Made by a program: the position numbers and the translations under genes. From IMG/VR virus record IMGVR_UViG_2690315711_000004: 31,546 nucleotides of DNA; one strand, given 5' to 3'. Under the pieces are notes generated by a model, which worked only from the letters and a program-made list of their open reading frames with translations, ran no database searches and was not told the origin of the DNA. The DNA comes from an uncultured virus (IMG/VR IMGVR_UViG_2690315711_000004) (Duplodnaviria; Heunggongvirae; Uroviricota; Caudoviricetes). Position 1 is the stretch's first letter, and every line of letters begins with the position of its first letter. Shown one piece after another: positions 1-31,546 of this stretch.

Positions 1-300
1 GAACAATACGGTCGGTATGTTTTTTTATTAAAGGCAGCCACATCAGAAACATGGTGGCCAGAAGAAGCGGATCACGTTTGTTTTATCCGAGGACGTATTG
101 GCTTTGACGTTCCTGAGTGGTTTGTTCCTGCAGATGAAAAGCAGAAACCAACGGGCGCATTCTTTGCTGGGGCAATAGTTGTTTTCGATAAAACATGGAC
201 GGGTAAAAAATTCGATTACATTCATCGTGATGAATTAGAGCAAATTGGCAAAGCATTTATTGAGCAAATGAAGTGGCTGGCGTCGAGAGGTGTTGCATGA
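1..300 (+). CDS. Phage DNA N6-adenine methyltransferase (Dam-like), 3' part only
   Basis: Frame 1 is open from base 1: ...YVFLLKAATSETWWPEEADHVCFIRGRIGFDVPEWF...GAFFAGAIVVFDKTW..., stop TGA 298-300; matches remembered phage adenine MTase C-terminal motifs. Confidence 0.8.
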   Translation, partial: EQYGRYVFLLKAATSETWWPEEADHVCFIRGRIGFDVPEWFVPADEKQKPTGAFFAGAIVVFDKTWTGKKFDYIHRDELEQIGKAFIEQMKWLASRGVA

Positions 301-692
301 AAACGACAGAGCAAATACTGAACCAATATAAAGAGGGTGACAAGATTGATCGCCATATTGTGAGTCGTGATTTAGGCATTGCTCTATCTAGCTCATCGAG
401 AGCATTGTCATACCTGAATGGGTTAGGTGCATTAGTACGAGTAGGCAATGAAGATCGCCCTGTACGTTACATTGTGACCAATGAGGCGGAGCACATTTAC
501 CAAGCGATAATTGAAGAGCGCAAACTAGGTGAATCGGCCTACTTGCAAAAACTGAAAACACAAAAGGCCAAAAAGCGCGCATTACCCACAATCAAATGGG
601 TAAAACATGCCACCTCTAATTTTGATCTCATGGGTAAATTGCCAACAGAGCCTTATGACTCATTAGTCAGAGCAGTAAGAGGTAATCACTAA
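297..692 (+). CDS. Phage protein with probable winged-helix DNA-binding N-terminus
   Basis: ATG overlaps the upstream stop (ATGA); VSRDLGIALSSSSRALSYLNGLGALVR is HTH-like. Confidence 0.6.
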   Translation: MKTTEQILNQYKEGDKIDRHIVSRDLGIALSSSSRALSYLNGLGALVRVGNEDRPVRYIVTNEAEHIYQAIIEERKLGESAYLQKLKTQKAKKRALPTIKWVKHATSNFDLMGKLPTEPYDSLVRAVRGNH

Positions 693-772
693 TGCTAACT
701 AAATATATTCTGTTCGTTGGGTTTTGGTTTGTAGTGACATTGCTAATTGGAGTGTGGGGGACTTATGCCTGA
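692..772 (+). CDS. 26-aa single-transmembrane peptide
   Basis: MLTKYILFVGFWFVVTLLIGVWGTYA; TAATG coupling to the upstream stop, SD-like GAGG upstream, overlaps the rusA start. Confidence 0.5.
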   Translation: MLTKYILFVGFWFVVTLLIGVWGTYA

Positions 773-1148
773 ACTTATGCTCATATTGCCTTTTCCACCT
801 AGCGTTAACTCGTATTGGAGAAATATTAAGGGCCGAACGCTGATCAGTGAAAAAGGGCGTAAGTTTCGAATTAACACGATCGCCTCTGTCTATGAGCAAC
901 TAAAACGAAAACCTAAAGCTATTAAAGAAAATGTCTCTGTCCTAGTTCGTTTATACCCACCAACAAAACAGCGCAGGGATATTGATAACTTTTTAAAGGC
1001 CCCATTTGATGCATTAACACATGCGGGTATTTGGGAAGATGATCAGCAGGTAAAGCATATGGATGTGATGTTAATGGAAGTCGTAAAGGGTGGAAAGTTA
1101 GAAATCACTATCCGCTCATTTAATAACGTGATGTACGGTCACGAATAA
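765..1148 (+). CDS. rusA: RusA-family Holliday junction resolvase
   Basis: LPFPPSVNSYWR start, RRDIDNFLKAPFDAL and EDDQQV catalytic Asp motifs. Confidence 0.92.
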   Translation: MPELMLILPFPPSVNSYWRNIKGRTLISEKGRKFRINTIASVYEQLKRKPKAIKENVSVLVRLYPPTKQRRDIDNFLKAPFDALTHAGIWEDDQQVKHMDVMLMEVVKGGKLEITIRSFNNVMYGHE

Positions 1149-1166
1149 AACGTGGAGAGAAATAGC

Positions 1167-1970
1167 ATGAATGGATTAATTGTTATTGATGGTTTTCAGG
1201 TTCGTAGAGATGTAGCCGGTCGCTATTGTTTAAATGATTTACATCGAGTGTCAGGTGGTGAAAAACGACACCAACCATCGAACTGGAGTTCATTGGCTCA
1301 AACGAAAGAGTTAATTGATGAAATTTCTACCGCTCCTGAGATCACAGGAGCGCCTATTGCCACTGTCGCTGGTGGATATAACCAAGGGACGTATGTTTGC
1401 AAAGAATTAGTGTATGCCTATGCAATGTGGATTAGTGCTTCTTTTCATTTGAAAGTGATCCGCACCTTTGATGCTTTAGTGACACAACAGCACCAGGAGA
1501 AACTCAGTGATAAGGTTCAAGCGGGTGTGATACTACTGGAATCGATGTCTAAAAGTTTAAATTTTTCGAATTCATCAAAATTAGGGGCTTATCAAAAGTT
1601 ACAAGCCATGGCAGGATTACCTGAATTAGCCCCTGTGTATGCGATTGATGCACCAAGTGGATCTATGGATGGCTCCAGTCGTCCAACAGTTGCATTATCA
1701 ACACTGATCAACAAACACAACCTACCTATTTCAGCACAGCAAGCCTATAAGCGATTAGCCGAACTCGGAATTGTTGAGCGTTTATCACGTCCAAGTACGA
1801 AAACTGCCAGCAAAGTAAAAGAGTTCTGGTCAGTGACTGCACGAGGTTGTCAGTTTGGGAAGAATATGACGAGCCCTAATAATCCTCGTGAAACCCAACC
1901 GCATTTCTTTGAGAGTAAAACGGATGAGTTGATCCGTATGGTGATGTTGAATAAACAGGTGAGCGCATGA
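1167..1970 (+). CDS. KilA-N domain protein (antirepressor/Roi-like)
   Basis: GRYCLNDLH, GTYVCKELVYAYAMWISASFHLKVIRTFD are KilA-N motifs; ATG 1167 follows GGAG. Confidence 0.88.
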   Translation: MNGLIVIDGFQVRRDVAGRYCLNDLHRVSGGEKRHQPSNWSSLAQTKELIDEISTAPEITGAPIATVAGGYNQGTYVCKELVYAYAMWISASFHLKVIRTFDALVTQQHQEKLSDKVQAGVILLESMSKSLNFSNSSKLGAYQKLQAMAGLPELAPVYAIDAPSGSMDGSSRPTVALSTLINKHNLPISAQQAYKRLAELGIVERLSRPSTKTASKVKEFWSVTARGCQFGKNMTSPNNPRETQPHFFESKTDELIRMVMLNKQVSA

Positions 1971-2992
1971 AGTTACTGTTAACGCCGTATATTCAAAAAG
2001 AATTGGGGGTTGTGTTATTGAAACCTGGAGCTGAGTTGCTTGAGCAATTTAGAAACCATCAGCGTGTGATCATCAGTGATGTACCACAGAGTTTAGATGT
2101 GTTGCCCTCAGGCGCATTAACCGGTGATGAACAGCCTATTTTAAACAATAAGTACATTGTTCAATTTCTCAATAACAAAAAGGTGATCCACACCATAGAT
2201 AAAGTGGCACCAATGGATACGTGGGTCGCTCATCATATTCATTGTTGTCAGATTAATAACGATGCAGATAACTATCATCATCATGAATTGGTGACCACAT
2301 TTCATGAAGCGGGTGTGATCCGCACTTGTTGGTATCACGATAATCATATTCGAAACTCATCAGCAGGGTGGGTTGCTGAGCTGGCTCATAAAAATCGTAT
2401 TGATTGGATGTTAGATACTATTCGTTTTCGTTTGAGATTAGATTGTGGCCACCAGCTGACGATACCTGATTTTTTCACCTTTGCTGTTATGCATAACGTT
2501 ATCGATGAATTACCTGATGCCATATTGCGGAGAGTGTTGGACTGGCCTAATAAACCCAAAGAACGCAGAGTACACGGCGGATTTCCTGAGGCTGATATTG
2601 TTCCAAATGAAATATCAGCATTATCTGCAATGAGCGGGCGTTTAGAGGCGATAAAGCCGGTTATTAAAGTTGCTGTCGATCCGGAGCCACCAGCCTCATT
2701 TCTGCTGAAACCTAAAATGCAACGTTGGGAAAATACCCAATGGTTGCAATGGGTAAAAACTCAACCGTGTTGCGTGTGTGGGCAACAGGCTGATGATCCG
2801 CATCACATCATAGGTCATGGTATGGGAGGCATGGGAACGAAAGCTCACGACTTATTCACTATTCCATTGTGTCGCATTCATCATGACGAGTTACATCGAG
2901 ATCCCAAACAATGGGAAGTCACTCACGGCAATCAACTCGAATTGTTATTTCATTTTTTAAACCGTTCATTAAGCATCGGTGCATTTATTTAA
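1967..2992 (+). CDS. DUF968 family protein (YdfU-like, C-terminal HNH-like Zn motif)
   Basis: WVKTQPCCVCGQQADDPHHIIGHGMGGMGTKAHDLFTIPLCRIHHDELH. Confidence 0.88.
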   Translation: MKLLLTPYIQKELGVVLLKPGAELLEQFRNHQRVIISDVPQSLDVLPSGALTGDEQPILNNKYIVQFLNNKKVIHTIDKVAPMDTWVAHHIHCCQINNDADNYHHHELVTTFHEAGVIRTCWYHDNHIRNSSAGWVAELAHKNRIDWMLDTIRFRLRLDCGHQLTIPDFFTFAVMHNVIDELPDAILRRVLDWPNKPKERRVHGGFPEADIVPNEISALSAMSGRLEAIKPVIKVAVDPEPPASFLLKPKMQRWENTQWLQWVKTQPCCVCGQQADDPHHIIGHGMGGMGTKAHDLFTIPLCRIHHDELHRDPKQWEVTHGNQLELLFHFLNRSLSIGAFI

Positions 2993-3019
2993 CGTGTGTA
3001 CGGCACGAGTGGAGGAAAT

Positions 3020-3700
3020 ATGCCAATTTATGCGCATGACTTGAAATATTTAAGTGATATGGCATCGATAGCTACATCAAACTTAAGGGCTTCAACAAAA
3101 GGTCAGTTAGAAGCATTTGAAGATTTTGGGTTAACAGACACGAGAGCAACACCAAGAGTTAGAATACGAGATTTAAAATTAAATGGTCGTTTTGTTTGTC
3201 GTGATACCGATCCAATCTATGTATTAGAAACTCGCTGTCGTCGAACACCAAAGCCGATGATAGAGCCTGTGGATTTTTTATTATGCTCATGGCGTAGGGC
3301 TATCAATGCATTAAGTGAAGAGCAACACTCATGGATAATGTATTGTTATGGATATAGCTTGAAATTTGAGCATCAAGTTAATATCAGTGTTCATGTGTGG
3401 TCTGAATTTGAAAAACAGCATAAAGGTAAAAAGATAACTAAAAAAGTTAAAGAACGACTAAGATCATTAGTCTGGTTATCGGTTCAGGCTTACACTAGGC
3501 GTAATTATTCACAAACAGAGCTGGCTCGCTTGGTGGGTGTTAAGCGTGATAATTGGAGTAAAAACTATCAAGTATATTGGGATTATCTACTTTATGTGTG
3601 TTATGAATTAGATAAATTGGCATTACTTTCAATGAGGCGAGTTAGAATCGAGTTGATCAATAAAAATAATAACGACAACTTGCAAAAGTCAACAAAATAG
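3020..3700 (+). CDS. Q: Late antitermination protein Q (phage 82-like family)
   Basis: Lies between DUF968 and pR'/tR'; CSWRRAINAL, WIMYCYG, C-terminal HTH SQTELARLVGVKRDNWSKNY; GGAGG SD before ATG 3020. Confidence 0.85.
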   Translation: MPIYAHDLKYLSDMASIATSNLRASTKGQLEAFEDFGLTDTRATPRVRIRDLKLNGRFVCRDTDPIYVLETRCRRTPKPMIEPVDFLLCSWRRAINALSEEQHSWIMYCYGYSLKFEHQVNISVHVWSEFEKQHKGKKITKKVKERLRSLVWLSVQAYTRRNYSQTELARLVGVKRDNWSKNYQVYWDYLLYVCYELDKLALLSMRRVRIELINKNNNDNLQKSTK

Positions 3701-3728
3701 GCGATATTTAAGTCTAATTTGGTATGTT
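3680..3728 (+). promoter_or_regulatory. Late promoter pR' with probable sigma-dependent pause element
   Basis: TTGCAA (3680-3685) + 17 bp + GATATT overlapping the end of Q; second -10-like TATGTT at 3723-3728; terminator follows. Confidence 0.6.
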
Positions 3729-3743
3729 GCCAAAATTGTTTAT

Positions 3744-3770
3744 AACCTCGCCTTTGCGGGGTTTTTTATT
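3744..3770 (+). terminator. tR' intrinsic terminator
   Basis: AACCTCGC-CTTT-GCGGGGTT hairpin followed by a T-run. Confidence 0.8.
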
Positions 3771-3858
3771 GGCAATTAGTAGATAAGACTTGCTGTTCTC
3801 TTTGGTCAGAGTTACATGTGTAGTTATGCACAATAACTAACCAAAGGTATAAAATATC

Positions 3859-4053
3859 ATGTTAAAACAGTGTGATATGACAACGCAGGCAAGTTGTGTA
3901 CTTGAAACCATCTCAAAAAGTGATTGGCAAACAGTACAAGCAATTTCAAATCAAACTGGGCTAAGTAATGAAAATTGTGAGTTTCTATTAACTCAGTTTG
4001 AAATAGCAGGGTTTGTCGCAAAGCAAGGAAATAGCTATATGCGTACAGCCTAA
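3859..4053 (+). CDS. Small winged-helix protein (64 aa)
   Basis: WQTVQAISNQTGLSNENCEFLLTQFEIAGFV is wHTH-like; similar ORFs precede the MTase in lambdoid late regions. Confidence 0.65.
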   Translation: MLKQCDMTTQASCVLETISKSDWQTVQAISNQTGLSNENCEFLLTQFEIAGFVAKQGNSYMRTA

Positions 4054-4070
4054 AAATAGGAAGAATTTAT

Positions 4071-4106
4071 AAAGCTGGTGGCTTAGCGGTCATCGGCTTT
4101 TTTATT
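4071..4106 (+). terminator. Putative intrinsic terminator
   Basis: AAAGCTGGTGGC...GTCATCGGCTTT stem (with G-U pairs) followed by a T-run. Confidence 0.5.
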
Positions 4107-4125
4107 GCGTAGAAAAGGACTTTTG

Positions 4126-5148
4126 ATGCAACTATTTAATGACGACGCGCTATCTGTATTGAAAACACTACCCGAAAATAGCATTGATTTAATTGCGACT
4201 GATCCACCGTATTTCAGAGTGAAATCGTGTGCATGGGATAATCAGTGGGATAGTGTTGAGGCATATCTGTCTTGGCTTGATGAAGTATTAGCTGAATTCT
4301 GGCGGGTATTAAAACCCAATGGCAGTTTGTATTTATTCTGTGGCTCTAAATTGGCATCAGATACTGAACTGCTTGTTCGCGGGCGATTTAATGTATTAAG
4401 TCATATCATCTGGGCTAAACCATCTGGGCCATGGAAAAAACAAAATAAGGAAAGCCTGCGCACCTTTTTTCCTTCAACAGAACGAATACTTTTTGCTGAA
4501 CATTATCAAAAACCAGTCGCAGCTAAAGGTTCTGAATTTTCGTTAAAATGTAAAGAGCTAAAGCAAAATGTATTTAAGCCATTGATTGATTATTTTAGAA
4601 ATGCTCGTTTAGCACTGCAGGTGAGTGCAAAAGAAATAGACCAAGCAACAGGTAAGCAAATGTGCAGTCATTGGTTCAGCAATAGTCAGTGGCAATTACC
4701 TAGCGAGGAAGACTATAAAAAGTTACAAACACTGTTTGCACACATTGCTGATAAACACGAAAAACTATCACCGTTATCCCGCCAGTTTACCGAGTTAGAG
4801 CGTGAGCAGGTTACATTACAAAAAGACTACCAAGAATTAATAAAAGAATATGGGTTACTAAGGCGACCATTCTTTGTAACTGCAGATGTGCCTTACACCG
4901 ATGTGTGGGATTATCCACCTGTTCAGTATTATCCCGGTAAACACCCTTGTGAGAAACCATCGGCCATGATGGAACACATTATTCGCTCAAGTAGTCGCGA
5001 AGGGGATCTGGTTGCTGATTTTTTTATGGGGTCAGGTGCAACACTGAAAGCAGCACTAAAACTTAATCGAGAGGTTTTAGGTGTGGAGCTTGAGAGAGAG
5101 CGGTTTGAACAAACCGAACAAGAAATAAAAGCGCTAACTTGTAAGTAA
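4126..5148 (+). CDS. Site-specific DNA methyltransferase (N4-C/N6-A, beta class), orphan
   Basis: Catalytic DPPY near the N-terminus, HPCEKP, and SAM-binding DFFMGSG near the C-terminus. Confidence 0.92.
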   Translation: MQLFNDDALSVLKTLPENSIDLIATDPPYFRVKSCAWDNQWDSVEAYLSWLDEVLAEFWRVLKPNGSLYLFCGSKLASDTELLVRGRFNVLSHIIWAKPSGPWKKQNKESLRTFFPSTERILFAEHYQKPVAAKGSEFSLKCKELKQNVFKPLIDYFRNARLALQVSAKEIDQATGKQMCSHWFSNSQWQLPSEEDYKKLQTLFAHIADKHEKLSPLSRQFTELEREQVTLQKDYQELIKEYGLLRRPFFVTADVPYTDVWDYPPVQYYPGKHPCEKPSAMMEHIIRSSSREGDLVADFFMGSGATLKAALKLNREVLGVELERERFEQTEQEIKALTCK

Positions 5149-5392
5149 TTCTTACAGGTTCAACTCTCCGGAATTTCCGGATAGTTCACATGTTCGGTTA
5201 TTCCGAACAACTCATTCAGAAGATCGCTTAGGCTGTCTTTTTTCGTATATACGTCAAGCTAACTTAACGCATAGTGATTCAACTTAGCGCATTAGCTTCA
5301 CGCATAACAAATATGTCGACCACAGAATCAATCACAACACCTCACGTTCACACAAGAGCTGTGAGTCGGCGATCTATTTAAGAGAGGTCGTT

Positions 5393-5704
5393 ATGAGCAA
5401 TCAAAAAAATATATTAATGATGGATGGTCATGTGGTAATGAAAGATAGTGACAGTAATGTAATAGCTAAATTCGCGACGCTTAAATCTGAATTACTATCA
5501 TCTACACCATCAATAGAAGATTTAGTGAAAAGAATTGAGTCACTGGAAAAACAGCTCGCTGATATGCAAAAGGCAACGAGCTGTGAGTTAGATAGCGCCA
5601 TTCAAAATGTCTTATTACAAGGTGTAGAAAATGGTGCAAAAAAAGCAAAGGAACTTATTAAAAATCAAGGTTTTTATCAAAAACCAAAGCAGGCTTCAAG
5701 ATAG
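5393..5704 (+). CDS. Hypothetical coiled-coil phage protein
   Basis: GAGG SD; IEDLVKRIESLEKQLADMQK heptad pattern. Confidence 0.6.
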   Translation: MSNQKNILMMDGHVVMKDSDSNVIAKFATLKSELLSSTPSIEDLVKRIESLEKQLADMQKATSCELDSAIQNVLLQGVENGAKKAKELIKNQGFYQKPKQASR

Positions 5705-5915
5705 ATGAATAGGCTTTTGAAAGCTTATCCGCTCCCTCTCTCAATTGTTCACCTGTTAAGTTTGGATTGTTCTCAAGCATTAGGGCTTTGAAGTTTTGAT
5801 TTTTTATACACTCAATAGTGGTGTTTGCGATCTGCCTTTTTTCTTCGGGAAGCAGATGCAGTAGTAACGCAACAATTTGTTGTAGAGCTAAAATTTCAGC
5901 AGTTTTGTCGTCCAT
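5658..5915 (-). CDS. Hypothetical moron protein (antisense to the late operon)
   Basis: ATG at 5915 with GGAG SD 6 nt upstream; EILALQQIVALLLHLLP helix; 3' end overlaps the 5393 ORF. Confidence 0.65.
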   Translation of the reverse strand: MDDKTAEILALQQIVALLLHLLPEEKRQIANTTIECIKNQNFKALMLENNPNLTGEQLREGADKLSKAYSSILKPALVFDKNLDF

Positions 5916-6053
5916 TCCATTCTCCACCGAAGTAAATCAGCCATTCCTTCGGTTAATTACATTGGGCTGACCTATTAGTTTAACTTAAGATTCATATTTT
6001 CACGTTTAACTCACTCACATTAATCATCAACGGACACTCCGTAGGGGGTGTAT

Positions 6054-6323
6054 ATGCGCATGGACAAATTAACCAATGCTACCTACGGAACAGCTGGCTT
6101 GACTGCCTTTTTTGCAAGTCTCTCATTGTATGAATGGGGCTTTGTAATAGGGATGGGATTTAGCATGCTTCTTGGATTAGCAACTTATCTGATGACACGG
6201 CGAGAACAGCGGAAACGAACAGCATTATTTGCTGAATTGGTTCATCGAAATTGTTCTAGTGATCCGCGAGAAATCGAAAAAATAGTCGGTGAGATGCTGA
6301 CTAAAGCTAAAAAGGACATCTAA
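6054..6323 (+). CDS. Holin (HP1-like/pinholin-type) with dual start Met-Arg-Met
   Basis: Two hydrophobic segments, basic C-terminus, directly upstream of the endolysin; ATG 6054 and ATG 6060. Confidence 0.85.
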   Translation: MRMDKLTNATYGTAGLTAFFASLSLYEWGFVIGMGFSMLLGLATYLMTRREQRKRTALFAELVHRNCSSDPREIEKIVGEMLTKAKKDI

Positions 6324-6793
6324 TGAACCTAAAACAAAAAGTGACAGCTGTTGCGAGTGCTGGTGCGGTAAGTATTGCACTAACAGTGATTGGTTATTTT
6401 GAGGGTGTGCGTTATGAACCTTACCGCGATGTTGCTGGAGTTCTGACGGTTTGTTATGGGCATACAGGCAAAGACATTATTCAAGGTAAGACATACACAC
6501 AACAAGAGTGTGACGAATTACTACAGAAAGACTTTATCAGAACGCAACAGCAAGTTGATGTCCTGGTTAAAGTGCCGGTCGATGATAAAACAAAAGCTTC
6601 TCTATATTCCTTTGCCTTTAATGTCGGTACCACAGCTTTTGCACGTTCTACATTGCTTAAAAAATTAAATGCAGGTGATCAGAATGGCGCTTGTGAAGAA
6701 ATGAAACGCTGGGTTTATGCGGGTGGAAAGGTGTGGCGAGGGTTGGTCAGTCGTAGAGAGGCGGAGTCAGCGTTATGCAATGGAAGTCTTTAA
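6323..6793 (+). CDS. SAR endolysin (T4 lysozyme-like, GH24)
   Basis: Weakly hydrophobic N-terminal SAR segment; E-x8-D-x5-T triad in EGVRYEPYRDVAGVLT; GLVSRREAE. Confidence 0.93.
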   Translation: MNLKQKVTAVASAGAVSIALTVIGYFEGVRYEPYRDVAGVLTVCYGHTGKDIIQGKTYTQQECDELLQKDFIRTQQQVDVLVKVPVDDKTKASLYSFAFNVGTTAFARSTLLKKLNAGDQNGACEEMKRWVYAGGKVWRGLVSRREAESALCNGSL

Positions 6794-6933
6794 TCATCAT
6801 CGTCGGTTTTATTCTTACATTACTCATCTCGGTCGCTAGTGGCATTTATCTCTCAATTGATAATTCATGTATTAACGATAAAGCAAGCTTAGACAAACGC
6901 TGTCAGATTGCTCTCTCACATCATCGGTACTAA
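6775..6933 (+). CDS. 52-aa membrane-anchored protein within the lysis cassette
   Basis: MQWKSLIIIVGFILTLLISVASGIYLSIDNSCINDKASLDKRCQIALSHHRY; GGAG SD; fills the gap between endolysin and Rz. Confidence 0.6.
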   Translation: MQWKSLIIIVGFILTLLISVASGIYLSIDNSCINDKASLDKRCQIALSHHRY

Positions 6934-6935
6934 TT

Positions 6936-7400
6936 ATGAAACACTGGAAACTTTACATTGTCGTTGTGATGGTGGGGATTGTTGCTGGTGGTTATGCGCT
7001 GATTAATGCACAAGCGAAAAGAATTAACACACTGACAGAAAACAACAAAGAACTGACTACCGCACTCGAAGAGCAGAAGGATATCAATATTGACTATCAA
7101 GCACGCATAGAGCGACTAAATCAACTTGATACAAGGCACACACAGGAGCTTGTTAATGCAAAGAATGAAATTAGTCGCTTGCGTGATATTAGTGAGCGTA
7201 ATCCTGAACGGGTGTACATCAAAGCCGAGTGTCCAAAAAGCACCACCACTTCCACCGCCAGCATGGATGATGCAACCACCGCCCGACCTACTGACACCGC
7301 TATCCGAAATTATTGGTTACTCAGAGAGCGAATTGCAGAATCAGAGCAAATAATTAAAGGACTACAGAATTACATCGATACTCAATGCAATATTTATTAA
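6936..7400 (+). CDS. Rz: Inner-membrane spanin Rz
   Basis: N-terminal TM, coiled coil, IRNYWLLRERI...GLQNYIDTQC lambda Rz-type C-terminus. Confidence 0.92.
   Translation: MKHWKLYIVVVMVGIVAGGYALINAQAKRINTLTENNKELTTALEEQKDINIDYQARIERLNQLDTRHTQELVNAKNEISRLRDISERNPERVYIKAECPKSTTTSTASMDDATTARPTDTAIRNYWLLRERIAESEQIIKGLQNYIDTQCNIY
7156..7353 (+). CDS. Rz1: Outer-membrane lipoprotein spanin Rz1, embedded in Rz (+1 frame)
   Basis: Signal peptide with lipobox ILNG-C, Pro-rich PPLPPPAWMMQPPPDLLTPL; GGAG SD. Confidence 0.88.
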   Translation: MQRMKLVACVILVSVILNGCTSKPSVQKAPPLPPPAWMMQPPPDLLTPLSEIIGYSESELQNQSK

Positions 7401-7408
7401 TCAGTTAA

Positions 7409-7903
7409 CTACTTATTTAGCTTAATTTCATCAGCTAATTGTATTGCTTTATTAGCTAGGTTAAGTAATTCTTTCAGTGTGTCATAGCTGTGACCATTGG
7501 CGCTACAAAAGGATTCTGGCTTAAAATCTTGCACTATGGCTTGTAGTATTTGGTGAAAAATAACTAAATTTTTAGCAGTAGTTGGTTTTAATAAACCTAC
7601 GTATGCAATATTCGCATCATAAAAGCGAGCATAGTTATCAGGAATCAGGATGTTGAATGATATCGATTGATCTTTGGGAAGTGTTTGTAGTGTACTTTCT
7701 AGATCTGTGATATATCCCCTTATATTAATTATCTCAACTAATGATTCGACTTCAGCAATAAATCCTGCTGTATATATTTCAACATTTCTCCTATGTCTTC
7801 TTCTTTCCATGTATAAGCCACTACAGGCAGTAATTCCTGCACCAATAAGAGAACCAATTAGAGCTGTAACTGCGGGGAAAATAGTAGGGTTGAAAATATT
7901 CAT
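7409..7903 (-). CDS. Moron: N-terminally membrane-anchored hypothetical protein
   Basis: 164-aa AT-rich ORF antisense to the late operon; TM AVTALIGSLIGAGITAC followed by basic RRRHRR. Confidence 0.8.
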   Translation of the reverse strand: MNIFNPTIFPAVTALIGSLIGAGITACSGLYMERRRHRRNVEIYTAGFIAEVESLVEIINIRGYITDLESTLQTLPKDQSISFNILIPDNYARFYDANIAYVGLLKPTTAKNLVIFHQILQAIVQDFKPESFCSANGHSYDTLKELLNLANKAIQLADEIKLNK

Positions 7904-7989
7904 AATAAAAAATCCTTATATTTTGATAGTTACTAATAATAACCTGAACTCATGTTAATAATAGATATAGATTTTTTTAAGGAGATCAC

Positions 7990-8340
7990 ATGCCACCTCG
8001 CATACCTCGCGCATGTCGTAAACAGGGATGCGCCAAGACAACAACAGAACGTAACGGCTACTGTGCAGATCATCAAAACCTAGGATGGGAAGCCCACCAG
8101 CGCGGTAAGTCTCGTCATCAACGTGGTTATGGTGCCAAGTGGGATAAACTGCGAGTACGTATACTCAAGCGTGATAAGTATCTCTGTCAAGAGTGCCTGA
8201 GGTCAGGACGAGCCACCGAAGCGAAAACGGTTGACCATATCATTGCTAAAGCACATGGGGGTACCGATGCAGAAGAGAACCTGCAGTCGTTATGTATTCC
8301 ATGTCATAGAACTAAGACTGCAAAGGAGAGAACGCTATGA
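7990..8340 (+). CDS. HNH endonuclease (HK97 gp74-like terminase cofactor)
   Basis: RGYGAKWDKLR, CQEC, VDHIIAKAHGGTDAEENLQSLCIPCHRTKT; next to cos/terminase. Confidence 0.92.
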   Translation: MPPRIPRACRKQGCAKTTTERNGYCADHQNLGWEAHQRGKSRHQRGYGAKWDKLRVRILKRDKYLCQECLRSGRATEAKTVDHIIAKAHGGTDAEENLQSLCIPCHRTKTAKERTL

Positions 8341-8534
8341 CGCAAGATGAACAAACCTTACTTATGTTTAAAGGAATAGTTGCTGAACTACCAGAACAAA
8401 GCAGAGCTAAGGTTGAACATTGTATTGCTGAAATAAACAAGTTGCTTGCGGAATATCCTGGTGGTGAAGCATTGCTTGCTGTGGGCTATATCGGTGCCGA
8501 ACAGCAGATGAAAGGTAATATTGGTCAAGGATAA
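8337..8534 (+). CDS. Hypothetical protein (65 aa)
   Basis: ATGA overlap with the HNH stop; GGAG SD. Confidence 0.65.
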   Translation: MTQDEQTLLMFKGIVAELPEQSRAKVEHCIAEINKLLAEYPGGEALLAVGYIGAEQQMKGNIGQG

Positions 8535-8550
8535 CAGTACCATTCCTCAT

Positions 8551-8635
8551 AGGGGAGGGGCGGGTAAAATCCCTACCACTCTCGCCTTATAGGACCGCCC
8601 CCTTAAGTCAATTTTTACAGACGCGAAATAAGGAT
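8551..8635 (+). other. Putative cos packaging region; candidate cohesive end CGCCCCCTTA at 8596-8605
   Basis: GGGGAGGGGCGGGT...AGGACCGCCCCC motif immediately upstream of the small terminase, resembling HK97-type cos context; exact cut site is inferred. Confidence 0.6.
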
Positions 8636-8674
8636 TATTTTTTTCGAAACTTTTTAACATTTTTAGGAGGATAA

Positions 8675-9133
8675 ATGGCAGCCGGTATCCGCGCATCTGG
8701 TGGTGGCCGGAATAAAAATTTACCGGCTAAAAATTCTAAGAGTAGCATGACAAGGATTGCCCCACCGGCAGAATTGATGGGAGAGTCAGCAATAAAGCTC
8801 TGGAAGACACAAAGTAAAATTTTGATTGAACGTGGAACATTTGAACTTGAAGATGCTCCTCTTTTAGTTGCGTATTGCAATGCTTTCGAACTCATGCTTA
8901 CAGCAGAAAAGGTTATTTTAAAACAAGCTAAATTAGATTTGGAAAGTGGTGGTATTACTGAAATGAGTGGCTCGGGTGGATTAAAAAAACACCCTGCTGT
9001 TGCCGTTCGTAATGACAGTGTTTCACAAATCGCTCGTTTAGGTTCATTGCTTGGGTTGGATCCACTTAGCCGAATGAGAATGACTGGGCCTAGTGAACAG
9101 AATAATGATGAGAACGAATTTGATGAGTTTTAA
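8675..9133 (+). CDS. Terminase small subunit (P27 family)
   Basis: LLVAYCNAF, KKHPAVAV, LGLDPLSRMRM. Confidence 0.92.
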   Translation: MAAGIRASGGGRNKNLPAKNSKSSMTRIAPPAELMGESAIKLWKTQSKILIERGTFELEDAPLLVAYCNAFELMLTAEKVILKQAKLDLESGGITEMSGSGGLKKHPAVAVRNDSVSQIARLGSLLGLDPLSRMRMTGPSEQNNDENEFDEF

Positions 9134-9135
9134 TT

Positions 9136-10866
9136 ATGGCTACTTATCCGAGCGTCAATGCTGCAAACCAATACGCTAGAGATATTGTTAGCGGGAAAAT
9201 TTCATCATGTATTTATGTTAAACAATCCTGTCAACGTCACTTAGATGATCTCCAAAAAGCGAAAGAAAAAGATTGGCCATATCGTTTTGATAAAGATAAG
9301 GCAGAGCGCTTTTGTCGATTTGCTCAACTTATGCCCCACACTAAGGGAGAGTGGGCAAAGCGTAAATTACGGATCACACTAGAACCGTGGCAACTTTTTA
9401 TTTTCTGCGTAGTTTTTGGGTGGGTAAAAAAGAAATGTGGCAACCGTCGCTTCACTGAAATGTATGTTGAGGTACCGCGTAAAAATGGTAAATCATTGAT
9501 TGCTGCAGCCGTTGGAAATTACATGTTTTGTGCTGATGGTGAATATGGTGCAGAAGTGTACTGTGGTGCCACAACAGAAAAGCAAGCGTGGAAGGTATTT
9601 GAGCCAGCTTTAGCCATGGTTAAGAAATTACCCTCACTGAGGAAACGATTTCAAATCAAACCATGGGCAGAAAAAATGACTCGTCCTGATGGTTCTTTAT
9701 TTGCTCCTTTGATTGGAGATCCTGGTGATGGTGATAACCCAACCTGTGCGATTATTGATGAGTATCATGAGCATTCAACAGATGCGTTATATACAACAAT
9801 GACAACAGGTATGGGGGCGCGAGAGCAACCATTAACGCTAATTATCACAACGGCAGGATTTGATATTCAAAGTCCTTGTTACGATAAGCGAGTTCAGGTT
9901 ACTGAAATTCTTGAAGGTATTCGTACTGGTGGGGCAAATGAGCAGATTTTCGGCATTATTTATACCATAGATAAAGATGATGATTGGAAATTACCAGAAG
10001 CCATTATTAAGTCTAACCCAAATTGTGATGTGTCAGTAAAGTACGATTATCTTTTAGCAAAACAAGAGCTTGGTATTACAACACCAAGACAAACAAACCA
10101 GATAAAGACTAAACATTTCAATATTTGGGTTTCTGCAAAATCAGCGTTCTACAATATGGATCATTGGCGTAAAGCTGAAGATAAAAGCCTAAAACTAGAA
10201 GATTTCTATGGTGAAGATGTCTATTTAGGTATTGACCTAGCAACAAAGCTGGATTTGAACTGTGTAGCTCCTATTTTTATGCGAGAAATTGGCGGTAAAA
10301 AACATTATTTTTCTATATCTCCATTATTTTTTGCGCCAGAAGATACGATTTATTCAACCGATAGTGACAAGTTGAGGACTGCGGAACGGTATCAAAGTTT
10401 TGTCAATCAGAAAGCATTAATACCAAGTGATGGTGCAGAGGTTGACTACCGTTTGATTGAAGAATCTATCTTAAAATTGAGAGAACATTTCAGTATTGTT
10501 TCCAGCCCAATTGACCCATTTGGTGCGGTGGCGTTATCTCATCGACTACAAGATGAAGGATTAGAGCCTATTTCTATCACTCAAAATTATACAAATATGA
10601 GTGATCCCATGAAGGAAATAGAAGCAGCTTTAGCTTCAGGACGATTTCATCATGATGGAAACCCTATTATGACGTGGTGTTTTCAAAATGTGGTCGGTAA
10701 GTATTTGCCGGGTAGTGATGATGTTGTTAGACCAACAAAAGATGGCAATGAAAATAAAATTGATGGAGCTGTTTCAGTCATGATGGCTGTTGGTCGAGCA
10801 ATGTTGAATAACTCAGAAAAAACACTTTCCAATATCCTCTCTTCTCGAGGCTTACGCTCTCTCTAA
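9136..10866 (+). CDS. Terminase large subunit
   Basis: Walker A VPRKNGKS, Walker B AIIDEYHEH, IITTAG, GIDLA, KIDGAVS. Confidence 0.96.
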   Translation: MATYPSVNAANQYARDIVSGKISSCIYVKQSCQRHLDDLQKAKEKDWPYRFDKDKAERFCRFAQLMPHTKGEWAKRKLRITLEPWQLFIFCVVFGWVKKKCGNRRFTEMYVEVPRKNGKSLIAAAVGNYMFCADGEYGAEVYCGATTEKQAWKVFEPALAMVKKLPSLRKRFQIKPWAEKMTRPDGSLFAPLIGDPGDGDNPTCAIIDEYHEHSTDALYTTMTTGMGAREQPLTLIITTAGFDIQSPCYDKRVQVTEILEGIRTGGANEQIFGIIYTIDKDDDWKLPEAIIKSNPNCDVSVKYDYLLAKQELGITTPRQTNQIKTKHFNIWVSAKSAFYNMDHWRKAEDKSLKLEDFYGEDVYLGIDLATKLDLNCVAPIFMREIGGKKHYFSISPLFFAPEDTIYSTDSDKLRTAERYQSFVNQKALIPSDGAEVDYRLIEESILKLREHFSIVSSPIDPFGAVALSHRLQDEGLEPISITQNYTNMSDPMKEIEAALASGRFHHDGNPIMTWCFQNVVGKYLPGSDDVVRPTKDGNENKIDGAVSVMMAVGRAMLNNSEKTLSNILSSRGLRSL

Positions 10867-10875
10867 GGAAATTTA

Positions 10876-11055
10876 ATGAAATTTTTAACAATAACAGCCT
10901 TATTGGTTGGGATTGCGGGTGCCTTTTTGTTGTCATGGGGCGCTTGGTTAATCTACCCACCGATGGGCTATATTTGCGCGGGTTTATTGTGCCTTTTATG
11001 GTCATACCTTGTTTCAAGAGCGCTTGGACAACCTAGAAATAACAAGGAGGAATAA
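10876..11055 (+). CDS. 59-aa two-TM membrane protein between terminase and portal
   Basis: MKFLTITALLVGIAGAFLLSWGAWLIYPPMGYICAGLLCLLWSYLVSRALGQPRNNKEE; stop overlaps the portal ATG. Confidence 0.75.
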   Translation: MKFLTITALLVGIAGAFLLSWGAWLIYPPMGYICAGLLCLLWSYLVSRALGQPRNNKEE

Positions 11056-12284
11056 TGTTTTTCCCTGGGTTATTTCAGAAATCTCAGAAAGAGATGACCT
11101 CATCAGAACTGAGTGAGTTAATTGGATTGTCTTATGACACTTATTCTGGTCGAAGAGTGAGTACACAACTCGCTATGCAACTGACTTCTGTATTTAGTTG
11201 TATTCGTGTTCTTGCAGAATCGGTAGGGATGTTGCCATGCTCCTTATATGAACAATTAGAAAGAGGAAATAAACGCGCCACCAAAGAACGGTTACACAAA
11301 TTACTGGCGGTTAAGCCCAATAATTACATGACACCTCAAGAGCTTTGGGAGTTATTAATTGCCTGTTTGTGTTTAAGGGGAAATTTTTATGCTTATAAGG
11401 TGTACGCCTTAGGCGAAGTGGTTGAATTACTGCCTCTCGATCCTAGTTGTGTCACGCCGAAATTAAATAGCCAATGGGAGCCTGAGTATCAGGTGACATT
11501 TCCAAATGGTAAAAGTGAAACACTGACACAGCAAGAAATCTGGCATGTACGGATTTTTACTCTTGATGGTTTAGTGGGATTAAGTCCGATCGCCTATGCA
11601 CGTCAAGCCATTGGTTTAGGATTAGCCACTGAAGAGCATGGTTCGCGTTTATTTGGAAACGGTGCTGTGACAAGTGGTGTATTACAAACGGATCAATATC
11701 TAAAAGATGATGCTTACGAAAGACTGAAATCTGACTTCGGTGAACAGCACCAAGGGTTAGCCAATGCACATAAACCGATGATTTTAGAAATGGGGTTGAA
11801 GTGGCAACAAATCAGTTTATCGGCTGAAGATGCGCAATTTCTTGAAACACGAAAGTTTCAGTTAGAGGAAATTTGCCGTATTTTTCGCGTTCCTCTTCAT
11901 ATGGTGCAAAACACCGATCGTGCCACATTCAATAACATTGAAAACTTGGGTATTGGTTTTATTAATTACTCACTCGTTCCTTACCTTATTCGTATAGAGC
12001 AACGCATTAATGCAGGGCTAGTAAAAGACAGTAAGCAAGGGATTTTTTATGCCAAATTTAATACTGGTGCTTTATTACGTGGTGATATGAAATCGCGATT
12101 TGAAGCCTACTCAACAGGCATTAACTGGGGGATTTATTCGCCTAATGAATGTCGTGAACTCGAAGAGTTAAATCCTCGTGAGGGTGGTGATATTTATCTC
12201 ACACCGATGAACATGACCACTAAACCAGAAACCCAAAAACAAGAGGAGAAAACGCATGCCGATGATGACCAAACAACGGCTTGA
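11055..12284 (+). CDS. Portal protein, HK97 family
   Basis: VFSCIRVLAESVGMLP, GLSPI, DAQFLETRKFQLEEICRIFRVP, SPNECRELE. Confidence 0.96.
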   Translation: MFFPGLFQKSQKEMTSSELSELIGLSYDTYSGRRVSTQLAMQLTSVFSCIRVLAESVGMLPCSLYEQLERGNKRATKERLHKLLAVKPNNYMTPQELWELLIACLCLRGNFYAYKVYALGEVVELLPLDPSCVTPKLNSQWEPEYQVTFPNGKSETLTQQEIWHVRIFTLDGLVGLSPIAYARQAIGLGLATEEHGSRLFGNGAVTSGVLQTDQYLKDDAYERLKSDFGEQHQGLANAHKPMILEMGLKWQQISLSAEDAQFLETRKFQLEEICRIFRVPLHMVQNTDRATFNNIENLGIGFINYSLVPYLIRIEQRINAGLVKDSKQGIFYAKFNTGALLRGDMKSRFEAYSTGINWGIYSPNECRELEELNPREGGDIYLTPMNMTTKPETQKQEEKTHADDDQTTA

Positions 12285-12906
12285 TGTGCCATTGAAAATT
12301 AAGTCTGTTAGTGATTCTGGCGAGTTTGAAGGCTACGGCTCCGTTTTCGGGGTAAAAGACAGTTATGCCGATATTGTGATGCCGGGGGCTTTTCTTAATT
12401 CCCTGAGTCAGTGGAAAGAAAAAGGTGCATTACCTGCCTTACTTTGGCAACACCAAATGGCCGAGCCTATTGGTATTTATACCGAGATGAGAGAGGACAG
12501 TACTGGGCTTTATGTGAAAGGGCGCCTATTAATTGATGACGACCCTTTATCTAAACGAGCACATGCTCATATGAAAGCCGGATCACTCTCGGGTCTTTCT
12601 ATTGGTTACATTCTTAAAGATTATGAATATGACCGCAGTAAAGATGCTTTTCTGCTGAAAGAAATCGACTTATGGGAAGTCAGCTTAGTGACATTTCCTT
12701 CCAATGATGAAGCGCGAGTCAGTGATGTGAAGTCGGCATTTGCTCGTGGTGAATTACCCACACAAAAAAGTATTGAGCGAGTCCTGCGCGATGTTGGGCT
12801 TTCGCGAACACAAGCCAAGGCTTTTATGGCCAAAGGCTATGATGCACTTTCTCTGCGTGATGTTGAGCAAGAAGCATTAGAAACATTGAAATCTATTTTT
12901 AAATAA
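12256..12906 (+). CDS. Prohead maturation protease, HK97 family
   Basis: FEGYGSVFG, LLWQH, GLSIGY, LWEVSLVTFPSN. Confidence 0.95.
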   Translation: MPMMTKQRLDVPLKIKSVSDSGEFEGYGSVFGVKDSYADIVMPGAFLNSLSQWKEKGALPALLWQHQMAEPIGIYTEMREDSTGLYVKGRLLIDDDPLSKRAHAHMKAGSLSGLSIGYILKDYEYDRSKDAFLLKEIDLWEVSLVTFPSNDEARVSDVKSAFARGELPTQKSIERVLRDVGLSRTQAKAFMAKGYDALSLRDVEQEALETLKSIFK

Positions 12907-12919
12907 TAAAGGAAAAATT

Positions 12920-14128
12920 ATGGCTATTGATCATAAAGACGTCAGTGAAGTTGCGCAGGAATTAAAAGGTCAGTTTGATGAATTTAAAAAGTCGAATGAT
13001 AAACGTATCGATGCGATTGAAGCTGAAAAAAGTAAGTTATCAGCAACCGTTGATACCTTAAATGAAAAACTATCAGAGCTGGATGAATTAAAAAGCAATT
13101 TAGAAGCGGAACTTGCTTCAGTAAAACGCCCAGATGGTAACGTGACGAATAAAGATGTCTCTGAGCATAAAACCGCGTTTGAATTATTTGTGCGTAAAGG
13201 TACAGATGATGGCCTTGCGGAATTAGAGCGTAAAGCAATGCAGGTCGGTTCAGATCCTGACGGCGGTTATGCGGTACCCGAAGAACTGGATCGTAATATC
13301 ATTACGGCATTGCGTGATGAAGTGGTTATGCGCCAAGAGTGTAATGTGATTACGGTTGGCACAGAGAAGTTTAAACGCCTGATTAATCAAGGTGGCACAA
13401 ATAGTGGTTGGGTCGGTGAAGTGGACAAACGCCCCGAAACCAACACATCAAAACTCGCGTCTATTGAACCGTTCTGGGGTGAAATCTACGGCAACCCTGC
13501 TGCTACTCAAACTATGCTCGATGATGCCTTTTTTAATGTTGAGCAATTCATCACCAGTGAGTTAGCCACAGAATTTGCTGAGCAGGAAGAAGCGGTATTT
13601 ACCCACGGTGACGGTATTAAAAAGCCTAAAGGTCTGTTGGCATACGGCAGTGACGATAAAGGCGACAAAGAGCGTGAATGGGGTAAGTTACAGCATTTGT
13701 TATTGAAAAAACCGACAGAAATCACGGCGGATGAAATCATGAAATTGATTTACACCATGCGAAAGGTTTATCGTACAGGTGCTAAATTTATGATGAATAA
13801 CAATACATTATTCCAAGTTCGCACACTGAAAGATGCTCAAGGTAATTATTTGTGGCAACCCGGTCTGCAATTAGGGCAACCTTCTGCATTATTAGGGTAT
13901 GGCATTGCAGAAAATGAGCAATTTTCTGATGTCTCTGCTGATGCTGTGCCGATTGCTTTTGGTAACTTCAACCGCTGTTACACTATCCTTGATCGTATTG
14001 GTGTTCGTATGTTACGTGACCCATACACCAACAAACCGTTTGTGCATTTTTATACAACAAAACGTGTTGGCTCTATGTTGGTTGACAGTAATGCTGTGAA
14101 GTTACTGAAAGCTGGAGCCACTAAATAA
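12920..14128 (+). CDS. Major capsid protein, HK97 fold with N-terminal coiled-coil delta domain
   Basis: DGGYAVPEEL, GDGIKKPKGLL, LKDAQGNYLWQP, FYTTKRVG. Confidence 0.96.
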   Translation: MAIDHKDVSEVAQELKGQFDEFKKSNDKRIDAIEAEKSKLSATVDTLNEKLSELDELKSNLEAELASVKRPDGNVTNKDVSEHKTAFELFVRKGTDDGLAELERKAMQVGSDPDGGYAVPEELDRNIITALRDEVVMRQECNVITVGTEKFKRLINQGGTNSGWVGEVDKRPETNTSKLASIEPFWGEIYGNPAATQTMLDDAFFNVEQFITSELATEFAEQEEAVFTHGDGIKKPKGLLAYGSDDKGDKEREWGKLQHLLLKKPTEITADEIMKLIYTMRKVYRTGAKFMMNNNTLFQVRTLKDAQGNYLWQPGLQLGQPSALLGYGIAENEQFSDVSADAVPIAFGNFNRCYTILDRIGVRMLRDPYTNKPFVHFYTTKRVGSMLVDSNAVKLLKAGATK

Positions 14129-14158
14129 TCTGAGTTTATATATCTCAGTTTCATGTAT

Positions 14159-14180
14159 ACCGCTTAATTGCGGTTTTTTT
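14159..14180 (+). terminator. Intrinsic terminator after the capsid gene
   Basis: ACCGC-TTAATT-GCGGT followed by a T-run. Confidence 0.8.
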
Positions 14181-14221
14181 GTGCCTGCGATCGGGATAGG
14201 TCGCAGGATTAAGGAGGATAC

Positions 14222-14527
14222 ATGCAATTACCTACAATTGAAGAGTTGCGCCTTCAGTGTCGTATCGATATCGATGATGAAGATCCTCTATTACTTGGGT
14301 ATTTGACTGCAGCAAAGGAAAAAGCCAGTAATTATTTAAATCGTAATCTGTATGAAACTGATATTCCTGATGAAGATAAAGAGGGATTGATTATTACTCC
14401 CATCATTAAACTGGCATTAATGCTCGCTGTCGGCTTTTGGTATGACACAAGAGAATTAAAGAAAGTACCACAAGGATTTTATGATTTATTGAGTGATTAT
14501 CGTATTTCACCGATGAGGATTAAATAA
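14222..14527 (+). CDS. Head-tail connector (HK97 gp6-like)
   Basis: TIEELRLQCRID...IKLALMLAVGFWYDTRE. Confidence 0.88.
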   Translation: MQLPTIEELRLQCRIDIDDEDPLLLGYLTAAKEKASNYLNRNLYETDIPDEDKEGLIITPIIKLALMLAVGFWYDTRELKKVPQGFYDLLSDYRISPMRIK

Positions 14528-14853
14528 TGCTGGCAGGTGAACTCAATAAACGCATCTCCCTTTCTCACTATGTTACAGAACGTGATGATTTAGGGAGTGA
14601 AAAAGTTGTTTCAAAGAAAGTGGCTGAGGTATGGGCCAAAGCCGAATCGATGTCGAACCGTAAGATCCGTACCGCAGACCAAGATCAGGTAATTGAAACC
14701 TATCATTTCACTATTCGCACTCGTTCTGATGTTGATATGGGGTGGTTGGTAGGCTATCAGGGGCGACTATTTACTGTACGCGCTGTTGACCGAAATCAGG
14801 CTGATAGAACCATTATTACCACGGAGGCGAATATACAACATGATAGAAGTTGA
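14527..14853 (+). CDS. Head closure / head-tail adaptor (SPP1 gp16-like)
   Basis: MLAGELNKRISL, EVWAK, FTIR. Confidence 0.87.
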   Translation: MLAGELNKRISLSHYVTERDDLGSEKVVSKKVAEVWAKAESMSNRKIRTADQDQVIETYHFTIRTRSDVDMGWLVGYQGRLFTVRAVDRNQADRTIITTEANIQHDRS

Positions 14854-15229
14854 TATTAAAGCTGATCTGGAACGTATTACGGGGTTGTTAGCTTATCCGT
14901 TAAAACTCCCATCCGATAAATTAGAGGGGGTTATCTATCAACGAATTAGCGACCCCAAGATAGACGCTGGATTAGCCCACACCTCACTTGTTCAAGCCCG
15001 TTTTCAAATCGTTATTCAAATACCTGATGATTATCCCAAAGCGCTGATGCTTGAATCTAAACTTTGTCGCGAATGGGAGTCTGTTGTGCATGGTTATATT
15101 GGAAATTATCCCGTGCAAACCGTTCAGCGGGGTAACTTTCAGCAGGACATGATCGAACAAACAGAAAATCGCAAAATTTATCGTATTTATCGTGATTTCA
15201 TTATCACCTATCCCGAGGACGCATCATGA
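14840..15229 (+). CDS. Probable tail terminator/completion protein
   Basis: ATG 14840 after GGAGG; IYQRISD, ARFQI motifs; position in the neck cluster. Confidence 0.7.
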   Translation: MIEVDIKADLERITGLLAYPLKLPSDKLEGVIYQRISDPKIDAGLAHTSLVQARFQIVIQIPDDYPKALMLESKLCREWESVVHGYIGNYPVQTVQRGNFQQDMIEQTENRKIYRIYRDFIITYPEDAS

Positions 15230-15630
15230 ACATCACCATGAAAGTTGAGGGATTACGGGAATTAGGAGAGGTATTACAGCGATTAGAGAAAGATGTCCAA
15301 ATTAATATCCTCCGTCAATCAGGGAAATCAGCTATGGTGCCTGTTTTAGAGGATATGAAAACACATGCAGGGTTTGATGAAACAGTAGCAAGCGAACATA
15401 TGCGTGACAGCATAAAAATACGCTCTTCACGCAGTAAAAAAACAAAAGGAGCGGTTTTAATTACCGTAGGACCCACCAAAAAACACTATATGAAAGCGAG
15501 AGCGCAGGAATTTGGCACCATTAAGCAAATCGCCCATCCATTTATTCGCCCAGCTTTGGATTACAACAAACAAGCGGTACTCAAAGTTCTTGTTTCTGAA
15601 ATCAGAGACGCACTCAGACAATTTAAATAA
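15226..15630 (+). CDS. HK97 gp10-like tail/neck protein
   Basis: VEGLREL, QEFGTIKQIAHPFIRPALD. Confidence 0.88.
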   Translation: MNITMKVEGLRELGEVLQRLEKDVQINILRQSGKSAMVPVLEDMKTHAGFDETVASEHMRDSIKIRSSRSKKTKGAVLITVGPTKKHYMKARAQEFGTIKQIAHPFIRPALDYNKQAVLKVLVSEIRDALRQFK

Positions 15631-15652
15631 ACCTATTCTAGGAGCTTAAATT

Positions 15653-16129
15653 ATGGCAGTTCAAAAAACATCGCCAGAATACGCCATGCTACCGGCAGGC
15701 ACTATTGTTAAATTTGGTAAAGTGGGTGACACCGCCGAGCAAATGAAGCCACTCATTAACTGTAAGTCACTAGGTGCCACCGGTCAATCAGGTAGCTTTG
15801 TTGATGTCACCGTTTTAATTGATAAAAACAAGCAATTTATTTCTGACTTACCAGAAGGGCCTGAAAAGTCGTTAGGCTTTATTGATGATCCAGAAAATGA
15901 AAATTTTGTTGCATTTCTGAATGCAGCAGAAAAGCGTGAAACGGTACAGTTCTATTGTGAGCTTCCTAATAAACGTACGGCAACCATGATCCTTTCATTG
16001 TCAGGCTGGGAATTAAATGACGTCTCAGCTCCTGCTAACGAGGCTATTCAAATCACCGTAAAAGGTAAACAAAATAACTTAGTTTGGGGAACCTCTACAG
16101 TGACACCACCGACAGAAGGAAATGATTAA
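15653..16129 (+). CDS. Major tail (tube) protein
   Basis: Position before chaperones and tape measure; FVDVT...KQFISDLPEGPEK tail-tube-like motif. Confidence 0.82.
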   Translation: MAVQKTSPEYAMLPAGTIVKFGKVGDTAEQMKPLINCKSLGATGQSGSFVDVTVLIDKNKQFISDLPEGPEKSLGFIDDPENENFVAFLNAAEKRETVQFYCELPNKRTATMILSLSGWELNDVSAPANEAIQITVKGKQNNLVWGTSTVTPPTEGND

Positions 16130-16479
16130 TGAAAGGATTAAAAGCCTCTTTACTCACCGCTAAGCCACAGATTATTGAAGTGGAAATCTTATGCGGTGTG
16201 AAAGTGAATATTCGTCGTATGACAGCCAATGAGCTGATGCAACTTGAAACGGATGTCTCTGATTTAAATCGTCAGGGGAAATTTCGCGAATCGTCACTAA
16301 AAAATGTCAGTATGTTGCTCAATTGCCTCGTTGATGATGACGGCAAGCCGATAAACAAATCATTATTACCTAAACCAGAAGAACTGGTTAACGTTCATGA
16401 TAACGCAATATTGATAGAAGCAATTGATATTGTGAAAAAACACTCTATTGGCACTCTAGAGGAGGCAAAAAAAAACTAA
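16129..16479 (+). CDS. Tail assembly chaperone (gpG equivalent)
   Basis: Between tube and tape measure; ends EAKKN over an A9 slippery tract. Confidence 0.85.
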   Translation: MKGLKASLLTAKPQIIEVEILCGVKVNIRRMTANELMQLETDVSDLNRQGKFRESSLKNVSMLLNCLVDDDGKPINKSLLPKPEELVNVHDNAILIEAIDIVKKHSIGTLEEAKKN

Positions 16480-16733
16480 CCGATAGTCCTCTACTCTATT
16501 TTGCTTATCAGCTTTGTGAAGAGTTAGGGGAAATCGATCCCTTTCGTGTTCTTAACTTGCCTGCCAATACCTTATTGGGCTGGCAGGCTTACTTCACACT
16601 CAAACATGAAAAATCAAGTGTGATACCGCCATCAGAGAGCACCCCCGCTTCGGAAAACTCCCCCAAAATCGTAAGCACCACTAAATCAGTTGAGCAGCAA
16701 TGTGCTGACGTAATGAAAATGATAGGAAGATAA
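16129..16733 (+). CDS. Tail assembly chaperone gpGT, made by -1 programmed frameshift
   Basis: GCA AAA AAA AAC TAA (A-run 16467-16475); -1 frame is open LTDSPLLYFAYQLCEELGEIDPFRVL... to TAA 16731-16733, just before the tape measure ATG. Confidence 0.82.
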
Positions 16734-16735
16734 CT

Positions 16736-19700
16736 ATGGCCACCAATTTAGCCGATTTACGTGTTGGATTATTGCTGAATGACGCTAGTTTCCGCAGTAA
16801 TATCACTGATGCGATGAATCACGCAGGACGTGAAACAGAGCGCTTCTCAAGAAAAGCAAAACAAAATGCTAAAGATGTTTCAGATAGCTTTCATTCTATT
16901 GGTACATCAGTTAAGCAGGTTGCGGGATCGTTAGCGATGGTAGGCGGGGTGAGTCTTTCTATCGGGAGTATTTTAGGTATTTCTCGTCAATATGGACAAG
17001 CGCTTTCTGATTTAGCGGCAATTACTGGTGCTGCGGGTGAACAGCTAAAAGTATTTGATGAAGCAGCTCAAGAGATGGGGCGAACAACACAATACAGTGC
17101 TATGCAGGCGGCAGAAGCTATTAAATTAATGGCAGCGTCCAAGCCTGAGCTGATGAAAACAAGTGAAGGACTGATTAATGTAACAAAAAGCTCCTTAATT
17201 CTTGCTCAAGCTTCAGGTACTACCTTACCAGATGCAACTAGAACACTGGCCTTATCGCTTAATCAGTTCGGTGCATCAGTATCGGATGCCGATCGTTATA
17301 TTAATGTGCTTGCAGCAGGCTCTCGATATGGCGCTTCAGAAGTTAATGAGACTGCAGAGGCGATTAAAAAAGGAGGTGTTGCGGCCGCTCAAGCTAAAGT
17401 CCCTTTCGAAGAAATGAACGCAGTTATCCAAACGTTGGCAGAGCGTGAAGTTAAGGGCGCTGATGCAGGAACGGCATTGCGTAACATGATTTTAATTTTA
17501 GAATCGAGTACTGACAAAAAGCTCAAACCATCAGTGGTTGGAATGACAACTGCATTGGAAAACTTAGCACAAAAAAACTACAGCACAACTGCATTAACAA
17601 AAATATTCGGTCGAGAAAATGTTAATGCTGCCATGATACTGAGTAAAAACACCGATAAGGTTCGAGAGCTTACTAAGGCACTTACGGGTACCGAAACTGC
17701 CTATGAGCAAGCCAAAGAGCGTACCAATAATTTTAATGGTGATTTACAAAATTTAGCGAGTGCGTTTGAAGGGCTAGCCATTAAAGCGGGTCAATCGGCA
17801 AATGGTCCGTTAAGAACAGGCATTCAATCCGCATCAGATGCCATAAATACGTTATCAAATAATTTATCCACATTGGTTAATGTAGGCACATATGCAGTTT
17901 TACCTGTTATTGGTGCCAGAATGACCCGAGGGCTTCAAGAGCAAACCAAAGAATGGGTGAAAAACGAAGCTGCAGTGAGAAATAATGCGAAACAAATGAG
18001 GGAAACGGCTCAAGCAACCATCGATTCAGCAAAAGCATCAAGAGAACAAGCTCAACAAGAGTCAAGACAACTAGCAACTCAATCTGTATTGATGAGACAG
18101 CGTGGCGTTAATGCAGATTACCAGAGCAGATATTTAACATTAAGCCGACAAATAAAAGAAGCGGATCGCCAAGAAGAAATAGGAAAACAGAGACTTATCG
18201 CAGCAAATAACCAGCTTTCATATAGCCAAAGGGCGTTGCGAGCATCGAGCATGGCATTGAAGGGCGTTTATTCTGCTTTAGGGGGGCCTGTGGGTGCAGC
18301 TATGCTTGCTGGTTCTGCAATCTATTATTTTCACAATAAGGCTTTAGAGGCCAGAGATAGCGCTCTTAATTTAAAAAGAGCTGTCGCCGAAACAACAGAT
18401 GAGTTAATGAGGCTATCTCAAGCCAAACTGGCCGTAAAGATAGATGATGTGAGGGATAGCCTAAAGAATATAGAAGAGCAAGAAAAAATAGTTAAAAATC
18501 AATTGGAGAGTTATAGCGATACCAAAATACAACTATTGGAAAAAAGGGGGAAAGGTTTTTTTGGGTGGGCTCATACATGGTATGAATCGGCTGATGAAGC
18601 AAAAGCTACACAAAATAAATTAAAAAGTGAACTAGAAGATATTATAAAAAATAAGGAAATTGAATCACAAACACTTGAAGCTGCAATAGAAGCTCAAAAA
18701 AGATTACTTAATGGAGAAAAGCCTCCTGAACTGAAAGAGGACAAACCAGCAGGTGACAGCGGAGGTGGTGGAAATGATGGGGGGAATGATCTAGTTTCAG
18801 GCTCTAAACAAAAAGTTAGTCAATACCATCAATTACGTATGCAAATAGAGCAAGAGCACGCAACCAGCTTAGAGCGCATCTCATTAAGTGAATCTGAGAC
18901 GATGCGTAAGCTTCAGGAAAGCTTAAAAGCTGGTGGTATGAAGCAAGCTGAATATGAGCGATTAAAAACACTCAATGCTGAAAACCACATGAAACAGCGT
19001 GCAGAGTTAGCAGAAAAATATTCACCGATGCGTACCTCGTTGCGTAATGAACAAGAAATGACAAAAGAGTTGAAGTCTCTGTTTGAACAGAGATTGTTAA
19101 CAGAAAAAGAATATCAATACGCGCGAATGCAGATGGACAAAGATATGTCTAAGTACCGCCTGTCAGAGCAAGCAAAAGGTATTTCTCTCCCGAATATCAG
19201 TATCCTTGGTGAAATAGATCCCGTTATTCAACTCAGAAATCAATTGGAAGAACAAAAAGCGCTTTATCAGGCTTACTATGAAGATGGGTTAGTGAGCAAA
19301 GAGCGCTATGAGCAATTGATTATTGCCGCTACAAATAAATCAAAAGAAGCACAGTATCAATCAAGTAAAGAGTTTTACGCATCTCAAGGCATGTGGCAAC
19401 GCATGCAGATGAATTTAGTTGATGCAGTTGAACAACGAACCGCCAATGCAATGACTGGTATGCTAATGGGAACAAAATCTTTTTCAGAAGGCATGAAAGA
19501 ATTTTCTTCTTCATTAGCCAGTTCAATCATTTCTGATCTTATTCGTATCGCTATTCAAGCTCAAATTACTAACGCATTGACCGGATTGATGGGGGGTTTT
19601 GCGGGGAGTGGTGGTGCAACAAGTGGTGCTAAGGCTGGCAAGGTAGGAGTAAAAGCGAATGCTAAAGGGGATGTTTATAGTTCACCAAGCCTCAGCCAAT

Positions 19701-20038
19701 ATAGCAATCAAGTTGTGAGCTCTCCAACGTTATTTGCCTTTGCAAAAGGTGGTACACCTAATCTTGGTCTGATGGGGGAAGCAGGAAGTGAAGCTATTAT
19801 GCCTTTAAAACGTGGGCCTGATGGATCTTTAGGCGTGAGAGCAACCGGAAACTCTGTTGCGTCAGGCGATACCATTATTCATCAAACATTTCATGTAACA
19901 GGTAATGGCGATGAAGCGCTTTATCAAGCTATGCAGGAAGCAGCAAGAATAGGAGCTGAGCAAGGCGCTTCAAAAGCTAAATCTGACATTATGCGAGACT
20001 TTCAAACCAATGGAAAGTTAAGAAGGAATCTACGATAA
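16736..20038 (+). CDS. Tail tape measure protein
   Basis: 1100 aa, Ala-rich helical; TP901-type core; C-terminal GLMGEAGSEAIMPLKRGPDGSLGVRA. Confidence 0.95.
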   Translation: MATNLADLRVGLLLNDASFRSNITDAMNHAGRETERFSRKAKQNAKDVSDSFHSIGTSVKQVAGSLAMVGGVSLSIGSILGISRQYGQALSDLAAITGAAGEQLKVFDEAAQEMGRTTQYSAMQAAEAIKLMAASKPELMKTSEGLINVTKSSLILAQASGTTLPDATRTLALSLNQFGASVSDADRYINVLAAGSRYGASEVNETAEAIKKGGVAAAQAKVPFEEMNAVIQTLAEREVKGADAGTALRNMILILESSTDKKLKPSVVGMTTALENLAQKNYSTTALTKIFGRENVNAAMILSKNTDKVRELTKALTGTETAYEQAKERTNNFNGDLQNLASAFEGLAIKAGQSANGPLRTGIQSASDAINTLSNNLSTLVNVGTYAVLPVIGARMTRGLQEQTKEWVKNEAAVRNNAKQMRETAQATIDSAKASREQAQQESRQLATQSVLMRQRGVNADYQSRYLTLSRQIKEADRQEEIGKQRLIAANNQLSYSQRALRASSMALKGVYSALGGPVGAAMLAGSAIYYFHNKALEARDSALNLKRAVAETTDELMRLSQAKLAVKIDDVRDSLKNIEEQEKIVKNQLESYSDTKIQLLEKRGKGFFGWAHTWYESADEAKATQNKLKSELEDIIKNKEIESQTLEAAIEAQKRLLNGEKPPELKEDKPAGDSGGGGNDGGNDLVSGSKQKVSQYHQLRMQIEQEHATSLERISLSESETMRKLQESLKAGGMKQAEYERLKTLNAENHMKQRAELAEKYSPMRTSLRNEQEMTKELKSLFEQRLLTEKEYQYARMQMDKDMSKYRLSEQAKGISLPNISILGEIDPVIQLRNQLEEQKALYQAYYEDGLVSKERYEQLIIAATNKSKEAQYQSSKEFYASQGMWQRMQMNLVDAVEQRTANAMTGMLMGTKSFSEGMKEFSSSLASSIISDLIRIAIQAQITNALTGLMGGFAGSGGATSGAKAGKVGVKANAKGDVYSSPSLSQYSNQVVSSPTLFAFAKGGTPNLGLMGEAGSEAIMPLKRGPDGSLGVRATGNSVASGDTIIHQTFHVTGNGDEALYQAMQEAARIGAEQGASKAKSDIMRDFQTNGKLRRNLR

Positions 20039-20638
20039 ATGGCAACGATATTATCGTGGCCACGCTCCATCGTGCCAACCACGCTGAGTTGGCAACTCGT
20101 GAGTAACAGCAAAACCTTTACATCAACCTTTACAGGAAGTGTGCAGACCGTACGCTTCCCTGGTTCGCGTTGGCGTTGCAGTATGTCATTTAATAATTTG
20201 ACCGATGAGCAAGCAAGGGTTTTAGAGGCATTTGTTGCTGAGTTAGATGGTGAGAGTGGTCGAGTGAAAATTAGTGATTGGGCGCGTTCTGGTTTAACTC
20301 AACGCGGTAAACCTAAAGTTAGCCAACCTAACCAATCTGGAAAACTATTAGAGAGTAAAGACTGGTTACCCAATAGCATTGTTTTACGAATTGGTGATTA
20401 TATCACTGTAAATGATGAACTGAAGCGTGTGACAGCGAATGTGATCAGTGATGCACAAGGAAATGCAACAATTCCTATTGCCCCCATATTGCGTTACGCA
20501 CCTGCAGTAAATGATTTGATAGAAAATGAAGTACCCTACGGCATTTTTAAATTAACCAGTAATGATCAGGGAAATTTCCAACGTAAACCAGGCATACTGA
20601 CCAGCACTTCTTTATCATTCGAGGAGGCGTTAACATGA
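20039..20638 (+). CDS. Minor tail protein (distal tail protein-like)
   Basis: Directly after the tape measure; FTSTFTGSVQTVRFPGSRWR. Confidence 0.75.
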   Translation: MATILSWPRSIVPTTLSWQLVSNSKTFTSTFTGSVQTVRFPGSRWRCSMSFNNLTDEQARVLEAFVAELDGESGRVKISDWARSGLTQRGKPKVSQPNQSGKLLESKDWLPNSIVLRIGDYITVNDELKRVTANVISDAQGNATIPIAPILRYAPAVNDLIENEVPYGIFKLTSNDQGNFQRKPGILTSTSLSFEEALT

Positions 20639-21216
20639 AATATCATCCCTTTAGTAATGATATGGTTAAGGCAATTAATGAGGGATATTATTTGGTTGTA
20701 GCCTCACGTTTAGATCTAAAATCAGGCGTGGTGCGCGCGCATACCGGTGTGGGTAATATCATTATTGCAGGTGAAATTTACCAAGGTGTTGGTCAGTTTG
20801 GTGCCATTGAGTCTGTGGGGGAAAATATGACCACAAGCCCACAACAGCTTATTATGAAACTCTCAGGTTTTGATTCTTCATTAATTGGAGAGGTGATGAA
20901 TGAACGGGTTCGAGGTCGAAATGCACAGTTGATGTTAGTTGCATTAAACGAGGAGGCAAAACCTACACTTGCTGAGGTTTTATTTGCAGGCCAAATATCA
21001 ACTATTGGTGTGACAACAGGTGAAGAAAATGAAATAGCTGTCATCGTTTCTAATCGATTTGAACGCTGGTCTTATGGGCTACCCGACAGATTTACTGACG
21101 AATCATGGTCTAAACGCAAAAAAGGAGATAGGATATTTCGTTATGTGGCGCAGATGGCTGATCGGGCCATTTATTGGGGTAGCAAGAAAAATGCACCTGC
21201 GTTTATTTATAAATAA
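20635..21216 (+). CDS. Minor tail tip protein (gpL-position)
   Basis: Coupled ATGA; GEIYQGVGQFGAI, GDRIFRYV...IYWG. Confidence 0.72.
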   Translation: MKYHPFSNDMVKAINEGYYLVVASRLDLKSGVVRAHTGVGNIIIAGEIYQGVGQFGAIESVGENMTTSPQQLIMKLSGFDSSLIGEVMNERVRGRNAQLMLVALNEEAKPTLAEVLFAGQISTIGVTTGEENEIAVIVSNRFERWSYGLPDRFTDESWSKRKKGDRIFRYVAQMADRAIYWGSKKNAPAFIYK

Positions 21217-21243
21217 ACATATACATATTTAGTTGGTGGATAT

Positions 21244-21861
21244 ATGTTGGAGTGTGAAAGCAATATACTTTATTTTTTACTTAATATAGAAAAAATAACA
21301 CCAGAAGAATTGGCACTATCATTCGATATTGATACAAATAAAGCCAGTTCGATACTCCTTTCTATGACGAAGAATAACTTAGCAATTATTCGTCTTGGTG
21401 ATGATGACAAGGTTATTTATTTTATAAAAAATAAAAACTTAGAAAAATTTCTTATTGATGGTGGTAAACTTTATATTGAAAATAATAAGCCTTCTAATAG
21501 CTCCAATAGTTTTTTATATACTTTTATTTTCATCTTAATAGCGGCGCCATTATTCTATTTGTTTTTAACTTTTATTTTTGGTGACAAGAAAAAAGAAATA
21601 GATTATTGCAATAGTGAAGAGCGTGCTTATTTAGCATCAACAAATATGGTTAGGAATACCTTAAAATCGCCATCTTCGGCAAAGTTCCCGCACTATACTG
21701 AAGTTGAAATTTATCCAGCAGGTCAATGCTCATTTCAAATAAAATCGTATGTTGATGCAAAAAATGGGTTTGGCGCCATGATAAGAAAACCATACTTAAC
21801 AGTCGTTACCTATGATGAAAAAACACAATCCTATCTACAGAAATCATTAAATTTTGAATGA
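21244..21861 (+). CDS. Moron: wHTH-like N-terminus + TM + predicted periplasmic domain
   Basis: Very AT-rich insert in the tail-tip cluster; TM FLYTFIFILIAAPLFYLFLTFIFG; C-domain LKSPSSAKFP...YVDAKNGFGAMIR. Confidence 0.78.
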   Translation: MLECESNILYFLLNIEKITPEELALSFDIDTNKASSILLSMTKNNLAIIRLGDDDKVIYFIKNKNLEKFLIDGGKLYIENNKPSNSSNSFLYTFIFILIAAPLFYLFLTFIFGDKKKEIDYCNSEERAYLASTNMVRNTLKSPSSAKFPHYTEVEIYPAGQCSFQIKSYVDAKNGFGAMIRKPYLTVVTYDEKTQSYLQKSLNFE

Positions 21862-21885
21862 GATAAACACAGAATGTTATCCATG

Positions 21886-21908
21886 ACCCGCTTCGGCGGG
21901 TTTTTTAT
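21886..21908 (+). terminator. Intrinsic terminator after the moron
   Basis: ACCCGC-TTCG-GCGGGT followed by a T-run. Confidence 0.85.
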
Positions 21909-21923
21909 TGTCTGGAGAAAATC

Positions 21924-22322
21924 ATGAGACACCCTCAATGGACTACTCGCCTACCTGAAACCTTGAAAAATGCCATTAATCGCCCTTTCGTATGGGGTGA
22001 ACATGATTGTTGTTTGTTTGCTTCTGACTGTGTCATAGCCGTTTGTAATTTCGATCCCTGCGAACGTATTCGTGGGCGTTATAAAACAAAAACTGGCGCA
22101 TTCAGAGTGTTACAAACAGAGTTTGGAACATTGGACGGAGCTGTGAGCCGTTTTTTTGATGAAATTCCAATAAATGAAGCTGGTCGTGGTGACATTGTGA
22201 TGTTCGAGGGTGACGAAGGGGAAACGTTAGGGGTGTTATGGGCGGGTAAATTATGGGCTGTCTCAACAGATGGCGTTCGTGCGGTGAGCAATAAACCAAA
22301 AAAAGCATGGAGAGTACAATAA
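21924..22322 (+). CDS. Tail assembly protein, NlpC/P60-like (DUF6950-type)
   Basis: PFVWGEHDCCLFASDC, RGDIVM; precedes J. Confidence 0.8.
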   Translation: MRHPQWTTRLPETLKNAINRPFVWGEHDCCLFASDCVIAVCNFDPCERIRGRYKTKTGAFRVLQTEFGTLDGAVSRFFDEIPINEAGRGDIVMFEGDEGETLGVLWAGKLWAVSTDGVRAVSNKPKKAWRVQ

Positions 22323-25292
22323 ATGGGTAAGACTGTCACAAGCGTTGTCTCCGCGGGCTTAATGATAGCAGGTGTTATTGCTACGGGGGGTTTGGGGACT
22401 GCATTAATTGTTGCTGGCATTGCTGTTCAAGCTGCAAGTGCGTTTATCTTTAAAGATAAGGTGCCCGGCTCAGGATATCGGGATCAGTCCGAGCGTAAAC
22501 AGATGTTGCGTTCAGCATCAGCACCAGAAACGGTCGTTGTAGGTAAAACAATGATGTCAGGCTTGCTTTTTTTTGCTGAAGAGGAAGAGGGCGAACAAGA
22601 TGAAAATGAAGAACTCTACATGGCGTTAGCCATAGCCTCCCATCCCATTCATAAATTAGGTCAAATTTATTTCAATGATGACAAGATTGAAGATCTAGGT
22701 AACAACGCACAATATGAATTTCATAATGACCGAACTGAAGCAGATCCCTATTTATTAAAACATGCGCCCTCATGGAAAGAGGATATGATTGGTCGAGGTC
22801 TTGCTTGGTTACGTTTAACATTACGCTTCGATCAAGAAAAATTTCCTTATGGTGTACCCAATGTCAAAAGCGAACTGTGGGGAAAAGAAATTTATGATCC
22901 CCGTACCGAAAAAACAGCGTGGTCAAATAATGGTGCTTTGGTCATATTAGATTATTACCGTCACTATTTGGGGGTTCCGGACTCTGATATTGATTGGAAT
23001 GCATTTAAAGTCGCAGCAGATATTTGTGATGAAACCGTACAAACGCCTGATGGAAAAAGTGAGCCTCGATATACATTAAATGGTGCCTATGAACTTGAAG
23101 AGAGTCCCGCTTCTGTATTAGAGATGATGCATAAATGCATTGCCGGCGAACCGACCTATATTGCAGGTAAGCATGGTATTTTGATGCAGGTTTATAATGG
23201 GCCTGCATTACTCATAATTGATGAGTCACAAATTATCGATACGGTAACGGTGACACCGGAACTTTCTTTGCGTGATGCGACTAATGCGATTTACGGTACT
23301 TTCGTTGATGCAGAGCAACAATATAACAAAACTGATTTTGAACCCGTAGTTATTGAGGAGTGGATAGAAGAAGACGGCTTAGAAATTAAAGAAAATATGG
23401 ACTACCGTTTTGTAACCAGTCCATACCAAGCCAATCGACTAGCCAATCTTTATTTACGTAAAAAACGTGCCGGTCGTCGTATTCAATTACGCATGAATTT
23501 AGATGGCTATGCGTATCGCCCTGGTGATGTTGTCAAGCTCGAGTTACCTTCATTAGGGATCAGTGATTTAGAATTTCGTATTGCTGATTGGAAATTTCAC
23601 CCATCAGAGGGGGTAGAGATTACTCTCGAAGAAGATGGTCCTTATATTTATGAAGACTTAGCCAGTAAACCTTTTGTTAGACCCCCATTCACTAAATTAC
23701 CCACTGGTGGTGTACCCGCACCAATTAATCTGGCCTTTGTTCCCCTCTCTGTTACGGATATTGTTCAGGGATATATTTCATGGCAGAACGTGGCATCTGA
23801 TATTCGCTATAACACTGTTAATATTCTTCAAAACGGCAAAGTCATTCAGTCTATTCAAGTGCCGGGAGAGCGTGTTGATATAAACGGTTTAACTCGAGGC
23901 ACTTATCGTGTCGAAGTGAGAGCAATTAATGTGGCCGGTGCCATGTCTGCACCCGCTATCAGTGATTTTGCTATTCAGGCACCGCCTGCACCGATTGGCG
24001 TTGAAATAACACCGGGTATGTTCAGTTTAACAGCATCACCAAGGCAGGGCGATAGTGCTGTATTTGGTTATACCTTTGAGTTTTGGTTTAGTGAAAAGAA
24101 ACTCGCTAATCTTTCTGAAAATGAGGTGATCACCAAAACAAACAAAGTTGGTCAAGGGAATTTCTGGACGCAAGAGAATTTAAAAGCTGGCCACACGTAT
24201 TATTTCTATATCAGAACAATCAATAGCTACGGTAAATCTGTTTTCGTAGAAGCTTCTGGTGTTCCAGTTTCGCTACCCACAGATATTTTTGATGATTTAG
24301 ATAACACGATTAGAGAAACGGAGGCTTTCAAACAACTCAGCGAAGAACTGAAATGGAATACGGAGTCTATTGCGGTACTGACAAACGCCACTTACTCGCT
24401 CTCTACGGATGTATTGCAACGTTCTGCTAATGCGCAGGCCGGTATTACTCAACTACAACAACTCCGAGTTTCTGATAATGAAGCATGGGCGCAGGATATT
24501 AAGCGTGTATATGCATCAATAGAGGATAACGATAAAGCCTTGCGTGCAGAAATTAAAGAAACTCAAACATCAATAACCGAGTTAAACAAGGCGTTCGGTC
24601 AAACAACTACGGAGATCCGCACAGAGTTAAAAACAACCAATGATGCAACAAATAAACGCATTGATGATACCAACCAGAAGTTAAGCAATACAGATAAAGA
24701 AGTCGGCCGTATTCGTGCAGATGTTGCGACTAACAAAGAGGCGATATCTGAAACGAATAAAGCCATGGCTAAATCCGAAGAGCAGGTACAAGCGCAATTC
24801 GGCAAACAGCAGGGCATGATTAACCAAAAAATGCAGGCTGAATTTAGTCAAACCGGTGACGGTGTAGTTACCCATTCCATCAACATTACGATTGTTCATA
24901 ACAACGTGAAATACAATGCAGCAGGGCAAGTAATTAGTGCTCAGGTTAAGAACGGCAAGCTTGAAAGTTTCATTGGCTATAACGCGAATAACTTTGCTTG
25001 GTATAACCCTGTAAATGGCAAGATGGAGTTGTTTATGGCTGTTAAAAATGGACAGCTTTTTGTTAGAGAGGCGTTTATTGGTGATGCGACTATTACCAGT
25101 GCAAAAATAGCTGATGTATTGCAATCAACCAATTTCAGCCATGCAAACAAGGTGGGATATCAACTTAATATGCGTACCGGTGAAGAAATTAAATATGGAA
25201 ATAACGCTCAGGGGTACTGGATTGAAACAAACATATTAAAACGTTTGTTTGATAAAAAAGGCACGATGCGTATCAGAATGGGGATATGGTAA
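22323..25292 (+). CDS. Tail tip / host specificity protein J-like (central fibre)
   Basis: 989 aa; GKEIYDPRT...WSNN, Fn3-like YYFYIRTINSYGKS, coiled coil, C-terminal AFIGDATITSAKIAD. Confidence 0.92.
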   Translation: MGKTVTSVVSAGLMIAGVIATGGLGTALIVAGIAVQAASAFIFKDKVPGSGYRDQSERKQMLRSASAPETVVVGKTMMSGLLFFAEEEEGEQDENEELYMALAIASHPIHKLGQIYFNDDKIEDLGNNAQYEFHNDRTEADPYLLKHAPSWKEDMIGRGLAWLRLTLRFDQEKFPYGVPNVKSELWGKEIYDPRTEKTAWSNNGALVILDYYRHYLGVPDSDIDWNAFKVAADICDETVQTPDGKSEPRYTLNGAYELEESPASVLEMMHKCIAGEPTYIAGKHGILMQVYNGPALLIIDESQIIDTVTVTPELSLRDATNAIYGTFVDAEQQYNKTDFEPVVIEEWIEEDGLEIKENMDYRFVTSPYQANRLANLYLRKKRAGRRIQLRMNLDGYAYRPGDVVKLELPSLGISDLEFRIADWKFHPSEGVEITLEEDGPYIYEDLASKPFVRPPFTKLPTGGVPAPINLAFVPLSVTDIVQGYISWQNVASDIRYNTVNILQNGKVIQSIQVPGERVDINGLTRGTYRVEVRAINVAGAMSAPAISDFAIQAPPAPIGVEITPGMFSLTASPRQGDSAVFGYTFEFWFSEKKLANLSENEVITKTNKVGQGNFWTQENLKAGHTYYFYIRTINSYGKSVFVEASGVPVSLPTDIFDDLDNTIRETEAFKQLSEELKWNTESIAVLTNATYSLSTDVLQRSANAQAGITQLQQLRVSDNEAWAQDIKRVYASIEDNDKALRAEIKETQTSITELNKAFGQTTTEIRTELKTTNDATNKRIDDTNQKLSNTDKEVGRIRADVATNKEAISETNKAMAKSEEQVQAQFGKQQGMINQKMQAEFSQTGDGVVTHSINITIVHNNVKYNAAGQVISAQVKNGKLESFIGYNANNFAWYNPVNGKMELFMAVKNGQLFVREAFIGDATITSAKIADVLQSTNFSHANKVGYQLNMRTGEEIKYGNNAQGYWIETNILKRLFDKKGTMRIRMGIW

Positions 25293-25654
25293 TGGGCATG
25301 GGTTTAGAAATTTATGATGAAAAAGGACGACTCATTATTGGGGAAGACACTATTATACCGCGCCACTTGGGGCAATTTGACCTTCCTTTGTCCCAATATG
25401 GATCTCTTACTATTCCTGAGATTTCCTTAGGAGGTGAGGTTGTTTGCCATTTCTGGCTACGGTTTCGCTCTCGATTTAGTGGTGAGTTTCATGTAGATAA
25501 ACCTAATGAGAGAACAGAATACTCCATATCTGGAAACACGTTAAACTACCGCGTTGATTACAATATCTATCGCTGGGAGAATAATGGCTCTGGTGGTGGG
25601 CAGACACAAACGCATGACTCATTCTCAAGTCATGTTGTCGTATGGGTGGTATGA
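25292..25654 (+). CDS. Tail-tip associated protein
   Basis: MGMGLEIYDEKGRLI start typical of genes after J; TAATG coupling. Confidence 0.7.
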   Translation: MGMGLEIYDEKGRLIIGEDTIIPRHLGQFDLPLSQYGSLTIPEISLGGEVVCHFWLRFRSRFSGEFHVDKPNERTEYSISGNTLNYRVDYNIYRWENNGSGGGQTQTHDSFSSHVVVWVV

Positions 25655-25655
25655 A

Positions 25656-26270
25656 ATGGTTGGTGTAGAAATTTACACAAATAATAGGCTAATACAATTA
25701 ACCGATAAGCTCGAAACAATTTGTGTTTTAAAAAAACTAACTCCTGATGAATTAACGACAGTCTCAGGTCCTTATGATAGCTATCCGAGAATCTATGCAT
25801 TAAATAATCAATGGGTGGTTGCTCCTATTTCCAAGGTGAACATTCCTCAACACGGAGTTGGTCTTGAAGTTTATGATGAGCAAGGGAAAATCAAATTTTC
25901 ATCTCTTGCTAAGTTGGTCTGCTTTGAGAAATATTATGATGTCAATGCGGGGAGCGCTGGCAAAGGCTCATTAAGAATCGCCGGCAAAAGTGGTCATCGG
26001 TATGGCATGATTAAGACTCGCTCTATGGGGTATTTTCATAATACAAACATACGAAGCTACATAGACCCTGACACGTGGGATGAAGTTTGGACATTCAAAA
26101 GATATAGCGAGCGTTATGTCTTGGTTGATGATGTGGGAGGGTTAACATTTGAGTATCGATACGAGTTCTTAGGAGAAGAGGATGGCTGGATAAGTATGCC
26201 TCCGAGTCGAGAAGGTTCCGGATTAATGGAACAAGGGCTTATGATAGATGTTTCAATGTTAGAAGATTAA
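25656..26270 (+). CDS. Tail-tip associated protein
   Basis: MVGVEIY start and internal GLEVYDEQGKIKFSS motif. Confidence 0.7.
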   Translation: MVGVEIYTNNRLIQLTDKLETICVLKKLTPDELTTVSGPYDSYPRIYALNNQWVVAPISKVNIPQHGVGLEVYDEQGKIKFSSLAKLVCFEKYYDVNAGSAGKGSLRIAGKSGHRYGMIKTRSMGYFHNTNIRSYIDPDTWDEVWTFKRYSERYVLVDDVGGLTFEYRYEFLGEEDGWISMPPSREGSGLMEQGLMIDVSMLED

Positions 26271-26272
26271 AT

Positions 26273-26294
26273 ACCGCGCTAATGCGGTTTTTTT
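26273..26294 (+). terminator. Putative intrinsic terminator before the tail fibre gene
   Basis: ACCGCG-CTAA-TGCGGT followed by a T-run. Confidence 0.7.
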
Positions 26295-26322
26295 GTATCT
26301 AAATTTTAGGAAAATTATTCTC

Positions 26323-27657
26323 ATGATATACACAACAGGCACTGTTAGCACAGTGTCAGGGTCTGCTATTGTCTCTGGCACAGGTACTAAATGGACAGTT
26401 AATAATCCCGCTATTCGCTCAGGTACCATTATTTTAATTAAAAATGGTAATGCTAATTTTATTTACATGGTGGATAGAGTTAATAGCGATACAGAATTAG
26501 TTATTTCACAACCAGCTACATTTACCGTAAAAAACACCAGTTACAGTATTAATCTCACTGAGCCGAACTCATACAGCGACGCTAATAATCGTATGACCGC
26601 TATTGCATCAGATACGACGTATTTTCTGCGAGCAATGGATCAATGGATGATGAATAACGGTGTGGTGACAGTAGAGCTATCTAACGGGCAAAAAGTAACG
26701 TTAGATAGCATTAAGAAAATGCAGGGGGATATTAGTAATAAAGCTGATTTAACCTTATCAAAAACACAATCATTCACATCAGCGATAGAAGCAACAACGA
26801 AACTAACTTCAAAATCAGCGGATGGGAAAACATCAATATCATTGACGACCAGTAATGCTGGCGGAACCAATATCGAACTAAATTCTGCATCGGGTTATAA
26901 CGGGATACAAATACCAAAATCGTCAGGGACAATAATGCTTGTTGGTGATTATGGGACAGGTGGAGTGGGGCTTAGGGAGCCATCACCAGTTTCATGTTTT
27001 TATGGCTCACCATCAACAGGAGTACCGGGCTTTCCAAGTAATGGTGCCGGCTGGCAATCTACATATAGCGGAAATCGCCGTGCAATGTTATTTATGGATA
27101 CGTCAGGTAATTTACTCGCTAGATTTAGTCTATCAAATAACATTGTTGATACAGAAACGCCTTGGCGAACTTTGTGGAGCTCAAATAATACAACGGTAGA
27201 CAGTAACGGTTTTATTAAACGCGCCTCTCCAATTATCGACATCAATCCCGACGGCACATTCACCACTAACGACGAATCAGAAGGTGCTACCGTTACTCGA
27301 GTAGCTCAGGGTGAATATCTTATCGAGGGTGTACTCGGCTTTAACTCAGATGCAGGTTGGGGTGGTGTTGATGGGGGTATTGAAATTCCACTCGATGTTA
27401 ATAAACAGCCGTTGATATGGGTAGACTCTAAAGTTATGGAGGACGGTTCTATCCTCGTGAGAACGTATCATCGAACTCATCCTAACGCACCTAAATTTGC
27501 CCGTAATGATATTGATGGTTACAAAGACGGCGACCCAATTGATATCCCTGATGGTCGTTTTATTTCCGTTCGTGTACAGATGCCAGAGCAATCCATCTAT
27601 AATGTGAGAATGCGTGAGATGGAAGAAGCACAGAAAGCGGAAGAAAGGCCCCAATAA
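26323..27657 (+). CDS. Side tail fibre protein; extreme C-terminus probably clipped by the GC-rich insertion
   Basis: MIYTTGTV...IVSGTGTKW anchor, NTTVDSNGFIKRASP conserved C-domain; stop codon lies inside the loop of the foreign hairpin. Confidence 0.88.
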   Translation: MIYTTGTVSTVSGSAIVSGTGTKWTVNNPAIRSGTIILIKNGNANFIYMVDRVNSDTELVISQPATFTVKNTSYSINLTEPNSYSDANNRMTAIASDTTYFLRAMDQWMMNNGVVTVELSNGQKVTLDSIKKMQGDISNKADLTLSKTQSFTSAIEATTKLTSKSADGKTSISLTTSNAGGTNIELNSASGYNGIQIPKSSGTIMLVGDYGTGGVGLREPSPVSCFYGSPSTGVPGFPSNGAGWQSTYSGNRRAMLFMDTSGNLLARFSLSNNIVDTETPWRTLWSSNNTTVDSNGFIKRASPIIDINPDGTFTTNDESEGATVTRVAQGEYLIEGVLGFNSDAGWGGVDGGIEIPLDVNKQPLIWVDSKVMEDGSILVRTYHRTHPNAPKFARNDIDGYKDGDPIDIPDGRFISVRVQMPEQSIYNVRMREMEEAQKAEERPQ

Positions 27658-27665
27658 GGGGCCTT
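27645..27665 (-). terminator. Hairpin/terminator for the inserted minus-strand gene
   Basis: AAGGCCCC-AATAA-GGGGCCTT perfect 8-bp stem, a few nt after the 222-aa ORF stop; short T-rich tail on the minus strand. Confidence 0.7.
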
Positions 27666-27672
27666 CGGGTGC

Positions 27673-28341
27673 TTAGTCTTTCTTTTCGAAGACATCGGGG
27701 ATATCGGGGATATCGGGGTCAAAGCCGCCGTCATCACCACCGTCGCCGTCGCCACCATCTTCGCCGTCGCCACCATCTTCGCCGCTGTTTTCCGGGTAGC
27801 CGCCGTCATCACCACCTTCTGGCAATAAGCCTTCGGGGTCTGGGTCGGAAACGGTGCCGATCACATCGCCAGCGCTTTCAGGCGGGGTCGGGTCGTTTCC
27901 GTCAACTACTGCTGGGGCTGGAACGCCGGTCAGTTTGCGCAGGATCATTTTAACAGCCTTACCGCCAATCTGGACGATAACTTGGGCTGCCACGCCAGCT
28001 GCAATCTGAATTCCTAAGTTCTCAAGTTCCTTATCGGTCGCAGACGCGGGCATGTAGTTTTGCGGCCAGTTCAGATTGCTTTTGGCCGCTTGCAGAACTT
28101 GTTTGTACAGATTGCTCTGCTCTGCGCCGGTCGGCCCTACGATTAGCGAACAACTGTAGGTGCTGAGAGTGTTAGAGCCTTCTGGCTCCATCACGTCGAT
28201 AGAAACCAACTTCTGCGCGTCGCGCTGTGCGGCTTCTTGAACCGCGCCCGAAAGCTGGTTCAGGTTGTAGCAGAACGCAGTAAAGCAAACATTCCCGAAA
28301 GCATCGGTGAATTGCAGGCGAAGAGGGTTTGATACATTCAT
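27673..28341 (-). CDS. Orphan 222-aa protein: globular N-domain, hydrophobic/amphipathic helix, acidic Gly/Asp/Pro-rich tail
   Basis: Strong SD AAGGAG 7-8 nt before ATG; own terminator; in-frame codon-multiple repeats. Confidence 0.82.
   Translation of the reverse strand: MNVSNPLRLQFTDAFGNVCFTAFCYNLNQLSGAVQEAAQRDAQKLVSIDVMEPEGSNTLSTYSCSLIVGPTGAEQSNLYKQVLQAAKSNLNWPQNYMPASATDKELENLGIQIAAGVAAQVIVQIGGKAVKMILRKLTGVPAPAVVDGNDPTPPESAGDVIGTVSDPDPEGLLPEGGDDGGYPENSGEDGGDGEDGGDGDGGDDGGFDPDIPDIPDVFEKKD
27694..27816. repeat. Coding tandem repeats in the acidic tail
   Basis: ATCGGGGAT x~3 (27694-27718); TCGCCGTCGCCACCATCT x2+ (27743-27784); AGCCGCCGTCATCACCACC at 27723 and 27798. Confidence 0.9.
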
Positions 28342-28574
28342 TGCTAATCTCCTTCTTGTATGAGCTCTCTATTGTGAGCGAATAAACGAAACTTACTAAC
28401 GCGCAGGCCTCGTCAGATACCACCTTTGGCGATTTTTCTATGGCCACAGCGGAAATTGTTGCCACACCCCAAGCCCCGCCTATCGGGGCTAGTCCAGCGA
28501 AAAGAAGCGCCTTTACCTAGCTTGGCCTGACCGACTTTCGTTGGTAGCGGGATGATCCGGGCTGCAGGTTTCGG

Positions 28575-28709
28575 TGCTGGTTGTTGACGTTCAACTTCGG
28601 ACGTAACAACTGGCATATTGAGGCGTTCTTTATAAGCGACACCTGAGGCGGCTAAATCGACATTGATTTTGTCTTTTTTTTCTTGAGATAAGTTCGCAAG
28701 GTTTCTCAT
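28575..28709 (-). pseudogene. holE: Phage-borne DNA polymerase III theta homolog (HolE/Hot), truncated after 45 aa; frame runs on into the insert to 28413
   Basis: [45 protein letters not shown] aligns with E. coli theta N-terminus ([22 protein letters not shown]...VEREQP); last helix missing. Confidence 0.88.
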
Positions 28710-28865
28710 TCTATAAGCTATATTAATGAATTGTAGAATAAGTATAGCATAGGAATAGGGCGAGGATTGAACTTTAACTATGGTAAATCTGATGTGGGTT
28801 TTACACCAAGCAAATTCCAAGTATAAGAAAATCAACCATTACTGGTTGTTTTTCTTAAATAAAAA

Positions 28866-28917
28866 TGGTCGGCATGATAGGATTTGAACCTACGACCCCA
28901 GACTCCCCATGACAGTG
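28866..28917 (-). pseudogene. proL: 3' half of tRNA-Pro(GGG), att-site remnant
   Basis: Reverse complement CACTGTCATGGGGAGTCTGGGGTCGTAGGTTCAAATCCTATCATGCCGACCA: anticodon region, T arm, CCA; no 5' half. Confidence 0.85.
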
Positions 28918-28934
28918 TATAATATAATATTAAT

Positions 28935-29744
28935 TTAAGGCTTTTTTAAACTTGATGGGTAAGGGGGACGCTGGTTAATATATTGAAAAATAAATACACA
29001 TATCACGGAAAAGCCCATAATACGCATCACCCATGGAGAACTACTATCTCTAACGGGGCGGGGTGTAGAAATAAAAGCCTCTGGAGAGGCGAATGAGTAA
29101 ATAATCATTAATAGGATCATTATTGGAAACAATAGTGACAACAATAAAAGAATTACATCTAATGCTTTTTTACTAAAAGTTTTTTGGGATTTTTTCTTTT
29201 TTCTTGATAGTTTTTTCTGTTTACTAAAGATAGATTTTACACCTATTAGTTTTCCTTTCTCCCTAACATCGTTTTTATCTCCAGTATGGAGAATTTCTAT
29301 TCTAGCACCTTCATTTTTTTCAATAAAATCAAAATCAATAAGAATACAATTAGGATATTCACTGTCAGTCTTTAGCTCTATATTATTAATAGGATTGTTT
29401 GATGCTACGACTTGATAACGCAATAATTGAATTTCCCTGCTAAGCTCAATTCTTAGAGGTTCTTTAGTAGCTAATGCACTTTTTGTTATAACAGAGTTAC
29501 CCGAATTCCAAATAACAAATTCAGAAGAAGATACACTTTCTACTAATGAGCCATCATACATTACACTTATTTGCTGTGGTAGGCTCGAGTGGTTTTTATT
29601 TATGAGGTTTGAAAATTCATGGCAGCTAGAGATTTTATAAACTTTACGAGTTAAAACATAAATAAAAATGGCTATAAGAATACCAATGATCCCAATCACT
29701 GTACCCAGCGCGGAATTTGATAAAATATTATTAACTGTATCCAC
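28935..29744 (-). CDS. AT-rich membrane protein (N-terminal TM, beta-rich soluble domain, Lys-rich linker, two C-terminal TMs)
   Basis: 269-aa ORF, GTG start with GGAG SD; three hydrophobic segments. Confidence 0.8.
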   Translation of the reverse strand: MDTVNNILSNSALGTVIGIIGILIAIFIYVLTRKVYKISSCHEFSNLINKNHSSLPQQISVMYDGSLVESVSSSEFVIWNSGNSVITKSALATKEPLRIELSREIQLLRYQVVASNNPINNIELKTDSEYPNCILIDFDFIEKNEGARIEILHTGDKNDVREKGKLIGVKSIFSKQKKLSRKKKKSQKTFSKKALDVILLLLSLLFPIMILLMIIYSFASPEAFISTPRPVRDSSSPWVMRIMGFSVICVFIFQYINQRPPYPSSLKKP

Positions 29745-29760
29745 TCTTGGTCTCCAATAT

Positions 29761-29789
29761 AAAAAAGGCTCACCGAAGTGAGCCTTTTT
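29761..29789. terminator. Bidirectional intrinsic terminator
   Basis: AAAAAAGGCTCAC-CGAA-GTGAGCCTTTTT. Confidence 0.85.
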
Positions 29790-29916
29790 GAACTCGAAAT
29801 AATCCGCGTACGATTTGCGTATGATTTAGAGTCCTATCTGTGTCAGTGTGTAGTCCTGATGATTTCGCTAACTTCTTGTTTTTGAAATCGTTGTCCTATC
29901 ACTGACCCACCAAATT

Positions 29917-29947
29917 TGGTGGAGCTGGCGGGAGTTGAACCCGCATC
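29917..29947 (-). pseudogene. ssrA: 3' end of tmRNA, att-site remnant
   Basis: Reverse complement GATGCGGGTTCAACTCCCGCCAGCTCCACCA matches the enterobacterial ssrA 3' end; rest of the gene absent. Confidence 0.88.
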
Positions 29948-29956
29948 TAAATAATT

Positions 29957-30625
29957 TTAATTGGTTGATGGTTTTGGTATGTTTGCTGTATATAGAATAT
30001 TTCTAAATTCATTTTCTACAGCCTCACGAGCTTTTGTCATATTACCATTTATTTCTTCAAATAATTTTTGTAATTCAGGATTAATACTTGCTGATTTATT
30101 TTCATTAGTACTACTAGCTATACGAGCTTGATTTAATGCTTTCATAGCTGAATAATGAAATTTTGAGAGTATTTTTGATGTTTCATAAGAGAAATAAATT
30201 TTATTTTTTTCATATTGTTCTATGAATTTATCAAGTTTAGGTAAGGCTAATTCATATGCTATATGTATAGATGGAGTTGGTCTACCAAAATAATCAGGAC
30301 GAATGGTAGTATAAACTACTTCATGTAGTTCAACCATTAATTTATATATATTATCAATTACGTCAGCTCGCCTTTCAATAAGATTTGCGTGGCTCAATTA
30401 TGTAGCGTATCTTTCTATAGTTAAATTATGTTCATTTATCTGTTTTATAATAGTATTTTGTATATCAAATGCTTTTAAGTTTTCATCATTTTTATGTTTA
30501 TTTTTTAAATTAATACTATCTCTTAAAACGCTTGCTACAAATCCGCCTAAAGAAAGTAATGCAATAGCTATTGTTCCAGCTACTATTCCATAATTTTCTA
30601 TTGTTAATTTTATTAAGTTATCCAT
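29957..30625 (-). pseudogene. Membrane-anchored helical cargo protein split by one in-frame TAA
   Basis: ORFs 30398-30625 and 29957-30397 are contiguous and in the same frame (...ERYAT*LSHANLIERRAD...). Confidence 0.75.
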
Positions 30626-30806
30626 TGTAATATTTCCTTCTCTATTTTAATTAGATTAATTATATATTTTTATATGTGGTTATCAAAATCAATAAAAGCA
30701 TGATGATAATCAACTAGTTATAAAAAGGCATAACCATCGTCTTTTAGGTCTATGAAGAGTAAATATGATTTAATAAACAAATAATTAATAATAGTTGATT
30801 TATATA

Positions 30807-30971
30807 ATGCTACGCCATATGGGTTGGACAGAAGCCGCTGACTTAATCATTAAAGGTATGGAAGGCGCGATTGAAGCGAAGACCGTTACTTATGATTTCG
30901 AACGTCTAATGGACGGCGCTAAATTGCTGAAATGTAGCGAGTTTGGTGACGCGATTATCAAACATATGTAA
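30807..30971 (+). pseudogene. icd: Isocitrate dehydrogenase 3' fragment (icdC-like), probable attR
   Basis: [54 protein letters not shown] is the Icd C-terminus; upstream DNA is non-coding and AT-rich. Confidence 0.93.
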
Positions 30972-30992
30972 TTGTTGATTTGATAAATAGTT

Positions 30993-31024
30993 AACGGGAG
31001 CTTATTAGTTCCCGTTTGTTTTTT
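30993..31024 (+). terminator. Terminator after the icd fragment
   Basis: AACGGGAGCT-TATT-AGTTCCCGTT followed by a T-rich run. Confidence 0.75.
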
Positions 31025-31336
31025 GTACTATAAAATTCTTCCCCAAACCCCCACCAAAACTATTCCCCAAAACAGTACAATTAAAAATGTGGATTATCTG
31101 AAGTGATTTCTGAGAACAATGCGTGGTGTGTGAATTTAATTGATACTATTCAAGGTAATTCAGCAGAATATAAGCTCTATGTATTTGTGAAGTATTCTTA
31201 TCATATTTCACTTCATCCTCAAAAATGGGGAATTCAAATTTATCATAAAGATGTTATTACACACGCTTGAAGCCAAAGACCGCTTAATTTATTAGAGGGA
31301 AATAACTTTGTACTCACAGGAAATAATTGGAATGGC

Positions 31337-31546
31337 GTGGATGTCGGTTTTCCTTGTGCGGTATTAATCACAACAATAGGGCAGATTGGTATGATGGATT
31401 CGATGGGAGGAAAAACGATTAGAGTAATTCTTTGTGGGCGAGGTAACCGTATTATTCCTCATTCCATGATAGTGGCGGGACAAATGTCAACAACCTCACT
31501 AGGTAAGCAGTATTTTTATATTGATGTAAGGGAGTATGGTGGGTGA
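31337..31546 (+). CDS. Hypothetical ORF or gene remnant
   Basis: Frame is open from 31271 to 31546 but has no convincing start or SD; possibly a degraded gene. Confidence 0.3.
   Translation: MDVGFPCAVLITTIGQIGMMDSMGGKTIRVILCGRGNRIIPHSMIVAGQMSTTSLGKQYFYIDVREYGG

Follow-up and report, generated by a model that had tools for sequence, protein, structure and literature searches.

A GC-rich cassette carrying an orphan gene, best called a moron, at the tail fibre/theta junction of an uncultured Caudoviricetes virus

The foreign block and its two edges

The window analysed here, a stretch of 31,546 nucleotides from an uncultured virus of the Caudoviricetes (IMG/VR IMGVR_UViG_2690315711_000004), contains a foreign GC-rich block of 928 bp (27646..28573) set between a tail fibre gene on the plus strand (26293..27657; PF25670, phrog_1591) and the remains of a theta gene on the minus strand. 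Within the block, also on the minus strand, the list of open reading frames gives orf222 (27673..28341), which encodes an orphan protein of 222 aa and is preceded by the Shine-Dalgarno sequence AAGGAG (28349..28354, minus strand), 8 nt upstream of the ATG, and followed by a strong terminator-type hairpin (27644..27666, minus strand). The GC content of positions 27646-28574 is 0.55, against a mean of 0.398 (sd 0.029, z 5.2) for 31 non-overlapping 929-bp intervals elsewhere, and outside the block no 929-bp interval rises above 0.45; GC3 is likewise higher in orf222 (0.587) than in the fibre gene (0.33). Neither the list of reading frames nor Pfam gave a transposase or integrase in the block, and a repeat search found no terminal inverted repeats. 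An earlier note, made from the sequence alone, had described a GC-rich block of ~930 bp, a complete unit with its own Shine-Dalgarno sequence and hairpin facing the late operon, and the absence of mobility features, and on all of these points it is borne out. The imperfect direct repeat that it placed near the ends is real as letters, yet is unreported as a repeat family by the repeat search and is not a footprint of insertion: the left copy (27664) falls within the cassette, where the Klebsiella and Pseudomonas versions described below keep it too, and is thus not a target-site duplication.

Proteus phage Pm34 provides the empty site. Its fibre gene gp50 and theta gene gp49 are convergent with 4 bp between them, and its homology to the window, which covers 27186-27645 and 28574-28703, breaks off at 27645 and returns at 28574, so that the 928 bp of the block stand in place of 171 bp and leave theta with only about 46 codons. 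The alignment of the fibre protein with gp50 ends at residue 386 of 410; the gene is without its native last ~23 codons and ends in ...AEERPQ*, its TAA stop codon (27655-27657) lying inside the loop of the hairpin, as the earlier note had supposed when it took this stop to be supplied by the left edge. The same note had the right edge cutting the theta gene, and the BLASTP alignment with Pm34 theta indeed ends at residue 46. Full-length theta is present in 74/80 of the best IMG/VR theta loci and orf222 in none of these 80, while the fibre gene is convergent with theta within 76-157 nt in 19 of the 28 loci among the best 80 that also hold the fibre end. Since the block-free relatives (Pm34 and 74 of these IMG/VR loci) have other, full-length fibre and theta ends, the earlier note's own objection that such relatives might share the ends seen in the window fails. 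The nearest virus record (G001) stops within the fibre gene.

DNA polymerase III theta (HolE family) has known phage homologues such as Hot of phage P1. The chimeric open reading frame theta' (28413..28712, minus strand, 99 aa) begins as these homologues (PF06440) normally do, with ~46 theta codons (28575-28712) that are 91% identical to Pm34 gp49, 39/43 residues matching Pm34 theta residues 2-44 by BLASTP. It differs from them in what follows, as its remaining 53 codons are read from foreign DNA. The Pfam match to PF06440 is limited to residues 4-46, corresponding to profile positions 3-45 of 70, and the NCBIfam model NF008207 scores 72.7, under its cut-off of 97, the complete theta domain of ~70 residues being missing. 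Judged from these alignments, theta' is a truncated chimera and is probably inactive. The orf222 protein itself is unrelated to theta.

The sudden change of composition at both edges might suggest an assembly that had united unrelated DNA, a reading to which we give practically no credence, as the same junctions occur at four independent loci (L002, L004-L006) and are shared by 14 DNA sequencing runs in which the share of sampled words present is 0.90 or more (three of these runs are marked as possible sources, and the others come from four studies). The junctions are thus not an assembly artefact. At the right junction the sequence GTGCTGG (28567..28573) is common to the block and to Pm34 theta and possibly represents microhomology; at the left junction GAAGAA (27640..27645) is a microhomology common to the fibre gene and the flank of the cassette.

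Two-step history and occurrence in other settings

The left junction was compared three ways, between the window, Pm34, and Proteus penneri together with the Klebsiella plasmid. P. penneri (L002) retains a full fibre end, 263 bp of AT-rich DNA and a longer flank that is common to the Klebsiella and Pseudomonas copies. As the fibre end is intact in this longer form, the left edge in the window is, on the aligned sequences, not the original insertion junction but a later deletion of ~410 bp at GAAGAA. Illegitimate recombination probably brought the cassette into the fibre/theta junction of a Pm34-like lambdoid prophage of Proteus. In a first step, as P. penneri suggests, a foreign segment, mosaic in make-up and no shorter than 1.28 kb, would have overwritten the last ~32 theta codons; in a second, in the lineage of the window, ~410 bp between the GAAGAA repeats would have been lost, and with them the distal flank and the final ~23 codons of the fibre gene, after which the fibre stop would fall in the loop of the cassette terminator. 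Of the capture by replacement or illegitimate recombination put forward in the earlier note, the foreign DNA, the replacement and the illegitimate recombination stand, while the left edge as original junction is given up on the evidence of P. penneri. Empty, intermediate and derived states are all at hand, which makes this a clean and datable case of the gain and reshaping of prophage cargo, in which a theta gene was sacrificed and a fibre gene re-terminated within a foreign hairpin.

The cassette was found in 10 of 72,556 plasmids, all of ~95 kb and from K. pneumoniae, at 92.8% nucleotide identity over window positions 27640-28505. The one inspected of these ten (L007) types as IncFIA/FII and carries orf222 with pieces of IS and Tn elements around it and with ssb/psiB on the other strand. 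A contig of Pseudomonas palmensis (L003) holds a copy at 85% nucleotide identity (dS 0.19) that has Rz lysis genes on one side and an integrase on the other, in flanks of GC 0.60-0.67, and P. penneri is the third of the other settings. The earlier note had proposed capture from a distant donor of higher GC; the foreign origin is supported, and the nearest copies are those on Klebsiella IncF plasmids and in the Pseudomonas prophage. The length of the shared DNA is unequal from one context to the next, and the stretch matched by the Klebsiella plasmids adjoins a 52-bp piece (28503..28554) that is 90% identical to unannotated Serratia plasmid DNA (L008, 3001-3052). Ends that differ in each setting, together with the lack of repeats and mobility genes, argue for spread via illegitimate recombination. 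A transposon, IS or integron cassette does not fit, as there is no such reading frame, no terminal inverted repeat and no constant end, and the repeat is internal. Mobilisation of the IS91 type by a neighbouring Y2_Tnp was also considered for the Klebsiella plasmid, and was rejected because only a 129-aa fragment of that protein is present there and none in the other contexts. The cassette would thus appear to circulate between orders on both phages and plasmids, namely Klebsiella IncF plasmids, a Pseudomonas prophage and Proteus/Providencia prophages.

A tblastn search with orf222 gave no match among 50,697 phage records, blastn of the block against phages returned only GC-rich, low-complexity matches of ~60-90 nt, and neither E. 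coli genomes nor the metagenome contigs scanned gave a match. The gene occurs in 1/201 genomes of the family of L002 and in 1/401 of the genus of L003, in each case the starting genome. The place that it occupies is itself a hot spot for cargo: in other proviruses the interval between fibre and theta holds a SocA/Panacea pair, DUF1706, or a small open reading frame together with a bacteriocin that has a cloacin domain, so that toxin-antitoxin and bacteriocin genes occur at this junction in sister proviruses.

Expression signals and the case for a moron

The hairpin 3' of orf222 (-21.3 kcal/mol, z -4.2) is matched by none of 200 shuffled sequences and is likewise present in the copies from Klebsiella, Pseudomonas and P. 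penneri; it was unlisted by a consensus terminator scan because its U-tract is imperfect. The Shine-Dalgarno sequence is invariant in the four aligned contexts, all of which also conserve a leader of 115 nt (28342..28456, minus strand), a candidate site for a weak promoter of the cassette itself. A further part of the leader (28457..28505, minus strand), common only to the Klebsiella plasmids and P. penneri, contains a GC hairpin (28476-28494) that is not significant (z -1.3), nor is the fold of the leader (z -0.9). A consensus scan found no sigma-70-like promoter within the cassette, the spacer of the sole candidate carries a 3-nt insertion in P. penneri, and an Rfam search gave nothing above noise.

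Contigs from RNA libraries of two runs of one study (1033 nt and 1063 nt, mapping to 27658-28681 and 27666-28719) both consist entirely of the theta'-orf222 unit, although contigs of this kind may include DNA, do not reveal strand or ends, and are no proof of transcription or of its level. They give a weak hint that orf222 and theta' are transcribed as one unit of ~1.05 kb ending at the hairpin, and likewise a weak hint that orf222 is expressed in lysogens. A contig from another study (X15, 27187-28627) runs across the hairpin into the fibre gene. Runs X18-X20, which hold small shares of the words only, were left out. As a separate observation, the tail genes in X16 and X17 have little or no cover and the fibre contig has a depth of 2.3 against 183 and 20.7 for the unit, figures which, like missing cover, are not evidence in themselves.

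Morons have been described (PMC3594210) as DNA additional to that of related phages which has its own promoter and terminator and is expressed from the repressed prophage. In the window the additional DNA is evident from Pm34, which is without the cassette, and from the best 80 IMG/VR theta loci, though 171 bp of phage sequence were replaced; both GC and GC3 deviate from those of the phage as given above. The cassette resembles the lambdoid morons of the HK97 gene 15 type in being a single gene in extra DNA relative to a sister phage, with a GC content unlike its neighbours, in having a putative terminator of its own (a predicted hairpin) and facing the late operon, and in sharing its junction with other cargo in related proviruses. 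It differs from them in having replaced phage sequence (928 bp in, 171 bp out), in occurring on plasmids as well, in encoding a protein unrelated to gp15/YebO, and in that its promoter is only a candidate. The name that suits it best is moron, with an orphan gene as its cargo. As an explanation of the whole, a moron-type cargo cassette (leader, Shine-Dalgarno sequence, one reading frame and hairpin) with a two-step history and spread across orders appears rather likely. A single cassette, end-less and seemingly promoter-less, is thus found at 85-93% nucleotide identity on Klebsiella conjugative plasmids, in a Pseudomonas prophage and in Proteus/Providencia prophages.

The orf222 protein and its possible roles

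The reading frame of orf222 is intact in 6/6 translated DNA copies, and all changes of tail length among homologues are in frame, including one insertion of 9 nt. Values of dN/dS span 0.19-0.42, with 0.34 for the comparison with P. penneri and 0.42 for that with Pseudomonas; over residues 1-140 the latter comparison gives 0.49, which indicates moderate constraint only. The family is tiny, with eight clusters among 5.8 billion proteins, and the earlier note's failure to recognise a family holds: searches of Pfam, PHROGs, NCBIfam and, at E up to 0.1, the defence-protein profiles of PADLOC-DB matched no family. THDPS_N appeared for 8/11 members in Pfam at E up to 10, with a best E of 0.01, below its cut-off, and the sole match in a PDB sequence profile search was a lectin at E 0.12; both were set aside. 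A search of 1.84 billion representatives gave no relative beyond the protein's own cluster, its four matches being that cluster, P0025 (a piece of the tail, 74 aa long and frameshifted) and two matches at noise level with hhalign probabilities of 0.5% and 2.7%. The ESM Atlas yielded no usable match, and the literature searched for the protein accessions and for Pm34 held nothing beyond bare mentions of Pm34. A true orphan of this kind is a cheap target for screening by phage challenge and pull-down.

Secondary-structure prediction gives an alpha/beta N-terminal part (residues 1 to about 100), followed by a segment (109-137) that is hydrophobic and then amphipathic and basic, and by an 85-aa Asp/Gly/Pro tail with a net charge of -24, 20 Gly and 12 Pro, ending in FDPDIPDIPDVFEKKD. 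In the alignment of homologues the invariant C-terminal columns are D208, P209, D210, I214, P215, D216, K220, K221 and D222, and in the conserved tail end F-D-P-D-(IPD)n precedes a pair of hydrophobic residues and [EK]KKD. The structural check on residues 1-140 suggested in the earlier note led to no confident fold and no usable match: AlphaFold2 gave a pLDDT of 35.6 for the full length and of 47.5 (pTM 0.42) for residues 1-140, the best Foldseek match to the PDB had an E of 0.31, and the best Z of a wide VIA-align search was 4.5, neither of them usable. The secondary-structure calls and the conservation nevertheless suggest a folded N-terminal domain. The best 19-residue Kyte-Doolittle window scores 1.55, under the usual threshold of 1.6, and homologues carry E120 with K124, or R124, within the hydrophobic segment; the protein is, on its sequence, most likely cytoplasmic and soluble rather than membrane-bound.

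Two known groups of proteins invite comparison. In its build the orf222 protein is similar to SSB, with a folded N-terminal part (predicted), a disordered linker rich in Gly and Pro, and an F-D-x-[DE]-I-P motif of acidic character, which resembles the plasmid SSB end ...NFDDEIPF. It differs from SSB in having no predicted OB-fold and a linker that is itself polyanionic, and its motif is internal, with (IPD)n, a hydrophobic pair (VF in the window) and [EK]KKD coming after it, so that the free terminal Phe is absent; binding of the SSB tip requires that residue. There is no Pfam SSB match and the prediction is mixed alpha/beta, so that with a motif that is not C-terminal the protein does not belong to the SSB family. 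The DNA-mimic anti-restriction proteins Ocr and ArdA share with it a strong negative charge and carriage on mobile elements, but these are folded mimics whereas the charge of orf222 lies in a tail that is disordered, and the sequences do not match.

Tentatively, the product of orf222 may be a cytoplasmic polyanionic decoy in conflicts between mobile elements, a reading that we put first among those considered though it is far from assured. Specificity would come from the small folded N-terminal part, the disordered 85-residue tail with its conserved C-terminal motif would fill the nucleic-acid-binding surface of a target protein, and the decoy could act against competing phages and plasmids or against host defences. 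A bolder and very unlikely form of this proposal would make the protein the founder of an undescribed class of mobile-element effectors, with a small specificity domain and a polyanionic tail whose conserved end imitates the SSB acidic tip or single-stranded nucleic acid and so traps SSB-interacting or DNA-binding enzymes of rival phages, rival plasmids or the host. Such mimicry, if true, could explain why one cassette is retained on prophages and conjugative plasmids over three orders.

An anti-defence protein, either a DNA mimic with the effect of Ocr or ArdA or one like the SSB acidic tip, made at entry into a new host so that restriction or other DNA-binding defences are neutralised, would agree with carriage by phages and conjugative plasmids across orders, with the extremely acidic tail and with the similarity of FDPDIPD to FDDEIPF, in which the SSB encoded by the plasmid itself ends. 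However, no anti-defence family is matched in Pfam or PHROGs, the SSB-like motif is not C-terminal, the plasmid gene is opposite in strand to the leading-region genes amid IS debris, and the prophage gene lies at the far end in a lysogen-type orientation, which leaves this rather unlikely. That orientation and the hot-spot location would agree with a membrane-anchored superinfection exclusion protein in the manner of HK97 gp15 or P22 SieA, with residues 109-127 spanning or sitting in the inner membrane and the tail blocking the entry of DNA from other phages; exclusion proteins encoded by morons are a classic precedent (PMC3594210), and next to the hydrophobic stretch comes a basic helix of strong amphipathicity (muH 1.6-1.7). 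The hydrophobicity of the segment under the usual threshold and the charged residues that homologues carry within it argue against insertion, as does the lack of a signal peptide: the positive charges are on the tail side, so that the 108-aa N-terminus would have to cross the membrane with no signal to direct it. Copies are also found on plasmids and in Pseudomonas, where the excluded phages would differ, and we judge membrane exclusion unlikely.

A hitch-hiking reading frame without present function, retained only through recent transfer, would be in keeping with the merely moderate constraint (dN/dS 0.34-0.49), the tiny family and the want of a confident structure model. It is decidedly unlikely, given a frame intact in every translated copy across three orders, indels that stay in frame, an invariant C-terminal motif and whole RNA-library contigs that span the unit. 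Were the protein inert, the cassette would be an ordinary moron.

Replacement of the fibre and theta gene ends

The GC-rich block lies where the earlier note had placed it (window 27646-28573), and its GC content (0.55 over 27646-28574) stands apart from that of 31 non-overlapping equal-sized windows outside it (mean 0.398, sd 0.029, z 5.2), none of which exceeds 0.45. Its sole ORF, orf222 (27673..28341, minus strand, 222 aa), carries a Shine-Dalgarno sequence (AAGGAG, minus strand) 8 nt upstream of the ATG and ends near a hairpin with a 9-bp stem (27644-27666; -21.3 kcal/mol, z -4.2), while ORF, Pfam and repeat searches found no transposase, integrase or terminal inverted repeats in the block, all of which bears out the original description. 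Upstream of the ATG, a stretch of 115 nt is conserved across the four contexts aligned; a consensus scan found no sigma-70 site in this leader, and the hairpin is absent from its terminator list.

The proposed search for an empty-site relative led to Proteus phage vB_PvuS_Pm34 (KY420199; Hendrixvirinae), which matches both flanks but not the block interior (window 27186-27645 with Pm34 locus 2787-3246, 90.9%; window 28574-28703 with 3418-3547, 88.5%) and has full-length fibre and theta ends differing from those of the window. The Pm34 genes for fibre (gp50) and theta (gp49) are convergent, with stop codons 4 bp apart, and are followed by the integrase gene. Because Pm34 homology only flanks the block, 928 bp in the window replace 171 bp of Pm34, made up of ~23 codons from the fibre 3' end, the 4-bp spacer and ~32 codons from the theta 3' end. 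The theta ORF of the window is consequently truncated: as had been claimed for the right edge, its PF06440 match stops early (profile positions 3-45 of 70), and only residues 2-44 align with Pm34 theta (39/43 identical), after which the ORF reads 53 further codons in foreign DNA. The fibre protein aligns with gp50 to residue 386 of 410 and ends in ...AEERPQ.

The truncated theta and the right junction, where GTGCTGG (28567-28573) is present in both partners, are common to the window and a P. penneri genome (L002). The latter retains the full native fibre end (...EEMKAQLGLGEHDVLL, then stop); next come an AT-rich stretch of 263 bp and a further ~80 bp of cassette flank, which Klebsiella and Pseudomonas share. 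In the window and three further loci with its junctions (L004-L006), fibre ...GCGGAAGAA is directly joined to GAAGAAAGGCCCC of the cassette flank. From these alignments, this left junction represents a deletion of ~410 bp at a GAAGAA microhomology of 6 bp, making the left 'edge' secondary. The view that the left edge supplies the fibre stop codon therefore stands in part: the TAA does lie inside the loop of the cassette hairpin, but the edge is a later deletion and not the insertion junction.

A scan with Pm34 theta identified 416 relatives in IMG/VR. Among the best 80 of these loci, theta is full-length in 74, orf222 occurs in none, and the fibre C-terminus is also present in 28, being convergent with theta within 76-157 nt in 19 of them; the intact convergent arrangement is the norm. 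Five loci in sister proviruses (L022, L024, L028, L043 and L062) carry other cargo of 1.3-2.4 kb at the same junction, which is therefore a cargo hot spot. The cargo is of three kinds: a gene with a SocA/Panacea antitoxin domain and its partner of 135 aa, a cloacin-domain bacteriocin (627 aa) beside an ORF of 87 aa, or a DUF1706 gene; PADLOC matches none of the five. The block is a foreign single-gene cassette, gained by replacement at this hot spot and reshaped by later deletion.

Carriers and limits of the cassette

The cassette is common to phages and plasmids across orders. Among 5.8 billion proteins, the relatives of orf222 form eight clusters (70-98% identity) with Proteus mirabilis, P. 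penneri and Providencia as named sources, and the gene is found in three IMG/VR proviruses, in L002 and in a Pseudomonas palmensis contig (L003). Of the species genomes sampled, only 1/201 around L002 and 1/401 around L003 had it, both times the starting genome itself, and the cassette did not turn up in E. coli genomes, in those of cultured phages or in a metagenome scan. The Pseudomonas copy (85% nucleotide identity to window 27640-28456, dS 0.19) is flanked by DNA of GC 0.60-0.67, with tail-fibre-assembly and Rz lysis phage genes on one side, a tyrosine integrase on the other and ordinary chromosomal genes nearby. Adjoining orf222 in this Pseudomonas prophage are three ORFs (L003 1783-3315, minus strand; 103, 156 and 82 aa) with no significant Pfam or PADLOC match; the patch that holds them, bounded by the lysis genes and the integrase, is lower in GC (0.46-0.58).

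A search of 72,556 plasmids recovered the block in ten, each ~95 kb in size and from K. pneumoniae (92.8% identity to window 27640-28505). One of them (L007) was inspected and typed as a conjugative IncFIA/IncFII plasmid. Here orf222 is surrounded by a lipase gene and by fragments of IS3, Tn3, IS91-type and ISL3 elements, and lies 4.7 kb from ssb/psiB on the opposite strand. A further 52 bp (window 28503-28554; L008 3001-3052) are 90% identical to unannotated DNA of Serratia and other enterobacterial plasmids (66 matching records, 36 from Serratia); searches for genes, Rfam families and repeats gave no explanation for them.

The limits of the common segment differ for each pair of contexts: upstream, P. 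penneri shares more DNA with Klebsiella, and downstream, more with Pseudomonas. The cassette is therefore without fixed ends. It is excised afresh each time, as in illegitimate recombination and unlike a site-specific element. Capture by replacement or illegitimate recombination, as originally proposed, is upheld by the exchange of 928 bp for 171 bp and the lack of constant ends. The imperfect direct repeat noted near the ends (TTCGGGTGCT, TTCGGTGCT) is not a footprint: its left copy lies between hairpin and stop codon and is conserved in other contexts.

The orf222 protein and its possible role

The event is of an ordinary, well-documented kind, the acquisition of a moron (an extra phage cargo gene), while the cargo gene is a genuine orphan. 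Of the four features by which PMC3594210 defines a moron, the cassette shows two: it is extra DNA relative to allied phages, and its GC content differs from that of its surroundings. For the other two, an own promoter and terminator and expression from the prophage, it offers candidates in the conserved leader and the hairpin, and the weak hint from RNA libraries given below. That no family could be recognised agrees with profile, sequence and fold searches: orf222 has no match in Pfam, PHROGs, PADLOC, NCBIfam or PDB sequences and no relative beyond its own cluster among 1.84 billion representatives, neither of two AlphaFold2 models was confident (pLDDT 35.6 and 47.5), and fold searches yielded noise alone.

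orf222 may be expressed in lysogens. Two metatranscriptome contigs (1033 and 1063 nt; two runs of one study) map whole to 27658-28681 and 27666-28719, spanning from the hairpin to the start codon of theta', the chimeric theta ORF, and a contig from another study covers 27187-28627, crossing the hairpin. Contigs of this kind are no proof of transcription, of its strand or of transcript ends, so they hint only weakly that theta' and orf222 share a bicistronic message.

The conserved N-terminal part is predicted, with low confidence, as beta-beta-alpha-beta-beta-alpha. Residues 109-137 are hydrophobic, then amphipathic-basic (KD 1.55; muH up to 1.7), and are followed by an 85-residue tail (net charge -24, 20 Gly, 12 Pro) with the conserved end [FIL]DPD(IPD)n, two hydrophobic residues and [EK]KKD. 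The SSB of the Klebsiella plasmid ends in a similar ...FDDEIPF, although FDPDIPD of orf222 is not C-terminal. Tentatively, orf222 might act as a cytoplasmic decoy for a nucleic-acid-binding target, through its polyanionic tail, in conflicts between mobile elements. That it is an anti-defence mimic seems unlikely. A membrane-bound exclusion protein is a little less probable again: the segment is hydrophobic, but in homologues it holds E120 with K124, or R124, which favours a surface helix over a membrane span. Least probable is an inert hitch-hiker. That orf222 is a coding gene is supported by its being intact in all six DNA copies translated and by dN/dS values of 0.42 (Pseudomonas comparison) and 0.34 (P. 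penneri comparison).

Differences in tail length are all in frame, with a 9-nt insertion in the RNA-run contigs, which likewise speaks for coding. Within the sequence encoding the acidic tail, direct repeats with periods of 9 nt and 18 nt (families D1 and D2; window 27686-27819) accompany these differences and the insertion, which suggests that tail length varies by slippage.

The right arm and early region

A 2.1-kb stretch contains a tandem series of three attachment-site fossils: the 3' portion of a tRNA gene (with T-arm, acceptor and CCA; 28866-28909, minus strand), recognised by eye, ARAGORN finding no whole tRNA; the last ~31 nt of ssrA (29917-29947, minus strand), a site exactly abutted by a whole tmRNA gene in L002 and L005; and the C-terminal 58 codons of icd (30795-30971, plus strand; PF00180). 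Loose contig ends from the RNA runs show that other genomes have intact genes at 28917 and 30807. This suggests that the prophage right arm arose as integration modules were swapped one after another, and that the element now resides in icd. Between the fossils are three very AT-rich minus-strand ORFs (GC 0.23-0.35) of 269 aa (28935-29744), 146 aa (29957-30397) and 75 aa (30398-30625), none of which is matched significantly by Pfam, PHROGs, PADLOC or NCBIfam; the P. penneri counterpart of the first is split (120 + 69 aa). The early region encodes two DNA methyltransferases on the plus strand (window 1-300 and 4105-5148; Dam-like PF05869 and N6_N4_Mtase PF01555) and also holds KilA-N, DUF968/HNH and antiterminator Q genes.
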